In this document: piece by piece, positions 1 through 64,000 of the stretch
How positions within the stretch are numbered: position 1 is the stretch's first letter
Layout of the letters: the number at the start of each line of letters is the position of its first letter
Assembly (NCBI GenBank): GCA_017466275.1
Contig: JAFTUL010000013.1
Span: forward strand, 39,343-103,342
Direction of reading: 5' to 3'
From: Clostridia bacterium
GTDB lineage: Bacteria; Bacillota; Clostridia; UMGS1883
DNA length: 64,000 nucleotides
The notes under the pieces: generated by a model
The model's database searches: none
Told to the model about the DNA's origin: nothing
The model's input: only the letters and a program-made list of their open reading frames with translations
Position numbers and translations under genes: made by a program

Positions 1-934
<934 letters not shown>

Positions 935-947
935 AAAAGTGAGGAAA

Positions 948-1388
948 ATGGAAATGAATGCAATAAAGAAAATCAGTGCGTTGGCACTGGTGATTATAAT
1001 GGCATTTTCTTTTTCAGCCTGCTCGAATATGAAAGAGCAGATAACAGACCTTACAAAAGAGCGGACAGAACTCCAGAAATATGTGGAGGAACACGGAGAA
1101 GAGTTTATTAACACCTTCAAAGAGGGTTTTGAAATAAGCGGAATGAAGTGTGATGCCACGATTGAAGCAGACGGAAACATTCTTATTATGAATGTCAGTA
1201 TGGCGGAGTTTAACGACGTTCCTGAAGAGATAAAGAGTGTAATTCAGGCTTCGTTGGATGAAAGTAAATCTTCTCTTGCCTCGTCTTTTGCGGAGATAAA
1301 AAAACAGATTTCTTCCCTTGAAGGAGTAAAGGTAAACTTCAACGAGGCAGACGGTGCCCCTATTGCAGCAATAGAGGTTGAAGTATAA
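948..1388 (+). CDS. small lipoprotein, hypothetical
   Basis: Internal start MEMNAIKK preceded by GAGG. Signal peptide plus lipobox-like FSAC. The upstream part of ORF 837..1388 overlaps serS and is not credible. Confidence 0.5.
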   Translation: MEMNAIKKISALALVIIMAFSFSACSNMKEQITDLTKERTELQKYVEEHGEEFINTFKEGFEISGMKCDATIEADGNILIMNVSMAEFNDVPEEIKSVIQASLDESKSSLASSFAEIKKQISSLEGVKVNFNEADGAPIAAIEVEV

Positions 1389-1395
1389 CAAAGCA

Positions 1396-1432
1396 AAGCA
1401 CCCCGAAACCAATGCGTTTCGGGGTGCTTTTA
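1396..1432. terminator. bidirectional rho-independent terminator
   Basis: Hairpin caccccgaaac...gtttcggggtg followed by a T-run. Confidence 0.6.
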
Positions 1433-1497
1433 AATTCTCTGTTTCACGTGAAACATTCTCTGAAAACCAGAAAAGCAAACAAAAGTTCGCGCCTTGT

Positions 1498-2529
1498 TTA
1501 TGCTTTTCTTGCTAAAAAAAGGTTTTTCACGAGAATTGCCGCCATTGGCCCGAAGATAAGCCCCCAAAAGCCAAAGAGCTTCATACCTGCAAAAATTGAA
1601 AAAATCGTAATAAGGGGGTGGATTCCCAATTTGCTTCCGATAATTTTTGGCTCGCAGAGCTGACGCGTAAGAATTGCAACCCCATACAGCACCAAAAGCC
1701 CCCACCCCGTTGCAGGATTGTCTGTCAGAAAATAAAAAACGGAAAGCGGAACAAGAATTGTGCCTGTACCGAGGATGGGGAAAGCATCCACAAGTGCCGC
1801 AAAAAATGCAAGCAAAAGAGCATAGCGGAGTTGCAGAAAGGTAAAACCGAGAAAAAGCACCGTAAAAAGGATTCCCTCTATAATAAGCTGTGCTTTAAGG
1901 TATGAAAAAAGCACATTTAAAGCAGACTCCTTGATTTTCTCAAATTTAATGCAAAACGAGTTGCCAAAAAATCTTTTTGCACCGTCATAAAAAAGAAAAT
2001 TGTCCTTCAGCAGAAAAAAAGAGGTAAAAACAGTTGTGAAAGCTGTGATAAGAAGTGCAGGGATATTTTTTGCAAAACTTAAAATCCAGGAGGATATTTT
2101 AAGCAGAATATCGGAAAACTGTGCGTGGAAGGAGTCGAAAAGACTTGAAAAAACTTCACCAGAGCGAGATGCGGAAAGGGAATTTATCTTCCTTGAAATA
2201 AAAGGAACAGCATCCTTGTAAAGCGAATTGGAACGGGTGAAAAGTGCAATTTCATTTACAAGATGTGAAAAAATTATCCGCAGAATAAAAAACAGGGCAA
2301 AGGAAATCAGTAAAAGTGATAAAAGAGCACTTATTGATGGTGGGATAAACTTTTTGAGTCGTTTGTTCAGCGGATTTGCAAGAAGATACAGCACATACCC
2401 CAGAATAAAAGGGAGCAAAATCCCAATCAGTTTCGGGAGTGCCAGCCACAACAGTGCTGCAGGAATAAAAAATATTATAAAATCAAGACATAGAGAACGG
2501 AGCGTTTTAAAAGAAATCAAAATAATCAC
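1498..2529 (-). CDS. AI-2E family transporter (UPF0118; YtvI-like integral membrane protein)
   Basis: 343 aa polytopic membrane protein. C-terminal GFWGLIFGP motif and overall profile are typical of PF01594. Confidence 0.6.
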   Translation of the reverse strand: MIILISFKTLRSLCLDFIIFFIPAALLWLALPKLIGILLPFILGYVLYLLANPLNKRLKKFIPPSISALLSLLLISFALFFILRIIFSHLVNEIALFTRSNSLYKDAVPFISRKINSLSASRSGEVFSSLFDSFHAQFSDILLKISSWILSFAKNIPALLITAFTTVFTSFFLLKDNFLFYDGAKRFFGNSFCIKFEKIKESALNVLFSYLKAQLIIEGILFTVLFLGFTFLQLRYALLLAFFAALVDAFPILGTGTILVPLSVFYFLTDNPATGWGLLVLYGVAILTRQLCEPKIIGSKLGIHPLITIFSIFAGMKLFGFWGLIFGPMAAILVKNLFLARKA

Positions 2530-2595
2530 CTTAAAATAAAAAATAGAAAGAGCAGTATTGCTCTTTCTATTTTACTCACAAAAAGTCTTACTTAA

Positions 2596-3798
2596 TCATC
2601 TTTCGAGGAATCTTTTCATTATTGTATAACCGTCAGTGATTTTCTCCCCGTATTTTTCAGCATCCTTTTCGATAAAACGGTGTCCGGTGTTTGCACAGTC
2701 ACCCTTTTTGTACATTACGCAGGGAACAGGCTCTCTGCTGTGTGTTTTTGTGGCAATGGGTGTAGGATGGTCTGGCATTACCAAAAATGCGTAATCTTCG
2801 CCGGCCTCATCCAATTTTTCCTTTATATAACCGATTATTTTTTCATCAATAATTTCAAGAGAACGTGTTTTTCCCTCTGCATCACCCTGATGACCGCATT
2901 CGTCGGGAGCTTCAAGGTGAACGTACACCAAATCTGCACCGTCTTTTAAAAGTGCATCGGCAGAGGCTTTTGCCTTACCCTCGAAATTTGTGTGGAGATT
3001 TCCCGTAGCACCGTCAACATCAATGCTGTTCATTCCTGCAAGAATTGCAATCCCTTTTATAAGGTCAACTGCAGACACCACAGCACCCTTTTTACCGTAG
3101 GTTTCATAGAAATTGTTAAGTGCTGGCTTTGTACCCTCGCCCCAAATCCACATAGATGTTGCAGGATTCTTTCCCTCGGCAATTCTCTTTTGATTGATGG
3201 GATGGTTTTTAAGGATTTTTTCACTCTTTTTCATTAAATCGAGGATTCTTTCGTCGGAGGGGAGATAATCCTTGATTTTTCTGTCGGAAATGTCGTGGGG
3301 AGGTGTCAGGGTGAAGCTTTCGGGAGCATCATCCCACACGAAGAGGTGGCGGTAGCTGATTCCACCGTAGAAATGAATATCTCCGCCGCCAAGCTGCTTT
3401 TCGATTTCCGCCATAAGTGCACGGCTTTCCTCTGTTGTGATTTCGCCCGAGGAGTAGTCAAGCATAGTTTTGTCCTCGTAGTTTTCCTCGTCGGAAAGAG
3501 TTACAAGGTTTGCACGGAATGTAGTCTGGTTATCGGCAATTTTAACGCCGATAGAAGCCGCCTCCAGAGGAGAACGTCCAGTATAGCAATCAAGTGGATT
3601 ATATCCCATTACGGAAAGGTTTGCAACATCACTTCCCGGTTTGAGGGAGTCGGGAACGGTCTTTACAAGAAAAAGAGAACCGTTGGAAGCAAAGTAATCC
3701 ATGTTGGGAGTATTGCTTTTTTCAAGAGGGGTAAGTCCGCCTAAAGAATCTATCGGAAGGTCTGCACAGCCATCCGTAAGTACAATTACATATTTCAT
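2596..3798 (-). CDS. apgM: cofactor-independent phosphoglycerate mutase, archaeal-type (ApgM family)
   Basis: 400 aa. N-term MKYVIVLTDGCAD and alkaline-phosphatase-superfamily motifs typical of ApgM. Confidence 0.8.
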   Translation of the reverse strand: MKYVIVLTDGCADLPIDSLGGLTPLEKSNTPNMDYFASNGSLFLVKTVPDSLKPGSDVANLSVMGYNPLDCYTGRSPLEAASIGVKIADNQTTFRANLVTLSDEENYEDKTMLDYSSGEITTEESRALMAEIEKQLGGGDIHFYGGISYRHLFVWDDAPESFTLTPPHDISDRKIKDYLPSDERILDLMKKSEKILKNHPINQKRIAEGKNPATSMWIWGEGTKPALNNFYETYGKKGAVVSAVDLIKGIAILAGMNSIDVDGATGNLHTNFEGKAKASADALLKDGADLVYVHLEAPDECGHQGDAEGKTRSLEIIDEKIIGYIKEKLDEAGEDYAFLVMPDHPTPIATKTHSREPVPCVMYKKGDCANTGHRFIEKDAEKYGEKITDGYTIMKRFLER

Positions 3799-3909
3799 AT
3801 TATCATCGCCTTTCGCATTTTATTATAGCAATTTAAACAGGGGTTTTCAAGGAAAAATGTATAAAATTTGTTAAAAGGAGTAATTTATAACCTTAGAGGT
3901 GACTGAAAA

Positions 3910-5232
3910 ATGACTGATTCTTTAAAGAAAAACCGAATTCTTGTGATTTTATCCGTTCTTTTGATTGTGACGGGGATTTTTGCCTTTATGCAATACCGGC
4001 GGGCACAGAAGCTGACCTATTTTCAGAATGTCGAGTATAACAGAGTCTTTTCCGAGCTTAGCGAAAGTGTGGACGACCTTGAAATTTCCCTTTTAAAAGG
4101 GCAGGTAGTGTCAGGGGACAGCCAGCTTATAAAGCTTTCAGCCGACTTGTACGGTCAGGCAAGTGCAGCTAAGGCAAACCTTGCCCTGCTTCCGATGAAA
4201 GGACAGACCCTTGCAAAAACCTCCGAATTTCTGGCACAGGTAGGCGAATACGCCAACAGCTTGTCGGACAAGATGCTTCGGGGTGAGGAAATTTCTCAAA
4301 AGGAAATAACCACAATGCAGGAGCTTTTAGAGTATTCGAGAATCCTCAAAAAAGCCTTTGACAAAATGCTTGTCGACATAAATGAGGGAAAAATCTCTTT
4401 TTCGGATGATAAGAGTATTTCAGGAAGGCTTACCGGTGCAAAGGCAAGCCTTTCGGGAGAGCTTTCGGGATTGGAAGAGGAGTTTCACGATTATCCGTCG
4501 CTTATTTATGACGGACCGTTTTCACAGCATCTTACCCAGAAAGAATCAGTTTTCCTTAAAGGAAAGGCAGAAATTTCGCAAAAACAGGCAATAAAAAAAG
4601 CCCGTATTCTTACGGGAGAAGATGCAAAGAGTGTTACGGAAATAAAAGGAAAAATTCCGTCATATTCCGTTAATGGGAAAAACACTGTGGCTGAATTTAC
4701 AAAAAAGGGCGGAGTGCTTCTGCTTTATATGAAAGACAGAGTGTCGGAAAATGAAAAAATTTCCCTCAAAAGTGCAGACCAGTCTGCACAAAGGTTTCTT
4801 CGTGAAAACGGCTTTTTCGATATGACGGAAAGCTATTACGAGAAAAAAGACGGAAGTGTTGTTATAAATTATGCCTACAAACAAGATGAATATACGGTTT
4901 TCCCTGACCTTGTAAAGGTAAAGGTAGCCCTTGATAACGGTGAGGTAATAGGCTTTGAAAGCCTTGGGTATGTTACAAATCACATTTACAGACAGATTCC
5001 CGAGGAAAAAATAAGCAGTGAGGAAGCTCTTTCAAAAGTGGGGACACATCTTAAAACAGAAAGTGTCACAAAGGCAATAATCCCGCTTGACGACGGAACA
5101 GAAAAGGCTTGCTGGCAGATTCAGGGAACTGTTTCCGATAGACATTTCCTGATGTATGTAAATACCCAGACGGGCGATATTGAAGACGTACAAATTCTCC
5201 TTGAAAGCGACGGAGGAATTCTGGCAGTATAA
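3910..5232 (+). CDS. ypeB: germination protein YpeB-like (N-terminal TM anchor, PepSY-type C-terminus)
   Basis: 440 aa. N-terminal TM helix. Architecture and local similarity to B. subtilis YpeB (…YNRVFSEL…LALLPMKGQTLAKTSEFLAQVGEYA…). Confidence 0.6.
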   Translation: MTDSLKKNRILVILSVLLIVTGIFAFMQYRRAQKLTYFQNVEYNRVFSELSESVDDLEISLLKGQVVSGDSQLIKLSADLYGQASAAKANLALLPMKGQTLAKTSEFLAQVGEYANSLSDKMLRGEEISQKEITTMQELLEYSRILKKAFDKMLVDINEGKISFSDDKSISGRLTGAKASLSGELSGLEEEFHDYPSLIYDGPFSQHLTQKESVFLKGKAEISQKQAIKKARILTGEDAKSVTEIKGKIPSYSVNGKNTVAEFTKKGGVLLLYMKDRVSENEKISLKSADQSAQRFLRENGFFDMTESYYEKKDGSVVINYAYKQDEYTVFPDLVKVKVALDNGEVIGFESLGYVTNHIYRQIPEEKISSEEALSKVGTHLKTESVTKAIIPLDDGTEKACWQIQGTVSDRHFLMYVNTQTGDIEDVQILLESDGGILAV

Positions 5233-5237
5233 ACAAA

Positions 5238-5282
5238 AAAGACACATACTGGGAACTGACCCCAATATGTGTCTTTTCTTAG
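5238..5282 (+). terminator. rho-independent terminator of ypeB
   Basis: agacacatactggg...cccaatatgtgtct hairpin followed by TTTTCTT. Confidence 0.7.
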
Positions 5283-5436
5283 CATAAATTCCGTTAAAAT
5301 CGGGGGCGTGTACCTCGATTTTAACACCTTGCAAGGGCTGGCACGGTGAGTGCCGCGCGAGCGAAAGCCCTTTACTCGAAGAGAATGCTTTTACGAAGTA
5401 AAACTTTCTCTTCGAAAGGATGGCGTTGCCATCCGC

Positions 5437-6180
5437 CTATAGTACTTTCCCTAAAAATTCTTTTAATCTGGGGTGTTTGGGATTTTGGAAGATTTCTTCG
5501 GGAGAGCCGGTTTCGGCTATTTTTCCCTCTTCCATAAAGATTACCTTGTCGGCAACCTCCTTTGCAAAGCCCATTTCGTGGGTAACAACAACCATTGTCA
5601 TACCCTCCTGTGCAAGCTCTTTCATAACCTCCAAAACTTCGCCTACCATTTCGGGGTCAAGCGCTGATGTAGGTTCGTCAAAAAGCATTACCTCTGGATT
5701 CATTGCAAGGGCACGGACAATTGCAATTCTCTGCTTCTGTCCGCCTGAAAGCTGACTGGGATAAGCATTTGCACGGTCTGCAAGACCTACTCTCTTAAGG
5801 AGACTTAATGCATTTTCTTCTGCGTCCTTTTTGTTTTGCCTCAGCAATTTTATAGGAGCAAGAGTGATGTTTTTGAGAATTGTCATATGGGGGAAGAGGT
5901 TAAACTGCTGGAAAACCATTCCCATCTTCTGTCGATGGAGATTAATGTTATTCTGAGGGTCGGTTATATTTACCCCCTCGAGAAAAATTTCTCCCTCCGT
6001 AGGAGTTTCAAGAAGATTGAGCGACCGCAGGAATGTGGATTTTCCGCATCCGCTGGGGCCTATAATAACGATAACCTCGCCCTTTTTGATTTCAAGGTCA
6101 ACTCCGTCAAGAGCCTTTACCGTTCCGCCTGTAAAATGCTTTTTCAGGCCGTTTACTTTTATGATTGTATTATCGCTCAC
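5437..6180 (-). CDS. amino-acid ABC transporter ATP-binding protein (GlnQ/ArtP family)
   Basis: Walker [10 protein letters not shown], signature LSGGQKQR, Walker [11 protein letters not shown]. Likely GTG start at 6180, 10 nt after AAGGAGG. The ATG at 6201 lies inside the RBS. Confidence 0.9.
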
Positions 6181-6910
6181 TCTTACGAAGCCTCCTTTCA
6201 AGAATATTTACAAGCTTGGTAAAGAAAATTACCATTACCAGATATATTCCTGCTACTGCAAGCAGAGGCATAAAGGTTTCGTAAGTCGCACCGCGGATAA
6301 TATCTCCGCCCTTGGTAAGGTCCTTGATTGCAACGTAACCCGCAACAGAGGTTTCCTTTAAAAGCACGATAAATTCGTTGGCAAGTGCAGGAAGAACACT
6401 CTTGAATGCCTGCGGAAATACGATATAAAGCATTGTGCTTATGTATCCAAAGCCCAGTGACCTGCCTGCTTCAAACTGACCGTTGTCAACACTCATTATA
6501 CCGCTACGGAAAATCTCGGCAACATAAGCACCTGAATTTATACCGAATGCAGAAACAGCAATGAGGATTCCGTTGCTGGAGGTTGCAAAAATTATGTAGT
6601 ACATTATCATCAGCTGTACAACAACGGGAGTTCCGCGGATTACCGTAAGGTAAATATTGCAGAAAAAGTTTCCCACAGCAAGAAGAAATTTACCGAGTCC
6701 ACGACGCATCTGACTGTAATTTTTGTCGTAGGTGCTTCGCACAATTGCAACAACAAGGCCGATTACAATTCCCATTATGCAGGACAAAAGTGTAATTTTA
6801 AGTGTTGCGGTAAGTCCCTCGGTAATGAATTTCCATCTGTTTTTTGTAATAAAGCATTTTATAAAATCTGATTTAAGGGTTAGCAAAAATTCTGCCATTT
6901 CAGAATTCAC
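6170..6910 (-). CDS. amino-acid ABC transporter permease (His/Glu/Gln/Arg/opine family)
   Basis: 246 aa polytopic protein with EAA-like loop. Overlaps the ATPase start by 11 nt. Confidence 0.85.
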
Positions 6911-6981
6911 AGCCTTTCTGACTGAAAAGTGTTAAGGGAGCAGGTAAAACCCGCTCCCTTAAATAGGTTTTATTAAGTAAA

Positions 6982-7755
6982 TTATTCAGCTTTGATGTAT
7001 TTATCAACAATTTTCTGAAGTGTACCGTCTGCAGTAAGTTCCTGGAGAGCCTTGTTGATGTTTTCAAGAAGCTCTGTGTTTTCCTTGGAAACTGCAATTG
7101 CGTACTGCTCTTCTGCATATGCTGTGTCAAGAATCTTAAGATCTTCGCTTTCTACAACAAATGCTTTAGCAGGCTCGTTGTCGATAATTACGCAGTCAAC
7201 CTTACCGATTTTAAGTGCTTCAACAGCGTCAGCACCCTTGTTGAAACGGGAAACTGTGCCAAGACCCTCGTCTTCAATATCCCATGTGGAGTAAAGGTCG
7301 CCTGTTGTACCTGTCTGAACACCGATTGTGTAGTTCTTATCACCGAAGAGGTCGTCAACAGTTGCGATAGCACTGTCGTTTTTAACGATAACAACCTGAA
7401 CACCTGTTGCATAGCTTTCAGAGAAATTAACCTCTTCAAGTCTTTCATCAGTAACTGTCATACCAGCCATACCCATATCATACTTACCTGCAACGATTGC
7501 GGGGATGATAGAGTCGAATGCAGTGTCAACGATTTCAAGCTCCATACCGAGCTTTTCAGCGATAACTGCTGCAATTTCAGCATCAATACCTACAACCTTG
7601 TCACCCTCGTAGAATTCATAGGGAGGGAATTCAGCGTTTGTAGCCATTGTGAGAACTTTCTTCTCTGCACTGTCGTCTGTCTTTTCGTTGCCGCAAGCTG
7701 CGAATACAAATACGGAAAGTGCAATTACAAGGATAAGAGAAATAATTTTTTTCAT
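6982..7755 (-). CDS. amino-acid ABC transporter substrate-binding lipoprotein
   Basis: Signal peptide plus lipobox (FAAC). SBP_bac_3-like sequence. First gene of the transporter operon. Confidence 0.85.
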   Translation of the reverse strand: MKKIISLILVIALSVFVFAACGNEKTDDSAEKKVLTMATNAEFPPYEFYEGDKVVGIDAEIAAVIAEKLGMELEIVDTAFDSIIPAIVAGKYDMGMAGMTVTDERLEEVNFSESYATGVQVVIVKNDSAIATVDDLFGDKNYTIGVQTGTTGDLYSTWDIEDEGLGTVSRFNKGADAVEALKIGKVDCVIIDNEPAKAFVVESEDLKILDTAYAEEQYAIAVSKENTELLENINKALQELTADGTLQKIVDKYIKAE

Positions 7756-7842
7756 TATAAAATACCTCCAATTTTATTGATTATGTTACCATTATAATAC
7801 AAATGTATAAATTTGCAAGCTTTTTTTGTAAATTTACATTTT

Positions 7843-8646
7843 TCATTTCTTTAAAAACAAGGTTTTTTCGTATGCTTTACTTACTGCATTTACCGTTGTT
7901 GCACGAAAAGCTCCCATTTCGAGGGCTTTTACACCCTCAATCGTTGTTCCGCCGGGGGAACATACATTATCCTTAAGCTCGCCGGGGTGCTTGTCTGTTT
8001 TAAGTACCATTTCAGCGGCACCCTTTACTGTTTCTGCCGCGTACAAAAGTGCCTTGTCACGGGGAAGACCGCATAGAACTCCGCCGTCAGAAAGTGCTTC
8101 GATGAATAAATATACAAAAGCAGGACCGCAGCCTGAAACGGCACTTGCCGCATCTATAAGCTTTTCGGGAATACGGTCGGTGATGCCTGCCTTTTTGAAA
8201 ATTTCACAAAATTCTTCCGTTTCCTTAACTGTTATTTCGTCGTCGCAGGAATAAAGAATTACTCCGTTTCCAACTGCTGCGGGGGTGTTGGGCATAATGC
8301 GTATAACGGGGGCATTGAAGCCGAAAGCCTTTTCAATAGCCTCAATGCTGATGCCTGCCGCCATGGAAATTACGATATATCTGTCCTTTCTCTTTTTAAG
8401 AGTGGGTGCAATTTCCTTGATTGTGTCAAAAATCACCTGAGGCTTAACCCCAAGGAATATATATTTGCAGTTTTCTGCAATTGTTTTGTTATCTGACTTG
8501 TTTGCAAAAATTTCTTCTGCAAGTGCCTCTGCCTTTTCTTCCATAAAATCTGAAAGAAAAACAAATTTTCCGCCAATGGATTTTGCCGCTGCCTTAGCGA
8601 GTGCTCCCCCCATATTGCCTGTGCCGATAAAACCTGCTGTTATCAT
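7843..8646 (-). CDS. proC: pyrroline-5-carboxylate reductase
   Basis: N-terminal GFIGTGNMG Rossmann motif. Full-length ProC similarity. Confidence 0.9.
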   Translation of the reverse strand: MITAGFIGTGNMGGALAKAAAKSIGGKFVFLSDFMEEKAEALAEEIFANKSDNKTIAENCKYIFLGVKPQVIFDTIKEIAPTLKKRKDRYIVISMAAGISIEAIEKAFGFNAPVIRIMPNTPAAVGNGVILYSCDDEITVKETEEFCEIFKKAGITDRIPEKLIDAASAVSGCGPAFVYLFIEALSDGGVLCGLPRDKALLYAAETVKGAAEMVLKTDKHPGELKDNVCSPGGTTIEGVKALEMGAFRATTVNAVSKAYEKTLFLKK

Positions 8647-8663
8647 AAAGTCATCTCCTTTTA

Positions 8664-9920
8664 TTATCGTATCTGTCCGTTTCCTCTAATAATGTATTTG
8701 TAGGTATTAAGTTCCCGAAGTCCCATTGGACCTCTTGCGTGAAGCCTTTGTGTGGAAATTCCCATTTCACAGCCAAGACCGAACTCCCCTCCGTCGGTAA
8801 AACGGGTGGAAGCATTCACATAAACGGATGAACTGTCAACTGCCGCCACAAAAAGACGGGCATTTTCTTCGTTTTGTGTAATGATACTCTCGCTGTGTCC
8901 TGTGGAATGGAGCGTGATATGCTCAATTGCTTCGTTTACACCGTCAACCACTTTCACAGCAAGGATGTAGTCAAGAAATTCTGTGTCAAAATCACTCTCT
9001 CCTGCTTTTTTTGTGCCGAGGATTGCATAAGCCCTTTCGTCACAGCGAAGCTCTACGGGATTTTCTTTTCTTTCGAGAGCAAGCCTTTCCTTTACAAGGG
9101 GGAGAAAGCTTTCTGCAATATTCTTATGAACAAGCAGGCACTCTGCCGCATTACAAACCGAGGGACGGCTTGTTTTTGCATTTTCGATTATGTCAAGTGC
9201 CATATTTATATCTGCACTCTCGTCAACAAATATGTGACAGATGCCCGTACCCGTCTGTATGCAGGGGACTTTTGCGTTTTCTGTGCAAGCCTTTATAAGT
9301 CCTGCACCGCCGCGTGGAATGAGCAGGTCTACATAGCCTACTGCCGTCATCAAATCTGTTGCACTCTGCCGTGTGGTGTCGGATACCAGATTTACAAGGT
9401 CGGGAGAAAGATTGCACTCAGAAAGTGCTTCCTTAAGGGCGTCTACAATAGCTTTTGCACTATTATATGCCTCTTTCCCTCCACGGAGGACACAGACATT
9501 TCCGCTTTTCAAGGAAAGTGCCGCCGCATCGCTTGTAACATTGGGACGGCTTTCGTAAATAATTGCCGTAACACCGATTGGCACAGAGGTTTTTTCTATT
9601 ATAAGTCCGTTTTCTCTTTCCGTTCTTTCAATAACATTTCCCACAGGGTCGGGGAGCAGGGCAACATCACGAATCCCCTTTGCCATCCCCTCAATCCTTT
9701 CGGAAGAAAGGGAAAGGCGGTCTATCATAACGTCGGAAATAATTCCTCTTGCATTTTCTACATCAATTTTGTTTGCAGCAAGGATTTTGTCGGTATGCTC
9801 GACGAGTTTATCCGCCATTTTGAGTAGTGCCGCATTTTTCGTTTCTGTGTCAAGGAGCATTGCGGAAAGCTTTGCCGCCTTTGCTTTTTCAAGTAACTGT
9901 TGTGTGGTCATATTTTTCAC
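8664..9920 (-). CDS. proA: glutamate-5-semialdehyde dehydrogenase (gamma-glutamyl phosphate reductase)
   Basis: 418 aa aldehyde dehydrogenase-fold protein with ProA-specific sequence. Start overlaps proB. Confidence 0.9.
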   Translation of the reverse strand: MKNMTTQQLLEKAKAAKLSAMLLDTETKNAALLKMADKLVEHTDKILAANKIDVENARGIISDVMIDRLSLSSERIEGMAKGIRDVALLPDPVGNVIERTERENGLIIEKTSVPIGVTAIIYESRPNVTSDAAALSLKSGNVCVLRGGKEAYNSAKAIVDALKEALSECNLSPDLVNLVSDTTRQSATDLMTAVGYVDLLIPRGGAGLIKACTENAKVPCIQTGTGICHIFVDESADINMALDIIENAKTSRPSVCNAAECLLVHKNIAESFLPLVKERLALERKENPVELRCDERAYAILGTKKAGESDFDTEFLDYILAVKVVDGVNEAIEHITLHSTGHSESIITQNEENARLFVAAVDSSSVYVNASTRFTDGGEFGLGCEMGISTQRLHARGPMGLRELNTYKYIIRGNGQIR

Positions 9921-10684
9921 CTTTTTCCCACGAATTTTGTGCCGACGCTTTTACCCTCTACAATATCATAAAGAACATAGGGGTTTGCACCGTTGGTAAT
10001 CACCATATCAATTCCGCTGTCAGTACAAATCTGTGCCGCCTTGATTTTTGTTGCCATGCCGCCCGTGCCGAGGGAAGACCCTTTTCCACCTGCAACAGCA
10101 ATGATTTCGGGGGTAATTTCGGGAACAACATCTATAAGCTTTGCATCCTTGTCCTTGTGAGGGTCGGCGGTGTAAAGACCGTCAATGTCAGATAAAAGAA
10201 CTAACAAATCAGCTTCACAGCTTTTTGCAACGAGGGCAGAGAGCGTGTCATTATCACCTACCGAGATTTCCTCCGTTGCAACGGTGTCGTTTTCGTTTAT
10301 AACGGGAAGTGCACCAAGCTCCAAAAGACGGAGCATTGTGTTTTTGAAATTTCCGCCTCTTACGCTGTCCTCAATATCGGGCGAGGTCACGAGAAGCTGT
10401 GCCACGGTATGATTATATTCGGAAAAGAGCTTGTCATATGTATACATCAGCTCGCACTGTCCGACTGCCGCAGCCGCCTGTTTGGTGGGCATATCGTCGG
10501 GGCGGGAGGAAAGGGACAGCTTTCCCATTCCCATACCGATAGCACCCGAGGATACAAGGATTATCTCATTGCCTGCATTTTTAAGATCGCTTAAAACCTT
10601 GCACAAATCCTCCACGTGACGGATATTAAGATGTCCAGTTGAGTGTGCTAATGTTGATGTACCAACTTTTACTGTTATACGCAT
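9917..10684 (-). CDS. proB: glutamate 5-kinase (short form, no PUA domain)
   Basis: MRITVKVGTS... amino-acid kinase fold. ATG at 10684 sits 8 nt after AAGGAAG. The upstream 31 codons of ORF 9917..10777 are unlikely to be translated. Confidence 0.85.
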   Translation of the reverse strand: MRITVKVGTSTLAHSTGHLNIRHVEDLCKVLSDLKNAGNEIILVSSGAIGMGMGKLSLSSRPDDMPTKQAAAAVGQCELMYTYDKLFSEYNHTVAQLLVTSPDIEDSVRGGNFKNTMLRLLELGALPVINENDTVATEEISVGDNDTLSALVAKSCEADLLVLLSDIDGLYTADPHKDKDAKLIDVVPEITPEIIAVAGGKGSSLGTGGMATKIKAAQICTDSGIDMVITNGANPYVLYDIVEGKSVGTKFVGKR

Positions 10685-10697
10685 AATATTACTTCCT

Positions 10698-11645
10698 TTA
10701 TAGTAATTGTGAGAGTATCCTCCGCATTTCATCAAGTGATGTTGCCGAGTTAATTTTGTTTCGCAGTTGTGCCGCACCGCTAAGTCCCTTTATATACCAG
10801 GAGCCGTGCTTTCGTGCCTCGCGGATGCCGATATATTCCCCCTTTAGCTGACACATAAGGGCTATATGCTCCATTGCAAGGGCGATTCTTTCCTCTGCCG
10901 TGGGGTTTGTCAAAATCTCACCAAGAGAAAAAAGCTCGTTAATCTGTTTGAAAATCCAGGGATTTCCCTGACTACCCCTACCGACCATTACGGCAGAGGC
11001 ACCTGTTTCCTCCAGCATACTTTTTGCATCTTGTGCCGTAAAAATATCACCATTGGCAATTACGGGAATGGAAACAGCTTCACATACCTTGCGGATAATG
11101 TTTCTGTCAGCCTTTCCGCTGTAATACTGCTCCCTTGTCCTGCCGTGAACAGTAACTGCCGCCGCCCCGCAGTTTTCTGCAATGCGTGCAAGCTCAACGG
11201 CGTTTATGTGATTCTCGTCCCAACCGCTACGCATCTTGACGGTTACGGGCTTTGTTGCTCTTTCGCAGACTGCACCGATAATTTTTTCAGCTTTGGAAAG
11301 GTCACGCATAAGAGCACTGCCTTCCCCGTTTCCTGCAATTTTCGGTGCAGGACAGCCCATATTTATATCGGTAAAGAGTCCGTGCTTCTCAACCTCGGGA
11401 ACGGCATCTGCCATAATAACGGGGTCGCTCCCGAAAAGCTGTACCGCAGTGGGCAGGTTTTCCGTCTTCATAAGTGTACCTGTTTTTTTGTCGGCAAAGG
11501 ACAGCGCCTTTGCACTGATCATTTCCGTGTAGGAAAGACCTGCACAGAATCGGTCGCATATTATGCGGAAGGCAAGGTCGGTGACCCCTGCCATCGGGGC
11601 AAGAAATATATTGTTTTTAAGTTCTACATTACCTATTTTCATCAT
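10698..11645 (-). CDS. dusB: tRNA-dihydrouridine synthase
   Basis: FLAPMAGVTD and MGCP motifs of the Dus TIM barrel. 315 aa. Confidence 0.9.
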   Translation of the reverse strand: MMKIGNVELKNNIFLAPMAGVTDLAFRIICDRFCAGLSYTEMISAKALSFADKKTGTLMKTENLPTAVQLFGSDPVIMADAVPEVEKHGLFTDINMGCPAPKIAGNGEGSALMRDLSKAEKIIGAVCERATKPVTVKMRSGWDENHINAVELARIAENCGAAAVTVHGRTREQYYSGKADRNIIRKVCEAVSIPVIANGDIFTAQDAKSMLEETGASAVMVGRGSQGNPWIFKQINELFSLGEILTNPTAEERIALAMEHIALMCQLKGEYIGIREARKHGSWYIKGLSGAAQLRNKINSATSLDEMRRILSQLL

Positions 11646-12706
11646 AAATTAAGCTTCATATCGCCCTGCTTAATTATATTGAGCTTTCTCATTCCCTCGG
11701 AAATTACAAGGGAAATTATTGCAGGGAAGATAAAATACATCAGAATATTATAAAGAAGTGCGAGCATGGGGTCCATCTTGGATGCCATTGTCTGAAAGCT
11801 CATTATAGGGCCTACAAGACCTGCCGTTCCCATACCGCTTCCCGTGGGATTGCTCTCCATACGAAATACCATTGTGGAAAGAGGCCCTAAAACAGCACTT
11901 GTAAATATAGAGGGAATCCAGATAAGAGGGTGTCTCATAATGTTGGGAATCTGGAGCATACTTGTGCCGAGTCCCTGAGCCACAAGACCGCCAAACTTGT
12001 TTTCGCGGTAGCTTATTACGGCAAAGCCTATCATATTGGCACAGCAACCTACTGTTGCCGCACCTGCCGCAAGTCCGTCAAGTCCAAGGATAATGCCGAT
12101 TGCCGCCGAGCTAATGGGGAGAGTAAGGAACATTCCCATAAGAACGCTGACAACAATACCCATAGTGAAAGGATTCTGCTTAACGCCCCAGTTTACCATA
12201 GCCCCAAGGTCTGCCATAAATTTTGAAATGGGAGGGCCTACCAGAAGAGCTATTGCCGAGCCTGCAAGAATACAGCAGACAGGAGTTACTATTATATCCA
12301 CCTTTGTCTTTCCGCTGACAAGCTTACCCACAAGAATTGCTGTATATGCTGCAATAAATGCACCCAAAGGCTCACCGGGAGGCGTAATGGAGAATGTACC
12401 GTTTACAAAGAGTGTGCCTGCAAGAATTTTTGCTGCATAAGCACCAACCATACCGGCAACTGCGGCACTTATGGTTGTAAGCTGTGATGAACGGAACTTA
12501 CACGCAACGCCGACACCGATACCTGCACCTGTTAAAAGAGAGGCAATTTTACCGGTGATGATAAGGAAATTGCCTACGCTTCCGCCCACAAAGGAGCCAA
12601 GCTGTGTAAGGATTGTGCCTACAATCAAAGTGGCAAACAGCCCGAATGCCATACCGCTGAGGCCGTCGATAAAGATATGGTTGAGGATTCTTTTTAATGT
12701 TCTCAT
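11642..12706 (-). CDS. PTS EIIC-like integral membrane protein (PTS_EIIC_2-like family), function unknown
   Basis: 354 aa highly hydrophobic, glycine-rich polytopic protein. Family assignment by resemblance only. Confidence 0.45.
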   Translation of the reverse strand: MRTLKRILNHIFIDGLSGMAFGLFATLIVGTILTQLGSFVGGSVGNFLIITGKIASLLTGAGIGVGVACKFRSSQLTTISAAVAGMVGAYAAKILAGTLFVNGTFSITPPGEPLGAFIAAYTAILVGKLVSGKTKVDIIVTPVCCILAGSAIALLVGPPISKFMADLGAMVNWGVKQNPFTMGIVVSVLMGMFLTLPISSAAIGIILGLDGLAAGAATVGCCANMIGFAVISYRENKFGGLVAQGLGTSMLQIPNIMRHPLIWIPSIFTSAVLGPLSTMVFRMESNPTGSGMGTAGLVGPIMSFQTMASKMDPMLALLYNILMYFIFPAIISLVISEGMRKLNIIKQGDMKLNL

Positions 12707-12794
12707 TTGTAACGCCCTTTCAGATAATTTCCTATATTATATATAAAAAAATCGGGGTATTCAAGTAAAAAAGGCGGAAAAGCAAAAAAAACTA

Positions 12795-12822
12795 TTGAAA
12801 TTTACGATTTTTATGCTACAAT
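12795..12822 (+). promoter_or_regulatory. sigma-A type promoter for ferredoxin gene
   Basis: TTGAAA, 16 nt spacer, TACAAT. Confidence 0.5.
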
Positions 12823-12856
12823 GAAAGTAACATTCTATGTAAAAGAGGTGTAGACA

Positions 12857-13030
12857 ATGGCTTATATTATTAATGATGATTGCATCAGCTGTGGTGCTTG
12901 CGAGGCAGAATGCCCCTGCAGCTGCATCAGTGAAGGTGATGGAAAGTACGTAATCGACGCAGACGCATGCGTAGAATGCGGTGCTTGCGCAGGTGTATGT
13001 CCTGTTGCTGCTCCCAACCCTGCTGAATAA
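12857..13030 (+). CDS. fdx: 2x[4Fe-4S] clostridial-type ferredoxin (57 aa)
   Basis: Translation MAYIINDDCISCGACEAECPCSCISEGDGKYVIDADACVECGACAGVCPVAAPNPAE has two CxxCxxCxxxCP motifs. AGAGGTG RBS lies 6 nt upstream. Below the 60 aa cutoff, so absent from the ORF track. Confidence 0.85.
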   Translation: MAYIINDDCISCGACEAECPCSCISEGDGKYVIDADACVECGACAGVCPVAAPNPAE

Positions 13031-13045
13031 TTCAGTAATAAAAAA

Positions 13046-13080
13046 GAAAAGCCGCTGAATTTTTTCGGCGGCTTTTACTT
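13046..13080 (+). terminator. rho-independent terminator
   Basis: aagccgc...gcggctttt hairpin with T-run. Confidence 0.6.
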
Positions 13081-13096
13081 TAATTCGGAGTGAATT

Positions 13097-13810
13097 ATGG
13101 TTTACGATTATGAAAAGGTCGAAGACCTTGGTCTTAAAGGATATAAAATAATACAGAACAAGGACGGATTTTGTTTTGGCAGTGACGCAGTGCTTCTTTC
13201 CCGTTTTGTAAAGCTCAAAAAAGGGGCAAGGGTGCTTGATATGTGTACGGGAACGGGTATTATCCCCGTGCTTCTGTGGGGAATGTGTGAGCTTTCAGGA
13301 ATTGATGCCGTGGAAATCGTGCCTGAGGTCAGCGACATGGCGAAAAGGACAATGGAGCTTAATTCTCTGCAGGACAAAATCCGTGTACATAACGAGGATT
13401 TAAAAAACTGCAAAAAGCTGTTTGGCACACATTCGTTTGATGCAGTTACCTGCAATCCGCCCTATATGAATGCAGGCGGAGGGCTTGTAAATCCAAAGGA
13501 TAAGCTTGCCATTGCACGTCACGAAATCTGCTGCAGTCTTGATGATGTGGTAAGGTGTGCAAAAGAGGTATTAAAGCCCTGCGGAAAGCTTTTCATGGTG
13601 CATCGGGCAGACAGACTTTGCGATGTTATAACCACATTCCGCAAATATAAAATTGAGCCAAAACGCCTTGCGGTTGTGTATTCTTCTGAGGGAAAGAGTG
13701 CAAACCTGATTCTGGTAGAGGGTGCTGAGGGCGGAAAACCCCAGCTAAAATTAGAACCTGCCGTGTTTATGTACGATAAAGACGGGAATTATATACAATC
13801 TTTAAAATAA
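13097..13810 (+). CDS. tRNA (adenine37-N6)-methyltransferase-like class I SAM MTase (YfiC/TrmN6 family)
   Basis: DMCTGTG SAM-binding motif and NPPY catalytic motif. Confidence 0.75.
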   Translation: MVYDYEKVEDLGLKGYKIIQNKDGFCFGSDAVLLSRFVKLKKGARVLDMCTGTGIIPVLLWGMCELSGIDAVEIVPEVSDMAKRTMELNSLQDKIRVHNEDLKNCKKLFGTHSFDAVTCNPPYMNAGGGLVNPKDKLAIARHEICCSLDDVVRCAKEVLKPCGKLFMVHRADRLCDVITTFRKYKIEPKRLAVVYSSEGKSANLILVEGAEGGKPQLKLEPAVFMYDKDGNYIQSLK

Positions 13811-13821
13811 GGAAGATTATT

Positions 13822-14661
13822 ATGAACGGAAAATTATACTTATGTGCAACGCCCATAGGAAACCTTGGCGATATTACACTGAGATGTGTTGAAACTCTCC
13901 GCACGGTTGACCTCATTGCGGCGGAGGATACAAGGAGGACTTTGGGACTGCTCAATCATTTGGAGATAGAAAAACCCCTTACAAGCTACTTTGAACATAA
14001 TAAAAAGGAAAAAGGCGAATATCTCATAAACGAAATGAGAAACGGCAAAAACATTGCCCTTGTCAGCGACGCAGGCACACCTGCCATAAGCGACCCTGGG
14101 GAGGATTTGGTGAAAATGTGTGCCGAGGCAGGGATAGATGTTGTTCCCATACCCGGTGCAGTGGCAGGAATCAATGCTCTTATTACAAGTGGGTTTTCTA
14201 CACAGCGGTTTGCGTTTGAGGGATTTCTGACCGTCAACAAACGAGGAAGAGCGGAACATCTTAAATCCCTTGTTGACGAGCAGAGAACAATGATTTTTTA
14301 CGAAGCACCGCACAAGCTGATGTCAACGCTCCGTGATATGCTCGAAACCTTTGGCGACAGGAGAATTGCTCTCTGCCGCGAGCTTACAAAAATTCACGAG
14401 GAGATTTACAGAACAACATTTACCGAAGCAATTGCAAGGTACGAGGAAAATCCCCCTCGCGGTGAATTTGTAATTGTCATTGAGGGTAAAAAGTCAGAGG
14501 ACCTTGCTTCCGAAAAGGAAGCCATATGGAAGACTATGTCCGTTTCCGACCATATTGAGATGTATATAAAGGATGGTATGACGGAAAAGGATGCCTTAAA
14601 AGCCGTGGCAAAAGACCGTGGCGTAAGTAAACGGGATATTTATAATGAATATAAGGTTTAA
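13822..14661 (+). CDS. rsmI: 16S rRNA (cytidine1402-2'-O)-methyltransferase
   Basis: LYLCATPIGNLGDIT... tetrapyrrole-methylase fold typical of RsmI. 279 aa. Confidence 0.85.
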   Translation: MNGKLYLCATPIGNLGDITLRCVETLRTVDLIAAEDTRRTLGLLNHLEIEKPLTSYFEHNKKEKGEYLINEMRNGKNIALVSDAGTPAISDPGEDLVKMCAEAGIDVVPIPGAVAGINALITSGFSTQRFAFEGFLTVNKRGRAEHLKSLVDEQRTMIFYEAPHKLMSTLRDMLETFGDRRIALCRELTKIHEEIYRTTFTEAIARYEENPPRGEFVIVIEGKKSEDLASEKEAIWKTMSVSDHIEMYIKDGMTEKDALKAVAKDRGVSKRDIYNEYKV

Positions 14662-14711
14662 AATGTATAGAAACCTTTAAAAAAGGAAACAAAGTTCCTC
14701 GGAGGCGAGGA

Positions 14712-14822
14712 GGCCCTTTGCCATTTTGAACGCCAAAATGGCGAAAAGCGGTGGGGAATCGGAACCCCCGCGTTTTTGGTACTTTTGGCTCCCAAAAGTA
14801 CATCGTCCCCTGCTATTCAGCA
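14712..14822. repeat. short copy of modular stem-loop repeat family (modules rcZ-rcY-rcX-HP1)
   Basis: Matches the reverse complement of modules in the 56.2 kb and 32.8 kb copies. tttgccattttgaacgccaaaatggcgaaaagcgg is exact. Hairpins ggggaatcggaaccccc, gtacttttggctcccaaaagtac and ctgctgaatagcag are present. Confidence 0.7.
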
Positions 14823-14865
14823 GAAGTTTATGCTTTTTTAAAAGCTTTTCTTTTATTTTTCCTTG

Positions 14866-14895
14866 ACAAACCGTGTATATAGTGGTAATATATCA
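14866..14895 (+). promoter_or_regulatory. sigma-A promoter of ACT-hom-lysC operon
   Basis: TTGACA, 17 nt spacer, TAATAT. Confidence 0.5.
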
Positions 14896-14924
14896 AAAGA
14901 CAAATGTACACAGGTGGTGGACAC

Positions 14925-15359
14925 ATGGAACAGAGGAAGCTTGTAATCGCCGATTTGTCGGTGCTTCCACCGGTTTATCACAAGGTTTTGAAGGTTAAGG
15001 AGCTTTTGGAATCGGGAGTGGCAGAAACGGTGAATGAAGCTGCCGATATGGCAGATGTTTCAAGAAGTGCGTATTATAAGTATAAGGACTATGTATTCCC
15101 TTTCAATCAGATGCAGGGAATCCTCACGCTCCTTATAGCAGTAATTGACCTAAAAGGTGTTCTCAGCGATATGCTCGCATTTATGAGTGATGCCGGATGC
15201 AATATTTTAACAATTAATCAGAATGTCCCCATAAACGGTGTGGCAAACATCACCGTAACGGTACAGACCGAACAGATGAAAGTCAGTACAGACAGACTTA
15301 TTACGGGACTTCAGACTATCCGCGGGGTGCGGAAAGTAAATATATTAGCAAAACAATAA
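14925..15359 (+). CDS. UPF0735 ACT domain-containing protein (PheB-like)
   Basis: SRSAYYKYKDYVFPF motif shared with B. subtilis PheB/UPF0735. ACT domain. Start MEQRK after GGTGG. Confidence 0.75.
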   Translation: MEQRKLVIADLSVLPPVYHKVLKVKELLESGVAETVNEAADMADVSRSAYYKYKDYVFPFNQMQGILTLLIAVIDLKGVLSDMLAFMSDAGCNILTINQNVPINGVANITVTVQTEQMKVSTDRLITGLQTIRGVRKVNILAKQ

Positions 15360-15373
15360 AGGAAGGCATACAG

Positions 15374-16576
15374 ATGAAAAAAATTGCTATTATCGGCTTC
15401 GGTGTAGTTGGCTCCGGAGTTTACGAAATCATAAGAAAAAATAAAAACCTCCTCACCAAAAAAGCAGGTGAGGAAATCGATGTCAAGCGTATTCTTGACA
15501 TTCGTGACTTTGACTCTCACGAGGAGGCACATCTTTTTACTAAGGATTTCAATGACCTTGTAAATGATGATGAAATTTCAATTATTGTGGAAACAATGGG
15601 CGGTATTAAATTCGCTTATGACTATACAAAGGCAGCTCTTTCGGCAGGAAAAAGCGTTGTCACCAGTAATAAGGAGCTTGTTGCTGCACATGGTGACGAA
15701 TTTTTCCGTATTGCAAAGGAAAATAATGTCCGTTATCTTTACGAAGCAAGTGTCGGCGGTGGTATCCCCATTATCCGTCCCCTTGCAAATGACGTGAGTG
15801 CAAACTGTGTTGAAGAAATTTCCGGCATACTTAACGGTACTACAAACTACATCTTAACAAAGATGTTCAAGGAAAATGACTCCTTTGAAAGCGCCCTCAA
15901 GACCGCGCAGGAGCTTGGTTATGCAGAAAAAGACCCCACAGCCGACGTTGACGGTATCGATGCCTGCAGAAAGATTTCTATTCTGATGTCCCTTGCAACG
16001 GGAAAGAAATTCAACAGCAGTAACGTAAATACAATCGGAATCCGCGGAATAACTGCCGAGGATGTTCAGTATGCGGCGGCAATAGGCTGTACAATTAAGC
16101 TTATCGGCCGTGGTTTTACAAAGGACGGCAAGGCAAACGCTTCCGTTGAGCCTATGCTTATCCCTCACAGCTGTCCCCTTTCGGGAATTGAGGATGTGTT
16201 CAACGGTGTACTTGTAAAGGGTAATATGGTTGACGAGCTTCTTTTCTACGGAAGAGGTGCAGGAAAGCTTCCCACTGCAAGTGCCGTTGTGGGTGACATT
16301 GTGGATATTGTCCGTTCTCCCGAATATAACGACTATTTCACATGGGAAGATTGCGGTAATGAAAATGTTATTCCGTACAAGGACGTGGAAGCACGTTTCT
16401 TTGTAAGAATTACAGCGGATAAGAAAGATAAAGTCAAGGAAATATTTGGTGAATGTGAAATCATAAAGGGTGTTTCCGACTACGGTTTCGTAACAAAGAA
16501 AATGAGTGTGGCAGACCTCGAAAAGGGTATAGAAGCACTCGGCGGTATAGTAAGCAGAATAAGACTTTTTAAATAA
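15374..16576 (+). CDS. hom: homoserine dehydrogenase
   Basis: N-terminal GFGVVGSG NAD-binding motif, catalytic domain and C-terminal ACT. 400 aa. Confidence 0.9.
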   Translation: MKKIAIIGFGVVGSGVYEIIRKNKNLLTKKAGEEIDVKRILDIRDFDSHEEAHLFTKDFNDLVNDDEISIIVETMGGIKFAYDYTKAALSAGKSVVTSNKELVAAHGDEFFRIAKENNVRYLYEASVGGGIPIIRPLANDVSANCVEEISGILNGTTNYILTKMFKENDSFESALKTAQELGYAEKDPTADVDGIDACRKISILMSLATGKKFNSSNVNTIGIRGITAEDVQYAAAIGCTIKLIGRGFTKDGKANASVEPMLIPHSCPLSGIEDVFNGVLVKGNMVDELLFYGRGAGKLPTASAVVGDIVDIVRSPEYNDYFTWEDCGNENVIPYKDVEARFFVRITADKKDKVKEIFGECEIIKGVSDYGFVTKKMSVADLEKGIEALGGIVSRIRLFK

Positions 16577-16595
16577 TTCCAAGGAGGTTAACATA

Positions 16596-17807
16596 ATGGG
16601 ATTGATAGTACAAAAATTTGGCGGCAGCAGTGTTGCGGATGCTGAAAGAGTATTCCGTGTTGCAAACCGCGTGGTAGATACCTATGATGAGGGCAATGAT
16701 GTAGTAGTTGTTGTTTCTGCACAGGGCGACACCACAGACGATTTAATTGCAAAGGCACAGGAAATTAACAAGAATGCATCAAAGAGAGAGATGGATGTTC
16801 TCCTCTCCGCAGGTGAGCAGATTTCCATGTCACTTCTTGCAATGGCAATTGAAAAGCTCGGCAGACCTGTTGTTTCCCTTACAGGATGGCAGGCAGGTGT
16901 GAATACCGACATCAACTATTCAAAGGCAAGAATCAAGAGAGTAGTCGGTGAAAGAATCCATCACGAGCTTGACAAAAAGAAAATTGTTATCGTGGCAGGT
17001 TTCCAGGGAATAAATAAATTTGACGACATAACAACCCTTGGCCGTGGTGGCTCCGATACATCGGCAGTTGCAATTGCAGCGGCATTGGGTGCAGACCTTT
17101 GCCAGATATTTACGGACGTTACGGGCGTTTATACAACAGACCCCAGAATCGTTCCCGAGGCAAGGAAACTCAACGAAATTACTTATGACGAAATGCTTGA
17201 ACTGGCAAGTGCAGGTGCAAACGTGCTTCATAACAGAAGCGTAGAGCTTGCAAAGAAATTTAATGTAAATATGGAAGTGCTGTCCAGCTTTGAAAAAGTT
17301 CCCGGCACTATTGTTAAGGAGGAAAACACAGTGGAAAAAATGTTAATTAGAGGTATTGCCCGTGACAATGATGTAGCAAGAATTGCTCTCGTAAATATTG
17401 ACGATACACCCGGCAAGGCTTTCCAGATATTCTCAATTCTTGCAAAGAAAAAGGTAAATGTAGACGTAATACTTCAGTCTATCGGCCGTGACGGAAGCAA
17501 GGATATCAGCTTCACTGTAAGTAGTGACGACCTTGAAACTGCACTTAATATCATCAACGAAAACAATGCAATTATCGGTGCTGAAAAGGTTATTCACGAC
17601 GAAAATGTTTCCAAGGTTTCCGTTGTTGGTGCAGGTATGACATCTAATCCCGGTGTTGCAGCATTGATGTTTGAAGCTCTTTATGATGCAGGTATCAACA
17701 TTCAGATGATTTCCACAAGCGAAATCAGAGTAAGCGTGCTTATCGACAGAAAAGACGCTGAAAAAGCTGTTAAGGCTATACATGATAAATTTGAACTTAA
17801 TAATTAA
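16596..17807 (+). CDS. lysC: aspartate kinase
   Basis: KFGGSSV amino-acid kinase motif. Two C-terminal ACT domains. 403 aa. Confidence 0.9.
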   Translation: MGLIVQKFGGSSVADAERVFRVANRVVDTYDEGNDVVVVVSAQGDTTDDLIAKAQEINKNASKREMDVLLSAGEQISMSLLAMAIEKLGRPVVSLTGWQAGVNTDINYSKARIKRVVGERIHHELDKKKIVIVAGFQGINKFDDITTLGRGGSDTSAVAIAAALGADLCQIFTDVTGVYTTDPRIVPEARKLNEITYDEMLELASAGANVLHNRSVELAKKFNVNMEVLSSFEKVPGTIVKEENTVEKMLIRGIARDNDVARIALVNIDDTPGKAFQIFSILAKKKVNVDVILQSIGRDGSKDISFTVSSDDLETALNIINENNAIIGAEKVIHDENVSKVSVVGAGMTSNPGVAALMFEALYDAGINIQMISTSEIRVSVLIDRKDAEKAVKAIHDKFELNN

Positions 17808-17910
17808 AATGGCTTAGATAAAATGCGCAGAACGAAAAAACGCAAAAGATATTATAATGGTGCATTTTATTGAGTTTAGGTCACATACGCGTTTGAATGT
17901 ATAAGGAAAG

Positions 17911-17937
17911 GAGTCCATAACGGACTCCTTTTTTGTA
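17911..17937 (+). terminator. lysC rho-independent terminator
   Basis: ggagtccataacggactcc followed by TTTTTTG. Confidence 0.75.
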
Positions 17938-17946
17938 TGTGTTTTT

Positions 17947-18045
17947 CTACGAACAAACTTTACCTCTCGCTGTACCTTTGTACAGCTTCGGGTACTCCCT
18001 TCGGGTTCAGTTTGTCCGTTCTGCAACATTTTCTCGTTGCCATTT
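17947..18045 (+). repeat. inverted-repeat element copy 1 (3' flank of cysK)
   Basis: ~75% identical to the reverse complement of 19019..19117. Compensatory changes preserve the internal hairpins. Confidence 0.7.
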
Positions 18046-18063
18046 GCTCAGGATTCAGGTGCT

Positions 18064-18990
18064 TCATTTTGTAAACAATTCTGTGCTTAAATACCTCTCT
18101 CCGCTGTCGGGAAGAAGAACTACAATCGTTTTTCCCTTGTTTTCTTCTCTTTCGGCAAGGATTTTTGCACCGTGGAGAGCCGCACCTGAGGAAATTCCCA
18201 CAAGGAATCCCTCTTTTGTGGCGAGGGAACGGCCTGCAGTAAAGGCATCCTCTGCCTCAATTGTGATGATTTCATCACATATAGCTTTGTCAAAGGTGTC
18301 GGGAATAAAGTTTGCACCAATTCCCTGAATTTTATGGCTTCCGCTTCTGCCCTCGGTTATAAGGGGGGAGGAAGCAGGCTCAATCCCTACAATTTTTATG
18401 TCGGGATTTTTTTCTTTCAGATATTTTCCGGTACCGCTTATTGTTCCGCCCGTGCCGATGCCTGCAACGAATATATCTATTTTACCCTCGGTGTCTTCCC
18501 ATATTTCAGGACCTGTCGTTTCATAGTGGGTCTTAGGATTGTCGGGGTTTATGAACTGTCCGGGAATGAAGCTTCCCTCATATTTTTCTTTAAGCTCATT
18601 TGCTTTTTGCACAGCACCATTCATTCCAAGGCTTCCCTCGGTCAGAACAATTTCCGCACCGTAGGCTTTGAGAAGATTTCTCCTTTCAACGGACATAGTG
18701 TCGGGCATTGTGAGGATTAGCTTGTACCCCTTTGCCGCCGCAACGGATGCAAGTCCTATGCCTGTGTTTCCGCTTGTTGGCTCAATAATAACACTGCCCT
18801 CTGTAAGAAGCCCCTTTTTCTCCGCTTCCTCAATCATTTTTACGGCAATGCGGTCTTTACTGCTTCCTGCAGGGTTCATACATTCAAGCTTGGCAATGAT
18901 TTTTGCCCCGAGATTATTCTCTTTTTCATAATTGCAAAGCTCTAAAAGAGGGGTTTTCCCCACAAGCTCCGTTATCTTTTTATAAATCAT
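18064..18990 (-). CDS. cysK: cysteine synthase A (O-acetylserine sulfhydrylase)
   Basis: PLP-lysine motif SSKDR. Full-length CysK similarity. 308 aa. Confidence 0.9.
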   Translation of the reverse strand: MIYKKITELVGKTPLLELCNYEKENNLGAKIIAKLECMNPAGSSKDRIAVKMIEEAEKKGLLTEGSVIIEPTSGNTGIGLASVAAAKGYKLILTMPDTMSVERRNLLKAYGAEIVLTEGSLGMNGAVQKANELKEKYEGSFIPGQFINPDNPKTHYETTGPEIWEDTEGKIDIFVAGIGTGGTISGTGKYLKEKNPDIKIVGIEPASSPLITEGRSGSHKIQGIGANFIPDTFDKAICDEIITIEAEDAFTAGRSLATKEGFLVGISSGAALHGAKILAEREENKGKTIVVLLPDSGERYLSTELFTK

Positions 18991-19018
18991 TTTCTGTTCT
19001 CCTTTTTTGCACTTCCCA

Positions 19019-19117
19019 AGAATGGGAGAAAGTAGTGCAGAATTGACAAACTGAACCCGCAGGGGTTACCCGAAGGCGTACGAGGGTACGTCGAGCGGTG
19101 AAGTTTGTCGATAGCAA
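19019..19117 (-). repeat. inverted-repeat element copy 2 (5' leader of cysK)
   Basis: Reverse complement aligns with 17947..18045. Lies between the likely cysK promoter and the start codon. Confidence 0.7.
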
Positions 19118-19254
19118 AACGAAGTAATAATAGGAATTTGCAAAAAGCAAATTCCTACTAAAAACAATCAAAGAAAAAATGTTTTCGCATTTAATAAAAG
19201 TAATCAATATATATTCTTTTCGTTTTGCGGTCGGTGCTGCTTTATCACATTCGC

Positions 19255-19746
19255 TCAATATCCTAATTTATCTCCTAAACTGTCGTCATTTTCAATCCAG
19301 TCTTTTTCAACATCGAAAATTTCGTAATTATTTTCATCACGACGCACGATAACCTTGGCAATGCCTGCATTTATAATGTGTCTTTTACACATCGCACAGC
19401 TTGTCGCATCGTGCACAAGCTCGCCCGTTTTACAATCCCTGCCTGCAAGGTAGAGCGTTGCACCAATCATATCACGGCGGGGCGCACTTATTATTGCATT
19501 TGCCTCGCTATGTACACTTCTGCACAGCTCGTAGCGTTCTCCTCTGGGAACCTGAAGCTGTTCACGTCTGCAGTAGCCTAAATCCATACAGTTCTTTCTG
19601 CCGCGGGGTGCACCCGTGTAGCCCGTGGAGATGATTTCATCATTCTTTACAATAATAGAACCGTAATTTCTGCGGAGGCAGGTTCCGCGCTCCAATACGG
19701 TTGTAGCTATATCAAGATAATAATTGTGTTTGTCTCTTCTTTCCAT
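19255..19746 (-). CDS. comEB: dCMP deaminase (ComEB-like cytidine/deoxycytidylate deaminase)
   Basis: Zinc motifs HSEANAI and CAMC. 163 aa. Confidence 0.8.
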   Translation of the reverse strand: MERRDKHNYYLDIATTVLERGTCLRRNYGSIIVKNDEIISTGYTGAPRGRKNCMDLGYCRREQLQVPRGERYELCRSVHSEANAIISAPRRDMIGATLYLAGRDCKTGELVHDATSCAMCKRHIINAGIAKVIVRRDENNYEIFDVEKDWIENDDSLGDKLGY

Positions 19747-19792
19747 AGGTATTATACCCCCTTTTTATATATTTTATAATATATCGGGCTTT

Positions 19793-19846
19793 TTGTCAAT
19801 TGAGGAGGTAATAACAATTGACAAATTCATTGCCTTTTGGTAAAAT
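19793..19846 (+). promoter_or_regulatory. proS promoter with overlapping 10-bp-arm palindrome
   Basis: TTGTCAATTG-N12-CAATTGACAA (19793..19824) overlaps the -35 TTGACA (19818..19823). A 17 nt spacer leads to -10 TAAAAT (19841..19846). Confidence 0.5.
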
Positions 19847-19885
19847 ATAATAGACTTATAATATATTTCTAAGGGGATTTTAACC

Positions 19886-21322
19886 ATGAGCAAAGAAAAG
19901 AAATTAGTTGAAGAAATCACATCAATGGATGAGGATTTTGCCCGTTGGTATACCGACATTGTGAAAAAGGCAGACCTTATCGAATATACAAGCATCAAGG
20001 GATGCTGTGTGTTCCGTCCCTATGCATATGCACTGTGGGAAAACATTCAGCACGTTCTTGACACGAAATTCAAGGAGCTTGGTCACGAGAATGTATATAT
20101 GCCTATGTTCATTCCCGAGAGCCTTCTTGAAAAGGAAAAGGACCACGTAGAGGGCTTTGCTCCTGAGGTAGCGTGGGTAACACACGGCGGTCACGAAAAG
20201 CTTCAGGAGAGAATGTGTGTCCGTCCTACAAGTGAAACGCTTTTCTGCGAGCATTACAGTAACATTATTCAGTCACACCGCGACCTGCCCAAGCTTTACA
20301 ATCAGTGGTGCAGTGTTGTAAGATGGGAGAAAACAACCCGTCCCTTCCTCCGCAGTATGGAATTTTTGTGGCAGGAGGGTCATACAGCACACGCAACAGC
20401 GGAAGAAGCACAGGAAGAAACAATCCGTATGCTTAATGTGTATGCGGATTTCTGTGAACAGTACCTTGCAATCCCCGTTGTTAAGGGTAGAAAGACTGAT
20501 AAGGAAAAATTTGCAGGTGCAGTTGCAACATATACTATCGAAAGTCTTATGCACGACGGTAAAGCTCTTCAGTCCGGTACAAGCCATAACTTCGGTGATG
20601 GCTTTGCAAAGGCATTCGGTATCCAGTATTCCGACAAGGATAACAAGCTTCAGCACGTATTCCAGACATCATGGGGTGTTACAACCCGTCTTATCGGCGC
20701 ACTCATTATGGTACACGGTGACAACAGCGGTCTTGTGCTTCCTCCCCGTATTGCTCCCAAGCAGGTTATGATTGTGCCTATTGCAATGCATAAAGAGGGG
20801 GTTAAGGAAAAGGCAACAGAGCTTTGCGATATGCTTAAAAAGACTCTCCGTGCAGATATTGACCTTTCTGATAAGACACCGGGCTGGAAGTTTGCAGAAT
20901 ATGAAATGAAAGGTATTCCCGTAAGACTTGAAATCGGTCCCAAGGATATTGAAAATAACAGCTGTGTACTCGTAAGACGTGACACAGGCGAAAAAATCAG
21001 TGCATCCCTTGACGGTATCGAGGAAACAATTGCAAAGCTTCTTGAAGATATTCAGAATAACCTCTTTAACAAGGCTCTTGAGCATCGTAATGAGCATACC
21101 TATACCGCAACAGATTACGATTCCTTTAAGGAAATCGTGGAAACAAAACCCGGCTTTGTAAAATCCATGTGGTGCGGTGACGAGGCGTGCGAAAACAAGA
21201 TTAAGGAAGATACAGGTGCAACTGCACGTTGTATGCCTTTTGAACAGGAAAACTTAGGCGAAACCTGCGTTTGCTGCGGTAAAAAAGCAAAGACAATGGT
21301 TTACTGGGGCAGAGCATATTAA
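19886..21322 (+). CDS. proS: proline--tRNA ligase, archaeal/eukaryotic-type
   Basis: 478 aa class II aaRS with ProRS-specific C-terminal zinc-binding tail. Typical of the short ProS form. Confidence 0.9.
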
Positions 21323-21355
21323 TTTTTAACGAATGAAAACGAGGAGGGAATGAAG

Positions 21356-22408
21356 ATGTCAGCATATGGTTTTGCATATGGAACACTTGTAGTTCTTTTG
21401 GCGGCATTTATCCCGGGCATTATTGCGGCAGGAAAGGAGCACCGATTTTCAAGGTGGTATATTTACGGAATTTTTCTGCTTCCTGTGGCGTTTGTTCATT
21501 CCCTGATTCTTAAAAAACCGATACATATAATCAATGTTATAACTCACAATAAGGAAAACCCCACCAAAAGAAAGAGGAAGTCCTACCGTGCAGTACCTGC
21601 GGAGAAAAAGAAAATCACCATTTCCCCGAAATACCTTTATATGGTGTTTTTCTCAAAACTGATATTCGGTGCATTTGTGGCACTTTCCGTATTTGCCATA
21701 TTCAGAGCTTTTGTACAGGGTACGGAAAGTTTAAGAATGGCTTGCTTTGTGTTTGCCTTTCTTTTTTCCGTGATGCTCTCCATTGTTGAACTGTGCAGGT
21801 TTTCGAGATTTCCGCATATGGCGGATGAGATTACAAAGAGAGCGTTGATAACGGTTATGATTTCCGTTGTTGCGTCACTTCCGATTTATATTATTAAGAA
21901 ATTTGTTTTAGATAATATAGTGCCTCAAAATTACTCGGATTTCGTGCGGTTTGTCTGCACAATAGTATCCTTTGTGATTTTTATAGCACTTCTAATGCGG
22001 AAACAACAGCTTTATTATTCTGTATTTGCACGCTTTTCAGATTACTGTATGCTGAGTATATTTGCATATGCGATTTTTGCGGCAATCTCACTTATATGGA
22101 TGTCAATTTCAGAAATAAGCCGCCTCATTTATGCGGTGGCAATGCCTATGCAGATTTTCAATATGAAATATTTCGAGGGTGTTGAAATTATAGGAAAGCT
22201 TTCCTATATATACTCAACAGCATTTGTACATCTGTGCATAGTAGCTTTTCTTCTTTTCTCAGGGCTGATGTGCAAAAAATATAAGAGAAAAGAGCTTGAA
22301 GCAAGAATTGAATACCGAAGCAAGGCTTTCAGAATGTCAAGGAAGAGGATTCTTCGCAGGCATATCAGAAAACTTGACGGTGCAGCGGCAAGACCGCTTA
22401 AGGTTTAA
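21356..22408 (+). CDS. polytopic membrane protein, hypothetical
   Basis: 350 aa, at least 8 hydrophobic segments, basic C-terminal tail, no recognisable motif. ATG at 21356 follows GGAGGG. Confidence 0.5.
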   Translation: MSAYGFAYGTLVVLLAAFIPGIIAAGKEHRFSRWYIYGIFLLPVAFVHSLILKKPIHIINVITHNKENPTKRKRKSYRAVPAEKKKITISPKYLYMVFFSKLIFGAFVALSVFAIFRAFVQGTESLRMACFVFAFLFSVMLSIVELCRFSRFPHMADEITKRALITVMISVVASLPIYIIKKFVLDNIVPQNYSDFVRFVCTIVSFVIFIALLMRKQQLYYSVFARFSDYCMLSIFAYAIFAAISLIWMSISEISRLIYAVAMPMQIFNMKYFEGVEIIGKLSYIYSTAFVHLCIVAFLLFSGLMCKKYKRKELEARIEYRSKAFRMSRKRILRRHIRKLDGAAARPLKV

Positions 22409-22414
22409 AAGCAA

Positions 22415-22444
22415 AACGGAGTGAAACCTAAGTTTCACTCCGTT
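22415..22444. terminator. bidirectional terminator between membrane protein gene and murF
   Basis: aacggagtgaaacctaagtttcactccgtt with flanking A/T runs. Confidence 0.7.
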
Positions 22445-22447
22445 TTA

Positions 22448-23806
22448 TTATTTTAAAGCTTCAACAATTTTCGGGAAATCCATAAAATGAGATGCCTTTA
22501 TTAAAATTGCATCACCATCTTTTAAAATCCCGTCTGCTTTTTCGAGAAATTCCTCTTTGGTAGCAAACCACAGTGCATTACCGCCCTTTTCAACGCAGCC
22601 TGCATGGATGTTTTTTGAAAGTTCGCCAATAGCTATAAGGAGGTCAACCTTATTTTTTGCGGCATATTCGCCAACGCTTCTGTGAAGATAGTTTTCATCT
22701 GCACCAAGCTCTCCCATATCACCGAAAATGGAAACACTTCTGGGGTATCCGTCAGTTTTTGTGAGCAGGTCAATACCGCTCATCATTGACTGAGGTGCCG
22801 CATTGTAGCAGTCATCAATAAGGGTGTAGCGGGAAGCTTTTATTATATTTGTTCTTCCGCTTAAGGATTTTGCGGTGGAAATACCATCTTCAATCTGACT
22901 GTGGGTAAGTCCGAGCCAGCTTCCTGCTGCCATTGCCGCCATTGCCGCAAAAAGAACGTGTCTGCCCGGAACTGAAATATGGCAGGAATACCTCTCACCA
23001 AACATCAGTGCAACAAAATCCGTTCCGTCAAAGCCATGTTCATAAAAAGATTCTATGTAAATGTCATTGCCGGAATCAAATCCGTAATCACAACGGTTAG
23101 GTCTGTCAAGCGTTCTTAAAAGGTCGTCATCACCATTTAAAATACAGCGAGAGGTTCTGCTCATATACTCGAAAATCTCGCTTTTTGCTTTTAGGATATT
23201 TTCCCTTGAGCCTAAGTTTTCAATATGAGATATGCCGATATTTGTCATTATACACATATTTGGACGAGCAATAGAGGAAAGAAGCTCCATTTCACCAAAA
23301 TGGTTCATTCCCATTTCAACTACGGCAATTTCCGTATCGGGAAGAATCGACATAATCGTGAGGGGAAGTCCCAGCCCGTTGTTAAAATTCCCCTCGGTTT
23401 TTACCACCTTGTATTTCTGGCACAGAACGGAAGCTACAATTTCCTTTGTCGTGGTTTTTCCCACACTGCCTGTAATACCGATAACGGTAATATTAAGCTT
23501 CTTCCTGTATGCGCGGGCAATGTCCTGAAGTGCTGTTACGGGGTCGTTTACGACTACACAGGGGTAATCGTCATAAGCACGGTCAGTAACCACGCAAAGA
23601 GCGCCGTTTTCCACCGCAGAGGGGATATAGTTGTATCCGTCTGTCTTTTCGCCCTTGATGGCAACAAAAAGGCTTCCGGGACCTGCCTTTCTGCTGTCAA
23701 TTACCGTGGTGGTAATCTTTTGGTCAAGCAGGGTGCAGTCCCCTGTGAAAATACCATTTGTTGCCGACAGTATTTCTCTTATAGTAAAATCAATTTTTGT
23801 GGTCAT
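22448..23806 (-). CDS. murF: UDP-N-acetylmuramoyl-tripeptide--D-alanyl-D-alanine ligase
   Basis: Mur ligase ATP-binding motif GITGSVGKTTT. 452 aa. Confidence 0.9.
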   Translation of the reverse strand: MTTKIDFTIREILSATNGIFTGDCTLLDQKITTTVIDSRKAGPGSLFVAIKGEKTDGYNYIPSAVENGALCVVTDRAYDDYPCVVVNDPVTALQDIARAYRKKLNITVIGITGSVGKTTTKEIVASVLCQKYKVVKTEGNFNNGLGLPLTIMSILPDTEIAVVEMGMNHFGEMELLSSIARPNMCIMTNIGISHIENLGSRENILKAKSEIFEYMSRTSRCILNGDDDLLRTLDRPNRCDYGFDSGNDIYIESFYEHGFDGTDFVALMFGERYSCHISVPGRHVLFAAMAAMAAGSWLGLTHSQIEDGISTAKSLSGRTNIIKASRYTLIDDCYNAAPQSMMSGIDLLTKTDGYPRSVSIFGDMGELGADENYLHRSVGEYAAKNKVDLLIAIGELSKNIHAGCVEKGGNALWFATKEEFLEKADGILKDGDAILIKASHFMDFPKIVEALK

Positions 23807-23885
23807 AATAATACCTCCACAATGTTCTTGGCAATCTTTTTATAAAGAATATGCTCTGTAAACTGTCTTAATACATAAAAACACA

Positions 23886-23912
23886 AACGGAGTGTCCGTG
23901 GGACACTCCGTT
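23886..23912. terminator. bidirectional terminator between murF and pnp
   Basis: aacggagtgtccgtgggacactccgtt followed by TTTATT. Confidence 0.7.
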
Positions 23913-23919
23913 TTATTAC

Positions 23920-26028
23920 TTATTCTTCTTCTGCTGCGTCTGCTTCCATAGCAAGTATAGCATCTTTTCTTGAGAAGTTGTAGCGTCCCATACGGTCAAC
24001 CTCTACAAGCATTACGTTAATCTGGTCGCCTACATTTACAATGTCTGTAACCTTTTCAACTCTCTTGGTGTCTAATTTGCTGATGTGAACAAGACCTTCC
24101 TTACCGGGAAGATATTCAACAAATGCACCAAATTCCATAATCTTAGTAACTGTTGCACTGAAGATATCGCCGATTTCAATGTCACCTGCAATACCGCGAA
24201 CGATACGAAGTGCCTTCTGGGCTGCTTCGCCGTCTGTTGTTGCAAAGAATACTGTACCGTCCTCTTCAATGTCAATCTTAACGCCTGTTTCAGCAACAAT
24301 TTTCTGAATAACTTTACCGCCGCTGCCGATAACCTCACGAATCTTCTCGGGGTCGATTGTTGTGGAAATAATCTTGGGAGCGTACTTGGAAAGCTGATGG
24401 CGAGGCTCAGAAATGCAGGGAAGCATACATTCGTCAAGAATCTTATAACGTGCTTCCTTGGTCTTTTCAAGAGCTTCACGGATGATTTCGGGTGTAAGAC
24501 CGTCAATCTTGATATCAACCTGAATAGCTGTGATACCGTCTTTTGTACCTGCTACCTTAAAGTCCATATCGCCGAAGAAGTCTTCAAGTCCCTGAATGTC
24601 AACCATTGTGATGTAACGGTCACCCTCAGTTACAAGACCGCAGGAGATACCTGCAACGGGTGCCTTAATCGGAACGCCTGCATCCATAAGTGCAAGTGTA
24701 CTACCGCAGATACTACCCTGAGAGGTAGAACCGTTGGAAGAAAGAACCTCGGATACAAGACGGAGTGTGTAGGGGAATTCCTCAGTTGAGGGAATAACTG
24801 GAACGAGAGCCTTTTCAGCAAGTGCACCGTGACCAATTTCTCTTCTTCCGGGACCGCGGCTTGCTCTTGTTTCACCAACGGAGTAGGAGGGGAAATTGTA
24901 GTGGTGCATATATCTCTTTGTTTCTTCGTCGTCAATACCATCGAGAAGCTGTTCCTCTGAAACCATACCGAGAGTACAGGTTGTAAGTACCTGTGTCTGT
25001 CCGCGTGTGAACATACCGCTACCGTGTGTACGGGGAAGAAGACCAACCTCAGATGCGAGGGGACGGATGTCGTTAAGACCACGACCGTCAACTCTCTTTC
25101 CGTCGTCTAAAATCCAGCGGCGTACAACGTATTTCTGGAGCTTGTAAAGAGCTTCATCGATCACGCTTTCCATTTCGGGGAATCTGTCTGCCAAAGCTTC
25201 ATATACGAAAGCGTAAACTTCCTTGAGGTTTTCTTCACGAACATTCTTGTCATCTGTGTCAAGAGCTGCTCTTACCTTATCAATTGCAACATCCTTAACT
25301 GCCTCATAAATATCTTCGGGAACTTCCATATGCTCATAATCGAACTTAGGCTTGCCGATTTCTTTCTGAATACCCTCGATAAATTCACACATCTTGGAAA
25401 TTTCTTTGTGTGCAGCCATAATACCCTCAAACACAAGGTCCTCGGGAACGCAGTTTGCACCTGCTTCAATCATATTAACCTTTTCCTTGGTACCTGCGAT
25501 TGTGAGGAACATCTCACTCTTGTCACGCTCAGCCTTGGTGGGGTTAACAACAACTTTTCCGTCTACAAGACCAACAGTTGCACCTGCAATAGGACCTGCA
25601 AAGGGAACAGAAGAGATAGAAATTGCAATTGATGCACCTATCATAGCTGTTACAACGGGGTCATTATCAGGTTCAACACTCATAACTGTTGTTACAACTG
25701 CAACATCGTTACGAAGATCCTTGGGGAAAAGAGGACGGATGGGACGGTCGATACATCTTGAAGCAAGGATTGCCTTTTCAGTAGGACGGCCCTCTCTCTT
25801 CAAGAAACTGCCCGGGATTTTACCAACAGCGTAAAGCTTTTCTTCATAATCTACTGCCAGAGGGAAGAAATCAACGCCCTCTCTGGGCTTTGCGGATGCT
25901 GTTGCTGTTGCGTGAACAACAGTTTCGCCGTAACGAACAAGACAGCTGCCGCCTGCGAGCTGAGCCATTTTACCTGTTTCAACAACAAGGGGTCTGCCGC
26001 AGAACTCTGTTTCAAAAGTCTTAAACAT
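23920..26028 (-). CDS. pnp: polyribonucleotide nucleotidyltransferase (PNPase)
   Basis: 702 aa with two RNase PH domains plus KH and S1 domains. Confidence 0.95.
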   Translation of the reverse strand: MFKTFETEFCGRPLVVETGKMAQLAGGSCLVRYGETVVHATATASAKPREGVDFFPLAVDYEEKLYAVGKIPGSFLKREGRPTEKAILASRCIDRPIRPLFPKDLRNDVAVVTTVMSVEPDNDPVVTAMIGASIAISISSVPFAGPIAGATVGLVDGKVVVNPTKAERDKSEMFLTIAGTKEKVNMIEAGANCVPEDLVFEGIMAAHKEISKMCEFIEGIQKEIGKPKFDYEHMEVPEDIYEAVKDVAIDKVRAALDTDDKNVREENLKEVYAFVYEALADRFPEMESVIDEALYKLQKYVVRRWILDDGKRVDGRGLNDIRPLASEVGLLPRTHGSGMFTRGQTQVLTTCTLGMVSEEQLLDGIDDEETKRYMHHYNFPSYSVGETRASRGPGRREIGHGALAEKALVPVIPSTEEFPYTLRLVSEVLSSNGSTSQGSICGSTLALMDAGVPIKAPVAGISCGLVTEGDRYITMVDIQGLEDFFGDMDFKVAGTKDGITAIQVDIKIDGLTPEIIREALEKTKEARYKILDECMLPCISEPRHQLSKYAPKIISTTIDPEKIREVIGSGGKVIQKIVAETGVKIDIEEDGTVFFATTDGEAAQKALRIVRGIAGDIEIGDIFSATVTKIMEFGAFVEYLPGKEGLVHISKLDTKRVEKVTDIVNVGDQINVMLVEVDRMGRYNFSRKDAILAMEADAAEEE

Positions 26029-26039
26029 AACTATACCTC

Positions 26040-26180
26040 CAAATAAAATAAATTTTGTTCGAAAGGGTAGTCGTTTATCACTTAATAAAACTGAAAACCC
26101 GATAGGTTGTCCTCTTTATTAAGTGGTAAACACTAAGCGTAACCGCCCTTTCGAGAAATACCTGAAAAAGTCATTAATAT
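26040..26180 (-). promoter_or_regulatory. pnp 5' leader with long hairpin (candidate RNase III autoregulatory site)
   Basis: cacttaataaagaggacaacctatcgggttttcagttttattaagtg hairpin in the ~150 nt leader between the rpsO terminator and the pnp start. Confidence 0.45.
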
Positions 26181-26183
26181 GTC

Positions 26184-26211
26184 GGAGGGAATCTTCCCTC
26201 CGACATAAGAC
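26184..26211 (-). terminator. rpsO terminator
   Basis: atgtcggagggaatcttccctccgacat hairpin. Confidence 0.6.
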
Positions 26212-26231
26212 TACTGACTTCTTTATTGAGC

Positions 26232-26495
26232 TTACTTTCTGAGTCCGAGCTTTTCAACGATTGCACGGTAACGGTTGATGTCAACCTTTGTAAGGTAGTT
26301 GAGAAGACCTCTTCTCTGACCAACCATCTTGAGAAGACCGCGTCTTGAATGATGGTCTTTCTTGTAAACCTTGAGATGCTCGTTGAGGTGATTGATTCTC
26401 TCTGTGAGAATAGCAATCTGAACCTCGGGAGAACCTGTGTCACCCTCGTGAAGCTTGTACTGATCGATAATGCTCTGCTTTGTTTCCTTTAACAT
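26232..26495 (-). CDS. rpsO: 30S ribosomal protein S15
   Basis: [42 protein letters not shown].... 87 aa from an internal ATG preceded by GGAGGT. Confidence 0.9.
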
Positions 26496-26638
26496 AGTAA
26501 AGAAACCTCCTAATAATATATTTCGACAAAAACTCCGAGTTCCAAGGAAAGGGTTGGAGAAACCGCAAACCATAGTAACCGGATAATATGCCGTCTATCA
26601 TCTTAACACAAGAGTATAATTTTGTCAATAGTTAAAAT

Positions 26639-27343
26639 TCAATTTTCCTTTTTGACAAAATTGAGTGGGGGAAGGTCCTCGTCAAGAGGGTACATTGTGT
26701 AGCCCTCACTCCGTAAAACCTCCAGCAAATCGGGGAGAAGCCGTGCGGTGCTTTTCCTGTCGTGAAGAAGTATCACGGGATTGCCCTTGCATTTTTTGAG
26801 GTCACGGCACAGATTTGACATAATCCTTTCGGGTATTATTTTTCCTACGCTGTCACGTGGGTCTACATTCCAGTCCCACAGAAGATATTCGTTTTCCTCA
26901 AGAATTTCAGCCTGCTTTTTTGTAAGTCGGTATCCCGACCCATAGGGAACACGGACAAGCTTTATGTCCTCGCCTAAAAGGTTTTGAAGTGCCTTGTTGG
27001 TTTTCTCCATTTCCTCCAAAGGCGAGGTCGGGGTATTATAAATAGCTTCGCTATGGCTCACCCCGTGAAGCCCTAGTGCATTTTTGCTGTAATAAATCTG
27101 CTTTATAAAATCAGGATATTGGATTATTCTTTCCTCCAACACAAAAAAGGTTGCCTTTGCCCCATATTCGTCAAGGGTTTTTAAAATATCGGGAGTATTC
27201 AGCGTCGGCCCGTCGTCAAATGTGATGTAGGCTATCTTTTCAGGGGTCTCTTTTGCAAAAGCGTATTGGAGAAAAAGAAAAAGCGGCAACAGTAGAGTTG
27301 CCGCCAGAATATACTTTACGCGGTTTTGTTTCATAATCAGCAC
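26639..27343 (-). CDS. polysaccharide deacetylase family protein (PdaA/PdaB-like, sporulation-associated)
   Basis: Signal peptide, NodB motifs TFDDGP and HGVSH. 234 aa. Confidence 0.75.
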   Translation of the reverse strand: MLIMKQNRVKYILAATLLLPLFLFLQYAFAKETPEKIAYITFDDGPTLNTPDILKTLDEYGAKATFFVLEERIIQYPDFIKQIYYSKNALGLHGVSHSEAIYNTPTSPLEEMEKTNKALQNLLGEDIKLVRVPYGSGYRLTKKQAEILEENEYLLWDWNVDPRDSVGKIIPERIMSNLCRDLKKCKGNPVILLHDRKSTARLLPDLLEVLRSEGYTMYPLDEDLPPLNFVKKEN

Positions 27344-27375
27344 CTCTTATAAAGCATATTTAATAAAAAGTAACT

Positions 27376-28380
27376 TTATGCTTCCAATGATATTGCGTGG
27401 GAAATTGACGGAATACTTTCGCCCTGCATTGTAGAGGTAGGACTCATAAGTGCACCTGTTGCCGCAAAAAGAACACGGCGTAAATTACCCTTTCGCATTT
27501 CGGGTAAGATATATCCGCACAGCATTGATGCGGCACATCCGCAGCCGCTTCCGCCTGCGTGGGTATCCTGTGTTTTTTTGTCAAAAATCAACGCACCGCA
27601 GTCGTTATATTTCCCAAGAGTGTCAATCTTGTCACGCTGGAAAAGCTCCTCTGCAATGCTTTTGCCGATAAGCCCCAAATCTCCTGAAATTACAAGGTCA
27701 TAATAGGAAAAATCCCTGCCCGTAGCATCAAAATGTTTTTTTATGGTATCTGTAAATGCAGGTGCCATTGCCGCACCCATATTACCGATGTCCTTAATTC
27801 CCATATCTACAATTTTACCGCAGGTAACACAGTCTATGAAAGGGCCGTCCCCCTCGTGTCCCAGCACGACACTTCCGCTTCCTGTTACAGTCCATTGTGC
27901 GTTGGGAGTACGCTGACCACCGTATTCAAGAGGGGTACGGAATTGCTTTTCAGCACTGCAGAAATTACTGCTCGTGGCACAGAGAATCCGCTTTCCGCCC
28001 CCGCCACCGAGAATCAGGCTTCCCAGAAGCATACTTTCCGCCATTGTAGAGCAGGCTCCGTAAATTCCCAGAAAGGGAATCCCCAGACTTCTTAAAGCAT
28101 AGCCAGAGGAGGTACATTGGTTAAGCAAATCTCCCGACAGGGAAAAGTCGATGTCCTCCGCCTTGAACCCGCCTTTTTTTAAGGTAAGACCTACGCTTCT
28201 GCGGAGGTTTTCGCTCTCTGCCTTTTCCCAGGTTTCCTGCCCGAAATAGGCATCCTCCTCCACCTCATCAAAATATTTTCCGTAAGGTCCGTCCCCCTCT
28301 TTTTTCCCCACAACGGCGGAAAATGACAGGACAGAGGGCCTTTTATCGAAAACAACTGTTCCGTTTCCAAGATTTTTCAT
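27376..28380 (-). CDS. spoVAD: stage V sporulation protein AD
   Basis: 334 aa thiolase-like fold with SpoVAD-specific sequence (…GIPFLGIYGACSTMAESM…). Confidence 0.85.
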   Translation of the reverse strand: MKNLGNGTVVFDKRPSVLSFSAVVGKKEGDGPYGKYFDEVEEDAYFGQETWEKAESENLRRSVGLTLKKGGFKAEDIDFSLSGDLLNQCTSSGYALRSLGIPFLGIYGACSTMAESMLLGSLILGGGGGKRILCATSSNFCSAEKQFRTPLEYGGQRTPNAQWTVTGSGSVVLGHEGDGPFIDCVTCGKIVDMGIKDIGNMGAAMAPAFTDTIKKHFDATGRDFSYYDLVISGDLGLIGKSIAEELFQRDKIDTLGKYNDCGALIFDKKTQDTHAGGSGCGCAASMLCGYILPEMRKGNLRRVLFAATGALMSPTSTMQGESIPSISHAISLEA

Positions 28381-28384
28381 TGTG

Positions 28385-28822
28385 TCACCTCATAAAAAGA
28401 ATGTATATAATACCCGCAATTACGGATGAAAGCGTTCCGTAAACAATAACAGGTCCTGCAACCGTAAAAATTTTTGTGGCAGTACCGGGGACCATTCCCT
28501 CTGACTTGAATTCCATAGCAGGCGAGGTAACGGCATTGGAAAAGCCTGTGATTGGCACAAGCGTACCTGCACCTGCATATTTTCCTATGCGGTCAAATAT
28601 ACCAAAAGCTGTCAGCACCGATGCTATAAAAATCAGGGTAATTGCTGTTGCACTTCCTGCCATATCCTTGCCTAGCCCTGCTGAAAGATAGGTTTTCCTG
28701 AAAATTTCCCCCAACGTGCAGATAAGTCCGCCGACAAAAAATGCACGCAAAGTATCCTTTATAATAGGGGATTTTCCCGAATGTTTATCCACAATTTTTT
28801 GATATTCTTTCTGTGTAAGCAT
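28385..28822 (-). CDS. spoVAC: stage V sporulation protein AC
   Basis: 145 aa 4-TM protein. SpoVAC-specific sequence. Confidence 0.85.
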   Translation of the reverse strand: MLTQKEYQKIVDKHSGKSPIIKDTLRAFFVGGLICTLGEIFRKTYLSAGLGKDMAGSATAITLIFIASVLTAFGIFDRIGKYAGAGTLVPITGFSNAVTSPAMEFKSEGMVPGTATKIFTVAGPVIVYGTLSSVIAGIIYILFMR

Positions 28823-29025
28823 AAAAATTCTCCTTTATATAAGCGTTACTGCACTACTGATTTCAATACTTTCCTTTACTGAAACACGGAGCATATATGC
28901 ACATAAAAACGCAATAACGATTAAAACTATTTTTAATTTTTTCATAATCTTCACCCTTTCGATTATATTTTCCCCAATAAAAAAAGAAATTCTTATTTTT
29001 CAAAGAATTTCTTTTTGGTAATTTT

Positions 29026-30633
29026 TTACTTAAATTTTTTGCCTATAATTGGTATTTGTGCAAGCTCCTCCCGACTGAACACACGGAAAACCCCGATAAG
29101 GGTGAGGTAAACCGCACTTACAAGTATTATTGTAAAGAGCGTGGAGATGTAAACAGGGAGTACTGCTATAAAGAGCTTATAAACAAAAAGTGCAACTCCG
29201 CCCATTATAAGTGCCGCACAAAGCGGTTTTAAGAAGTATTTTCCCAAAGGAAGTTTCATAGGGAGATTCTTCCTCAGCACATAGAAGCTTATGAAAAAAG
29301 CAGTTGCTTGGCAGACAATACTTCCTATCGGTGCACCATAGATATTGATTTGGGGAATCGGAATGAGGATGATGTTAAGAATCACCTTTAAAATACCGCC
29401 GCACAATACACTCAGGGCAGGAACGAAAATTTTCCCCATACCCTGAAGCGAGCCGTAGATAGTCTGGCTCAATGCCGCAAAGAATACGGTGGGTGCAACC
29501 ATTGTGAAAAGGAGCGAACCCTCGGAAGCGTTAGGATAAATTGTCTGAAGAATAGGCCCCGACAAAACCATATAGCCGATGGTACAGGGCAGGGCAACGA
29601 TTGTGGATATAAGCAGGGAAAAAGAAATTTTTTCCTTTGCCGTGTCAAAATCCTTTACCGCAAGAGCACCTGCTACCGTGGGTACAAGCACCGTGGAAAA
29701 TGCCGTGTTAATCGCAAGGGGAAGGTTTATAAGAACATCCGTCTTGCTGAGAATACCACTTAACCGAACAGCTTCTTCGTCAAGTGCTATTCCCGAAAAA
29801 ACTCCGCTAAGGGCTATTTTTACACCGTGGACAACGGTGACAATGTCTACAATTCTGTTAAGAGAGGCAACAATTGCCCCAAGGGAAATGGGAATTGAAA
29901 CCCACAGAATCATTTTTGCAATTTTGGGCCCTGTTCCCTGAATTTTAATTGCAGGGGCAACAGCAATCTTCTCCTTTATATCCTTTTGGTTGGAAGCGTA
30001 GAATATAAAAAGGTACATACAGCTTAAAAATGTGGAAATGGTTGTTGCCAGCGTTGCACCTGCCGCCATATACTCAGGCTTTTGTCCCACCATTGCAATA
30101 ACAATAAGAATTGTTGAAAGACTCTTTAAAAACTGTTCCAACACCTGACTTGTGTTGGTAGCTTTCATATTGTGCTGACCTGCAAAAAATCCGCGGATAA
30201 CACTTGAAACCGATACGAAAATGAGTGCAGGGGACAAAACTCTGATAGTATATACCGCAGGGGGAGCGTCAAGAATGTTCGTTGCAATAAACTGTGCCCC
30301 AAAAAACATAACTGCCGCAAAAAACGTACCCACTATTGAGAACAGAACAAGTGCCACGCGGAAAATTCGCATTGCACCCTTGTAATCGTCAAGAGCACAC
30401 CTTTCCGAAACAAGCTTGGAAATTGCATTGGGAATACCGATAGAGCTTATGGCAAGGAGCAGGGTGTATATCTGGAAACCGAAATTGTAGTACCCGTTTC
30501 CCATATCACCAAAGCCGTCGATGTTTGTTATTACCATACGGTACACAAAACCGAGAAGCTTCACGGCAACCTGTGCAAATATAATTGCTATTACATTTTT
30601 AATAAAGGTTGGTGCTTTTTTATTTTTAACCAT
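29026..30633 (-). CDS. spoVB: stage V sporulation protein B / MOP-family flippase (polysaccharide biosynthesis protein)
   Basis: 535 aa, ~14 TM segments, MurJ/Wzx-like. Sits next to the spoVA genes. Confidence 0.65.
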   Translation of the reverse strand: MVKNKKAPTFIKNVIAIIFAQVAVKLLGFVYRMVITNIDGFGDMGNGYYNFGFQIYTLLLAISSIGIPNAISKLVSERCALDDYKGAMRIFRVALVLFSIVGTFFAAVMFFGAQFIATNILDAPPAVYTIRVLSPALIFVSVSSVIRGFFAGQHNMKATNTSQVLEQFLKSLSTILIVIAMVGQKPEYMAAGATLATTISTFLSCMYLFIFYASNQKDIKEKIAVAPAIKIQGTGPKIAKMILWVSIPISLGAIVASLNRIVDIVTVVHGVKIALSGVFSGIALDEEAVRLSGILSKTDVLINLPLAINTAFSTVLVPTVAGALAVKDFDTAKEKISFSLLISTIVALPCTIGYMVLSGPILQTIYPNASEGSLLFTMVAPTVFFAALSQTIYGSLQGMGKIFVPALSVLCGGILKVILNIILIPIPQINIYGAPIGSIVCQATAFFISFYVLRKNLPMKLPLGKYFLKPLCAALIMGGVALFVYKLFIAVLPVYISTLFTIILVSAVYLTLIGVFRVFSREELAQIPIIGKKFK

Positions 30634-30644
30634 AAAAACAGTCC

Positions 30645-31205
30645 TTATCTTTCTATATCTTCCTTGAAATTATACAAGGCTCTTTCTCCGCCAACAAGTT
30701 TCGGTCTTGTCTTCGCACAGATAACGGGTGCTTCGCCAATCTTTTTAACGGAAAGTCTTACGGGGACACACACCCTTTTAAGGTGCATACCGATAAGCGT
30801 TCCGCCAAGGTCGAGCCCTGCGTGTCCCTTGATTTCTTCAACTACAACAGGGTTTTCAAAGCCTTTGTAGGTCGCAGTTGCAAAGGAACCGCCTGCCTTG
30901 GGATGGGGAACTACACAAACCTCTTCAAGGTTATATTTTTCCAGACATTCTCTTTCTATAACGAGGCTTCTGTTAAGATGCTCACAACACTGTGCGGCAA
31001 GGAAGATTCCCTTTTCCTTTAACACGGAATAGATTCCGTCAAAAAGTGCCTTGCCGACCTCTTCACTGCTGTTAGTACCGATTTTTTCGCCGATAACCTC
31101 GCTGGAGGAACAGCCAACAACGAATATGTCGCCCTTTTTAAGGCTTGCGAGAGCTACAAGTTCTTCCGTGGCCTTTATTGCCTGTGCTTTAATTTCATTT
31201 AACAT
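30645..31205 (-). CDS. UPF0340 family protein (YwlG-like, TIGR01440)
   Basis: Strong similarity to B. subtilis YwlG (…LKKGDIFVVGCSSSEV…CEHLNRSLVIERE…). Confidence 0.8.
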   Translation of the reverse strand: MLNEIKAQAIKATEELVALASLKKGDIFVVGCSSSEVIGEKIGTNSSEEVGKALFDGIYSVLKEKGIFLAAQCCEHLNRSLVIERECLEKYNLEEVCVVPHPKAGGSFATATYKGFENPVVVEEIKGHAGLDLGGTLIGMHLKRVCVPVRLSVKKIGEAPVICAKTRPKLVGGERALYNFKEDIER

Positions 31206-31316
31206 ATATATTCAAAACCTTTCGTTTTTATTTACGCTAAATTATATTATACACCGCAAATTTAAAAAAGGCAATAATTAAGTACGGTTATTCATATATT
31301 ATTATGAGGTGATTTT

Positions 31317-31502
31317 ATGCAAAATGAAGAAGCAATGTGTTACATAACCTACGCCGTACCTGCAAGACTGCTCCCGAATCTTCCCTTGGGAGAGAGAGTT
31401 ATGCCGATAGAAAGTGTAGAGGAAGAGCCGCCAATGCTTTACCCCGAGGGGTTTATGGCCGATTGGTTTTTAAATGGGCGTTTTCCGGAGGATGAAGAAT
31501 AA
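31317..31502 (+). CDS. small acidic hypothetical protein (61 aa)
   Basis: GAGGTGA RBS 5 nt upstream. No similarity recognised. The stop directly abuts a repeat copy. Confidence 0.35.
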   Translation: MQNEEAMCYITYAVPARLLPNLPLGERVMPIESVEEEPPMLYPEGFMADWFLNGRFPEDEE

Positions 31503-31506
31503 AACA

Positions 31507-31645
31507 AAATTCCGCTGAGTAGCGGAGGACGATGTGCTTTTGGGAGCCAAAAGATTTTATAGGGGAACAGGGGGATTGCGATTTCCCCCTTAGCTCCCCT
31601 ATGACCCCATAACCCCTTGAAACGCCCTCGCAGGGGCGTAATATT
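31507..31645. repeat. short copy of modular stem-loop repeat family (HP1-X-Y-W modules)
   Basis: ccgctgagtagcgg, cttttgggagccaaaag, gggggattgcgatttccccc and acgccctcgcaggggcgt are hairpins homologous to modules at 56.2 kb. Confidence 0.7.
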
Positions 31646-31958
31646 TATTGGGCGTGGTTTTCTTTAACTGTCGGGTTTTGTTTTTGAAACTGCCTTGCCT
31701 TTGCGACATCTAAATGCATTGATAAACTTATTATCAGGCATTTATAAATTCTGTCCGCCCGCAGAGGAAAATGATGCGGACAGAATTTTGTCGGTCGGCT
31801 TCGTTGTTTCAAAAACAGTAGTTTGCGAGTATAAAAAACAGAAAAATTCAAAATATAAAAGCGTATAGCATATTAAAACTCTATAAGATACTTCCTAAAA
31901 AATAGTCAATAGAATATACTAATAATACTTAATCTATGCTATTTGCTTGGAGGATTGT

Positions 31959-32282
31959 ATGGAAAAGAAGGCTTTAGGTAAAAAATTACGTGAGGCAAGA
32001 AACAGCAAAAAATATACGCGTGAAGTTCTTGCAGAAAAAGCTGATATAGGCGTTATGTATCTTGGAGAAATTGAAAGAGGGGTAAAACTGCCCAGTTTGA
32101 AAGTTTTTATCAGATTAGTGGAAGCACTTGAAGTTTCTGCTGACTATATTCTCCGAAACGAATTATCTTCAGGGAAAGAGTATATCTTTGATGAAATGAC
32201 TCGAAAACTTGAGAATTTGACACCTCAACAACGAAAGACTGCGACAAGTATTTTAGACGCATATATTGATAATTTATCATAA
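31959..32282 (+). CDS. XRE-family helix-turn-helix transcriptional regulator
   Basis: Cro/C1-type HTH (…REVLAEKADIGVMYLGEIERGVKLPSLKVFIRLVEAL…). ATG after GGAGGA. 107 aa. Confidence 0.75.
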   Translation: MEKKALGKKLREARNSKKYTREVLAEKADIGVMYLGEIERGVKLPSLKVFIRLVEALEVSADYILRNELSSGKEYIFDEMTRKLENLTPQQRKTATSILDAYIDNLS

Positions 32283-32310
32283 GAGCTGAAAATTCAGCTC
32301 TTTTTTTATA
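32283..32310 (+). terminator. terminator after XRE gene
   Basis: aagagctgaaaattcagctcttttttt. Confidence 0.7.
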
Positions 32311-32408
32311 TTTAGCATATGTTTCGACAAAAATCGTCATCCCCTTGTGCTATAATAAGCATATAGCATACATTAAATGCTAATAGCTAATGAAAGGAAG
32401 AAAGAAAA

Positions 32409-32576
32409 ATGCCAATAGGAGTAGAAAAAAGATTAGACGAATTAGGAAGAGTTGTAATTCCAAAAGAACTTAGAGACTTTTATCATCTTAATGAAAAAGT
32501 AACATTGGTTGAAACAGAAAAAGGGATTTTAATAACAAATCCTCAGTATGTAATGGTTAAGGTTGAGGAAAAATAA
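32409..32576 (+). CDS. AbrB/MazE/SpoVT-family DNA-binding domain protein (55 aa, N-domain only)
   Basis: MPIGVEKRLDELGRVVIPKELRDFYHLNEKVTLVETEKGILITNPQYVMVKVEEK resembles the swapped-hairpin domain of AbrB (…VRKVDELGRVVIP.ELR…). Extended -10 TGcTATAAT upstream. Below the 60 aa cutoff, so absent from the ORF track. Confidence 0.75.
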   Translation: MPIGVEKRLDELGRVVIPKELRDFYHLNEKVTLVETEKGILITNPQYVMVKVEEK

Positions 32577-32582
32577 ACGAAA

Positions 32583-32622
32583 AAGACACAAAAAGGGGCA
32601 GGTCTCCTTTTTGTGTCTTTCT
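32583..32622 (+). terminator. terminator after AbrB-like gene
   Basis: gacacaaaaagg...cctttttgtgtc 12 bp stem followed by TTTCTGTTT. Confidence 0.7.
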
Positions 32623-32640
32623 GTTTGAGAAGAAAAGGTG

Positions 32641-32925
32641 GGTTTTGAGAAATTCTTTGTTGACTGGCGTAAAAATCGCTCGTATCAACTTCCTTTGCTG
32701 ACGAGCGATTTTTAGTCCGCAAGGAAATAAGTTTTCCTTTTAGGACGGCGACACCAAAACAAATAATTTCGAAAAACAAAACCATTTTTGTTATTAAGAA
32801 CAAGTATTTGCTTTCTTACGCCCCTGCGAGGGCGTTGAGGGGAGTGGGGAGAATCGCAACTCCCCACCGCTTTTCGCCATTTTGGCGTTCAAAATGGCAA
32901 AGGTCTCTGCGACTCCGCAGAATGG
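32641..32925. repeat. long copy R1 of modular stem-loop repeat family (L-W-Y-Z-HP1rc)
   Basis: 32641..32820 is the reverse complement of 56286..56465. 32818..32920 carries W (acgcccctgcgagggcgt), Y (ggggagaatcgcaactcccc), Z (cgccattttggcgttcaaaatggc) and ctgcgactccgcag. Confidence 0.8.
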
Positions 32926-33013
32926 CTTGCACTTGTGCAAAAAGTTTGAATTTTTTGCAACCAAAAAGGGAATCCAAAAACGAGGATTCCCTTTGTTGTA
33001 TTTAAAAAGTTTT

Positions 33014-34363
33014 TTAGCAAACGCCGTATGCGAGCATAGCTTCCATAACTTTCTTGAAGCCTGCAATGTTAGCACCTGCAACAAGGTCATAGCCAAGACC
33101 GTATTCTTCAGCGGCATCTGCACTAACCTTGTGGATATTTGTCATAATACCCTTAAGCTTTTCGTCAACTTCTTCTGCACTCCAGCTATAACGCATAGAG
33201 TTCTGAGCCATTTCAAGTGCAGATACAGCAACGCCGCCTGCATTAACAGCCTTGGAAGGTCCTACGATAAGACCGCTTTCCTTAAGAAGTGCAACAGCTT
33301 CGTTTGTTGTGGGCATATTAGCAACCTCGATATAGTACTTTGTACCGTTAGCAATAATCTTCTTAGCTTCTTCGATACCGATTTCGTTCTGTGTAGCACA
33401 GGGCATGCAGATATCTGCCTTAACACCCCAGGGCTTTTCACCTGCAAAGAACTGGCAACCGAACTTTTCAGCATAATCCTGAGCACGGTCACGGCCGGAA
33501 GCTCTCATTTCAAGCATATAGTCAATCTTTTCCTGAGTTGTTACACCATCGGGGTCATATACATAACCGTCGGGACCGGAAATTGTGATAACCTTACCAC
33601 CGAGCTGACTAACCTTTGCAGCAACACCCCATGCAACGTTACCGAAGCCGGAGATTGCAACTGTCTTGCCCTCGATTGTTTCACCGAAATGCTTAAGCAC
33701 TTCGCAAGCGTAATATGTAGCACCGTAGCCTGTTGCTTCAGGACGGATGAGAGAACCGCCGTAGGAAAGACCCTTACCTGTAAGAACGCCGTTTTCCCAG
33801 CATCCCTTGATTCTCTTGTACTGACCGTAAAGGTAACCGATTTCTCTTGCACCTACACCGATATCACCTGCAGGAACGTCAACGTCGGGACCGATATGAC
33901 GGTAAAGCTCTGTCATAAAGCTCTGGCAGAAACGCATGATTTCGCCGTCAGACTTACCTCTGGGGTCGAAGTCGCTGCCGCCCTTACCACCGCCGATGGG
34001 AAGACCTGTAAGGCTGTTCTTGAATGTCTGCTCGAAAGCGAGGAACTTCATAATAGAAAGGTTAACGGAAGGATGGAAACGAAGACCGCCCTTGAAAGGT
34101 CCGATAGCACCGTTGAACTGTACACGGAAACCGCGGCTAACCTGAACACTGCCGTTATCGTCTACCCACGGAACACGGAAGATAATCTGTCTTTCAGGCT
34201 CAACAAGTCTTTCAAAAAGGCCTGTCTTAGCAAGCTCGGGACGCTGCTCAACAACGTGTTCGAGAGATTCAAGTACTTCTGTAACGGTCTGGATAAATTC
34301 AGGCTCGTTAGCATCTTTCTTCTTAACGTTTTCCAAAACGCTGAGTAAGTATTCGTTTTTCAT
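33014..34363 (-). CDS. gdhA: NADP-specific glutamate dehydrogenase
   Basis: 449 aa. GDH signature K-G-G motif region and Rossmann GFGNVAWG. Confidence 0.9.
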   Translation of the reverse strand: MKNEYLLSVLENVKKKDANEPEFIQTVTEVLESLEHVVEQRPELAKTGLFERLVEPERQIIFRVPWVDDNGSVQVSRGFRVQFNGAIGPFKGGLRFHPSVNLSIMKFLAFEQTFKNSLTGLPIGGGKGGSDFDPRGKSDGEIMRFCQSFMTELYRHIGPDVDVPAGDIGVGAREIGYLYGQYKRIKGCWENGVLTGKGLSYGGSLIRPEATGYGATYYACEVLKHFGETIEGKTVAISGFGNVAWGVAAKVSQLGGKVITISGPDGYVYDPDGVTTQEKIDYMLEMRASGRDRAQDYAEKFGCQFFAGEKPWGVKADICMPCATQNEIGIEEAKKIIANGTKYYIEVANMPTTNEAVALLKESGLIVGPSKAVNAGGVAVSALEMAQNSMRYSWSAEEVDEKLKGIMTNIHKVSADAAEEYGLGYDLVAGANIAGFKKVMEAMLAYGVC

Positions 34364-34481
34364 AATAAAAAACCTCCAATTTTACAAAATTCTACATTAG
34401 GAATATTATAACACCGTGAAAAAATGATGTCAACATATTTTTACTGTTTGAAATGTGTGCATATTCACGATTTTTGCTTTT

Positions 34482-36860
34482 TTATTTAATTTCAACCACG
34501 GTTACGCCTGCCTCACCCTCACCGTAGCGTCCGGGACGGAAGCTTCTTGCATGTGGATGGTGCCGGAGCATATCTGAAATGGCACTTCTGAGTGCTCCCG
34601 TACCCTTGCCGTGGATAATGGTAACTGTTTCAAAATGCGAAAGTGCCGCATCATCAAGATATTTGTCAACAAGAAGCAGTGCATCATCAACAGTTTCACC
34701 GCGGAGGTCAAGCTCCATCTTCACATCACTGTACATACGGCTTTCGCTTGAAATGTAGCTCTGTGCTTCTTTCTTTTTCTTCTCTTCCTTGGCGGGGGCA
34801 AGGGCGTTTACATTTGTTTTTATCTTCAGGATACCTACCTGCACCGTAAGGTCGCCCTTTTTGTCGGGGAGAGTCAGGACATTGCCGGTAGAGTTCATTG
34901 TCGTAACCTCGACCACCTGACCGAGAGTAATTTTCTTGGGGTCAAGACGTTTTTTGGACTTATTCTTGAAAACATCCTCGCTGAGTTTACCCTCAGCTCT
35001 GTCAAGACCTTTCTTAAGCTCTCGTCTGCCCTCTTCGATAGCGGCACGGTTGTTGCTTGCCGATTCTTCAAAGAGCTTCTGCATCTTTTTGACAATTTCA
35101 TCGGCTTCTTTTTTCGCCTGCTCATATATCTTTTTAGCATCACGACGGGCATCATTAAGAAGCTTTTCCCTCTGTGCCTTGATACGGCTTCTTTCCTTTT
35201 CAGCCTCCTGCTTCTGGGCAAGGGACTGTGCCTTTGCCTCCGTAGCTTCGTCCAATTCCTGCTGTGCCTTTGCACGGTGCTCCTCAAGGGACGTAATTAC
35301 ATCCTCAAAACGGGTGTTTTCCCCGTCAATAAGCTCTTTTGCACGGTCAATAACATCATCGGACAGACCGAGTCTTTTGGAAATGGCAAAAGCATTACTC
35401 TTTCCGGGAACACCTATAAGAAGCTTATAGGTGGGACGAAGTGATGCCACATCAAACTCGCACGCGGCATTTTCAACACGGTCGGTGGAAAGTGCGTACA
35501 GCTTGATTTCGCTGTAATGAGTGGTTGCGGCAACCTTTGCACCAAGGCTCCTTGCCCTTTCTAAAATGGCAATGGCAAGTGCCGCACCCTCCGTCGGGTC
35601 AGTTCCCGAGCAAAGCTCGTCAAAAAGAATAAGGGAGTTGTAGTTTGCATTATCAAGAATTTTTATGATATTTGTCATATGTGCCGAAAAGGTACTGAGT
35701 GACTGCTCAATTGACTGCTCATCACCAATGTCGGCAAAAACGCTGTCAAATACGGAAATCTGACTTCCGCTTCCCGCGGGGATCGCAAGTCCCGATTGTG
35801 CCATCAGGGTGAAAAGCCCCAATGTTTTAAGTGAAACGGTCTTACCGCCAGTGTTGGGGCCTGTTATTACCAATGTATCAAAGTCTTTTCCCAGATATAT
35901 GTCAGTGGGAACGACCTTTTTTGCATCAATTAATGGGTGTCTGCCCTTTTTTATGTTTATAATTCCGTCGTGGTTAAGCTCCGGCACGGAAGCATTCATT
36001 TTCCGTGAAAGCTTTCCCTTGGCAAATGCAAAGTCAAGGTCGATAATTGTCTTGTAATTTGTTGATACATCATCTGCATATTCACTGACAAAAGAGGAAA
36101 GCTCCATAAGGATTCTTTCAATCTCGTCCTTTTCCTGAGAGTGAAGCTCACGGAGTTTATTGTTTATCTCAACTGCCGCCATAGGCTCAACGAAAAGAGT
36201 TGCCCCGCTGGCGGAGCTATCGTGTACAACGCCGGGGACCTGCCCCTTGTGCTCGCTCTTGACGGGAATAACGTATCTGTCACCGCGCATTGATACAATC
36301 GGCTCCTGCAAAAGGTTGGAGTAGGAGGGCGAGTGTACCATATCGTTTAAGACATCACGGATTTTGGAGTTGAGGGAACGCATCTTTCTGCGGATTGCAA
36401 GAAGTTCCGCGGAGGCATCGTCAGCCATTTCCTCATCACTTAGAATTGCAGAAAAGATAGCGTTTTCCAGCTTTTTGTTTTCTGTAAGTGTGGAAAAGAG
36501 GTTGTTTAAAGTCGGGAAAAGATCGCTGTAACCGTCCTCCTCAAAATAGCGGAGAAGTCCTCTTGCCATTCTTAGCGTATGGGCAACAGAAAGAAGCTCA
36601 CTCATAGAAAGTGTGCCGCCTGCGGCACTTCTTTTCGCCGCACCCAGAACATTTCTGACAGGGCTTATAGGCGGAGTGCCTTTTTTTATAATAAGACTCT
36701 CTGCCTCGCTTGTAAAGGAAAGAAGCTCTCTTGCTTCATATATATTTTCCACAGGCAACAATGCGCCGCAGAGCTCTCGCGTCTGGGCGCATACTGCCTG
36801 TTCTTTAAGCATTTCACGTATTGAGTTGAATTCAAGAACTCTTAATGTACGGTCATCCAT
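34482..36860 (-). CDS. mutS2: endonuclease MutS2
   Basis: 792 aa. Walker A GPNTGGKT, coiled-coil linker, C-terminal Smr domain. Confidence 0.9.
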   Translation of the reverse strand: MDDRTLRVLEFNSIREMLKEQAVCAQTRELCGALLPVENIYEARELLSFTSEAESLIIKKGTPPISPVRNVLGAAKRSAAGGTLSMSELLSVAHTLRMARGLLRYFEEDGYSDLFPTLNNLFSTLTENKKLENAIFSAILSDEEMADDASAELLAIRRKMRSLNSKIRDVLNDMVHSPSYSNLLQEPIVSMRGDRYVIPVKSEHKGQVPGVVHDSSASGATLFVEPMAAVEINNKLRELHSQEKDEIERILMELSSFVSEYADDVSTNYKTIIDLDFAFAKGKLSRKMNASVPELNHDGIINIKKGRHPLIDAKKVVPTDIYLGKDFDTLVITGPNTGGKTVSLKTLGLFTLMAQSGLAIPAGSGSQISVFDSVFADIGDEQSIEQSLSTFSAHMTNIIKILDNANYNSLILFDELCSGTDPTEGAALAIAILERARSLGAKVAATTHYSEIKLYALSTDRVENAACEFDVASLRPTYKLLIGVPGKSNAFAISKRLGLSDDVIDRAKELIDGENTRFEDVITSLEEHRAKAQQELDEATEAKAQSLAQKQEAEKERSRIKAQREKLLNDARRDAKKIYEQAKKEADEIVKKMQKLFEESASNNRAAIEEGRRELKKGLDRAEGKLSEDVFKNKSKKRLDPKKITLGQVVEVTTMNSTGNVLTLPDKKGDLTVQVGILKIKTNVNALAPAKEEKKKKEAQSYISSESRMYSDVKMELDLRGETVDDALLLVDKYLDDAALSHFETVTIIHGKGTGALRSAISDMLRHHPHARSFRPGRYGEGEAGVTVVEIK

Positions 36861-36937
36861 TGGGTATCAGTCCTTTTGCTAAAAGGTATTTTGTCGAAAA
36901 ATTTGTTTTTGATTGCAGAAGTGCAAACTATTCTTCT

Positions 36938-37232
36938 TGAGCACTAAACTACGGCTTTTGCAAATTTTCTGTCGGCTACCGTGAAATTGCGAGCACCATT
37001 TTCCTCTGCTGGCGAGCAATTTCAGGCGAACAGGCAACTGAGTGTTGCCTTAAAGCCGGCGGTTCAAAGACGGAAAATTTACAAAAACGAAAACAATACA
37101 GTAAAAGAAAACCACGCCCGCAAAGGGACACGCCCCTGCGAGGGCGTTGAGGGGAGTGGGGAGAATCGCAACTCCCCACCGCTTTTCGCCATTTTGGCGT
37201 TCAAAATGGCAAAGCCCTTAATCGGCACCGAT
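36938..37232. repeat. copy R3 of modular stem-loop repeat family (M-W-Y-Z-end hairpin)
   Basis: ~90% identical to 56467..56766, including acgcccctgcgagggcgt, ggggagaatcgcaactcccc, cgccattttggcgttcaaaatggc and the terminal taatcggcaccgatta hairpin. Confidence 0.8.
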
Positions 37233-37264
37233 TAGTTTTGTTTCTTTTTAAAAGAACCTTATCA

Positions 37265-38494
37265 TCAAAGCTTGATATGCTGAGGTAATCCATTCACTGT
37301 AAGCTGTGAAAGTTCACCCTCAATAAGGGGACGGACATATTCTATAAATTCTTCTGTTACATAGTCGCCGTTTTCGTTAATCATACTCTGGGGAACTTCC
37401 TTGGCAAGGTTTGCAACCTCTCTTACATCATGTGTATCTGTCACGCAGATGTAGGGGTTGTTGGAAACTCTCTTAAGGAGTGCCATTTTGCCTGTTTCAC
37501 CCTCGGACGCTGCTTTAACAGCCGCCTGACCTACTGCAAAAGACTCAGAAATATCGGTTGCTGATGCAATGTGTGATGCACAACGCTGAAGTGTTGAAAG
37601 CTCAACTGCACGTGTCTTGATACCGAGGTCGTTTTTCAGCATTGTGGCAATTGTCTGTGCTGTGCCTGTAAGCATTGTGTGGCCGAATGCGTCAGTACCT
37701 TTTTCGCTTCCAAGCTCACAGACATACTTGCCGTCTTTTGTTCTTACACCTTCGGAAACGGTGATTACAAGGGATTTGCTTCCCTCTTCCATAAGCTGGG
37801 CAACACGGTTCTTTACATATTCGTAGTCAAAGGGAACTTCGGGGAGAAGAATCATTGCAGCACCCTCACAATCGTCACCCTTTGCAAGTGCACTTGCTCC
37901 TGTAAGCCAGCCTGCATCTCTGCCCATAATTTCTACAATTGTTACACTCTTGAGGTCGTAAACAAGGCTGTCACGGACAAGCTCCTTGGTAACTGTTGCA
38001 ACAAATTTTGCCGCACTGCCAAAACCGGGAGTATGGTCTGTCACAACAAGGTCATTGTCAATTGTCTTGGGAACGCCCATAAACTTTATGTCTGTTTTCT
38101 TGTATTCGTCATTATAAATACTGAGCTTCTTAACGGTATCCATAGAGTCGTTACCCCCAATGTAGAAGAAGCCCTTAATGTTGTGCTTTTCAAAAATCTT
38201 GAAAAGCTTTTCATAAACTTCGTTGCCCTCTACGGGTTCGGGAAGCTTGAAACGGCAGGAGCCAAGGTAGGAAGAGGGAGTTCTCTTTAAAAGCTCCAGT
38301 TCGCGGTCCGTTGTGATTTTTTCACACATATCAATGAAGTTCTCCTGAAGGAGTCCCTCAACACCGCCGAGCATACCGTAAACCTTGCCCTCTGTCAGTT
38401 TCTTACCTGCATCAAAAACACCTGCAAGTGTTGCGTTGATTGCAGCGGTGGGACCGCCTGACTGTCCTATAATAATATTTCCTTTGATTTTCAT
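37265..38494 (-). CDS. pfp: pyrophosphate-dependent 6-phosphofructokinase (PFK group with ~410 aa; Pfp)
   Basis: PFK motifs GGPTAAIN, GGDGS-like and PKTIDND. Length and sequence are typical of PPi-PFK. Confidence 0.75.
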   Translation of the reverse strand: MKIKGNIIIGQSGGPTAAINATLAGVFDAGKKLTEGKVYGMLGGVEGLLQENFIDMCEKITTDRELELLKRTPSSYLGSCRFKLPEPVEGNEVYEKLFKIFEKHNIKGFFYIGGNDSMDTVKKLSIYNDEYKKTDIKFMGVPKTIDNDLVVTDHTPGFGSAAKFVATVTKELVRDSLVYDLKSVTIVEIMGRDAGWLTGASALAKGDDCEGAAMILLPEVPFDYEYVKNRVAQLMEEGSKSLVITVSEGVRTKDGKYVCELGSEKGTDAFGHTMLTGTAQTIATMLKNDLGIKTRAVELSTLQRCASHIASATDISESFAVGQAAVKAASEGETGKMALLKRVSNNPYICVTDTHDVREVANLAKEVPQSMINENGDYVTEEFIEYVRPLIEGELSQLTVNGLPQHIKL

Positions 38495-38780
38495 TTATAA
38501 ACATTCCTTTATTGGTTGTTTTAGCCAAAAGGGAATAATCCGAACTCCGATTTCCAGAGGCGGATTTCCGTTTTTGCTTTGTTAAAATACTCGGAAATGC
38601 ATCAGCATTCCCTGCGTTTTTGCCTCGCACTCTCCGCAAATCCGCTATCTGAAAATTCTATGACCTGAAACGGATGGAATTTTGAGCAGATTTTGGTGCA
38701 GAGGACGAAGATAGGCTGTCGCCTTTCAAGAACGATAAGCTAAAAGATGCCGAAATTCCATCGTTTAAGGCGGGTTCGGA

Positions 38781-39716
38781 TTACTCTCTTTCGGCTAAGT
38801 TAGAATAAAGTAAGGCTGCGCCGATTATTCCTGCATCACCGCCGATTTTGGACATTTCAATCTTCGGCTTGGAAAGTATTTCTGCACAGAATGCGTTTTT
38901 ATTCACATAATCAATAACAGGGAGGAGGATTGTGTCACCCTCTTTTGAAATTGCACCGCCAATCAAAATCTGGTCGGGTTGGAAGATGTTTACTATATCA
39001 ACAATTCCTATGGCAATTTCCTCAATCCACATATCACGGATTCTTTCAGCATCCTTATCGCCTTTACGTGCAAGGTCAAACACCGTTCTTCCTGAAATTT
39101 CCTCGTCGGGAGAGAGTGATTTTATTTCATCCCTATGCTCCTTTGTGGTTTCGATAAGTCCTGTTACGGAGGCATATGTTTCCCAACAGCCACGTCTTCC
39201 GCAGCCACATGGTCTGCCGTTTGTATGGGTCACTATATGACCAAGCTCCCCAGCCGCACCGTTGGTACCAAGGTATAGCTTGCCATTTATGATAATTCCT
39301 CCGCCTACGCCTGTGCCAAGGGTAATAAAAATAAAGTTTCGGGAGCTTTCTGCCTTATAATACTCACCAAGAGCCGCGCAGTTGGCATCATTTTCTACCA
39401 GAACGGGAATATTTCCAAGATGCTTCTGCAGAAATTCGCGGGCAGGAACATTGGAAAATCCAATATTGGTTGCCTCCGATAAAATGCCCTTGTCACGGTC
39501 TACAACTCCGGGATTTCCGATTCCGACAGCCTTAATTTCGCTTTTCTGTATACCCGCTTCCTCAACTGCCTTATCTATGCTTTCAAGCATTGCGTTAAGA
39601 AATGCGTCATTATCATTTTTCGGGGTGGTAACAGCGTGTTTTGCAAGTATGTCCCCGTTTTCGTTGACAACACCTGCTTTTATGCTCATACCACCGATGT
39701 CAATACCTATGTACAT
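38781..39716 (-). CDS. glcK: ROK-family glucokinase
   Basis: N-terminal IGIDIGG ATP motif and ROK zinc motif CGCGRRGCWE. Confidence 0.85.
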   Translation of the reverse strand: MYIGIDIGGMSIKAGVVNENGDILAKHAVTTPKNDNDAFLNAMLESIDKAVEEAGIQKSEIKAVGIGNPGVVDRDKGILSEATNIGFSNVPAREFLQKHLGNIPVLVENDANCAALGEYYKAESSRNFIFITLGTGVGGGIIINGKLYLGTNGAAGELGHIVTHTNGRPCGCGRRGCWETYASVTGLIETTKEHRDEIKSLSPDEEISGRTVFDLARKGDKDAERIRDMWIEEIAIGIVDIVNIFQPDQILIGGAISKEGDTILLPVIDYVNKNAFCAEILSKPKIEMSKIGGDAGIIGAALLYSNLAERE

Positions 39717-39788
39717 ACAAAATCTCCTTAATTTAAGATATAATATATTTTAATATATTTAAGTGAATGTGTCAATGTATTTCGCTCA

Positions 39789-40781
39789 TCAAAGTTTTTC
39801 CCAGGACTTCGGCACGTAAATATTGTTATAGGTGTAAATGGCAAATCTGTCGCTCATACCTGCAATGTAGTCGGAAACCGCTTTTTCTACGCCCTCTTTC
39901 CATGCAATTTCCTGAAGATAAAGAGGCATTGCACCGGGGTTTTGTGTGTAATATTCAAAAATCCCCTTAATTATGCCGAATACTTTCTTTTCCTCTTCCT
40001 TGGCCTTGGAGCCTACATATACAAAATCAAACATATAGTTACGAAGTCGTGTCATTGCCTCCTCAACCTCGGCACTCATCACAATTTCCCGTTTGCCGTA
40101 GGAATTTCTCACCACGTCACAGATGAGGGTGTTTATTCTTTCACCGTGGGTTTCCCCAAGCACATCTGTAATTATTTTGGGGATGTCCTTTTCATTTATA
40201 ATACCACCGCGGCAGGCATCGTCAATATCGTGGTTTATATAGGCAATTCTGTCGGCAAGCTGCAGAACTTCTCCCTCAAGAGTATCGGGGTTTCCGCCGC
40301 CGGGATGGTTGAGGATACCGTCTCTTACTTCCCACGTTAAGTTAAGCTTTTCCAGTATGTCGACTGTGCGAAGACTCTGCTGGCTATGCATAAATCCATC
40401 GGAGCATAGCTCGTTTAATGCAGATTCACCTGCGTGACCGAAAGGAGTATGTCCTAAATCGTGTCCCATTGCCATTGCTTCAACAAGGTCTTCGTTAAGA
40501 CGAAGGCTTCTGGCAATTGTTCTGGCAATCTGCGAAACCTCCAGCGTGTGGGTAAGTCGCGTTCTGTAATGGTCCCCCTCAGGAGTGATGAAAACCTGCG
40601 TTTTATGCTTCAGCCTGCGAAAAGATTTTGAATGAATAATCTTGTCGCGGTCACGCTGAAATTCTGTACGCATATCACAAAGAGGTGCCTTTTCCTCCCT
40701 GCCTTTTGTCTTTTCGGAAAGGCAGGCAAAGGGGGACAAAGTTTCTCTTTCAATTTTTTCGGTTTGTTCGCGGATTGTCAT
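39789..40781 (-). CDS. dgt: dGTP triphosphohydrolase-like HD-domain protein
   Basis: HD motif HTLEVSQIAR…HDLGHTPFGH. ATG at 40781 follows AAGGAG. The longer ORF start lies inside the RBS. Confidence 0.8.
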   Translation of the reverse strand: MTIREQTEKIERETLSPFACLSEKTKGREEKAPLCDMRTEFQRDRDKIIHSKSFRRLKHKTQVFITPEGDHYRTRLTHTLEVSQIARTIARSLRLNEDLVEAMAMGHDLGHTPFGHAGESALNELCSDGFMHSQQSLRTVDILEKLNLTWEVRDGILNHPGGGNPDTLEGEVLQLADRIAYINHDIDDACRGGIINEKDIPKIITDVLGETHGERINTLICDVVRNSYGKREIVMSAEVEEAMTRLRNYMFDFVYVGSKAKEEEKKVFGIIKGIFEYYTQNPGAMPLYLQEIAWKEGVEKAVSDYIAGMSDRFAIYTYNNIYVPKSWEKL

Positions 40782-40890
40782 AGCAAAAACTCCTTTCAAA
40801 GGGCATATATACCAATTATAGCACGCCTACGGCTTTGATTCAATACAAAAAAAGGAATTCGCTTTACGCAAATTCCTTTTTACTTTTATT

Positions 40891-42009
40891 TTAGTCACCG
40901 AAGCAAATGCCAAGTCCCTTAGCCATTTTAACAGTTTCACATTCGGGGTCAACAAGCTTGTTACCGTTTCCGATAACATCCTCAAGAGAAACGCACTTAA
41001 TAGTATCTCCCTGAAGTACAACCATATTACCGAACTTGCCCTGCATAGCGTACTCAACAGCAGCATAGCCGTAACGGGAAGAAAGCACTCTGTCATGACC
41101 GGAGGTTGTACCACCACGCTGAACGTGACCGAGGATTGTTGCACGGGCTTCATTGTTACACAATTCTTCAAGCTGGTCTGCAACAACATTTGCAATACCA
41201 CCGAGACGGATGGGGTCGGGGCTGTCCTCTCTCACCTTGAGGATAACAGCTTCGCCGCCCTGAGGCTTCGCACCCTCAGAAACTGCAACGATTGCAAAAT
41301 CCTTGCCCTTTGCAAAGTCTGCTTTAATTTTATCTGCAACCTTGTTAATATCGTAAGGAATTTCGGGGATGAGGATAACGTCAGCCGCACCTGCAATACC
41401 ACCGTGAAGTGTAAGCCAGCCTGCACCTCTTCCCATAACCTCTGCAACCATAATTCTGCCGTGACTCTTTGCGGTTGTTCTGAGTCTGTCGAGAGATTCT
41501 GTTACAATACCGATTGCTGTATCGAAACCGTATGTGTAGTCAGTACAGCTGAGGTCATTATCTATTGTTTTGGGAATACCGATTACGTTTACACCCAGAC
41601 GGGCAAAGTCACGGCCGCTTGTAAGTGTACCGTCACCGCCAAGAATGAAGAGTGCATCAATACCTGCTTCCTTAAGGTTTTCTACTGCAACCTGAGAAAC
41701 ATTTTCGTAAACGATTTTTCCATCTTTCTTTACAATTTCACCATTTTCATCGCGAACGGGATACTTGAAGAGGTTGTCCTTGTTGGAGCTCTTTAAAATT
41801 GTACCGCCCTCGCCGAGAATTTCCTGAACGCTGTCAAGTGTCAGCGGAATAAAATCCTTGTGATAAAGTCCGTGATAACCTTTCTTGATACCCACAACTT
41901 CAAGACCGTATTTTGTTATAGCGGTCTTTACTACGGCACGGATAACCGCATTAAGTCCGGGGCAGTCGCCGCCGCCTGTAAGAATACCAACCTTTTTAAT
42001 GTTTGCCAT
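40891..42009 (-). CDS. pfkA: 6-phosphofructokinase (ATP-dependent type)
   Basis: GILTGGGDCPGLNAVIR, GGDGT and PKTIDND motifs. Start MANIKK is 8 nt after GGAGG. Confidence 0.8.
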   Translation of the reverse strand: MANIKKVGILTGGGDCPGLNAVIRAVVKTAITKYGLEVVGIKKGYHGLYHKDFIPLTLDSVQEILGEGGTILKSSNKDNLFKYPVRDENGEIVKKDGKIVYENVSQVAVENLKEAGIDALFILGGDGTLTSGRDFARLGVNVIGIPKTIDNDLSCTDYTYGFDTAIGIVTESLDRLRTTAKSHGRIMVAEVMGRGAGWLTLHGGIAGAADVILIPEIPYDINKVADKIKADFAKGKDFAIVAVSEGAKPQGGEAVILKVREDSPDPIRLGGIANVVADQLEELCNNEARATILGHVQRGGTTSGHDRVLSSRYGYAAVEYAMQGKFGNMVVLQGDTIKCVSLEDVIGNGNKLVDPECETVKMAKGLGICFGD

Positions 42010-42169
42010 TTCCATTTCCTCCATTTTATGCTATCCCGTTCATAGTACTACAAAAAAACTACAATTTCAAGCAAAAAATTCATATTTTTTCAAAAATTAT
42101 AGAAAGCCCTTAAATTCGGGGTTTGAGCTTCTTTTTTTGTAAGAAAAAGTTATTGTTTTTTCAGGTTTA

Positions 42170-42207
42170 AAGAGCTATCTCAAAAAAAATGAGATAGCTC
42201 TTTTGTA
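42170..42207. terminator. bidirectional terminator after clpC
   Basis: aaagagctatctcaaaaaaaatgagatagctcttt. Confidence 0.7.
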
Positions 42208-42209
42208 AA

Positions 42210-44636
42210 TTATTCTGCTACTATTTTAATTTCTCCATCTTCGGCCTTAATTATTACACTATCACCGTTTTGTATTTTACCGTCAAGCATTTCCTCGGCA
42301 AAAAGGTCTTCTACCTTGGAGGTGATTGCACGGCGGAGAGGTCTTGCACCGTAAACAGGGTCGAAGCCCTCTTTGGCAAGAAGCTTCACGGCACTTTCAT
42401 CAACCGTTGCCGTAATGTCGTTTGCAGAAAGTCTCTTTTTCAGATTTTCAAGCATTACGAGAGCAATTTCACCGATTTCGTCTTCGGTAAGCTGACTGAA
42501 TACAATAATGTCGTCAACACGGTTGAGAAATTCAGGTCTGAACATCTTTTTAAGCTCGTCCATTACACTGCTTCTGATGTTTTTGTTAACAACTTCACGG
42601 TTGTCACTGCCCGAAGCAAAGCCGAGTGACTTAGGCTCGGAAATATTTCTTGCCCCGACATTGCTTGTCATTATTATAACACAGTTTTTAAAATCTACTC
42701 TTCTGCCCTGGCTGTCGGTTAACTGACCGTCATCGAGAATCTGCAGAAGAATGTTGAATACATCGGGGTGTGCCTTTTCAATTTCGTCAAAAAGAATTAC
42801 GCTGTAAGGCTTTCTTCTTACCTTTTCGGTAAGCTGACCGCCCTCGTCAAAGCCCACATATCCTGGAGGCGAGCCAACCATTTTGGAAACGGAGTGCTTC
42901 TCCATATATTCGGACATATCTACTCTTATAAGAGCATCCTCATCACCGAAAAGTGCCTCGGTAAGAGCTTTTGAAAGCTCCGTCTTGCCCACGCCCGTAG
43001 GGCCGAGGAAGATAAATGAGCCAATAGGTCTCTTGGGGTCCTTGAGTCCGACTCTGCCACGACGGATAGCCTTGGAAACGGCTTTCACGGCATCCTCCTG
43101 ACCGATAACCCTCTTGTGAAGAACTTCCTCAAGGTTTCTAAGTCTTTCGGATTCTTCCTGTGCAAGTTTTTTCACGGGGATTCCCGTCCATCCCGATATG
43201 ATTTCAGCAATTTCGTCCTCGCCGATTTCACCTGCACTCTGTGAGGATTTACTCTGCCATTCTTCACGGAGTTTGGAAAGTTTTTCACCCATTTCCTTTT
43301 CCTTATCGCGAAGCTCTGCCGCTTTTTCAAAATCCTGAGAATTAATTGCCTCTTTCTTTTCTGCACCGATATTTTCAAGAGACGCTTCAAGCTCCTTTAT
43401 CTCCGGCGGTGCGGTAAGTGCACCAAGACGGACACGGCTGCACGCCTCGTCTACAAGGTCAATTGCCTTGTCGGGGAGGAAGCGGTCGGTGATGTAGCGA
43501 CTGCTCATTTTTGCAGCGGCAACGATTGCCTTGTCGGAAATCTTGACACCGTGGTGTGCCTCGTACTTTTCGCGGATACCCTTGAGGATTTCAATTGTTT
43601 CCTCAACTGACGGCTCGCCTACTGTTACGGGCTGGAAACGGCGTTCAAGTGCAGCATCCTTTTCCACGTGCTTTCTGTATTCGTTAAGGGTGGTTGCACC
43701 GATAAGCTGAAGCTCCCCTCGTGCAAGGGATGGCTTTAAGATGTTTGCAGCATCGATTGCACCCTCTGCCGCACCTGCTCCTATGATGGTGTGCATTTCG
43801 TCAATAAAGAGGATTACGTTGCCTGCCTTTATGATTTCGTCCATTGCTTTTTTCAGGCGTTCTTCGAACTCTCCGCGGTATTTTGCACCTGCAACAACAC
43901 CGGAAAGGTCAAGGGACACAACCCTTTTCCCTTTGAGAAGCTCGGGGACATTTCCTGCTGCAATTTCCTGTGCAAGTCCCTCTGCAACGGCGGTTTTACC
44001 TACACCCGGCTCACCTAAAAGCACGGGGTTGTTCTTTGTTCTGCGGGAAAGAATCTGTATAACTCTTTCGATTTCCTTTTGTCTGCCGATTACGGGGTCA
44101 AATTTCCCTGCCTTTGCAAGCTCGGTCAAATCCCTGCCGAACTGATTAAGGGTGGGCGTATCTCCGCCTTTTTTACCTTGTTTTTTCTCGCTTTCGGGAA
44201 CTTCGTTGGTGAGTCTTTCGGAAATTTCTTCATAAAGATTTGCGGAAGCACCGAACCCTAAAAGAATCTTGAATGCAACGCTGTCACGCTCCCTTGCGAG
44301 TGCAAGAAGCAGATGCTCCGTACCGATATATGCACTCTGGAACTTGTGTGCCTCGGCAAAGGATTGCTGAATTGTGCGGTTTGTTCTGGGGGTGAAGCCT
44401 GCAAAAGTATTTGAGGGGGCAGGATTCTGATTGAATTTTGTAATCTGTTCAATAAGCTTCTCCTCGGTTATACCAAGCTCTGCTAAATATTTTGCGGCAA
44501 ATCCGCTTCCCTCTGCAAAAAGTCCGTAGAGCAGATGCTCCGTACCGATGTAATTGCAATTGGTTTTTTCGGCACATTCCTGAGAAAGGGAGATTGCCTT
44601 TTGTGCCTTTTGTGTAAATCTGTTTTCTATGTTCAT
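42210..44636 (-). CDS. clpC: ATP-dependent Clp protease ATP-binding subunit ClpC
   Basis: Two Clp_N repeats, two AAA+ modules (GEPGVGKT, GPTGVGKT) and UVR motif. Start MNIENRF after AAGGA. Confidence 0.95.
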   Translation of the reverse strand: MNIENRFTQKAQKAISLSQECAEKTNCNYIGTEHLLYGLFAEGSGFAAKYLAELGITEEKLIEQITKFNQNPAPSNTFAGFTPRTNRTIQQSFAEAHKFQSAYIGTEHLLLALARERDSVAFKILLGFGASANLYEEISERLTNEVPESEKKQGKKGGDTPTLNQFGRDLTELAKAGKFDPVIGRQKEIERVIQILSRRTKNNPVLLGEPGVGKTAVAEGLAQEIAAGNVPELLKGKRVVSLDLSGVVAGAKYRGEFEERLKKAMDEIIKAGNVILFIDEMHTIIGAGAAEGAIDAANILKPSLARGELQLIGATTLNEYRKHVEKDAALERRFQPVTVGEPSVEETIEILKGIREKYEAHHGVKISDKAIVAAAKMSSRYITDRFLPDKAIDLVDEACSRVRLGALTAPPEIKELEASLENIGAEKKEAINSQDFEKAAELRDKEKEMGEKLSKLREEWQSKSSQSAGEIGEDEIAEIISGWTGIPVKKLAQEESERLRNLEEVLHKRVIGQEDAVKAVSKAIRRGRVGLKDPKRPIGSFIFLGPTGVGKTELSKALTEALFGDEDALIRVDMSEYMEKHSVSKMVGSPPGYVGFDEGGQLTEKVRRKPYSVILFDEIEKAHPDVFNILLQILDDGQLTDSQGRRVDFKNCVIIMTSNVGARNISEPKSLGFASGSDNREVVNKNIRSSVMDELKKMFRPEFLNRVDDIIVFSQLTEDEIGEIALVMLENLKKRLSANDITATVDESAVKLLAKEGFDPVYGARPLRRAITSKVEDLFAEEMLDGKIQNGDSVIIKAEDGEIKIVAE

Positions 44637-44650
44637 ATATTTCAGTCCTT

Positions 44651-45655
44651 TCAACTAAGAGCATTCTGAAGAATTTGTGCTCTCTTTACATCTCTGTCCT
44701 GAGTGGTTATATTTTCATTTTCCAAAATAAGTGTTGCAGACATGGAGGAAAACATTGCCTTTCTAAGTGCATTGAGGTCTATATTCTTAATTATACCTGC
44801 ATTTGCACCCATGCAAACATTGGAAACGAGATTCATTGCCTCGGAAGATGAAATCATATATGCATTTTTAAGTATGCCCAGACTTCTGAGGCATTTATCC
44901 TTCATTTCATATTCGTTGTTTTCAAAAAGCTGTGCACAAAGCCGTCTTTCCTCGCTGATAAGTGAGCAGGCAGCCGCATTCAGGCGGGAGAGAATGTCCT
45001 CTTCGCTTGTGCCCATTGTTATCTGGTTGGAAAGCTGGAAAAGTGCACCGCTTGCACGGCTGCCCTCTCCGTAAAGACCGCGTACCGTCATACCAAGGTT
45101 TGCCGCCCATTTTAAAAGCGGGTTTACCTGCCCTGATGTGCTTACGGCAGGAAGATGAAGCATCACCGATGCCCTAAGTCCCGTTCCTGCGTTGGTGGGA
45201 CAGCTTGTAAGATAACCAAACTCGCTATCACGGTCAAAGGTCAGTTTCTCGGAAAGTAGCTTTTCAATTTTCTTTGCCGTGTCGTATGCACTGTCGGGGT
45301 CAAGACCGTCTGAAAATACCTGAATACGAAGATGGTCCTCTTCATTTACCATAACGGAAATTTTCTCGTCATTACTGATTATTGCCACAGATGGCACTTT
45401 TGAAGCACAAAGTTCGGGACTGATGAGATGTTTTTCGATAAGTGCCTTTTTTTCAAGGTCGGAAATCGTGCTGATTTCGATTTTGCGAAGCTCGTTTTTG
45501 AGGGGAGAGTTGTCAAAAGCACCCCATACCGTGTCAATAAGCTCCTTTGCCTGAGTCACGCTCATTTTACGGGGGTAAGGAATCCCCGAAATATTTCTTG
45601 CAAGTCTGACTCTTGTGCTGACCGCAATATCAATTTCGTTTGTGTGATTATTCAT
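44651..45655 (-). CDS. mcsB: protein arginine kinase McsB
   Basis: ATP:guanido phosphotransferase domain. 334 aa. Position between mcsA and clpC. Confidence 0.9.
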   Translation of the reverse strand: MNNHTNEIDIAVSTRVRLARNISGIPYPRKMSVTQAKELIDTVWGAFDNSPLKNELRKIEISTISDLEKKALIEKHLISPELCASKVPSVAIISNDEKISVMVNEEDHLRIQVFSDGLDPDSAYDTAKKIEKLLSEKLTFDRDSEFGYLTSCPTNAGTGLRASVMLHLPAVSTSGQVNPLLKWAANLGMTVRGLYGEGSRASGALFQLSNQITMGTSEEDILSRLNAAACSLISEERRLCAQLFENNEYEMKDKCLRSLGILKNAYMISSSEAMNLVSNVCMGANAGIIKNIDLNALRKAMFSSMSATLILENENITTQDRDVKRAQILQNALS

Positions 45656-46119
45656 TACTTACTCTCCTTGCTTCTGATTTCGTCGCGGATTTTAGCCGCT
45701 TCTTCGTAGTTTTCCGATGAAATTGCCTCGGAAAGCTTTTCTTTTAAAATTTCAATTTCGCTTTTTTCTTTTTTGGGAACGTCTTTCTCTACTTCTTCCT
45801 TTGTTTCCACGGCTGTATGCACCGATGTGCCGTGGATTTTCTGGAGCATTGTCTTTGCCTGACGGCGGAAAGTTTCGTAACATTTACCGCAACCCATTCT
45901 GCCCTTGTGAGTGAACTCGGAAAGAGTCATTCCGCACAGCGGACATACGGCGGATGCCACCTCGGGACGTGTGCCGAAAGAGAGCAATGAGCCAAAATTG
46001 TCGAAAAGCGACTCGCCCGATGCACATTGTGAGCAAAGGTTTAAGGAGCTTTTCTTTCCGTTTACTATCTGCGTGTACATAACTGATGCGTTTCGTTTTC
46101 CGCATTTTTCACATAACAT
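45655..46119 (-). CDS. mcsA: protein arginine kinase activator McsA
   Basis: Two CxxC zinc-finger pairs and C-terminal UVR motif (ENYEEAAKIRDEIR). Start MLCEKCGK after GAGAGGA. Confidence 0.85.
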   Translation of the reverse strand: MLCEKCGKRNASVMYTQIVNGKKSSLNLCSQCASGESLFDNFGSLLSFGTRPEVASAVCPLCGMTLSEFTHKGRMGCGKCYETFRRQAKTMLQKIHGTSVHTAVETKEEVEKDVPKKEKSEIEILKEKLSEAISSENYEEAAKIRDEIRSKESK

Positions 46120-46124
46120 ATATA

Positions 46125-46577
46125 TCATCCTCTCATAAGACTTGTTATCATACTTTTGAATATTCCTGCCCGAACAACGTCGCGGACATCTGCCGTAAAG
46201 GGAAGAACTTTATCATTCACCGCACCTAAGATTATGTGCGCTTCCCTCTCGGTTATACAGTTATAGTCCAGAAGATTCTGCACAAAAACTGCCGCCGTGC
46301 GGTAGGAAAGTGTGCTTCCCACGGCATTTACAATGTGCATAGGGTAGGTGGAGGCATCTGTTTTTACTGTGCGGATTCGCACACCGCCGCCGCCACCACG
46401 CCTGCTTTCGATTATATACCCTCTTTCAGGGGTGAATCGTGTCTGTATTACGTAGTTAATCTGACTCGGTACACAGTTAAGCTCCCCTGCAAGGTTGTTT
46501 CGCTGAATTTCAACGGAGCCGTCAGCTTCCTTTAGCATATCAAGGAGCATTTTTTCGATAATATCTGACATATTCAT
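46125..46577 (-). CDS. ctsR: transcriptional repressor CtsR
   Basis: 150 aa. CtsR HTH and glycine-rich loop RRGGGGGVRI. Confidence 0.9.
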   Translation of the reverse strand: MNMSDIIEKMLLDMLKEADGSVEIQRNNLAGELNCVPSQINYVIQTRFTPERGYIIESRRGGGGGVRIRTVKTDASTYPMHIVNAVGSTLSYRTAAVFVQNLLDYNCITEREAHIILGAVNDKVLPFTADVRDVVRAGIFKSMITSLMRG

Positions 46578-46603
46578 ATATAAACACCTCTTTTGTGATT
46601 AAA

Positions 46604-46659
46604 TTTGACTTTGACTTTCTTTGACTTTAATATATCACCTCATTTTTCATTTGTCAATA
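46604..46659 (-). promoter_or_regulatory. ctsR operon promoter with triple CtsR heptad operator
   Basis: On the minus strand, TTGACA (46652..46657), 17 nt spacer, TATATT (46629..46634). Immediately downstream is AGTCAAA-GAA-AGTCAAA-GTCAAA (46604..46628), matching the A/GGTCAAAnAnA/GGTCAAA CtsR box. Confidence 0.8.
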
Positions 46660-46794
46660 GGTTGGGGAGAAAAATTTTTGGCTAAATTTATCTTTTTTTG
46701 CAAAAACAGGAACACGTAATTCGTGTTCCTATACTAAATATAGTGTTACCATAGAATATGCCAGATTGAATATGAAATGTCGGGAGGATTTTCT

Positions 46795-47013
46795 ATGATA
46801 GTGTATTGTGTGCGTCGCGACCAGTTAAGGGATGAGGATATAGGGCGGTATATTTCTTTCGGAATAGATATATTAAAAGATGGTAAACCCCTCCGTGTGA
46901 TAAAAGACGTTTCCCCCAATGAAAAAGAACTCCGAAAACTTGTATCGCTTCTCAACAAACTGCAACCGAGCCTCATACATATTGATGATATTATAGATGA
47001 CTTCATTAACTAA
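46795..47013 (+). CDS. small hypothetical protein (72 aa)
   Basis: GGAGG lies 7 nt upstream of ATG at 46795. No recognisable domain. Confidence 0.4.
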   Translation: MIVYCVRRDQLRDEDIGRYISFGIDILKDGKPLRVIKDVSPNEKELRKLVSLLNKLQPSLIHIDDIIDDFIN

Positions 47014-47082
47014 ATCATATTTAAGGCAAAAAAAATAAGACTGCAATTCCTTTCTGCCCGTGGGGATGTTGCGGTCTTGTTT

Positions 47083-47301
47083 TTATGTGCTGTTATTTTT
47101 GTCTGAAAATTCGGCAAAGTCTATCTGAAAGACCCGTGCCAGTTCACATACAAGGTTGAAGCTGGGGTTTCCCTTGCCACATTCTATCTTTTGATACCAA
47201 CGTGACGAAATTTCGAGTAGCTCTGCTGTTTTTTCCTGAGTGAGCTTCCGTTCCCGTCTGCGTGTCCGCAGAGTTTTTGAAAGTAATTCCAGTTTAGTCA
47301 A
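47083..47301 (-). CDS. XRE-family HTH transcriptional regulator (72 aa)
   Basis: LTQEKTAELLEISSRWYQKIECGKGNPSFNLVCELARVF HTH_3 pattern. Confidence 0.7.
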   Translation of the reverse strand: MTKLELLSKTLRTRRRERKLTQEKTAELLEISSRWYQKIECGKGNPSFNLVCELARVFQIDFAEFSDKNNST

Positions 47302-47312
47302 TTTTTAAAATA

Positions 47313-47337
47313 TTGCAGGGTGCAATGCACCCTGCAA
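47313..47337. terminator. 25-bp perfect palindrome (terminator of upstream secreted-protein gene and/or XRE operator)
   Basis: TTGCAGGGTGCA-A-TGCACCCTGCAA followed by TATTTTAAAAATT on the minus strand. Confidence 0.5.
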
Positions 47338-47355
47338 CACCTTCTTCCCGTAAAA

Positions 47356-47784
47356 TTAAACTATATCGCTGTACTTTGTAATGGTTTCAATAAGATTTCC
47401 ATTACTGTCGTAAGCCTTGTGTGTCAGCTTCAGCCGGTAATCATACTCACCCATAACAGCATAATAACTGGATACCATTGCGTAAGAACTATCTCTGTCA
47501 GTCCAGGTTTTGATAGTTGTCCAGCTTGTTCCATTCTTCTGCTGAAGCTCCACTTTTACATAAGCTTCGTGAGTAGGTGGAACTTGAGTTCCGCCGTAGA
47601 CCTCCAAGACACCAGAGCTTTTCCACTCGAGGAGATTTTCAGTAGCTGAAATAATAATATTTGCAGGAGCAACACCTATGTTTGCAGGAAGCTCCTCTGC
47701 ATATGTACCTATACCGGGAAGTGCAAGGCACATTGCCGCCGCCATTACTATGGCAAGTGCTTTCTTAAAACCTTTCTTTTTCAT
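47356..47784 (-). CDS. secreted hypothetical protein (signal peptide, 142 aa)
   Basis: N-terminal MKKKGFKKALAIVMAAAMCLALPGIGTYA signal peptide. No known domain recognised. Confidence 0.5.
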   Translation of the reverse strand: MKKKGFKKALAIVMAAAMCLALPGIGTYAEELPANIGVAPANIIISATENLLEWKSSGVLEVYGGTQVPPTHEAYVKVELQQKNGTSWTTIKTWTDRDSSYAMVSSYYAVMGEYDYRLKLTHKAYDSNGNLIETITKYSDIV

Positions 47785-47905
47785 AAAAAAATCCTCCTTT
47801 TGTTTCAGGTTTCATATATATAACGCAAAAGGAGGCAAAAAGGGGACAAGCTTTTTACAAAAAATAAAAAACAAGCCACATAGATATGTGGCTTGCCTAT
47901 ACTTG

Positions 47906-48601
47906 TTATTTTGCCGTTGTGTATTCAGCTATTTTTATAATCTCGCTTTTTTCAAGACTTGAATTAATTCTGTAAGTATATATACCGTCGTGCCAAAAAA
48001 TGACCGTTTCTGTGCCTTTTTGCAGGTAAAATCCCTCATGCCCCTTTATTTTTATATTTTCAAGAGTCCCTTTTTCTGTGTTAATCGCTATTTTTAAAGA
48101 AAGATTATTCATTTTTAGCTGAATATATTCTGCCTCATTTTCGAAAATTAAAAATAGGTTATTTATTCCTTCTTTATCTTTTGTTATCTTGAACCCCTCA
48201 GGAATATATCCTATACTTACCATATCATTAGAAAAAGAATTTTGTTTTGTTTCTGTAAATCTTATTTCTGTATCGGGTGCTTCCTTAACGAAAAAGAAAT
48301 TGAAAAATTTAGTTCTCAATGCATCTACATTATATATGGTAACTGACATTGCAACTAAAACTACCAACAGGAGGCACGCGACCTTGCCAGTAACAACAGT
48401 TGCACGGCGGAGGTTATATTTACGGCGTTCGTTTTTGAAAAGCTTCTGCATATTTCTTTCGTGTTCGGGGGAGAAACTCACTTCGGGGGCGTTATAGTCT
48501 GCTTCCTTTCTGTACGCCTCGGCAGAGGCTTCATCTATCAAGGTATCTAATACTTTATCAACGATTTTTTCTTCAGTTTTCATTTTTTTCATTCCTTTCA
48601 T
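47906..48601 (-). CDS. anti-sigma factor-like membrane protein (DUF4367-type C-terminal domain)
   Basis: Single TM segment after a cytoplasmic N-domain. Translationally coupled to the sigma factor gene (ATGA overlap). Confidence 0.55.
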   Translation of the reverse strand: MKGMKKMKTEEKIVDKVLDTLIDEASAEAYRKEADYNAPEVSFSPEHERNMQKLFKNERRKYNLRRATVVTGKVACLLLVVLVAMSVTIYNVDALRTKFFNFFFVKEAPDTEIRFTETKQNSFSNDMVSIGYIPEGFKITKDKEGINNLFLIFENEAEYIQLKMNNLSLKIAINTEKGTLENIKIKGHEGFYLQKGTETVIFWHDGIYTYRINSSLEKSEIIKIAEYTTAK

Positions 48602-49152
48602 TACAGAATTTTATCGGCTTTCATTTTTGCAAGCTCTTCCTTAATATATTTCCTTGCACGGTAAAGCCGTTTTTTGGCGGTTTCAAAAGTTATTCCCAAC
48701 AGCTTTGCAATGGTTTCCACGCTAAGTTCATGTCCGCAGGAAAGCAGTAGCACCGACTTGTACTTAATATCCATACCTTCCAGTATACTCATAACTGCGT
48801 TATAAGATTCCTTTGAAATAAAAAGATTTTCGGGATTATATGTAGTTTCGGAAAATGAGCTGTCATTATCGTAAAGAGGTGTCACTTCCTCGCCTTTTTT
48901 CTTGCGGTACATATCGAGTGCCACATTCCTGCAGATAACCGTCAGCAGGGCGGCTGTCTTTCCCTCATCCTCTATATTCAGTCGGGCAATGTTTTTTATA
49001 AACCTTTCAAATGTTTCCTGAACTGCATCCTGCGAAGAGTCGCCATCCTTCAAAATTTCGTACGCAATCCAGTAAAGTCTGACCCTGTGGGCATAATAAA
49101 GTGTTTCTATCAGGTCTGGTTTTACCTGATGATTTTTCTTCTTCAAAAGCAT
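48601..49152 (-). CDS. RNA polymerase sigma-70 family (ECF-type) sigma factor
   Basis: Sigma-70 region 2 (…RVRLYWIAYEIL…DAVQETFERF…) and region 4 HTH (…LSVETIAKLLGITFETAKKRLYRAR…). Confidence 0.8.
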   Translation of the reverse strand: MLLKKKNHQVKPDLIETLYYAHRVRLYWIAYEILKDGDSSQDAVQETFERFIKNIARLNIEDEGKTAALLTVICRNVALDMYRKKKGEEVTPLYDNDSSFSETTYNPENLFISKESYNAVMSILEGMDIKYKSVLLLSCGHELSVETIAKLLGITFETAKKRLYRARKYIKEELAKMKADKIL

Positions 49153-49259
49153 AGGAACAGTCCTCCTTTATCTAAATTCATTATATTTGAAAATTTTTCC
49201 GATTTCAAGAGGGAAGCCAAAAAAATACAATAACCGCAAAGGGGACTCCCCCTTTGCGG

Positions 49260-49724
49260 TTAGCTATACATAGAATTTTTGCTCATATAGTCATAAAGCT
49301 GTTTTCCGTGTTCCTGCTCCTCTTTCTGAATGTGGTTGATGCTCTGGCGGATATTTTCATCCTTGAACTCAAACACGCAGGTATCGTACATATGGCTTGC
49401 GTGCTTCTCCGTTGTAAGCAGGTCATTTGCCAAAAAGCTGTCACGTGTTTTTTCCTCATTGTCGGCAGGGCCGTAGCACTCGGTAAATGTAGTTGTCTGC
49501 TGACCTTGTTGCCCACCGCCCGAATTTTGAGCCGGTGTCTGTCCGTTCTCAATCTTGGTAAGGGTATCAAGATGCCCCTGCTCCACCTGTGCAATGCGGA
49601 TGCAAAGCTGTTTAAGTTGGGGGTCGCAGGCTTCCTCTGCCGCTTTTGTGTACTTGTCAATGCACAGCTTTTCCGTGCCTTTCATATCTTTTAGTAATTC
49701 TGTTTCTTTCTGACTAAGCTGCAT
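49260..49724 (-). CDS. spore coat protein, CotF-like (Coat_F domain)
   Basis: Ferritin-like Coat_F pattern with LSQKETELLKD…. Start MQLSQKE. Confidence 0.55.
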   Translation of the reverse strand: MQLSQKETELLKDMKGTEKLCIDKYTKAAEEACDPQLKQLCIRIAQVEQGHLDTLTKIENGQTPAQNSGGGQQGQQTTTFTECYGPADNEEKTRDSFLANDLLTTEKHASHMYDTCVFEFKDENIRQSINHIQKEEQEHGKQLYDYMSKNSMYS

Positions 49725-49765
49725 AAAAATCACCTCACAGGTATTTTATCCCATGAGGTGTATTT

Positions 49766-51976
49766 TTAGTCATATAAATTTTTGAAAACGTAGGTTGCAC
49801 TGTCGTTTGTGATTTTAAATGACAGATAGCATACCTTTTCGACGGATTTTTCAATAGTGCTTTCGTCACGGATGTTTGCAACGGTTATATACCGCACACC
49901 GTCTTCGATTCTGCAGAAATTTTCGCCTCCGCTTGAAATTACGAACACGTTTTTCGTCTTTGCCGAATCGGAAAGCATACTGTAAAATGCCTTTTTGTCA
50001 ATTTTCGATGCAAATGACGGCTCTTTATCAAGTATTACAAACACGTTTTTCTGTGAGGAATTAAGTGCCGTGGAAAGCTTCTCCCACTGTGTACCCCTTG
50101 AAATAACGCCGTCTTTTTGCTGGAGTGAAACTATTTTCGAGTGGGAGTAGCTTCTTTCAATATAGTTTCCTGCCATTACGGGGGAATTTGCAGGGGTCAG
50201 GTCAGCAGGCTTATCTCCGCCCACAACGGCAGAAACGTCCGACTTTTCCAATATATCCATAGCATTTGAATACACAACACGGTCAAAAAGCGTGTTCATT
50301 TCAGATGAGCTGTAAATGTTAAAGGTTGTGCCGATTTCTCTGTCACGGTTGAGGAAGTCGCTTGTTACAGGCATTGCTATAGATGCCTGGGCCCCTGACG
50401 AAGTGATGACTATACTCCTCTTTGCACCGTTTCTTGAAAGATTCAGCAGTCCCGAAGTTCGGGAAGGATTAAGGAGGGAAAGGTCATTTATAACAGCCGT
50501 ATTTCCTTCTTCGTCAAAAACTTTCACTTTTCCTGAAAGTTCTGCTTCGCTACCGATTTTTTCGGGGGCAATGATTCCTGTAACCTCTCCTATTATATTT
50601 ATCTTAAAGGAATCCGTTTCCTTACCGTTATAATATGCGGTAACGGTGGCTTCACCGCTTCCCGTAGGGTAGTATACGTTATCCTTTACCGTGCCTTTTC
50701 CGTCCGACACGCTCCACGAAAGAGTTCCGCTTACCGAGGACGGTGGATTATAATTTTTGTCGTAGGGTGTTACCTTGATTTTTATACTGTCGCCCGAAAG
50801 CACGCTTTTTTCCGAAACCTCACACAACACACCTACTGCCGCAAGGCTTTCGGCATTGCTCGTAATGGCAGGGGCATTTATGACCTTTCTCGTTTCCGAG
50901 GGGGAGTTAAGTGTGTGCAAGGTGTTATTTTTAAGAGTTTTTCCCACCATTGCGGTAGAGCCGCCGCCGTCAAGGTTGATGGCATTTACCATACCCATTT
51001 CCTTGCATATGTCGGCAAGCTGAGAAAGGGAAACCCCCTTGCTGACACTTTGTCTGCCGTCAACGGTCATCATATAAATAACAGTACCGTCGGAGTTTGT
51101 TCCTATTATACTGCGTGGGTGGTTTCCGCTTACGTCGTGAGTGATTTGCGTTTTCTGTCCGTCTTTTAGAAGGAGCGTTCCACCGCCAAATGCGGTCTGC
51201 ACGTCCTCAATAGAGGGATTTACGCTGATTTCAGTTTTCACAAAGTCGCCAATACTAAATTTTGAATCCAGAAAAGGAGTCATATTATCATTGATTGCAA
51301 GGATGTATCCGTTTTCGGGAATGGGGATTACACCGCCCATGCTGATTCCCTTTGCAGTAACCACATCTTCAACAACTGTTACTGCCGTTATCCCCTCGGG
51401 AAGATGGGGGGAGGTTGCACCGTTAAAATCGGGGGTGTACATAAGCACAGCTCCGTAGTAATCGGTAGGCTTATTGATATGTGCAATGGGCATCTCGGTG
51501 CCGTCGGGGGCAGAAATTTTCATAGTGAAATCTATATAGGAAAGTGAAAGCTTATTATCCTCAAAAAAGCCTGCCGCCATATCGGAATTTATATGGGACT
51601 GGAGTAGCTCGCCATCCTTGACCTCAATTCCCAGGGAGAAGTTCTGATTTCCCTTGTATGCGGAGAAGAAGTCACCGTTTATTGCAACGACGGTCTGGCT
51701 GTCACCCTTTGCGTGGTTCATAACCGTATCAACCTTGTCACTTCCGCCACTGTTTTTAAGCAGGTCGAAGCTGAGGTTTTTATTCTTTAAATCTGCCTTG
51801 ATTAAGGTTATATTCATGGCTGAATCACCGAAAAACCGTTGTTCTTTTATAAGTGTTACCCCGTCGGTTACAATTTCCTCTGTCTTGTTTGTGTAAAGCG
51901 TTGCCGCCTGAACGGAAACTGTCAGCAGGGTAACAAAAACCGTCAACAGGAAAATAATTTTTTTCAATGTAATCAC
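49766..51976 (-). CDS. secreted phosphodiester glycosidase family protein (NAGPA/DUF2233 domain) with large N- and C-terminal extensions
   Basis: Signal peptide. NAGPA-like core including NAINLDGGGSTAM. 736 aa. Confidence 0.55.
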   Translation of the reverse strand: MITLKKIIFLLTVFVTLLTVSVQAATLYTNKTEEIVTDGVTLIKEQRFFGDSAMNITLIKADLKNKNLSFDLLKNSGGSDKVDTVMNHAKGDSQTVVAINGDFFSAYKGNQNFSLGIEVKDGELLQSHINSDMAAGFFEDNKLSLSYIDFTMKISAPDGTEMPIAHINKPTDYYGAVLMYTPDFNGATSPHLPEGITAVTVVEDVVTAKGISMGGVIPIPENGYILAINDNMTPFLDSKFSIGDFVKTEISVNPSIEDVQTAFGGGTLLLKDGQKTQITHDVSGNHPRSIIGTNSDGTVIYMMTVDGRQSVSKGVSLSQLADICKEMGMVNAINLDGGGSTAMVGKTLKNNTLHTLNSPSETRKVINAPAITSNAESLAAVGVLCEVSEKSVLSGDSIKIKVTPYDKNYNPPSSVSGTLSWSVSDGKGTVKDNVYYPTGSGEATVTAYYNGKETDSFKINIIGEVTGIIAPEKIGSEAELSGKVKVFDEEGNTAVINDLSLLNPSRTSGLLNLSRNGAKRSIVITSSGAQASIAMPVTSDFLNRDREIGTTFNIYSSSEMNTLFDRVVYSNAMDILEKSDVSAVVGGDKPADLTPANSPVMAGNYIERSYSHSKIVSLQQKDGVISRGTQWEKLSTALNSSQKNVFVILDKEPSFASKIDKKAFYSMLSDSAKTKNVFVISSGGENFCRIEDGVRYITVANIRDESTIEKSVEKVCYLSFKITNDSATYVFKNLYD

Positions 51977-51983
51977 CTCGGTG

Positions 51984-52751
51984 TCAATTAGTTTTCTTTT
52001 TCGCTTTCTGAATGTTGTAAAGCACCCTCACGGAAAGTGCTTCGGGTAAAATTTTGGATAGAAAGCGTGTGCATTTCATTGTAATATCGGGAACAATGGA
52101 AAATCTGTTTTTCATCATACCCTTTACTGCAAGCTTTGCCACGTAATCGGGGGAAAGTGTCTTTTTCCCCAGGTTGGAGCCGGAAACCTCGCCAAACTCC
52201 GTTTCTACGGGACCGGGACACAGTACGCTTATTGTTACAGGGGATTTTTTTCGTCTGAGTTCCTCACGTACAGCTCTTGAAAGCCTTAAAACATACGCCT
52301 TGGAAGCATAGTAAGAGGACAGAAAAGGCCCCGAAAAAAACGCCGCTGAACTTGAAACATTCAGGATTTTTCCGCCGCCTCTCTTTTCCATAAGGGGGAT
52401 ATACTCTTTCATAAGCAGGTGTAATGCACGGATATTTACATCCAACATACTGTTTTCACGGAGAAAATCCGTTTCGGTAAATTCACCGTAAACACCAAGC
52501 CCTGCATTGTTTATAAGCACGTCAATATCGGGGTGGGTTTTCACCAGCCCCTTTACCGATTCTATGTCCGTTAAGTCTGCCGTCACAATGTGCGTGGGAC
52601 AGGAAAGCTTTTCGGAAAGTTTCGCCAGACGGTCTGTCCGCCGTGCGGTAAGTACCGTTTCGTAGCCCATTGAGTCAAGCCTTTTCGCAATTGCTTCCCC
52701 TATTCCGCTGCTTGCCCCAGTAATAAGTGCCTTGGGCATATTACACCTCAA
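51984..52751 (-). CDS. SDR-family oxidoreductase
   Basis: TGASSGIGEA Rossmann motif, NNAG and YxxxK catalytic motif. Confidence 0.85.
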   Translation of the reverse strand: MRCNMPKALITGASSGIGEAIAKRLDSMGYETVLTARRTDRLAKLSEKLSCPTHIVTADLTDIESVKGLVKTHPDIDVLINNAGLGVYGEFTETDFLRENSMLDVNIRALHLLMKEYIPLMEKRGGGKILNVSSSAAFFSGPFLSSYYASKAYVLRLSRAVREELRRKKSPVTISVLCPGPVETEFGEVSGSNLGKKTLSPDYVAKLAVKGMMKNRFSIVPDITMKCTRFLSKILPEALSVRVLYNIQKAKKKTN

Positions 52752-52998
52752 AACTCTCTTCGGGAAGAACGCGGATAGCTACATTAAGCTCCTCGCCAAC
52801 CTTTTCAAGCTCCGCTGTAAGCTCGTCAAGAGAAAGCTCGCTCTGTTCCATATCCACAAGGGCAATCATTGTGAAAAGATTCTGCATCAGCTTTTGGGAA
52901 ATGTCCAGAATGTTGATATTCTTTTCATAGAAAAGTCCGCTGACCCTTGCAATGATACCTGTCTTATCCTTACCTACTACTGTTACTACTGCTCTCAT
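52741..52998 (-). CDS. ACT domain-containing protein (UPF0237-like)
   Basis: 85 aa. VTVVGKDKTGIIARVS… ACT fold pattern. Confidence 0.7.
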   Translation of the reverse strand: MRAVVTVVGKDKTGIIARVSGLFYEKNINILDISQKLMQNLFTMIALVDMEQSELSLDELTAELEKVGEELNVAIRVLPEESFEV

Positions 52999-53010
52999 AA
53001 CAATTCTCCT

Positions 53011-53745
53011 TTACATTCTGTTCTGTCTTACTGTTTCATAAATGAAAAGTGCCGCCGCAACGGATGCATTGAGGGAATTTACGTCACCTTTCATAGGGAT
53101 TTTTACCTTAAAATCGCACTTTTCGAGAACAAGTCGGCTGATACCTTCCCCCTCGGAGCCGATAACGATTGCAACCGCACCTTTAAGGTCGGCATCATAA
53201 ATATCCTTTTCCCCCGAAGCGTCTGCACCTGTTACCCAGATGTTTTTCTTCTTGAGGTCGTCAATGGTTTTGGCAAGGCTTGTCACCCTTGCCACGGGGG
53301 TGTATTCAACTGCACCTGCACTTGCCTTGGCACATACGGACGTGAGTGATGCCGATTCGTGCTTGGAAATAATGATTCCGTGGGCACCTGCACAGTTTGC
53401 TGTTCTTATAATAGAGCCAAGGTTTCGGGGGTCTGCAATCCTGTCAAGAATTACGATAAAGGGAGGCTCCCCTTTATCCTCCGCACGTTTTAAAATATCG
53501 TCAACGGTAGCATACTCTGCCGCACTGCAGAGGGCAATTACACCCTGATGCACGCCTGTTTCGCTCATTTCGTCGAGCTTTCTGCCGTCAGTTTCGGTAA
53601 CGGGAATCCCCTTTTCCTTTGCCATACGGATGATGGGAATTATGCTTCCGTGCTTATCGCCTTTTTTTACATATATTTTATCAATGTTTCTGCCGCTTTT
53701 AAGGGCTTCTGTGACAGGGTTTCTGCCTTCTAATTTATCGCTCAT
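53011..53745 (-). CDS. rlmB: 23S rRNA (guanosine-2'-O-)-methyltransferase RlmB (SpoU/TrmH family)
   Basis: SpoU_sub_bind N-domain and SPOUT motifs. Start MSDKLEGRNPV is 8 nt after AAGGAGG. Confidence 0.8.
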   Translation of the reverse strand: MSDKLEGRNPVTEALKSGRNIDKIYVKKGDKHGSIIPIIRMAKEKGIPVTETDGRKLDEMSETGVHQGVIALCSAAEYATVDDILKRAEDKGEPPFIVILDRIADPRNLGSIIRTANCAGAHGIIISKHESASLTSVCAKASAGAVEYTPVARVTSLAKTIDDLKKKNIWVTGADASGEKDIYDADLKGAVAIVIGSEGEGISRLVLEKCDFKVKIPMKGDVNSLNASVAAALFIYETVRQNRM

Positions 53746-53821
53746 ATCAAAAACCTCCTTGGCTTGCTTAGTCATTATAACATACAAACGGGCAAATTTG
53801 TACCTTTGTAACATAAATTTA

Positions 53822-55843
53822 TTATTTCAAAATTTCTCCCGTAAACGGATGCTCCTCTTCGCGAACGGGCATATACGGTAAAATTACATAGTCAGAATCA
53901 AAACGAAGCCCTTTTTGGTAAAGGTAATTAATCTCCCCGGGGGAATATCCCTGCGGAAAAATATAAGATTTCCCGTCATAATAAACCTTGAGCATACGGG
54001 CATCTTTAATAAAGTAAACGGGTATATATTCCAACACAGTATTTCCAAACTGATATTTTTGGTAGTCTTTCAGCAAGATGACATCAATATTTCTCTCTTT
54101 GGAACGGGTCAGGAGGGTATCCCTCTTTGACTTTCGGAATATGGGGTCAGATGCAATAATAGTGTCTATGTGATTTTCATATAAAAGAATATGAAATGTG
54201 TTTTGAGTTGTCAGAATAACCGTGGAAAAGGGCTGTGATGCGGTATGAAGAGTTCGTGCGTCGTGCAGCCTTGGGCAGTCTACCAGAAAGGTGTTTCCGT
54301 CGGAAAGCCGTACTGCAGACATGGTTTGTGTCCCGTAATATGCTGTAGAAATATTTGTTTCCTCGATGGGAGAATACATAGTTAAAAACACCGTTATGAC
54401 GGAAAAAACCGCGGAAAACCGATGCCTGTTGCTTCTTGTAAGGGGGTGCATATATATTAGTACAAGCAAAAACGCCCATAAAATAATAACCGTAAGACAG
54501 CTTCCCCGAATTTCCAAAAGGGAGAAGGGCAAATCCCTTACAAAACCGCTTGCCGAGGTTATCCCGAGGGAGAAAAGCCTCATAGCAAACGCTGTACCGT
54601 TGGAAAGAATCGCTATCGGTGAAGCAATAATAAGAATCATTCCGAGGATAACATAAACTCCCGAAAGCGGTACTAAAAGGGCGTTTGAGAGCAACGACCA
54701 AGGCGTTATCGTACCGAAATAATAAACTATTATGGGCATAACGGTTAGCTGTGCACTTATGCTCATAGACAAAACCTCCGCAAGGGCAGAGGGCATAAAT
54801 TTCGATAAAATACCCGAAATTTTTTTGTTATAAATAATTATTCCTGCAACAGCCAGTACAGAAAGAATAAATCCTGCATTAAATACCGTAAACGGATTTA
54901 TGAAAGTCATTATAAGCACCGCAACTGCAAGCGATGTCGGAGAATCGTTGTCACGGTAGATGTATTTTGAGAGGAGGTAAATTGAGCACATAATAAATGC
55001 CCTTATTACGCTTGCACCTGCACCTGTTAAAAGTACAATAAAAAGTGCACCTGCAAAAACCAATATGTAACCGCATCTTCGCTTCCCAACAAAAAGCCAT
55101 GCGATAATCATAAGAAAAGTCATTGCCACAGAAAGGTGCAATCCCGAAACCACGGCAATGTGACTGAGTCCGCTTGCTTTAAGGGATGCGTCAAGGTCCT
55201 CTGAAATCAGCCGTTTGTCCCCGATAACCATTGCATTAAAAAGCCCGCGGTCATCTTCGTTGGGAAAATATTTTTTACCGAGGCTGTCTATGTAAACCCG
55301 CAGGGAATACAGCTTCCCCATCAGTCCGTCAGCTTTTCCTATTGGCTGAGGAGACTTTTCTGCATCCGAAATAAGAAAAATGCCATTCCCTGCAAGAGTA
55401 TGGGCGTAACCGTGGGAGAAAATTTTGCTTGCATTGGGGGTATAAAGAGAAAATTCCCCCTCTATAATATCCCCAGGAGAAAGACGGGAATCCTCGTCAA
55501 AGCGGAGAAGTACCTTGTGCCTTTCCCCTCTGTCCTCAAAATACGCAGTAACGGAATTGTTATCCGAAAAATCAGTTACCGTCAGCCTCATTACCTCGCT
55601 TTTGCCTGAATATTCAGCAATAATGGTGTCACGGAGATTTTCGGCAAGAATCATTCTGCCTATTCCCAGAGTAATCAGCAAGACGGCAATAAATGACGGA
55701 AAGAGCCTCTTTGTTTTCAAAAACACAAACGCCCATACCAATAGGCACATAACTGCCGTTATTATTAAATTTACGCTATACGCGGCAAGAAATATTCCAA
55801 GAACGAATAAAATTGCCACAGGAATAAGCGGTCTTTTAATCAT
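53822..55843 (-). CDS. comEC: DNA internalization-related competence protein ComEC/Rec2
   Basis: 673 aa with DUF4131 N-segment, competence polytopic core (…SGLHLSV…) and degenerate metallo-beta-lactamase C-domain. Confidence 0.8.
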   Translation of the reverse strand: MIKRPLIPVAILFVLGIFLAAYSVNLIITAVMCLLVWAFVFLKTKRLFPSFIAVLLITLGIGRMILAENLRDTIIAEYSGKSEVMRLTVTDFSDNNSVTAYFEDRGERHKVLLRFDEDSRLSPGDIIEGEFSLYTPNASKIFSHGYAHTLAGNGIFLISDAEKSPQPIGKADGLMGKLYSLRVYIDSLGKKYFPNEDDRGLFNAMVIGDKRLISEDLDASLKASGLSHIAVVSGLHLSVAMTFLMIIAWLFVGKRRCGYILVFAGALFIVLLTGAGASVIRAFIMCSIYLLSKYIYRDNDSPTSLAVAVLIMTFINPFTVFNAGFILSVLAVAGIIIYNKKISGILSKFMPSALAEVLSMSISAQLTVMPIIVYYFGTITPWSLLSNALLVPLSGVYVILGMILIIASPIAILSNGTAFAMRLFSLGITSASGFVRDLPFSLLEIRGSCLTVIILWAFLLVLIYMHPLTRSNRHRFSAVFSVITVFLTMYSPIEETNISTAYYGTQTMSAVRLSDGNTFLVDCPRLHDARTLHTASQPFSTVILTTQNTFHILLYENHIDTIIASDPIFRKSKRDTLLTRSKERNIDVILLKDYQKYQFGNTVLEYIPVYFIKDARMLKVYYDGKSYIFPQGYSPGEINYLYQKGLRFDSDYVILPYMPVREEEHPFTGEILK

Positions 55844-55847
55844 AGGG

Positions 55848-56090
55848 TTATTTTATCTCCTGTTCGAGGGAATTAAAAACTTCTGTGGAGAAAAATTCCT
55901 CAAGGGTAATTTCAAGACCGTCACAAAACTTCTTGATTGTTCTGATGGATATATCACGGCGGGATTCGTCAATCATACTGTACGCCGTAGACGGAGTAAC
56001 GCCTGATATATTGGCTAATTCGTTAATTTTCCAGCCCTTTTCATTGCATAACTGCAAAAATCTTTCAACAATAGCATCTTTGATATCCAT
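55848..56090 (-). CDS. XRE-family HTH transcriptional regulator (80 aa)
   Basis: HTH_3 pattern (…WKINELANISGVTPSTAYSMIDESRRDISIRTIKKFCDGLEI…). Confidence 0.7.
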   Translation of the reverse strand: MDIKDAIVERFLQLCNEKGWKINELANISGVTPSTAYSMIDESRRDISIRTIKKFCDGLEITLEEFFSTEVFNSLEQEIK

Positions 56091-56177
56091 TGAAAACTCA
56101 CCTCAAGGATATTTTACTCTCTTTTACGATTGTGCGTATACGCACACGCGTGCTACACTGCAAGATTTGCAAACAAT

Positions 56178-56766
56178 TTCTGCGGAGTCGCAGAGGACGG
56201 TGTACTTTTGGGAGCCAAAAGTACCAAAAACGCGGGGGTTCCGATTCCCCCGCACCCCTGAAACGGCCTCGCAGGGGCGTAAAAAAGCAAATACTTGTTT
56301 TTAATTACAAAGATGGTTTTGTTTTTCGAAATTATTTGTTTTTGTGTCGCCGTCCTAAAAGGAAAACTTATTTCCTTGCGGACTAAAAATCGCTCGTCAG
56401 CAGCGGAAGTTGATACGAGCGATTTTTACGCCAGTCAACAAAGAATTTCTCAAAACCCGACTGTTCTACCGAAGCACTAAACTAAGGTTTTTGCAAATTT
56501 TCTGTCGGCTACCGTGAAATTGCGAGTATTAGTTTCCTCTGCAGGCGAGCAATTTCAGGCGAACAGGCAACTGAGTGTTGCCTTAAAGCCGACGGTTCAA
56601 AGACGGAAAATTTGCAAAAACGAAAACGATACATTAAAAGAAAACCACGCCCAAGAAATATTACGCCCCTGCGAGGGCGTTGAGGGGTGTGGGGAGAATC
56701 GCAACTCCCCACCGCTTTTCGCCATTTTGGCGTTCAAAATGGCACTCCCCTAATCGGCTCCGATTA
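56178..56766. repeat. largest composite copy R2 of modular stem-loop repeat family (HP1-X-Y-W / rcL / M / W-Y-Z-end hairpin)
   Basis: 56180..56280 carries the ctgcggagtcgcag, gtacttttgggagccaaaagtac, gggggttccgattccccc and acggcctcgcaggggcgt hairpins. 56286..56465 is the reverse complement of 32641..32820. 56467..56766 is ~90% identical to 36938..37232. Confidence 0.8.
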
Positions 56767-56845
56767 AATACCTGCAATTTCTTGCAATAAAAAACAAAAT
56801 TTTGCAATAAAAAATACTTTTTTGCTAAAAGTATGCGAAAAACTC

Positions 56846-56875
56846 TTGATTTTCCCCCTGCCTTGGTATTATAAT
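56846..56875 (+). promoter_or_regulatory. strong sigma-A promoter of potABCD
   Basis: TTGATT, 18 nt spacer, TATAAT. Two TTGCAATAAAAAA direct repeats lie upstream (56782..56794 and 56802..56814). Confidence 0.55.
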
Positions 56876-57120
56876 ATAATAAGCAAACGATTTCTTTGGA
56901 ATCTTAATGCAAATATAGGACCACTCTCATGGGAGTCGAGGCCATACGGACAGCCGGGTCCACTGCCTATTGATTGAGTTAAAAGCTCAGTTTTATAAGT
57001 TGGTTACTTTATAACCGAAATGCGTAATTGCGCTAACTTGTGAAATGGTCAATAAGAGTAGTGACTCTGTATGTCCAATATCTTAAATTTTCTTAGGAAA
57101 TTTGTCTTTTTTGAGATATT

Positions 57121-57160
57121 AACACAAGTCGTGTAATTGCGATTTGTGTTTTTTATTTAC
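57121..57160 (+). promoter_or_regulatory. intrinsic terminator (attenuator) inside the potA 5' leader
   Basis: AACACAA-gtcgtgtaattgcga-TTGTGTT followed by TTTTTTATTT, 20 nt before the RBS AAGAGGTG. Upstream ACTTGTG (57046..57052) can pair with the 5' arm as an antiterminator. Confidence 0.55.
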
Positions 57161-57179
57161 ATAAAAAGAGGTGTTTTAG

Positions 57180-58667
57180 ATGGCAAACAACGTAATCATT
57201 GAACTTAAAAATGTATCCAAGCATTTCGGGCAGACGTATGCTGTGGAGGATTTCAACCTTTATGTCAAGAAAGGGGAATTTGTAACCTTTTTGGGACCAA
57301 GCGGATGCGGAAAGACTACCACTCTCCGAATGATTGCAGGATTTGAGCTTCCTACGGGCGGACAAATTCTCCTAAACGGGGAGGATATTTCCCTGCTTCC
57401 GCCGTACAAACGCCCTGTAAATACTGTATTCCAGAAGTATGCTCTTTTTCCTCATATGGATGTGTATGACAACATTGCTTTCGGTCTGAAGCTGAAGAAA
57501 ATTCCCGACGGGGAAAAGACGAGAAAGCTTACCAAAGAGGAAATTGACAAAAAAGTCAGGAAAGCTCTTAAAATAGTTGACCTTGAAGAGTACGAAAACC
57601 GTGATATATCCACCCTTTCAGGCGGTCAGCAGCAGAGAATTGCCATTGCCCGTGCTATTGTAAATGAGCCTGAAATTCTTCTCCTTGACGAGCCTTTGGG
57701 TGCTCTCGATTTGAAAATGAGAAAGGATATGCAGCTTGAACTTAAGGAAATGCACAAGAAACTCGGCATCACCTTTATATACGTAACTCACGACCAGGAG
57801 GAGGCACTTACTCTCTCCGACACGATTGTGGTTATGAAAGACGGTATGATTCAGCAAATCGGCACTCCCGAGGATATTTATAACGAGCCCAGCAATGCCT
57901 TTGTCGCAAACTTCATCGGTGAAAGCAATATTTACAGCGGTACGGTGACGGGCGACAAAAAAGTCAGATTTATAAACCACGTTTTTGATTGTGTTGACGA
58001 ATTCCCGAAAAATGAAAAGGTTGATGTGGTAATCCGTCCCGAGGATGTTCATATTACAAGTGCTGACAGCGGTATGGCAAAAGGCAAAATTGTCAGCAAA
58101 ATTTTCAAGGGCATCCACTACGAATACATAATGATGGTTGGCAGAAACGAGCTTGTCATAGTTGATACAAGGGATTTGAATGTGAACGAAACCTACGGCT
58201 TTGACATTGAGCCTGACGGTATTCACATTATGAAAAAGGAACTTACCTCCAATATCTACAATGATGCCTACATTGACAAGGAAAACCGTGTTGTTATTTC
58301 CGAATGTCCCTTTGAATGTGACATTACTTCTCTTGTGCAAGGCTCTATCGTTGACAGTGAGGGCTATGTTGTAGGCCCTGACGGTACACGTTACGACTTT
58401 ACTGATGCGGATGTCCGTGCAGAAATCGGACTCAAGGATATTGAAATCCTCGACGACGAGGAAGCAGGTGTCGTAAAGGGTGAGATTGTTTCCATTATAT
58501 ATAAGGGTGACCATTATCAGCTTACAATCCGCACTCCCGAGGATGAAGATTTTGTTCTTGATACTGAATATACATATGACGAGAACGACCTTGTAGGTCT
58601 TAATGTACGCCCTCAGGACATAAAGCTTACATTGAAAGGAGAGGCGAAGAAATATGCAAAAAAATAA
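57180..58667 (+). CDS. potA: spermidine/putrescine ABC transporter ATP-binding protein PotA with extended C-terminal TOBE region
   Basis: Walker [10 protein letters not shown], signature LSGGQQQR, Walker [12 protein letters not shown]. 495 aa, ~120 aa longer than a typical PotA. Confidence 0.85.
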
Positions 58668-59451
58668 TATTTTTTCCAGAAAAACTCTCGCCCTGCCTTA
58701 TGCTGTCTTTATGATTCTGTTTGTTGTGATTCCGCTTTTTCTGATTGTGATGTACGCGTTTACGGATGCAGACGGAAAATTTACCTTTGATAATTTCCGT
58801 ACATTTTTCTCCGGCGGACACAACATAAATACATTGATGTTCAGTATATTTATAGGTATGGCGAATACGGCACTCTGCCTGCTTTTGGGCTACCCTGCCG
58901 CTTACATACTGGCGAAAAAGGAAATGGGCTTTGGCAAGGCAACTGTGCTTCTGTTTGTAATGCCGATGTGGATAAACTTCGTTCTTCGTACCGCCGCAAC
59001 ACGAGACCTTCTCTTTGCAATGGGTATTTCTGGCGGGGAGCATCCCTATTTTGCCACAATGATTGGTATGGTGTATAACTACCTGCCATTTGTAATTCTG
59101 CCCCTTTACACCTCTATGACAAAAATGAATTTAAGTCTTATTGAGGCATCCTACGACCTCGGTGCAAATAAGGTGCAGACATTCTTTAAAACGGTGCTTC
59201 CTATGACTATGCCTGGGATTGCATCTGCGGCAACAATGGTGTTTATGCCCACTATGAGCAGCTTTGTAATAAGTGACGTTATGGGTGAGAGAAAGATTTC
59301 CCTTATCGGTAACAGTATTCAGCTTTATTTCGACCAGGGATTGTGGAATTTAGGCAGTCTTGTTGCCCTCATAATGCTTATAATTATGGCATTTGGTGCA
59401 CTCTGTGCCGATTCCGAGGGTGAAAGTGATGCGAGAGGGGGTCTGTGGTAA
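58654..59451 (+). CDS. potB: spermidine/putrescine ABC transporter permease PotB
   Basis: 265 aa. 6-TM BPD_transp_1 permease. Overlaps potA by 14 nt. Confidence 0.85.
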
Positions 59452-60260
59452 TGAAGAAAAAGCTTTCTTTTACGGAGTTCCTCAGCAAATTTTATGTGTA
59501 TATCCTGCTTCTGGTTATGTATGCACCGCTTTTGCTTCTGATTGTGTTCAGCTTCACCGATACGAAAATTATCGGCAGATGGGACGGCTTCAGTCTGCAT
59601 CTGTATGAGGCTCTCTTTAAGGATGCCGAAATTATGCAGGCGTTTGGAAACACATTCTTGGTTGCAATTTCCTCTGCCGTGGTTTCCACGATTTTAGGAA
59701 CAATGGGTGCAATAGGCATTTTTTACAGCGGAAAGAGAAGCAAGGCAATAATGGAGGGAATCAGCAACATTCCCGTTATAAATGCGGAAATTGTTACAGC
59801 ACTTTCGCTTACCATTCTATTTGTTATGGCAGGTGTGACTTTTAACTTTATCACGCTTCTTATCGGTCACGTAGTGCTGACAATCCCCTTTGTTATACTG
59901 GCTGTACGTCCCAAGCTTATGCAGATGGACCCCAATATTTACGAGGCGGCTCTTGATTTGGGTGCAACTCCCAAAAAGGCACTGAGGACAATCGTAATTC
60001 CCCAGATAATGCCGGGAATTGTGTCAGGTTTTATCCTGTCAATCACTCTTAGCCTTGACGATTATATTATAACGGCGTTTACAAGAGATACGGCATTTCA
60101 GACACTCAGCACCTATGTGTACGGTGTTACCAGCAAAAAGGGTACACTTCCTCCGTCGCTTCGTGCACTTACCACGATTATCACATTGATAGCACTTGTG
60201 ATACTGATTATTGTAAATATTAACAGTTCGGGGGAGAAAAAGAAAAATGAAAAAATTTAG
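59445..60260 (+). CDS. potC: spermidine/putrescine ABC transporter permease PotC
   Basis: 271 aa permease with EAA loop. Overlaps potB. Confidence 0.85.
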   Translation: MVMKKKLSFTEFLSKFYVYILLLVMYAPLLLLIVFSFTDTKIIGRWDGFSLHLYEALFKDAEIMQAFGNTFLVAISSAVVSTILGTMGAIGIFYSGKRSKAIMEGISNIPVINAEIVTALSLTILFVMAGVTFNFITLLIGHVVLTIPFVILAVRPKLMQMDPNIYEAALDLGATPKKALRTIVIPQIMPGIVSGFILSITLSLDDYIITAFTRDTAFQTLSTYVYGVTSKKGTLPPSLRALTTIITLIALVILIIVNINSSGEKKKNEKI

Positions 60261-61683
60261 TGCACTTATATTGTGTCTTATACTGTGCTTTTCCTATGCC
60301 CCCTTGTCATTTGCGGAAGAAACGGTGCTGAAGGTTTATAACTGGCAGGACTATATTGACGAGGGAAAAGACGACGACGGTGCGAAAATTTCAGATTCCG
60401 TTATGGAATTGTGGGAAAAGGATTACCTGAGTCGCACAGGAAAAAAGGTGCGTGTACAGTACGACACCTTTGAAACAAACGAAACAATGTTAAACACCCT
60501 CAGGACAGGGCGTTCCGATTATGACCTGGTATGTCCGTCGGACTATATCATTCAGAAAATGATTTCCGCAACGGAAAAAGGTAATGACGAAAATATCGCT
60601 ATTGAGAAATTCGATATATCGGCTATGCCCAACTACACAAAAAATGTTTCTCCGTATATTTCAGAATTGTTTGAAAAGAACGGCTGGACAGAATATTCGG
60701 TAGCATATATGTGGGGCACGGTTGGTTTCCTCTACAATCCCGAAACGGTTTTGAGGGAAGATATTTCCACGTGGGATTTCTTCTGGAACACTGATTACCG
60801 AAACAGAATGACCTGCAAGGATGTTTCCCGTGATGCTTATGTTATTGGCTCGCTCTATGTACACCGTGACGAGCTTCGCAAGGCAAATAAAAAGTATAAA
60901 AAGGGTGAAATTTCTGCCGAGGAATTGCAGAAAATTGTAAATACTGCGGCAAATGACACCACAGCGGAAAACATTGCAAATGTGGAAATTGCCCTTTCTG
61001 ATATGAAAAGGAATATCTACGGCTTTGAGGTGGATTCGGGAAAGACCGATATTGTATCGGGAAAAATCCATGCAAACCTTGCGTGGAGCGGTGATGCCGT
61101 TTATGCAATGGACCTTGCCGAGGAAGAGGACGGAAAAGAGCTTGAGTTTGTAATTCCCAACGAGGGAAGTACAATTTATTTTGACGGTTGGGTTATGCCC
61201 AAGGGGGCAAATGTGGAGCTTGCTCAGGATTTCGTGGACTTTTTGTGCAGACCCGAAATAGCAGTTATGAATATGGATTATATCGGTTATACCAGTGCTA
61301 TTGCAGGTGACGAAATCTTCGACCTTGTATGCGAAAATTACGAGGAAGAGGACGGAGAGTACGAATACGACCTTTCCTATTTCTTCAACGGAACTCTGTC
61401 GGAGGATAAATATACCGACGGAAAGGCAATCATCCGTACAAATACATTCGGCAGACAGCTTACCACACAGTACCCCTCTACCGAAGAGGTTGCACGATGC
61501 GGTATTATGGAGGATTTCGGGGACAGAAATGAAGCGGTCCTTGAAATGTGGAGCAAGGTCAAGAGCAATAACATCACAGCATTTTCATACGTGATGATGG
61601 CTTTCCTTGCATTGGTAGCAGTATTTATGCTGACATCTTCAATAAAGAAAAAATTGAAAAAGAAAAAAAGAATGAGAAGATAA
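60247..61683 (+). CDS. potD: polyamine-type extracellular solute-binding protein PotD-like, with insertions and C-terminal TM anchor
   Basis: Signal peptide. SBP_bac_1/PotD-like core (…LKVYNWQDYID…). 478 aa. Ends with a hydrophobic helix plus KKKLKKKKRMRR tail. Confidence 0.7.
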   Translation: MKKFSALILCLILCFSYAPLSFAEETVLKVYNWQDYIDEGKDDDGAKISDSVMELWEKDYLSRTGKKVRVQYDTFETNETMLNTLRTGRSDYDLVCPSDYIIQKMISATEKGNDENIAIEKFDISAMPNYTKNVSPYISELFEKNGWTEYSVAYMWGTVGFLYNPETVLREDISTWDFFWNTDYRNRMTCKDVSRDAYVIGSLYVHRDELRKANKKYKKGEISAEELQKIVNTAANDTTAENIANVEIALSDMKRNIYGFEVDSGKTDIVSGKIHANLAWSGDAVYAMDLAEEEDGKELEFVIPNEGSTIYFDGWVMPKGANVELAQDFVDFLCRPEIAVMNMDYIGYTSAIAGDEIFDLVCENYEEEDGEYEYDLSYFFNGTLSEDKYTDGKAIIRTNTFGRQLTTQYPSTEEVARCGIMEDFGDRNEAVLEMWSKVKSNNITAFSYVMMAFLALVAVFMLTSSIKKKLKKKKRMRR

Positions 61684-61735
61684 AGGAAAAAGCACTATCG
61701 AATGATGGTGCTTTTCTTATTAAAGAGAAATATTA

Positions 61736-61969
61736 TTAATGTGTTGGGAAAGATGTTGGATTTTCTGTAATGCCACATATATAATTCATATCTACATTAT
61801 AAAAACGGGCGAGTATAATGGCACTTTCTATAGGAATACGAATTTTTCTCAGTTCATAATCTGCATATGTCCGTTGTCCAATATTGAGCAGTTTCGCAAT
61901 GTCTGATTGCGTTTTATCATTATCCTCACGCAACTGACGGATTCTTTCAGCAATATCCATAATAAACAC
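61736..61969 (-). CDS. XRE-family HTH transcriptional regulator (77 aa)
   Basis: HTH_3 pattern (…KTQSDIAKLLNIGQRTYADYELRKIRIPIESAIILARFYNV…). Confidence 0.7.
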   Translation of the reverse strand: MFIMDIAERIRQLREDNDKTQSDIAKLLNIGQRTYADYELRKIRIPIESAIILARFYNVDMNYICGITENPTSFPTH

Positions 61970-62077
61970 CTCAGAATTATTCTACTATAGCGGAAATAAC
62001 TCTATTGACTTTTAGCGGAATTTACTCTAAAATAAAAGAGGTAGAATATTTGATTTTAATAAAACAAAAAGAAAAGG

Positions 62078-64000
62078 AGTAATGAGAATGAAAATTAAAA
62101 GAGTCGTTTCAGTAATTACCTTACTATTATTGCTTTTTGAAAGCAAGATATTAACTTTTTCTGAAACAGTAAAAGCAGAAGCAAATAGTGCGCCGGTGTT
62201 TATTGATGTTCCAAGTGACCATTGGGCAAAAACACAAATTGATAGTTTTGTGAAAAAAGGAATTGTCAATGGATATGCTGACGGTAGTTTCAAGCCCTCA
62301 AACGGGGTTACAAGAGAGGAATTCTGCAAGCTTCTTGTTGCGACATTTGATGTTCAACTTGAAGTGCCGAATGTTTCAAGTTTTGCAGATATTGATAAAA
62401 ACAGATGGTCTTATCAGTATATTGAAACCTGCAAAGAGTTTTTTCCAGGATACATAGATAAAAGTGATGGTACAAATAAATTTATGCCTACACAGTACGC
62501 TGTCAGAGAAGATATTGCCTCTGCAATAGCTAAAGCAATGGGATGTAGAGAAGACAGTGCAAATAATATTAATTACGCAATATCTAAATTTAGTGATGGA
62601 GAAGCCATTAATCATAAATTGTTGCCATATGTAAGTATTGCTTGTGAAAAGGGTCTTATAAGTGGTTATCCTGATGGCTCATTTGGTCCGCAAAAGGGTA
62701 TAACCCGTGCGGAAACTGTCGCACTGTTGGAACGTGCAGTAAAACAAGCGGAAAATAGTGAAACAAATGAAAAAAACAATACTGTACCTACGGATGATGT
62801 AAATGCCAAGATTAATGAAGAAGATATTCCAGTTATATATGAAAATGAAAAGCATGATTTGATTATGATTGAACCCGAGACAGGAAAAAGCTACTTGCTG
62901 ACAGAAGAAAGTAGTTGTTGTAGTACAGAAAATGCACTCAAAGCTGGTAAACATGAAAACTTTTCTGTTTCAGAAGATGGAAAAAGAATCTTTTTTATAG
63001 GCGGATGGGAAGATAAAAAACTCTATTACAGAAACATAAAAAGATTCAACAACAATGCTGAGAAAAATGTAGTGATTGACACAGGTGTTAAGTATTTCAA
63101 AATAGCAAAAGACGGTAACAGTGTTATTTATGTTAAGGATAAGAGCCTATATTTTAGTGACCTTGTAGCAAGTAAAAAGTTGTCTGATGGTAGATATGGA
63201 AGCAATCTAAATTTATATTTTATACCAATGTATTCAGAAAATTCTAAGACCTTCGTATATAAAGATGAAGCATATTACATATGCGGGACTGAAAATAATG
63301 ATAAGCCGGAGAAAATAGACGGCGATATTCTTCCATATTATAATAGCTATGAGCAGCATATTTATCCTTCTCTTTACACATATTATAATACTGTTTATTA
63401 TGTAAAGAGAGAGGAAAACACTTCTTATGACAATAATTTTTTATCTATTTATGAAAAAACATATCTTGGAAAGGCTGTAAAAGTTGCAGAGAATGTCAGT
63501 GATGCTTTTGTTGTTGACGGAAACCTTTTTCTTTGCAAAAAAGACGACGTAGTTAGAGAAGATGCTATTATACAATCATCATTATTTATCTATGATGGAA
63601 AAAGTTTAAAAAAGATGATAGAGAATGTTCAGGAAATCAAATATGATTTCAAGGGTGGATTATTAGAAGCTTATTTGTGGGATGATGTTTTGTCAGGTGC
63701 CTTTAAGTCTGATGGCAGTTTGGTAAAATTCGACCCTCTCCAAAACAACTTTAAGGGGACGGTTATATATTTTGATGAAAAGTATGCATACACAGTTGAT
63801 GAGGACAGTCATGAACTTTACAAATATAATTTGAATAGCGAGAGAAATGTGCAACTCTTAACAGAAGAAAAACTTTTGGACAAAGTATATTATTCTGTTG
63901 GATACAGATGGGTACCTAATGGGGCTATCATTTATACAGAAGATAATGGTACACACGAATTGATGACAACACATTTCATTGAAAACGGCAACTGTACAAA
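62078..64000 (+). CDS. SLH-domain cell-surface protein, N-terminal 640 aa (3' end truncated by window edge)
   Basis: AAAAGGAG RBS 8 nt upstream. Signal peptide. Three SLH repeats (FIDVPSDHWAKTQIDSFVKKGIVNGYADGSFKP…, FADIDKNRWSYQYIETC…, …YVSIACEKGLISGYPDGSFGP…). No stop codon before the window end. Confidence 0.7.

Follow-up and report, generated by a model that had tools for sequence, protein, structure and literature searches.

Bacterial genomes harbour several classes of hairpin-forming repeat. REP sequences, their BIME mosaics and the REPINs associated with RAYT enzymes are high-copy, intergenic and hairpin-forming; they occur as inverted doublets and mosaics, their pairing is kept by compensatory change, and, being non-autonomous, they are presumed to function in the form of single-stranded DNA. 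Each REP unit consists of one imperfect palindrome, about 20 to 40 nt long, with a conserved GTAG-type 5' motif, and the hosts of REP-RAYT systems are Proteobacteria. Other non-autonomous intergenic repeats, 100 to 700 bp long, include BOX and RUP (Streptococcus pneumoniae), bcr1 (Bacillus cereus group) and Correia/NEMIS. BOX is modular, MITE-like repeats have an inverted-repeat build and give rise to internal-deletion derivatives, and a predicted RNA structure with compensatory changes has reportedly been described for bcr1. A third group, comprising IS200/IS605 ends, PATE and omega/HEARO RNAs, functions via hairpins in single-stranded nucleic acid; the omega/HEARO RNAs are complex, multi-copy structured scaffolds, some copies of which lack an ORF. 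Finally, integron attC sites keep their structure while their sequence is free, and are read as folded single strands.

The repeat family described here, which belongs to a Clostridia clade, is nearest in behaviour to REPIN/BIME and to structured MITE-like repeats, but appears to be a member of none of these classes. It shares with REP and REPIN the inverted doublets and mosaic clusters (35 dimers, several mini-dimers and mosaic combinations of modules), but its arm is about 300 nt long and has about ten helices, no conserved tetranucleotide flanks its hairpins, its paired arms are of different, anciently diverged types, and no RAYT, the Y1 HUH transposase whose gene such repeats typically flank, was found in about 1.2 Mb. 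A classical MITE has terminal inverted repeats matching those of an autonomous IS of the same genomes, and its insertion duplicates the target site. Here, the two arms of a pair form long inverted repeats, about 65-70% identical to each other; unlike MITE-like repeats, however, the element is most variable at its outer ends and is built of local hairpins and a junction instead of one long fold-back. No sequence similarity to the BOX, RUP, bcr1 or Correia/NEMIS families was detected. The left and right ends of IS200/IS605 elements are not inverted copies of each other but bear different subterminal hairpins on one strand, and such elements insert 3' of a fixed tetra- or pentanucleotide, leaving no target-site duplication; the arms here are homologous, inverted and align over their full length, and the Rfam models of HEARO and IS605-orfB gave no match. 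As for attC sites, these are single hairpins of 57 to 141 nt, in one orientation and beside intI, whereas the present elements are dispersed, occur in both orientations, are larger and are mostly free of cargo.

The family was recognised in a window of 64,000 nucleotides, the whole stretch of DNA that was analysed, from a Clostridia genome. A preliminary description of positions 14,712 to 14,822 had reported short repeat copies in which hairpin stems differ but remain paired. All quoted hairpins are present: ctgcgGAGTcgcag at 56180-56193, ccgctGAGTagcgg at 31512-31525 and ctgcgACTCcgcag at 32907-32920. The remaining example, ctgctATTCagcag on the plus strand, also exists, but lies at 14810-14823, about 4 nt away from the 14806-14820 first given. 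The Y hairpins were found as well (56232-56253, 31570-31589 and 32844-32867), with a G/C stem kept around a related loop and a stem that covaries. What does not hold is the short repeat as the unit: the hairpins are the distal part of two arms, each of about 300 nt, belonging to a head-to-head element of about 650-700 bp.

Repeat finding and blastn within the window revealed five further arms of about 300 nt each (E1 to E5, Table 1), and R1, a covariance model built on the 3' domain, gave 7 matches in the 64 kb, or about one arm per 10 kb. The five arms align end to end at 60-90% identity, and window copies align over 76-310 nt at 75-92% identity. An 18-nt motif in hairpin D occurs five times in the window, compared to 0.00 expected in shuffled sequences; this count, together with the copy alignments, excludes a chance origin within the window. 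In the five-arm alignment, the GTAC-type and GCCA-type hairpins proved to be variants of one hairpin, B, and CTGCG/CGCAG, CCGCT/AGCGG and AATCGG/CCGATT likewise turned out to be forms of a single terminal hairpin, T. Arms E2 and E4 stand head to head and have a 17-nt centre (56460-56476) in common.

Table 1. Coordinates of the mini-dimer hairpins and of the five other arms in the window
Feature	Position	Strand	Sequence or parts
Mini-dimer	14674..14845		distal 3' parts of two inverted arms, fused at shared Y hairpin
Left outer hairpin U'	14674-14686		CCTTT AAA AAAGG; counterpart of right-arm U
Left-arm terminal hairpin T'	14697..14710	minus	CCTCG CCTC CGAGG on minus strand (plus: CCTCG GAGG CGAGG)
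Left-arm hairpin B', GCCA type	14720..14742	minus	GCCATTTTG GCGTT CAAAATGGC
Shared Y hairpin	14750..14771	plus	core GGGG AATCGGAA CCCC
T run after shared Y	14773-14777	plus	
Right-arm hairpin B, GTAC type	14779..14801	plus	GTACTTTTGG CTC CCAAAAGTAC
Right-arm terminal hairpin T	14810..14823	plus	CTGCT ATTC AGCAG
Right-arm outer hairpin U	14832..14845	plus	GCTTTT TT AAAAGC
Full arm E5	31505..31830	minus	P1, P3 31746-31789, P4 31720-31736
Arm E5, distal part			D 31623-31638, 22-nt expansion, Y 31570-31589, B 31537-31553, T 31512-31525
Full solo arm E1	32622..32940	plus	P1 from 32640, P3 32671-32713, P4 32721-32739
Arm E1, distal part			D 32819-32834, Y 32844-32867, B 32876-32898, T 32907-32920, U 32926-32940
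Full solo arm E3	36927..37257	plus	P1 from 36953, P3 36981-37023, P4 37032-37050
Arm E3, distal part			D 37131-37146, Y 37156-37179, B 37188-37210, T 37219-37234, U 37240-37257
Arm E2, dimer left half	56159..56476	minus	P4 56359-56377, P3 56385-56427, P1 start 56443-56458
Arm E2, distal part			U 56159-56172, T 56180-56193, B 56202-56224, Y 56232-56253, D 56264-56279
Arm E4, dimer right half	56460..56786	plus	P1 from 56486, P3 56514-56556, P4 56565-56583
Arm E4, distal part			D 56664-56679, Y 56689-56712, B 56721-56743, T 56751-56766, U 56773-56786

To establish the extent of the family, GTDB species-representative genomes were scanned with the D motif, which gave 86 loci, nearly all of them in gut or rumen metagenome-assembled genomes (MAGs) labelled Clostridia, Oscillospiraceae or Acutalibacteraceae. 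In the window and 85 loci (86 sources, 636 kb), model R1 found 150 matches, mostly in Clostridia and Oscillospiraceae MAGs; about 50 of the 150 had no exact D motif. Many matches lie at contig ends, the contigs breaking in the repeat. Among 80 metagenome loci carrying more distant rsmI homologs (at most 67% amino acid identity), there were only three R1 matches, all near the E-value cutoff. No relevant Rfam family matched the window and 18 loci at the gathering threshold, and no relevant match was obtained at an E-value threshold with the window dimer and an arm carrying the 105-nt module; a search for a tRNA or tmRNA origin found none, and a literature search by sequence string and keyword returned no description of such a family. 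We conclude that the repeat is without prior description in Rfam or in the literature searched. A phage or plasmid origin was considered and rejected: blastn against collections of plasmids and phages was negative, and viral contigs gave a single D-motif match (L004), judged to be due to chance and not recognised by R1, and none to a second motif.

The usual unit is a head-to-head pair of about 650-700 bp, made of two different but homologous arms of about 300-340 nt. From the centre outward, an arm consists of P1, P3, P4, an A-rich linker, D, Y, TTTT, B, T and U. P1 is a long-range closing helix. The hairpin P3 keeps a 17-nt loop, ATCAnTTTCCkYTGCnG; the P4 loop is conserved as TAAGT or TGAGT; the Y loop reads AATCG[G/C]AA, and the TTTT after Y and before B is invariant. 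The loops of the terminal hairpin T are C/T-rich (ACTC, CTC, CA or CT). An AT-rich hairpin, U, is present in many copies, and beyond it the likeness between copies stops. Some arms carry an insert of 22 nt or of about 105 nt between D and Y, always at one fixed site, and the longer insert is a folded module with compensatory changes of its own. Overall, the stems are hypervariable toward the outer end, while loops and linkers are conserved; variable stems around kept loops, as the preliminary description had it, are thus seen in P3, P4, Y and T alike. Head-to-head dimers form 35 blocks, in which the 3' domains face outward and are separated by 265-685 nt, and none of the dimers with both arms typable had the same B-stem type in its two arms. 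About 42 arms are solo, despite room for a partner. Four blocks are mini-dimers with differing fusion points, namely the one at 14.7 kb in the window (fused at Y), L039 (at D), L026 and L062.

The mini-dimer of the window lies in an intergenic interval (14662-14903), between a TP_methylase gene of the rsmI-like kind (13822-14661) on the 5' side and an ACT-domain gene (14904-15359) on the 3' side. It is an internally deleted representative of the larger family: its right half corresponds to the end of one kind of arm and its left half, in reverse complement, to that of another, R1 matching both (14684-14803 on the minus strand, 14728-14836 on the plus strand). The region folds into five to seven hairpins. 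Its left-arm B' is identical to the B hairpins of E1, E3 and E4, its right-arm B is identical to the reverse complement of that of E2, and its left-arm T is the same one as in the ortholog L008. At the orthologous site, L073 and L054 have full dimers of about 680 bp, and L008/L012 have full arms with small ORFs beyond them. As relatives hold full dimers or arms at this site, the mini-dimer of the window can be recognised as a central-deletion derivative.

Whether pairing is maintained was assessed on an alignment of 147 distinct rows fitted to the model, taken from the 150 matches. In this alignment, 90.8% of the cells were paired, compared to 72.9% in shuffles; 24 of the 28 pairs showed changes on both sides, and the cells changed on both sides numbered 669, compared to 204 in shuffles. 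The preliminary description had held that its view would fall if covariation were lost once more copies were aligned. It was not lost: the covariation score was 0.382, compared to 0.111 in shuffles (reached in 0 of 500), and it dropped to 0.078 or less when partners were slid by 1 to 3 columns. Even a MAFFT alignment, which is blind to structure and partly out of register, scored 0.250 against 0.114 (0 of 500 shuffles).

An independent parse of 70 distinct 3' domains gave the same picture. Positions 5 to 8 of the B stem, counted from the loop, each had two to four Watson-Crick pair types, with three at each of the first two depths; among the 70 copies, depths 5 and 6 were free of mismatches, while depth 7 had just one non-Watson-Crick cell and depth 8 three. 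The parse contained 23 stem variants of Y and 15 of B, the Y stem covarying across copies, and the 60 copies with a terminal hairpin had 44 distinct ones. Directly beyond B, 81% of 108 distinct regions contain a stem of 5 bp or longer, compared to 12% of dinucleotide shuffles. The distinct Watson-Crick stems numbered 17 to 32 for P4, depending on the stringency of the parse, and 28 to 29 for P3, and otherwise 27 to 32 for each of P1, P3 and P4. An uninterrupted P1 run of at least 8 bp was present in 67% of arms, compared to 3% of shuffles. Since the hairpins stay paired while their sequences change, a folded single-stranded form, RNA or DNA, appears to be maintained. The proposal of functional RNA or single-stranded DNA hairpins is upheld as far as selection on pairing is concerned, while REP sequences and IS200/IS605 ends serve as analogies only. 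Decayed coding sequence, which the preliminary description had also set aside, is excluded by the compensatory changes, by indels that are not in threes and by reverse-strand frames that differ between subfamilies.

Comparison of orthologous sites gives access to the dynamics of the element. Downstream of PFK, at a site where the PFK protein is identical, L171 and L178 have a dimer, while the window and L173 have one arm. The one-arm junction shows AGAA microhomology, as would result if recombination between AGAA repeats had removed an arm. In L028, a sister species with flanks about 95% identical, the element is absent and an unrelated filler of 160 nt is found instead, so that dimer, single arm and absence all segregate at this site between close relatives. 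The site is that of E3 in the window. Orthologous dimers in L041 and L042 match at about 97% identity everywhere but in one arm, where the 5' domain was lost between GAAGCTT repeats and the 105-nt module was gained; this difference indicates that modules move between copies. Copies thus shed one arm or their centre by deletion, and modules are swapped among them. Part of the stem diversity between copies accordingly comes from module exchange and not from point-by-point compensation, and orthologous arms differ by large indels and module swaps to the extent that substitution counts made ortholog by ortholog are too noisy. A clean empty site with a target-site duplication was recovered neither by flanking-protein look-ups, which mostly returned contigs ending in the repeat, nor by flank pairing among all loci, where the sole short site was the filler-bearing one of L028; inspection by eye of the flanks of 100 copies showed no common duplicated motif.

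These exchanges bear on a purely mutational origin of the pairing, without selection on structure. Intra-strand template switching, by which one half of a hairpin is copied onto its partner, would keep quasi-palindromic hairpins perfect, frequent gene conversion would reshuffle a pool of variant modules, and the compensatory changes would each be a single event. Such a process would account for stems that are almost purely Watson-Crick (only 12 internal mismatches in 210 distinct hairpins), with few G.T intermediates, for double changes that are often transversion pairs (CG and AU at one position, for example), and for the swapping of whole modules between near-identical orthologous copies. 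It would also fit the T hairpins at the orthologous site of the mini-dimer, which differ at four of five pairs and are all still paired while the flanks are about 86% identical; at the position of the right-arm T, L073 and L054 have different, fully paired stems. However, neutral drift combined with template switching does not predict loops and linkers as strongly conserved as TAAGT, AATCG[G/C]AA, the 17-nt P3 loop and TTTT. Furthermore, P1, whose two strands are more than 100 nt apart, also covaries, and ten helices hold their positions across subfamilies that are 60-70% identical. We therefore regard this explanation as unlikely.

The gene context of the copies was examined next. Arms point at gene ends in 58 cases and at gene starts in 46, that is, without preference of orientation relative to the flanking genes. 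A role of the arms as cis-regulatory 5' leaders was rejected, as they point equally to starts and ends. A coding role was rejected also: mechanically predicted ORFs overlap the arms, but their frames are not conserved. On its reverse strand the P3 loop has a Shine-Dalgarno-like AGAGGAAA followed by ATG; the start codon at this place varies (ATG, TTG, CTG or ACG) and the downstream frames differ between subfamilies, which argues against the coding reading. Alternatively, the copies could be cis signals domesticated by the host, such as insulators, bidirectional terminators, mRNA-stabilising 3' structures, or nucleoid or topoisomerase sites, as has been proposed for some REP/BIME. The copies are strictly intergenic, several species share the same intergenic site (the rsmI/ACT-gene site in the window, L054, L073 and L008/L012), some hairpins are terminator-like, and E1 is flanked on both sides by terminators of a convergent pair. 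Nevertheless, gene ends are not preferred over gene starts, the presence and number of arms vary at one site between strains and sister species, and a multi-domain fold of 300 nt exceeds what termination or stabilisation needs. Domestication thus seems to us very improbable.

The preliminary description had suggested looking for a cognate transposase, and none was found. Clustering of 585 neighbouring ORFs revealed no enriched protein family, only orthologous housekeeping contexts, and no TnpA, TnpB or IscB was among the ORFs next to any copy. No IS200-type Y1 transposase was detected among six-frame ORFs of the window and all loci (about 1.2 Mb), using phmmer with two approximate IS200/IS608-type TnpA sequences and a motif regular expression; nor was an IS sharing the ends of the element seen in the window and loci.

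The reading we prefer, with about as much doubt as conviction, is that the region 14674-14845 is a deleted copy of a non-autonomous, high-copy, interspersed mosaic repeat of the REPIN/BIME/MITE kind, proper to a gut and rumen clade of Clostridia/Oscillospiraceae. Since about ten helices covary and the loops are fixed, some cellular or element-encoded machinery must read the element. The hairpins would act in the single-stranded state; a putative trans-acting protein would read the loops in a sequence-specific manner, and the stems would need only to present them. The family would persist as selfish DNA of the REPIN/BIME/MITE kind, amplified by a putative hairpin-recognising enzyme encoded elsewhere. 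The single strand may be DNA or a transcript, either reading being compatible with the pairing. Several observations stand against the repeat reading: no candidate transposase or other mobilising enzyme was found, with no IS200-type Y1 protein in about 1.2 Mb and no recurrent neighbour; neither a clean empty site nor a target-site duplication was recovered; variability peaks in the outermost hairpins, contrary to what classical transposon ends show; and the fold is far more elaborate than that of any known REP or MITE. The terminator-like and promoter-like features and the mismatch counts given below also weigh against it.

Indeed, the multi-helix junction, the conserved loops, the structured expansions and a partial pairing between linker and B loop make the fold look like that of a functional RNA. 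A serious alternative, though one we hold to be clearly less probable, is therefore that each arm is an RNA gene, its product a structured non-coding RNA of a new class and about 250-300 nt long, with transcription running divergently from the dimer centre. Such an RNA, made up of P1, P3, P4, D and Y, would end at Y and its U run, or else continue through B, T and U; its C/U-rich loops (UUUCCUCUGC, CUC, CCUC) would serve to bind either a protein or RNA targets rich in purines; and the genes would be multiplied like a mobile RNA gene, or would serve a mobile element as HEARO and omega RNAs do. Besides the many helices with covarying stems and the kept loops and junctions, this proposal can draw on the expansions of 22 and about 105 nt at their fixed site, the covariation of which includes U.G to C-G exchanges. 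It can also draw on a possible pseudoknot: in 64 of 114 sequences, the base triplet that precedes TTTT is complementary to the triplet that opens the B loop (permutation P of about 0.02), and L011 (CGC/GCG) and L063 (TGC/GCA), which otherwise share one background, show precisely such a paired difference. The large GCGT/GCTCC class, however, lacks this complementarity.

The evidence on transcription is similarly divided. At the dimer centre of L006 are divergent promoter-like sites (TTCACA-17-TAAACT and ATGAAA-17-TATAGT), but the copies in the window do not keep this motif. The invariant TTTT after the GC-rich Y stem scores as terminator-like, but B, T and U, which lie beyond this putative terminator, are equally well kept. 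On the outward strand, mismatches are more often G.T than A.C (11 compared to 4 in strict counts, 103 compared to 70 in the model alignment), as would be expected of an RNA read outward; on the other hand, G.U pairs are rare (roughly 1-3% of pairs), and minimum free energy favours neither strand consistently, the outward one included. The direction of the arms is independent of the orientation of flanking genes, in keeping with autonomous RNA genes. Against such genes stand the density of the copies in the window, unusually high for a trans-acting RNA, the lack of a matching Rfam family and the many transversion pairs among the double changes. A more specific version appears somewhat more doubtful still. 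It takes the arm as a new large structured RNA class (about 250-340 nt, with a junction, at least five hairpins and a possible pseudoknot), transcribed outward and confined to an uncultured gut clade of Oscillospirales. The RNA would be either a component of a mobile or RNA-guided system, like a TnpB reRNA running into flanking DNA, or a high-copy regulatory RNA with anti-Shine-Dalgarno-like loops.

Whether repeat or RNA, the family has consequences for the study of its hosts. If the density in the window is typical, it accounts for at least one percent of the genomes in a common uncultured gut clade, and it breaks the metagenomic assemblies of that clade; the R1 covariance model is ready for annotating it in these genomes. 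Finding its partner would lead to a new hairpin-dependent mobilisation system of Firmicutes or to a new large class of non-coding RNA. When run against Rfam, the sequences gave only unrelated matches, to ldcC RNA, T-box and S10 leader.

Finally, the places where the element lies are hot spots in these genomes, subject to rearrangement, to the insertion of cargo and to targeting by IS elements. In L033, a PDDEXK_4 gene (424 aa) is bracketed by two inverted 3' domains, an arrangement that recalls attC sites. This gene was considered as a mobilising enzyme and set aside, being a single case; L011, at the orthologous site, has a different ORF with no Pfam match. In four copies, IS ends are inserted at one and the same point of the Y loop, and REP sequences are likewise targets of IS insertion.

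Foreign sequence was found to split the loop of the element's Y hairpin in four copies, at one identical point (GGGGGAAT^). The inserts begin with TGTCAAG... or GTATAG... and contain repeated GTTTACA motifs; the one in L065, a locus from a relative, carries a ribosome-binding site and the start of an ORF (MPWKDISK). Judged by sequence, they look like ends of insertion sequences that target the Y loop, the ends alone lying within the sequence examined. REP sequences are targeted by some IS elements, and the Y loop of the element seemingly is likewise.

A structured module of about 105 nt was present between hairpins D and Y in 10 arms. It has compensatory changes of its own and no match in Rfam. 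L042 has the module, but in its sister species, L041, the orthologous arm lacks it.

In L033, a PDDEXK_4 nuclease-family gene (424 aa) lies between two inverted 3' domains, that is, the outer parts of the arms; the orthologous site in L011 holds a different ORF, of 303 aa, with no Pfam match. The trmL-like gene adjoining the element takes its final codons and stop codon from it, in L033 and L011 alike. At the site orthologous to the window's mini-dimer, the MAG JAZUPX01 (L012) has two small ORFs past the arm's 5' end, a 73-aa ORF and a partial one that is ribbon-helix-helix-like; the contig terminates there. These ORFs suggest cargo or an insertion at the dimer centre.

Features within or beside the element and unrelated repeats
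Feature	Locus	Position	Strand
Y-loop interruption	L043	45-166	-
Y-loop interruption	L048	1355-1474	+
Y-loop interruption	L065	5942-6091	+
Y-loop interruption	L090	4578-4665	+
~105-nt module	L031	2850-2965	
~105-nt module	L013, L034, L042, L054, L057, L066, L072, L075, L078		
Region with PDDEXK_4 gene	L033	2827-4406	
Region with 303-aa ORF	L011	5890-6987	
Small ORFs	L012	2180-2677	minus strand reading
Second hairpin repeat	L028	about 4290-4330	
Second hairpin repeat	L035, L038		
Second hairpin repeat	L065	about 5590-5615	
110-nt inverted repeat	window	17926-18035, 19026-19135	
PALP-family gene	window	18064-18990	
RF02440 match	window	56918-56969	+

A second hairpin repeat, TTAAGGGGA-N-TCCCCTTAA, unrelated to the element, recurs in several element-carrying MAGs, where it sometimes adjoins the element or replaces it; none occurs in the 64-kb window. 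Also unrelated is a 110-nt inverted repeat (75% complementary) in the window, between whose copies sits a PALP-family (pyridoxal-phosphate enzyme) gene. Finally, the Rfam family RF02440 (SpF59 / ldcC RNA) is clearly matched, at 59.9 bits against a gathering score of 37.2, between E4, the right-half arm of a window dimer, and the first gene of an ABC-transporter operon, upstream of the operon, which starts at 57180.

Follow-up and report, generated by a model that had tools for sequence, protein, structure and literature searches.

Positions 32622-32940 of the window (the whole 64-kb stretch of DNA that was analysed) hold a solitary type A repeat unit, which is probably a copy of a lineage-specific, non-coding and non-autonomous structured repeat, similar in kind to the REP, BIME and BOX elements and constituting an independent family. 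In the basic unit, which is 300-320 nt long and non-coding, a 27-nt leader is followed by a core of ∼130 nt, then by an A-rich linker and finally by the hairpins W, Y, Z, T and V. Three types of unit (A, B and C) proved homologous by alignment and share one common architecture, type C being the diverged one.

When the window was searched for inverted repeats, 32622-32864 and 56234-56476 were recovered as inverted arms of 243 nt, ungapped and 90% complementary. Gapped blastn aligned 32631/32640-32931 with 56168-56467 over ∼300 nt (87-88%, E = 1e-97), and the stretch 32622-32931 is the reverse complement of 56168-56476 (∼300 nt gapped, 88%). The repeat shared by the 32.6-kb and 56-kb sites is therefore genuine and far beyond chance. 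An earlier, sequence-only reading had described the 32.6-kb sequence as an inverted copy of that at 56 kb; this was borne out, but the length it gave, 180 nt, falls short of the ∼300 nt of homology. It had also placed the start of the element 65 bp after the AbrB-like gene, which has to be corrected: the homology runs from ∼32622, 46 nt past the stop codon. That start overlaps the tail of the terminator hairpin of the AbrB-like gene (32583-32620).

The window contains five repeat sites, at 14.7, 31.5, 32.6, 37.0 and 56.2-56.8 kb, in agreement with the proposal that the 32.6-kb copy belongs to a dispersed repeat family. Altogether they comprise five full units, of types A, B and C, plus one hairpin cluster lacking a core. 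The partner of the 32.6-kb unit, a second type A copy (56170-56478, reverse strand), is the right half of a head-to-head B+A dimer of ∼620 nt at 56170-56780, the other half being a type B unit (56464-56780, forward strand). A solitary type B unit lies between PFK and MutS2 (36931-37249, forward strand), and a solitary, diverged type C unit between a gene for a 61-aa protein (p61) and an XRE gene (31497-31835, reverse strand). The core-less element (14681-14838, no strand assigned) consists of two clusters placed head to head via a chimeric Y hairpin. Hairpin Y has six true copies in the window, where 0.07 matches would be expected by chance, and the conserved loop of helix H1 (see below) occurs five times, once per core. 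Units are thus seen in both orientations in intergenic DNA, either alone, as B+A dimers or as core-less clusters. Four of the five window sites, together with all four units of the related locus L005, lie in spacers between unidirectional or convergent genes; the 56-kb dimer, located between divergent genes, is the exception in the window.

All the modules of the 32.6-kb unit were mapped on the forward strand. The leader (32622-32640) shares homology with the 27-nt spacer by which the heads of the two units are connected in B+A dimers. It is followed by a three-way-junction core (32645-32774) built from the helices P1, P1b, H1 and H2. P1 is a long-range helix of up to 17 bp (32645-32661 pairs with 32758-32774), P1b is a short helix (32666-32671 pairs with 32748-32752), and H1 and H2 are enclosed by the junction; a covariance model of the core matches 32641-32777 with 135.5 bits. 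Helix H1 (32671-32713) has a 13-bp stem, the arms of which can be read directly (aaaaatcgctcgt...acgagcgattttt), and a 17-nt loop, atcaacttcctttgctg, corresponding to the family consensus ATCATTTTCCTCTGCnG. Helix H2 (32715-32746) has an outer stem gtcc/ggac, an inner stem aaggaaa/tttcctt and the loop TAAGT. An A-rich and poorly conserved linker (32775-32818) leads from the core to the hairpin cluster. In this cluster, W (32819-32834; cgcccctgcgagggcg) is nearly invariant and shows little covariation, Y (32844-32867; gtggggag-aatcgcaa-ctccccac) has the conserved loop AATCG[C/G]AA, and Z (32876-32898; gccattttg-gcgtt-caaaatggc) is 98% paired, with compensatory change in five of its eight pairs. 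Hairpin T (32906-32921; tctgcg-ACTC-cgcaga) is the complement of the GAGT-loop hairpin of the inverted copies, and V (32927-32940; ttgcac-tt-gtgcaa) is the outermost module; further copies of it flank the 56-kb dimer on either side, and another precedes the 37-kb unit at its head. The W, Y, Z and ACTC-loop hairpins listed previously are thus all present in the sequence, V being one more.

What had been taken for a perfect bidirectional terminator turned out to be helix H1 of the covarying junction. An intrinsic terminator was considered to be a GC-rich stem with a loop of 3-8 nt followed by a U-tract, conserved as such. The A- and T-runs of H1 pair together and belong to the stem, no T-run follows H1 in types B and C, and H1 was not called in a terminator scan. 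Since, in addition, its loop is conserved and 17 nt long, H1 is not a conserved terminator.

The fold was analysed by comparing copies. When 13 distinct copies were folded independently (minimum free energy), one and the same three-way junction was obtained. In the core (12 sequences), 84% of the cells of the alignment were paired, compared with 66% in shuffled sequences (none of 500 shuffles reached 84%) and 36-49% in slid controls, and 35 of 44 pairs were altered on both sides. The W-Y-Z-T cluster (15 sequences) behaved similarly, with 87% of cells paired (73% when shuffled; 40-52% in slid controls) and 14 of 26 pairs altered on both sides; covariation is seen in Y, Z and T, W being almost constant. 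Helix H1 was 95% paired, with compensatory change in 10 of its 12 pairs. RNAalifold, run independently, found compensatory change in 30 of 40 predicted pairs. Loops are better conserved than stems, as seen for H1 (ATCATTTTCCTCTGCnG), H2 (T[A/G]AGT), Y (AATCG[C/G]AA) and T (ACTC). These results show that it is the base pairing of the modules, rather than the sequence of their stems, that has been conserved.

Such a fold raises the possibility that the unit is a structured non-coding RNA gene, or a cis-acting RNA domain, present in several copies and dispersed only secondarily. This explanation, although unlikely, is the main rival of ours. A covarying junction closed by the long-range helix P1 is more elaborate than any REP, BIME or BOX module, which argues against the interpretation that we prefer, and a three-way junction with sequence-conserved loops that vary less than their stems looks more like a functional RNA when judged from the modelled fold. 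The C/U-rich H1 loop UUUUCCUCU could, as predicted from its sequence, pair with Shine-Dalgarno sequences. Three consecutive units of L005 are co-oriented with the flanking genes, and unit C has been conserved beyond neutral expectation: it is 68% identical to its positional orthologue in L005, with compensatory changes, while the four-fold degenerate sites of the flanking genes are ∼50% identical. The forward strand is also slightly the more stable in fold energies summed over 13 copies (−607.5 versus −569.2 kcal/mol for the core, or −654.7 versus −615.7 with slightly wider boundaries, and −595.5 versus −567.3 kcal/mol for the cluster). This advantage amounts to ∼5% of the summed energy, and for types A and C and the solitary 37-kb B unit the reverse strand gives the better fold. 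Counts in the core alignment built from the model came to 23 G-U and 15 A-C cells, with no clear strand bias. A promoter search detected no conserved promoter ahead of the unit; the sole sigma-70-like match, seen by eye in type A, would have its predicted transcription start inside H1. No Rfam family matched any unit at the gathering threshold in a scan of the whole window, and at E values of up to 10 the repeat regions gave chance-level matches only. The orientation of the units relative to their neighbours is mixed, and is opposite at the same site in two species, since the PFK-MutS2 spacer of L005 holds a unit inverted with respect to that of the window. Copies are lost in some strains without visible consequence, and a density of five units in 64 kb suits repeats better than it does small-RNA genes. 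Two specific candidates were discarded as well: a hammerhead or other small ribozyme in the junction (there is no conserved catalytic core and no Rfam match), and a small ORF read from the reverse-strand H1 loop (AGAGGAAAATGATG), the start codon and frame of which are not kept between subtypes.

A bolder version is that the unit encodes a new class of mobile structured RNA of ∼300 nt, in which a junction bearing an anti-Shine-Dalgarno-like loop and a chain of hairpins would act in trans. By analogy, such an RNA could be a regulatory RNA, or the partner or guide of a recombinase as omega and bridge RNAs are. This would explain why loops are better conserved than stems and why units are retained for long at orthologous sites; we nevertheless regard it as quite unlikely.

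The host and the distribution of the family were examined next. The flanking GDH gene places the window among metagenome-assembled genomes of uncultured Clostridia from the ruminant gut; these genomes are labelled Clostridia, Oscillospiraceae or Acutalibacteraceae. Iterated nhmmer searches converged on 25 matches. Using nhmmer and the covariance model of the core, copies were found in the species of the window, in its closest relatives L002, L003, L005 (four units) and L008 (a partial unit), and in four small metagenome contigs; neither method found any in L004, L006, L007 or 73 more distant GDH loci. The covariance model, run over 1.48 Mb of related loci, yielded nothing beyond the copies already recognised by nhmmer. 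Scanning public metagenome contigs with an 18-mer from hairpin W returned 81 loci, nearly all of them chance matches in soil or sediment; the true copies among them were only L135, L141, L145 and L156, and the family is rare in that collection. In viral contigs, the W 18-mer had a single match (L082), which was set down as due to chance because nhmmer does not recognise it as a copy. Distant-mode blastn against plasmid and phage collections produced no match. The family is therefore confined to a few related metagenome-assembled genomes.

Contigs encoding an AbrB protein identical to that of the window were used to compare alleles with and without units. Both units C and A are present in the window and in L166 and L169, and also in L165, where the core of C carries a standard W-Y-Z cluster. 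L164 has unit A and lacks unit C, the gap between p61 and XRE being 176 nt rather than 456 and containing a native-looking p61 terminator; L170 shows the same gap without unit C and stops before the site of unit A. Conversely, L167 and L168 have unit C and lack unit A, the AbrB-like and GDH genes sharing one bidirectional terminator, and L172, which is too short to reach the site of unit C, has the same 71-nt spacer without unit A. The AbrB-GDH spacer accordingly measures ∼437 nt with unit A (L164-L166 and L169) and 71 nt without it (L167, L168 and L172). At the PFK-MutS2 spacer, the solitary B unit of the window is matched in L179 by a full B+A dimer, the flanks being 100% identical, and this spacer is only 14-35 nt long in the more distant relatives L006-L008. 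Presence and absence thus vary from strain to strain, and the units are therefore accessory and turned over between strains. As the same AbrB protein, 100% identical, is encoded next to sites with and without unit A, the earlier view of the element as something other than an ancestral leader or trailer of the flanking genes is upheld. The comparison with element-free loci that had been proposed to locate the insertion did reveal alleles lacking the units; it did not define a precise boundary or a target-site duplication. Between the filled and the empty alleles, one segment has taken the place of another. In the allele lacking unit A, 6 nt (GTAAAA) replace ∼370 nt, and the 3′ arm of the AbrB terminator is missing too. 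For this last reason, the 71-nt allele may reflect a secondary deletion rather than a site that was never occupied.

Recombination has clearly reshaped these loci. In L165, a standard W-Y-Z cluster is attached to a core of type C, which indicates that modules were swapped. At the GDH-p61 locus of L003, which does not have the XRE-AbrB pair, there is a B+A dimer in which the B arm terminates with the outer cluster of type C (its Z and T hairpins); L002, L004, L005, L006 and L008 have a C_GCAxxG-type gene at this locus instead, and that of L006 also carries an IS3 element and a Phd/Doc pair. The GDH-p61 locus is a hotspot at which the common modules supply portable homology. At the L179 site, the 18-nt leader differs at 6 positions amid otherwise identical DNA, which is the signature of a conversion tract derived from another dimer. 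Unit A of the window and that of L003 are 94% identical, while the four-fold degenerate sites of MutS2, PFK and MurJ are 76-79% identical; this similarity might come from a recombination tract that includes the GDH gene, since that adjacent gene is also unusually similar (89%).

Module swapping, and the restriction of the family to a few close genomes, might suggest that the units are mere leftovers of segmental duplication or recombination among a few intergenic regions, with neither mobility nor a selected function. This is very unlikely. Copies occupy at least 12 unlinked intergenic sites in several species, and the flanking genes were never co-duplicated with them; compensatory substitutions have kept 84-87% of the pairs, which neutral decay would not do; and many metagenome contigs end inside units, as is expected of repeats present in many copies.

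The junctions were examined for the traces of conventional transposition. At three sites, alleles with and without a unit were set side by side, and the ends of the dimer were read; no clean target-site duplication was found, and at two sites a segment had been replaced. Two candidate duplications, CAAAAAGGG at the site of unit A and AAAACAAAATTC at that of unit C, were discarded, since a simple duplication does not account for the empty alleles. No fixed tetranucleotide flanks the compared junctions. Single units have no terminal inverted repeats, the leader/P1 end not being an inverted copy of the T/V end; the B+A dimer alone has inverted arms, since it consists of two whole units. A composite transposon with XRE-AbrB as its cargo, bounded by units C and A, does not fit either, as the two units are lost independently and in L005 the gene pair is accompanied by unit C alone; nor can the junction hairpins have formed by fold-back of flanking DNA, because identical T hairpins occur at unlinked loci.

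It could still be argued that the B+A dimer is a classical MITE derived from an IS with a DDE transposase, its hairpin clusters acting as long terminal inverted repeats and the solitary units being broken halves. The ∼620-nt dimer does recur at three loci (the 56-kb site of the window, the GDH locus of L003 and the PFK-MutS2 spacer of L179), its inverted arms both end in V hairpins, and unit A is bracketed by an imperfect direct repeat of 8 nt, (G)CAGAAyrGy. That repeat, though, is at least partly intrinsic to the unit, since it overlaps the conserved 3′ arm of hairpin T, and neither the ends of the dimer nor the junctions of units A and C show a target-site duplication. Solitary units, taken by themselves, are conserved and covary, and local hairpins covary within an arm, something not required for the recognition of terminal inverted repeats by a DDE transposase. 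No related IS was found in 1.9 Mb of related loci or in the plasmid and phage collections. The MITE origin is hence scarcely probable. The resemblance to MITEs such as the Correia elements, Nezha and bcr1 lies in being small, non-coding, non-autonomous, multicopy, strongly paired and polymorphic between strains; the units differ in that single ones lack short terminal inverted repeats, a target-site duplication and a matching IS, and in that their hairpins are GC-rich rather than AT-rich.

The neighbourhood of the unit was inspected for genes related to it. The AbrB-like gene has a terminator of its own, as had been stated: a terminator-like hairpin lies 3′ of it on the forward strand (32583-32620; aaaaagacacaaaaagg/cctttttgtgtcttt), and the repeat homology begins just past the 3′ arm. 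The gene had been called an orphan; it has no toxin partner indeed, but it is not isolated, since an XRE gene (31959-32282) precedes it and the pair is conserved in L005. The assignment of its 55-aa product to the AbrB/MazE type is plausible, although the scores lie below the curated thresholds (22.9 bits against a cut-off of 24.7 for PF04014, and 23 against 28.3 for TIGR01439); matches to the N-domains of SpoVT, AbrB and Abh in the PDB had E values of 5e-4 to 8e-3, those of SpoVT/AbrB being 5e-4 to 2e-3. A candidate operator motif, TATAGCATA, occurs five times, clustered in the promoter regions of the XRE and AbrB genes, and is absent from the units. Across the copies, the flanking genes are housekeeping genes unrelated to each other, and encode PFK, MutS2, GDH, an RsmI-like protein, an ACT-domain protein, ComEC/XRE, a ROK kinase and an HD-domain protein. 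No transposase appeared among the flanking and small ORFs scanned against Pfam, nor among the neighbours of the other copies, inspected by eye. We infer that there is no specific functional tie between the unit and the adjacent AbrB-like gene. The idea that the unit is a terminator plus hairpins serving that gene, as binding sites or as part of an antitoxin locus, draws on their adjacency and on the A- and T-runs flanking H1 in type A, and can be dismissed as highly improbable: it is already contradicted by the strains that have the identical AbrB protein and no unit A, L005 carries the XRE-AbrB pair without unit A, the likely operator TATAGCATA is located elsewhere, and H1, with its conserved 17-nt loop inside a junction, no T-run in types B and C and no call in the terminator scan, is not the terminator supposed.

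The known families closest in kind were then considered. REP, BIME and REPIN sequences are found in Enterobacteria and Pseudomonas and are mobilised by RAYT tyrosine transposases. A REPIN system includes one single-copy RAYT gene (an IS200-like Y1 transposase) that the repeats flank in the same genome; no RAYT gene was seen among the genes inspected in the 64 kb of the window and in the 8-21-kb pieces of its relatives. The units resemble them in being intergenic GC-rich palindromic hairpins, mostly located behind genes and assembled as mosaics of a few hairpin types, with frequent inverted pairs capable of forming larger structures, no target duplication and vertical persistence in a lineage (PMC3733652, PMC3116915). 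REPs are reported mostly between unidirectional or convergent genes, and their palindromes have an unpaired GTAG or CGTC tag at one end (PMC3733652). In contrast, no consistent GTAG or CGTC flanks the W, Y, Z, T and V hairpins, GTAG being present only within the loop and arm of one T variant (ccgctGAGTAGcgg). These five hairpins are palindromes of 14-24 nt, but they are modules of a 300-nt unit with a large core; the unit, of ∼300 nt with a 130-nt three-way junction, thus contrasts with REPs of 20-40 nt, and its host is a member of the Clostridia whereas GTAG/CGTC REPs predominate in gamma- and alphaproteobacteria. The BOX elements of Streptococcus pneumoniae and S. suis (boxA-boxB(n)-boxC), like RUP and SPRITE, are also modular composites with variable combinations in a Gram-positive host, show extensive predicted structure, are limited to one species group and behave as slow-moving insertions that vary between strains (PMC3049150). 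They are thought to affect co-transcribed genes (PMC3049150). The unit, however, has no tandem boxB-like module, folds into a branched junction, with conserved loops, and not into a single long stem-loop, and gives rise to head-to-head dimers, so its likeness to BOX is behavioural only. The PATEs and omega-RNA ends of IS200/IS605 elements (HEARO and IscB RNAs) are likewise multicopy structured non-coding sequences, of 150-300 nt, that show no target duplication or terminal inverted repeats and whose hairpins are recognised as single strands; the units differ from them in giving no Rfam HEARO or IS605-type match at E values of up to 10, in their mixed orientation within 64 kb, in lacking a tnpA, tnpB or iscB gene adjoining any copy and in having no defined target tetranucleotide. 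Elements of that family would be expected to bear subterminal hairpins on one strand, to show a strand bias in orientation and a fixed target tetranucleotide, and to have a TnpA or TnpB partner. Since it fails the tests for REPs (size and tag), MITEs (terminal inverted repeats and target duplication) and BOX elements, the unit was filed as not belonging to any named family.

The results are most consistent with unit A being a copy of an independent REP/BIME/BOX-like repeat. Its copies would have spread and been reshuffled mainly by homologous recombination or gene conversion between common modules, helped by natural transformation. The original dispersal may also have used an enzyme encoded in trans, able to recognise folded single strands and to insert without duplicating the target, a candidate being a RAYT or IS200-like tyrosine (HUH) transposase. 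It is the single-stranded fold that selection would preserve. Since each hairpin is a palindrome, a stable multi-hairpin block comes to lie behind the stop codon whichever way the unit is oriented, and there it might act as a barrier to 3′ exonucleases or to read-through, as REP and BOX sequences do, and so affect the 3′ ends of neighbouring transcripts. The 56-kb site, lying between divergent genes and not behind a stop codon, does not conform to this role.

For Proteobacteria and streptococci, structured interspersed repeats are well documented; to our knowledge, they have hardly been described in the uncultured Clostridia that dominate ruminant guts. The genomes of these Clostridia would thus carry REP/BIME-like elements of their own, with an unusually elaborate covarying fold. 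As recombination substrates, the units would remodel intergenic regions and delete or replace neighbouring genes, and the XRE-AbrB pair and the C_GCAxxG gene, which differ at this locus between close relatives, offer an example of such changes in gene content. The units also break short-read assemblies of these metagenome-assembled genomes, and annotation might mistake them for terminators, small RNAs or antitoxin-associated sites; on the other hand, they might be used as strain-typing markers. The family would gain considerably in interest if its fold turned out to be that of a functional RNA, or to be acted on by a new enzyme.

The interval between the flanking gene GDH and p61, a gene specifying a 61-aa product, is a hypervariable locus. 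It occupies positions 31503-33013 in the window, and among the related loci 4155-4736 in L002, 1401-3460 in L004, 11351-13336 in L005, 11351-14490 in L006 and 11348-12558 in L008. A C_GCAxxG_C_C-like gene of ~148 aa is found here in relatives and is absent from the window and from the close relative L003, while L006 carries an additional IS3-type transposase pair together with a Phd/Doc toxin-antitoxin pair. The XRE gene (31959-32282) and the 55-aa AbrB-like gene (32409-32576) are present as a pair at this site only in the window species and in L005. When one mismatch at most was allowed, the motif TATAGCATA occurred 21 times in the entire window (11.4 expected), five of these occurrences falling within the XRE and AbrB-like promoter regions (31864-32370). 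These five sites are likely operators of the regulator pair.

In L003, the PFK-MutS2 spacer, which in the window houses a solitary unit of the repeat family, contains ~150 nt (7356-7504) of different GC-rich hairpins, such as ttaaggggacaccccttaa; these hairpins have no relation to the repeat family and may form part of a second repeat type. The 792-aa MutS2 gene itself is annotated as two ORFs (562 and 200 aa) in some metagenome assemblies, namely L001 (1171-3549), L166 and L169, although tblastn showed 99.9% identity across its full length; the split annotation probably reflects a frameshift or faulty assembly. In the ROK-PFK spacer, a 210-nt segment of the window (38567-38776), missing from the near-identical strain L179, is bordered by the 6-bp direct repeat AATCCG and resembles a clean insertion that duplicated its target. 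The segment is present once in all the sequence compared and is unrelated to the repeat family.

Elsewhere in the window, the arms of a 110-nt inverted repeat (17926-18035 and 19026-19135; 75% complementary) lie on either side of a PLP-dependent enzyme gene (18064-18990); the repeat also overlaps two small ORFs, neither with a Pfam match. Towards the 3′-end (61700-64000), where the GC content falls to 33%, an XRE gene (61736-61969) is followed by several small ORFs without Pfam matches; this region may mark the border of a prophage or genomic island. Just outside the B+A dimer, a head-to-head pair of repeat units, Rfam detected an SpF59 sRNA/ldcC RNA match on the plus strand (56918-56969; 59.9 bits, gathering score 37.2); an ABC-transporter ATPase gene (57180-58667) begins ~210 nt downstream of it.

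In alleles free of repeat units, the p61 terminator (aaaattccgcggag-caata-ctctgcggagtttt; 3373-3420 in L164, 4690-4740 in L002) shares 10-nt stretches with both halves of hairpin T, an outer module of the units. This terminator could be the remnant of a collapsed dimer; alternatively, hairpin T could have derived from terminators of the p61 type.

Follow-up and report, generated by a model that had tools for sequence, protein, structure and literature searches.

The window analysed here, a 64,000-nt stretch of a Clostridia bacterium contig, carries the recombination and repair gene mutS2 (34482–36860, − strand; TIGR01069, 944 bits) and the gene pfp for a PPi-dependent phosphofructokinase (37265–38494, − strand; PRK14072, 473 bits), which are separated by a spacer of 404 nt. 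Downstream of pfp and upstream of mutS2, about 300 nt of this spacer, roughly three quarters, are filled by R3 (36927–37234, + strand), one unit of a repeat type that we designate M and that is recognized by its similarity to 56460–56766. The two segments are 90.3% identical over 308 nt without large gaps (E 4e-119), in agreement with the first-pass annotation of this DNA, which had put their identity at about 90%, and both patches of substitutions quoted there are found (gcaccattttcc against gtattagtttcc, and cgcccgcaaagggacacg against cgcccaagaaatattacg). The same annotation had extended the repeat over the entire spacer, a claim that does not hold, as 36861–36912 and 37235–37264 are specific to this locus and 36913–36934 is a remnant of a second arm that was deleted.

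Architecture of the repeat unit

When R3 is aligned with the other window copies and with copies from related contigs of metagenomes and MAGs, a unit of about 300 nt emerges that opens with a short leader, followed by a three-way junction of 152 nt, an A-rich linker and four or five short G+C-rich hairpins. In R3 the three-way junction occupies 36945–37096 (+ strand; 168 bits with R1, a covariance model built from M and B junctions). Its predicted fold pairs 36953–36973 with 37069–37088 to form P1, and encloses the P2 hairpin (36982–37024), with a pyrimidine loop ttttcctc at 36999–37006, and the P3 hairpin ggcaac-tgagt-gttgcc (37033–37049), all on the + strand. The 5′ boundary of the unit is close to P1, at a distance of a few to about 15 nt upstream. 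The A-rich linker (37097–37129, + strand) contains a patch specific to R3, cgcccgcaaaggg, and is the least conserved part of the unit (87.9% identity to the related locus L030).

Four hairpins follow on the + strand: HP1, acgcccctgcgagggcgt (37130–37147; five matches in the window at up to two mismatches, against none expected); HP2, gtgggga-gaatcgcaac-tccccac (37156–37179; six sites in the window, against none expected); HP3, gccattttg-gcgttc-caaaatggc (37188–37210); and HP4, taatcgg-ca-ccgatta (37219–37234), the terminal hairpin of R3. HP5 is absent from R3, and most other copies carry it as TTGCA-N3-4-TGCAA. Together HP1–HP5 form a set of 14–24-nt G+C-rich hairpins whose combinations and orientations vary among copies. 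P3 and the hairpins downstream of it are kept in both window copies, as had been noted earlier; for the terminal hairpin, the claim that it is retained stands (taatcggCAccgatta against taatcggCTccgatta), and the claim that a T-rich run is retained behind it fails. After this hairpin R3 continues as gttttgtttcttttt, the flank of the locus, and the 56-kb copy as aatacctgcaatttcttgcaa, the fifth hairpin of the repeat. A further candidate module, 'HP6', beside the mutS2 ribosome-binding site was rejected because it is confined to the pfp–mutS2 locus and its orthologues.

Searching the window with R1 returns five three-way-junction units, which belong to three sequence types, M, B and C, and are accompanied by one cluster consisting of hairpins only. 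Two of the units form a complete head-to-head pair at 56151–56790, in which a B arm on the − strand (56168–56467; junction 56313–56465, 167 bits) and an M arm on the + strand (junction 56478–56629, 171 bits) each end in HP4 and HP5. The B arm has the same architecture as R3 and is 65% identical to it, and its HP1 (56263–56280) reads ggcc instead of gggc. The two arms are inverted copies of one another (65% identity over 543 nt, 76% over the hairpin clusters), and with their 5′ ends about 30 nt apart they make an imperfect palindrome of 0.65 kb; the outermost 8 nt match at seven of eight positions (YTGCAAGA) and the next 20 nt or so match poorly. Single units are without terminal inverted repeats. 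One of these is a B-type unit at 32633–32945 (+ strand; R1 match 32633–32785) that carries an M-type hairpin cluster, with 32818–32902 100% identical to 37130–37214. A C-type unit at 31502–31835 (− strand; R1 match 31672–31825, 66 bits, E 2e-12) has the same fold and other stem sequences. The palindromic cluster at 14675–14830 is made of the same hairpin modules and has no three-way junction.

Comparison of pfp–mutS2 spacers among relatives (related loci are given L numbers) reveals rearrangement of these arms. An M+B pair, again head to head, is present in L014, L017, L030, L004 and L007; L027 and L005 carry the entire pair flipped with respect to the genes; M stands alone in the window and in L028, two lineages that share a common AGAATAGT junction and whose mutS2 genes differ by 7%; and L018, L019 and L020, with mutS2 about 85% identical, have short unrelated spacers (129 and 263 nt). 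In L030 and L014 the whole B arm lies between two copies of AGAATAGT, and the sequence in L028 and the window is precisely what its deletion would leave. The remnant left in the window (36913–36934, − strand) comprises the B-arm HP5, ttgcacttctgcaa, which is the reverse complement of 36913–36926, and the deletion junction agaatagt, the reverse complement of 36927–36934. These alignments show R3 to derive from a pair by loss of the B arm between AGAATAGT direct repeats; these repeats lie inside the pair and account for a deletion and not for an insertion. Truncated pairs resembling R3 occur in L002 and L022, and L006 has a C+M pair. Hairpin clusters are also exchanged between types, such that M units carry C-type clusters in L001 and L004 and B-type clusters in L003 and L006.

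Neither the 56-kb pair nor the pfp–mutS2 pair, in either orientation, is bounded on the outside by a direct repeat that could be a target-site duplication. Likewise, no clean empty site was found among the relatives, as L018, L019 and L020 lack the element but have unrelated spacers. Among the pfp-bearing contigs listed, six of ten end 80–105 nt past the pfp stop codon, inside the R3 hairpins, and the repeats explain intergenic assembly breaks in this clade.

Covariation, overlapping ORFs and conservation

The three sequence types have one common fold built from differing stem sequences, and R1 recovers C-type copies at 64–66 bits (E about 1e-12). Across 20 units, 96.8% of pair cells in the three-way junction are standard and 21 of the 39 pairs have changes on both sides, in an alignment that was fitted to the model and in which two or three splits between types account for most of the double changes. 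None of 500 shuffles was as good, and slid partners paired in 37–52% of cells. Double changes also affect 12 of 22 pairs in hairpins HP2–HP4. The AATCGSAA loop of HP2 is constant, and the stem variants around it, gtgggga, gcggggg, aggggga, ccgggg and ttgggg, are complementary in every case; HP3 covaries with gtacttttgg/ccaaaagtac and gttcttttgg/caaaagaac; and HP4 covaries with ctgcg/cgcag, ccgct/agcgg and cctcg/cgagg. Across types, the loops of P2 (WYTTCCKY) and P3 (TRAGT) are kept. As far as can be judged from about 20 units, sampled at no more than nine loci of a few lineages that are closely related, these patterns show selection preserving the fold of each arm together with the two loop sequences.

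Two open reading frames overlap R3, one of 67 aa (36976–37179, − strand; counterpart at 56509–56712, − strand) and one of 84 aa (36981–37235, + strand). Between the two window copies the 67-aa ORF differs at 18 nt, distributed 9/3/6 over codon positions and causing 10 amino-acid changes, and differences in the 84-aa frame are distributed 11/7/4, such that neither frame has an excess of third-position substitutions. In other copies the 67-aa frame is broken by a stop in L002, a stop and a frameshift in L001 and a frameshift in L006, and the 84-aa frame by stops in L001 and L027 and a frameshift in L006. We searched 5.8 billion predicted proteins with three joined ORF translations (the 151-aa and 69-aa ORFs of L017 and the 67-aa ORF) and matched a single cluster; used as bait for further copies, the translations added one locus, L022. 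For neither ORF did we find purifying selection on the frame or a frame intact across homologous copies. The first-pass annotation had judged the 67-aa ORFs to be probably not genes and had proposed weighing coding constraint against structural covariation; the judgement is borne out by frames that lack constraint in a fold with extensive compensatory change, and its view of a structured repeat copy overlapped by non-genic ORFs agrees with the multi-copy family described here. Judged from sequence comparison, the 67-aa and 84-aa ORFs are artefacts and not genes, and annotators should not treat small ORFs that cross these repeats as genes.

Orthologous copies at pfp–mutS2 have diverged little. 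Between the window and L030, K for R3 is 0.031, against dS 0.65 and dN 0.016 for pfp and dS 0.53 and dN 0.027 for mutS2; between the window and L028, K is 0.014, against dS 0.34 and dN 0.013 for mutS2. By this measure orthologous R3 is diverging about 20 times more slowly than the synonymous sites of its neighbours. Identity to L030 is 97.4% in the junction, 99.0% in the hairpin cluster and 98.5–100% in the unique flanks, and adjacent coding sequence is 87–91% identical. The comparison shows the element and its flanks to be conserved, to judge from substitution rates, about as strongly as the non-synonymous sites of the neighbouring genes. Near-identical units are also found across loci and lineages (L005 and L022, 99.3%; the B unit of L017 and the B arm of the 56-kb pair, 98.7%), no two M junctions are less than 88% alike, and flanking genes in the clade are 88–94% identical to those of the window. 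The copies thus are not decaying neutrally, and either purifying selection acts on them or conversion or re-copying keeps them alike. Dead transposon copies would be expected to decay, and the lack of decay among orthologous copies accords better with a host function, or with gene conversion, than with pure selfishness. This strong conservation, like the head-to-head pairing and the three-way junction common to the three types, is an observation beyond those of the earlier annotation.

Wobble pairs across the family are suggestive of the strand that folds. On the modelled strand, which for R3 is the + strand of the window, G·U cells outnumber A·C cells by 34 to 5, in only about eight columns, and in 13 of 19 junctions folding favours the sense strand, with a mean difference of 3.6 kcal/mol. 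For R3 itself the − strand folds slightly better, both over the unit (−116.8 against −110.2 kcal/mol) and over the three-way junction (−53.7 against −50.8 kcal/mol), and its two P1 mismatches are C·A on the + strand, so the assignment of the + strand rests on the family and not on R3. The idea that substitutions in R3 are tuned to the transcribed − strand was not supported: in L007 and L004 the + strand of the orthologous M copy is the better-folding one.

Interpretation and comparison with known systems

Behind the pfp stop codon, the strand on which pfp and mutS2 are encoded carries four hairpins, all strong, and, specific to R3, a further hairpin with a T-run behind it (37142–37113). Here the R3-specific linker patch, not conserved in orthologues, forms two terminator-like sites on the − strand. 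We found no sigma-70-like promoter on either strand of 36700–37400, and no sigma-70-like promoter or terminator common to the unit copies, whose orientation relative to neighbouring genes is inconsistent. R3 probably serves, in addition to its identity as a repeat, as a structured spacer or terminator region between pfp and mutS2, and probably ends or stabilizes the pfp transcript. The signals for mutS2 must lie in or beside R3, although no promoter was recognized there, and because the element fills most of the space available for pfp termination and mutS2 signals, it is likely to affect mutS2 expression.

Covariance models of Rfam 15, those for HEARO, IS605-orfB, ROOL, GOLLD, OLE and raiA included, gave no match on the element at the gathering threshold, and relaxed searches (E<=10 on 36800–37300, E<=5 on 56100–56850 and L022) gave only chance-level scores of <=20 bits. 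BLAST of the 0.7-kb pair against phage and plasmid collections returned no match, exact-pattern scans returned no viral contigs and, for the M core, no contigs in JGI metagenomes, and literature searches with element sequences and keywords found no earlier description. A single JGI match to a hairpin pattern was set aside as uninformative, as it consists of the 22-nt pattern alone with flanks unlike those of the units. Public sequence collections contain few copies: an exact scan for a 23-nt core identified seven loci in five species-level 'Clostridia bacterium' MAGs among 185,579 GTDB representative genomes, and so far the family appears confined to a small group of uncultured ruminant-gut Clostridia/Oscillospiraceae. 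In search of a mobility partner we examined genes in the window and in the fetched loci and saw only housekeeping genes: no transposase, TnpB/IscB, RAYT, nuclease or recombinase was present among 18 window proteins checked, or in the precomputed Pfam hits for called genes across roughly >=100 kb of related loci.

We favour, with a probability of roughly 0.55, the reading that R3 is one arm of a new, lineage-specific, non-coding and structured interspersed repeat that resembles MITE, BIME and bcr elements. Units of about 300 nt are often arranged as head-to-head pairs of about 0.65 kb resembling a fold-back, MITE-like element; single units, R3 included, can arise from such pairs by deletion between short direct repeats; and hairpin modules are reshuffled between copies. 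The family may multiply or be homogenized as a non-autonomous element, with the folded single strand, either RNA or single-stranded DNA, as the putative substrate of machinery encoded elsewhere. Candidate routes of copying are a single-stranded DNA enzyme, an RNA intermediate or recombination only.

A bolder interpretation, for which we see perhaps one chance in five, is that the unit represents an undescribed class of functional structured nucleic acid instead of a passive MITE- or REP-like repeat, possibly the RNA or single-stranded DNA part of an unrecognized mobile or recombination system. If true, such a system might in addition delimit variable gene slots, as at the accessory HTH/AbrB-like pair at 31.9–32.6 kb. 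We give similarly limited credence to a multi-copy sRNA family, whose units would be genes or cis-elements specifying a functional structured RNA of about 300 nt, with R3 kept by the host for that function. Firmicutes sRNAs commonly have CU-rich loops that base-pair with ribosome-binding sites, and in such an RNA the P2 loop UUUUCCUC, pyrimidine-rich and anti-Shine-Dalgarno-like, would contact targets or protein together with the P3 loop. The compensatory changes, the conserved loops, the excess of G·U on one strand, K/dS of about 0.05 at orthologous sites and a linker less conserved than the paired parts are all consistent with an RNA of this kind. By contrast, a promoter-like site upstream of P1 is absent, and the position of the 5′ boundary means that the unit cannot carry a promoter of its own; shared sequence has no terminator after HP4 or HP5; and the inconsistent orientation, the deletion or inversion of arms in close relatives, the absence of the element from sister lineages and the empty Rfam search also speak against this proposal.

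Somewhat less probable still is a REP/BIME-type system, in which the hairpins are REP-like units handled as single-stranded DNA by a RAYT or IS200/IS605-type HUH enzyme, the three-way junction is an associated motif, and host roles would include termination, mRNA stabilization and protein binding. REP/BIME and REPIN–RAYT systems are, like the R3 family, intergenic mosaics of short G+C-rich palindromes in both orientations, often at gene ends, and are likely to terminate or stabilize transcripts. HP1–HP5 form mosaic clusters of just such units, with palindromes of 16–24 nt that include the cluster at 14675–14830; the lack of a target-site duplication is what HUH mechanisms predict; and the strand-specific folding, the terminator-like sites on the pfp strand at 37142–37113 and the properties of BIMEs as reviewed (PMC3184786) point the same way. 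The R3 family differs in residing in a Clostridia lineage. Against this assignment, no RAYT, TnpA or Y1 transposase gene is present in the proteins and Pfam lists examined, and no GTAG/CGTC tag was noticed at the feet of the hairpins by reading as opposed to systematic scanning. The description of BIMEs (PMC3184786) has no 152-nt three-way junction with conserved loops, and stem sequences that vary among types argue against one sequence-specific enzyme.

Recombinase-driven inversion is improbable. An inverton of about 0.6 kb upstream of mutS2, flipped to modulate mutS2 expression, would account for the whole pair being inverted in L027 and L005 relative to L030, L014 and L017, and for B-arm junctions of L027 and L017 that are 99.3% identical despite opposite orientation. 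However, no inverted repeats were found outside the flipped segment, the outermost hairpins differ between its two ends and HP5 stays with its own arm. The arms both read outwards, and a similar arm would therefore face mutS2 either way; the same pair is present at other loci; and no recombinase gene was found nearby. Least credible of all is a duplicated gene whose small protein product would be encoded by the 67-aa or 84-aa ORF: in the window neither ORF is interrupted in either copy, a 151-aa gene is called across the element in one relative and the protein collection contains one 157-aa ORF cluster, but the codon-position counts, stops and frameshifts given above, a lone cluster among 5.8 billion proteins and an ORF start within a hairpin whose sequence differs among copy types leave this with almost no weight.

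Among known systems, bcr repeats resemble the R3 family in being Firmicutes elements that are intergenic, without a transposase and not conserved in placement among close strains, and in having a multi-stem fold held by compensatory changes. In the Bacillus cereus group, bcr1 is about 155 bp long, has 5-bp flanking direct repeats and is transcribed (Okstad 2004, Klevan 2007, Kristoffersen 2011, reviewed in PMC3184786), and compensatory base changes maintain its single-strand multi-stem structure (PMC3184786). The R3 family differs in its size, about double, in having no duplication, in its three-way junction and hairpin array and in its head-to-head pairs, and we claim no sequence relation. 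With MITEs, including fold-back types and Correia/NEMIS, the family shares non-coding, multi-copy character, presence/absence polymorphism and contig breaks at copies, and the pair is MITE-like in having inverted-repeat arms able to fold. Unlike MITEs, it has no target-site duplication, the hallmark of that class, and no parent insertion sequence was found; its arms are only 65% alike and yet each folds internally, and orthologous copies are conserved and not decaying.

BOX elements of Streptococcus pneumoniae are likewise modular (boxA–boxB–boxC) and able to influence the expression of neighbouring genes, but their sequence and module set are unrelated and they are without head-to-head pairing or a three-way junction. 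Guide-RNA families of mobile elements (the HEARO/IscB omega RNA, the TnpB omega RNA and the IS110 bridge RNA) are likewise multi-copy and structured, a few hundred nucleotides long and sometimes found as orphans without an adjacent ORF, and their structure is conserved more than their sequence between subtypes. The R3 family is unlike these orphans in having no Rfam match even at E<=10 and no IscB, TnpB or IS110 gene at about nine loci. MITE- or REP-like repeats do not usually combine strong constraint with structural fluidity of this kind, the deletion, swapping and inversion of arms among close relatives, and the combination makes the element a reasonable candidate for a functional RNA or single-stranded DNA module, or for a substrate on which an unknown mobility system acts.

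The R3 spacer between pfp and mutS2

R3, the M-type copy of the repeat that lies between mutS2 and pfp, is bordered by locus-specific flanks (36861–36926 and 37235–37264) that are 97–100% identical across lineages and as well conserved as the element itself. Because these flanks match the conservation of the element, whereas the adjacent coding sequence is 87–93% identical across the same lineages, the identity values suggest that the whole pfp–mutS2 spacer is constrained, beyond the repeat alone. An element-free relative carries a different spacer at this locus, made of a repeated TTTAGCT-type motif (L020:3738–4000). Many metagenome contigs of the clade end inside the repeat (L009–L013, L016, L025 and L031), with break points lying, for example, 80 or 105 nt past the pfp stop, and the repeat family is a systematic source of assembly breaks in this clade.

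Partial and interrupted units

Hairpin modules of the repeat units also occur as a palindromic, hairpin-only cluster between two plus-strand genes (14675–14830), which lacks the three-way junction and is arranged as reverse-complemented HP4, reverse-complemented HP3, then HP2, HP3 and HP4. Elsewhere, HP2 is interrupted by the same nested insertion of about 150 nt in M units of two lineages, each at a different locus: L022 (10200–10300, minus strand) and L005 (about 1186–1294). The insertion is bordered by GAATCG direct repeats, has no match in Rfam and could represent another small element, one with the loop of the hairpin as its target. An extra, unrelated insertion of about 270 nt, with long hairpins of its own, is present downstream of clpB at L028:1468–1939; in L027 and L030 the sequence at this position is about 200 nt long.

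Accessory genes and a polyamine transporter leader

An accessory pair of small genes lies between a minus-strand C unit and a plus-strand B unit whose 5′ ends face inwards (31502–32945). The pair comprises an XRE-type HTH gene (31947–32282) and a 55-aa ORF (32410–32577) for a putative AbrB/SpoVT-type protein. This slot adjoins gdhA, and its cargo differs among relatives: L027 carries RHH, RhuM, TIR/WD40 and Band7, L020 carries a C_GCAxxG protein, and L028 carries none. The same HTH/55-aa gene pair occurs without repeat units in L018. Further along the window, the leader of a potABCD-like polyamine ABC transporter operon (from 57180 onwards) contains a plus-strand match to the ldcC/SpF59 RNA motif (RF02440; 56918–56969; 59.9 bits, E = 3e-8), preceded by a promoter-like site, TTGATT-18-TATAAT (56846–56875).

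Follow-up and report, generated by a model that had tools for sequence, protein, structure and literature searches.

A hairpin-rich repeat unit in inverted pairs between the genes of a group of gut Clostridia

Between a small XRE/HTH regulator gene and the promoter and leader of the pot operon, a Clostridia bacterium carries a spacer of some 590 nucleotides, at positions 56178-56766 of the 64,000-nucleotide stretch of DNA that was analysed, called the window in the following. A preliminary description, made from the letters of the window, had presented this spacer as a series of hairpin modules that recur, in various orders and orientations, at four other places. What are these modules, how are they related to each other, and what sort of element do they form? 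We find that the spacer is made of two diverged copies, arranged head to head, of one unit of about 300 nucleotides. The unit is lineage-restricted, multi-copy and non-coding; it has a selected single-strand fold and two invariant motifs, occurs in inverted pairs, recombines in a modular way and leaves deletion derivatives.

One unit in two orientations

Repeat finding within the window aligns positions 56460-56751 with 36927-37218 at 90% identity, and finds positions 56234-56476 to be 90% complementary to 32622-32864; shorter related matches lie at 14.7 and 31.5 kb. Repeats of 243 to 292 nucleotides at 90% identity are far beyond chance. A sensitive blastn comparison against the window adds weaker relations: the region repeats itself in inverted orientation, with 65% identity over 639 nucleotides, and its right half, 56486-56790, is about 70% identical to 32641-32943. 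The two halves of the composite, compared with each other, are 65-70% alike.

The unit consists of a body of about 150 nucleotides, a variable linker of about 40, and a tail of about 110. The tail contains a near-invariant 18-mer, H1 (TTACGCCCCTGCGAGGSCGTT), followed by the hairpins H2, H3 and H4, and then by an end motif of the form TTGCA..TGCAA. The order of the parts, P1/P2/P3 in the body and then H1, H2, H3 and H4, is the same in every copy, in alignments of 5, 35, 51 and 67 copies, and the five copies of the window align in one orientation with this single fixed architecture. Since the tails point outward in the head-to-head pair, they behave like long, structured terminal inverted repeats. 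Table 1 gives the positions of the parts.

Most of what had been claimed of the spacer survives these comparisons. Its non-coding, hairpin-rich and multi-copy character is borne out by the lack of a conserved reading frame, the repeats and the fold. The hairpins that had been named are present at their positions, the 300-bp block said to be about 90% identical to the 37-kb copy is the first match given above, and the related copies at 14.7, 31.5, 32.8 and 37.1 kb are confirmed. However, the block described as the exact reverse complement of 32641-32820 agrees with it in 173 of 180 bases (96%), and the element, correctly located, is slightly longer than the 56178-56766 first proposed, extending over about 56159-56799 as judged from other copies and from the related locus L045. 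The 5' modules, taken for a separate series, are the tail of the second unit on the opposite strand. Hairpins listed as different modules are homologous, with compensatory changes: ctgcg-GAGT-cgcag corresponds to taatcggctccgatta, and gtacTTTTGG..CCAAAAgtac to cgccattttggcgttcaaaatggc. Compensatory substitutions likewise relate GTACTTTTGG..CCAAAAGTAC to CGCCATTTTGG..CAAAATGGC, and CTGCG..CGCAG to AATCGG..CCGATT. As for the shuffling of modules, their order and orientation are fixed within one unit, whereas body types and tail types do reassort.

Table 1. Features of the locus, parts of units C and D, and other copies in the window (R1, body model; R2, tail model; motifs of unit D are written on the unit strand)
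Feature	Positions	Strand	Basis
XRE/HTH gene	55848-56090	minus	Pfam HTH_26/HTH_3
Whole composite: unit D (minus) and unit C (plus), bodies adjoining, tails outward (T-B-B+T+)	56159..56799		blastn self and cross matches; nhmmer architecture map; right edge against L045; ends by tail-flank comparison
Unit D terminal motif TTTGCAAATCTTGCAG, TTGCA-N4-6-TGCAA end type	56158..56173	minus	tail-end comparison across loci
Unit D H4 ctgcggagtcgcag	56180..56193	minus	R2 match; H4 covaries
Unit D H3 gtacttttgggagccaaaagtac	56202..56224	minus	R2; helix covariation
Unit D H2, G+C-rich hairpin then TTTTT on unit strand, intrinsic-terminator-like	56232..56253	minus	terminator scan 56261-56224; H2 covaries
Unit D H1 motif ACGCCCCTGCGAGGCCGT	56263..56280	minus	near-invariant in all tails
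Unit D body, three-way junction: P1/P1b around hairpins P2, P3	56311..56466	minus	R1 154.1 bits; covariation
Unit C body, three-way junction as in unit D	56477..56631	plus	R1 147.3 bits; covariation
Unit C H1 motif acgcccctgcgagggcgt	56663..56680	plus	tail alignment
Unit C H2 gtggggagaatcgcaactccccac, then cgcTTTTc	56689..56712	plus	R2; covariation
Unit C H3 cgccattttggcgttcaaaatggc	56720..56743	plus	covariation
Unit C H4 taatcggctccgatta	56751..56766	plus	covariation
Unit C terminal motif ctgcaatttcttgcaat	56773..56789	plus	same end in L008, L024, L036 before flank divergence
pot operon promoter, sigma-70-like	56846-56875		terminator/promoter-type sequence scan
SpF59/ldcC leader RNA of pot operon	56918-56969		Rfam 59.9 bits; outside repeat element
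potA start	57180		
Copy F, two head-to-head tails fused inside H2, no bodies	14673..14847	both	R2 matches on both strands
Unit E, third body type; tail with 22-nt G-run insertion between H1 and H2	31488..31826	minus	R1, R2
Unit A, D-type body and C-type tail	32632..32945	plus	R1 151.2 bits, R2 117.9 bits; clustering
Unit B, solo C-type copy	36944..37257	plus	R1, R2

The tail of unit D as a whole is matched by R2 at 56156-56290 on the minus strand, with 132.9 bits. Elsewhere in the window, two genes, one XRE (31947-32282) and one AbrB/MazE-like (32409-32576), lie between units E and A. Comparison with syntenic loci indicates that copy F and the solo unit B are deletion derivatives. Positions 36912-36933 are the leftover outer end, about 20 nucleotides, of a deleted D-type partner of unit B, and loci L027 and L047 hold the full D+C pair at that site; L004 and L041 carry the full composite at the site of copy F. 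Site-specific recombination was rejected as a requirement for copy F, because the palindromic H2 gives two inverted copies direct stem homology.

Covariation and the folded strand

A body structure proposed by eye was turned into the covariance model R1, with 155 positions and 49 pairs, and 62 bodies were realigned to it. The pairing figures overstate independence, since related sequences were aligned to the very structure that had been proposed. With this reservation, standard pairs occupy 88.7% of the cells of the body alignment (shuffles, 65.6%; slid partners, 41-47%) and 90.1% of those of the tail model R2 (shuffles, 74.1%). In the body, 46 of the 49 pairs have changes on both sides, and the covariation score is 0.507 versus 0.171. 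In the tail, H2, H3 and H4 all covary; helix H3, for example, is 97% paired and has 5 of its 9 pairs compensated. For 44 units, MFE z-scores average -6.3. The helix P2 shows how far the replacement can go: the sequence of its stem, 12 to 13 base pairs long, is wholly replaced between types, and the stem is capped by the conserved 17-nucleotide loop ATYAnTTTCCYCTGCnG. Loops are conserved and stems variable. The contrast with slid partners and the variety of pair types nevertheless make the fold convincing.

The case of H1 is different. Of 79 tails, 70 have its core, CGCCCCTGCGAGG, unchanged, and a C·C mismatch is present in 51 of 77; the combination of a near-invariant sequence with such a mismatch makes H1 a conserved motif, and its hairpin a putative one. 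A pseudoknot between the P2 loop and H1 was also considered, and is unsupported: the loop varies (CCTC, CCGC, CCTT) and H1 does not.

Which of the two strands is the folded one? An A·C cell would read as G·U on the opposite strand, so that the two counts can be compared. On the strand read from body to tail, there are 67 G·U against 14 A·C cells in P1, P1b and P2, and 74 against 41 in the whole body; in the tail, where the bias is weak, the counts are 68 and 43. Cells are not independent events in any of these counts. For 28 of 44 units, the same strand also gives the more stable fold. Helices tolerate tandem G·A pairs (122 cells). H2 has the G+C-rich hairpin and U-tract of an intrinsic terminator, and in unit D was called as such by the terminator scan. 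TTTT lies within 9 nucleotides after H2 in 70 of 79 tails, compared with 2 of 79 for AAAA before it. In some tail types a last hairpin, GTGTGAT..ATCACGC, closes the tail and is followed by TTTTTT. The G·U excess, the stability of the fold and the U-tract after H2 point to folding of the body-to-tail strand, which fits RNA. However, G·T is the most tolerated mismatch in single-stranded DNA too.

These observations raise the possibility, which we consider a serious one though rather unlikely, that the unit encodes a structured non-coding RNA. A transcript of about 250 nucleotides would run from body to tail and end at the U-tract of H2, the composite would be a divergent pair of RNA genes, and a protein or target RNAs would bind at the P2 loop (UUUCCYCUGC) and at H1, in a multi-copy, mobile-looking distribution like that of HEARO/omega-RNA. 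In its favour are the strong covariation in a complex multi-stem-junction fold, the conserved loops on variable stems, the G·U excess and greater stability on one strand, the tolerance of tandem G·A pairs, and a terminator signature in the body-to-tail orientation only. Yet the scan of the element detected no promoter of sigma-70 type, and solo units share no conserved sequence ahead of the foot of P1. Moreover, covariation extends to H3 and H4, downstream of the putative terminator, H1 is conserved in sequence in spite of its frequent C·C mismatch, the tail bias is slight, and neither an Rfam family nor, around some 50 loci, an associated protein gene was found. Two promoter candidates were discarded: TAAACT before P1 has, by eye, no -35 box, and TTGACn/TATCAn in P1b-P2 would make transcripts begin within the P2 loop, which leaves the covariation of P1 and P2 unexplained.

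Comparison with Rfam, whose families include OLE, ROOL, GOLLD, HEARO and raiA, yields none to which the unit belongs. At gathering score, Rfam 15 applied to the whole window places no family on the element, the pot leader of Table 1, which lies outside it, being the only match, and five related loci give 0 matches; with the threshold relaxed to E<=10, the best match in 56100-56850 reaches E=1.3 and 16.7 bits, where the gathering score is 38. An exact-string search of the literature with H1 and its reverse complement returned one irrelevant primer match, and keyword searches on intergenic repeats or MITEs of Ruminococcus and Clostridia turned up nothing of relevance.

Copies in related genomes

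A scan for the H1 pattern ACGCCCCTGCGAGGSCGTT, with one genome per species, yields 53 genome loci, nearly all from about a dozen uncultured gut and rumen MAGs labelled "Clostridia bacterium", Oscillospiraceae or Acutalibacteraceae (Oscillospirales); the few matches in other phyla have no unit homology. Metagenome contigs give 14 matches to the pattern, of which 3 are real, viral contigs give 0, and a distant-mode blastn search of plasmid and phage collections gives none. With profile searches, about 60 bodies and 80 tails can be placed. The commonest form is the composite T-B-B+T+, which at least 12 of the fetched loci hold complete and several others in truncated form. Units also stand alone as B+T+, always so with body type 6, and there are tail-only pairs, such as copy F of the window and L024, and internally deleted forms.

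With this sample, body clusters and tail clusters are incongruent: body and tail types reassort, as in unit A, and the junction lies at H1, the longest invariant stretch. Fusions of copies fall within H2 in copy F and at H1 in L024. On a larger scale, the pot operon is immediately adjacent in locus L045 to the block formed by the XRE gene, the AbrB gene and unit A; the window genome and that of L045 thus differ by a rearrangement with breakpoints at units. Relatives that are 80-94% identical share sites but differ in content at them; between related species, one site holds different unit types, and one type is found at different sites.

Could such a repeat be a product of chance similarity, a faulty assembly or a cryptic coding region? 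Several ORFs of 43 to 139 amino acids overlap the region, and metagenome contigs often end at the element, but we hold this explanation to be barely credible. The length and identity of the repeats in the window speak against it, as do the many bodies and tails found across species with syntenic flanks; moreover, the same element is found, identical, in independent assemblies (L068-L071) and is consequently not an artefact. No ORF frame is conserved across copies, one-base indels separating the unit types, and the longest open frames average 82 codons, a small excess over the 70 codons of dinucleotide shuffles. A hydrophobic ORF of 61 amino acids (56295-56480) was examined as a small protein or type I toxin, and rejected on the same grounds: its frame is broken by 1-nucleotide indels and unconserved in other types, and lengths are close to those of shuffles.

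The copies are tightly intergenic, 15 to 130 nucleotides from gene ends, and their tails adjoin 5' and 3' gene ends about equally. Within 2 kb of the units, at about 50 loci, there is no transposase, RAYT, IscB, TnpB, integrase or recurrent gene family beyond synteny, and no autonomous insertion sequence with the same ends appears in the fetched loci or in the plasmid and phage collections. In L019, tails bracket a PD-(D/E)XK (PDDEXK_4) gene. This gene was rejected as a transposase, its homologues, about 50% identical, being found elsewhere beside WYL regulators, without tails. The genome of the window also has hairpin-rich spacer repeats unrelated to the unit, at 17926-18035 and 19026-19135 of the window and at 4298-4419 of L015. 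The first of these, a 110-nucleotide repeat, brackets a housekeeping PLP-enzyme gene at 17926-19135, so that bracketing alone is weak evidence for cargo.

The closeness of the copies to gene ends also brings to mind spacer modules that the host has domesticated: non-mobile two-way terminators, insulators or stabilisers of mRNA 3' ends, which would spread slowly by recombination or gene conversion. Slow recombinational spread and host roles have been proposed for many REP/BIME and ERIC copies. Such modules would be kept at orthologous sites across species, as these copies are, and could well have outward terminator-like hairpins and coexist with other, unrelated hairpin-rich spacer repeats. We nevertheless judge this explanation improbable. 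The composite studied here stands in a spacer from which both neighbouring genes start outward, a place that calls for no terminator, and a 150-nucleotide three-way junction with conserved loops far exceeds the needs of a terminator; furthermore, related species differ in the unit types at each site and share types across sites.

Likeness to known repeats and possible origin

The element seems to work most like REPIN/BIME and MITEs, without the GTAG palindrome, a visible target-site duplication or a cognate transposase. With REP, BIME and REPIN it shares intergenic multi-copy hairpin units, inverted pairs, mosaic sub-motifs and the compensatory upkeep of structure, as well as the resemblance to systems that act as terminators, mRNA stabilisers and recombination hot spots; the inverted doublet T-B-B+T+ is complete in 12 loci. 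However, REP units, known from Proteobacteria with RAYT Y1 transposases, are 20-40 nucleotides long and have a 5' tetranucleotide of GTAG/CTAC type, whereas the present unit is about 300 nucleotides long and combines a three-way junction with four further elements. Its invariant motif is the 18-mer ACGCCCCTGCGAGGSCGT, with no GTAG. There is no sequence similarity to REP, the host is of a Firmicute lineage, and no RAYT gene lies near any copy at about 50 loci.

MITEs, such as Correia/NEMIS of Neisseria, RUP of S. pneumoniae and Bcr1 of B. cereus, resemble it as well: these are non-coding elements of less than about 650 bp, with inverted ends, dispersed in spacers near gene ends, with terminator-like hairpins, deletion derivatives and solo halves. 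The composite has inverted tails at both ends, closed by TTGCA..TGCAA, with arm identity of about 65-78%. The inverted repeats of MITEs are 20-40 nucleotides long and near-identical; the ends here measure about 110-300 nucleotides and are 65-90% alike. The internal structure covaries strongly, unlike that of ordinary MITEs, and no cognate insertion sequence occurs in the fetched loci. The flanks of same-type copies show no consistent direct repeat that could be a target-site duplication, with termini uncertain by a few bases and flanks reshuffled by recombination.

BOX of S. pneumoniae and ERIC/IRU of Enterobacteria, whose mobility is unknown, are modular (boxA-boxB-boxC) or form long imperfect palindromes, with stable predicted RNA folds and variable modules. 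Yet BOX modules are 45-59 nucleotides long and in tandem, ERIC is a single 127-bp palindrome, and the present element is an inverted pair with no sequence relation to either. The HEARO/omega-RNA of IscB and the reRNA of TnpB are multi-stem-junction RNAs of about 200-300 nucleotides, with many copies per genome, tied to the ends of mobile DNA. The unit, however, has no Rfam HEARO match and no IscB or TnpB gene beside about 50 loci, and both ends of the composite carry the same unit, inverted, which is not the case in IS200/IS605 elements.

The preliminary description had set the element apart from CRISPR repeats, attC sites and OLE/ROOL/GOLLD RNAs, and rightly so. Unlike CRISPR repeats, the copies measure about 300 nucleotides, lie 4-20 kb from one another and face both ways; they are inverted, have no integrase among their neighbours, and have none of the R''/L'' and L'/R' core sites of attC (RYYYAAC ... 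GTTRRRY); and none of the RNA families is matched in Rfam. Its statement that the element is unlike REP/BIME was too strong, since inverted pairs of hairpin units and mosaic recombination are REPIN/BIME traits, though sequences and sizes differ. Of the steps it had proposed, the search of relatives produced more copies, the covariance model showed covariation, and Rfam offered no known family. Both of the readings it had suggested, a MITE-like or REP-like element and a structured RNA family, are still standing. On the basis of these searches, we take the unit to be a new repeat family of a familiar bacterial kind, which matches no Rfam family and no entry of the phage or plasmid collections.

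How would such a family have spread? We would give about an even chance to a non-autonomous mobile element that moves through a single-stranded intermediate, with H1 as a putative recognition site and outward H2 terminators insulating the neighbouring genes. The family would have moved as DNA from spacer to spacer, with the mobilising function supplied in trans, and the hairpins would be functional in the single-stranded intermediate, as with REP/REPIN and RAYT or with elements derived from IS200/IS605. H1 would be the likely site of recognition by a protein. Copies would then persist, and swap parts by homologous recombination at the conserved H1, and dispersed copies may seed deletions and rearrangements. 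With H2 and its U-tract facing outward, and in some tails a terminal hairpin with T6, the pair would act as a two-way transcription stop or insulator, in this instance between the XRE gene and the pot operon.

Several observations run against a mobile element. Copies occupy orthologous sites in genomes that are 80-94% identical, which does not speak for recent movement; if they have long persisted while compensatory changes accumulated, they could instead serve a function at the level of the host. The halves of the composite, 65-70% alike, are far below the identity typical of MITE inverted repeats. No transposase, RAYT or other recurrent gene lies within 2 kb of the units at about 50 loci, and the flanks, scrambled by recombination, show no readable target-site duplication. 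Lastly, the G·U excess and the orientation of the terminators fit RNA at least as well as single-stranded DNA.

A bolder conjecture goes further. Each end of a mobile element might carry a new large RNA, of about 250-300 nucleotides and read outward, that would be a guide or scaffold for an undescribed transposition or recombination system; or H1 might be the core site of a dedicated site-specific recombinase. We think it a long shot. In its RNA version, a protein encoded in trans would recognise H1 and the motifs of the P2 loop, as an analogue of HEARO for IscB. In the recombinase version, which we would likewise not expect to hold, the bodies and any cargo between inverted H1 sites would be swapped or inverted.

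If the element is merely a repeat family, it explains breaks of short-read assemblies in the spacers of gut and rumen Oscillospirales, provides a marker for strain typing, and marks hot spots of rearrangement and deletion between close genomes. Compared with most MITE and REP families, it is unusual in its large multi-helix fold and its two near-invariant motifs, in a sequence whose remainder is at 45-65% identity across species. Such constraint usually signals a specific protein or RNA partner. Should this partner be found, be it transposase, recombinase or RNA-binding protein, the family would represent either a class of large non-coding RNAs that is new, or a new mechanism of mobilisation in Firmicutes.

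Gene modules between repeat units

A pair of genes at window positions 31947-32576, placed exactly between the unit E body and the unit A body, encodes a small XRE protein (HTH_3, 111 aa) and an AbrB/MazE-like protein (55 aa); the pair has a terminator of its own. The same site in a related MAG (loci L006/L015) holds a plain composite without the pair, and in another related MAG (L045) the pair adjoins the pot operon.

In locus L019, from another genome, two tails flank a PDDEXK_4 nuclease of 424 aa (2998-4272). Its homologues in other genomes (L072-L076), about 50% identical, have no tails beside them and adjoin WYL-domain regulators, a neighbourhood that resembles a defence island.

Unit ends and the pot leader

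Unit ends carry the palindrome TTGCA-N4-6-TGCAA (window 56158-56173, 56773-56789 and 32927-32945), which is perfect at the last of these positions, the end of unit A: TTGCAC-TT-GTGCAA. This palindrome could be an operator for one of the neighbouring XRE-type regulators. An extra copy of TTGCAAT is found at 56796-56812, immediately outside the element and upstream of the pot promoter.

The pot operon leader (window 56846-57180) consists of four successive parts, the last of which is the potA ATG. Their arrangement looks like that of an attenuator or a riboswitch-type leader of the polyamine transporter.

Coordinates of the gene-pair terminator, the H2 insertions and the pot leader parts
Feature	Location	Remark
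Terminator of XRE + AbrB/MazE-like pair	window 32585-32620	
H2 insertion	L018 2860-2964	
H2 insertion	L036 about 1186-1290	
H2 insertion	L040 6341-6445	
Sigma-70-like promoter	window 56846-56875	pot leader part 1
SpF59/ldcC RNA motif	window 56918-56969	pot leader part 2; Rfam RF02440, 59.9 bits
Terminator-like hairpin + T-run	window 57121-57150	pot leader part 3
potA ATG	window 57180	pot leader part 4

Nested insertions and other spacer repeats

Five loci from other genomes (L018, L036, L040, L044 and L046) contain, within tail hairpin H2, a structured insertion of about 110 nt, AGCCTGARCGC...GATGAAGCGATGGCGCAGRGTTGTGCAG..., that is not present in the window and has no match in Rfam. It is found across differing tail types and species, invariably 3' of GGGGAAYCG, a near-repeat of which follows it, and its internal hairpin shows compensatory changes. 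The insertion is possibly a mini-element nested in the tail, with the H2 loop as its target.

Where the window has unit B, the MutS2-PFK spacer of a related MAG (L015 4298-4419) holds a different hairpin-rich sequence, including ttaaggggacaccccttaac and gtcaaaaacg..cgtttttgac.

A second hairpin-rich inverted repeat of 110 nt, with arms 75% complementary (window 17926-18035 and 19026-19135), flanks the gene of a housekeeping PLP-dependent enzyme (18064-18990, - strand). This repeat has no match to the tail model R2 and is unrelated to the unit family of the element; the structured spacer repeats of this genome thus belong to more than one family.
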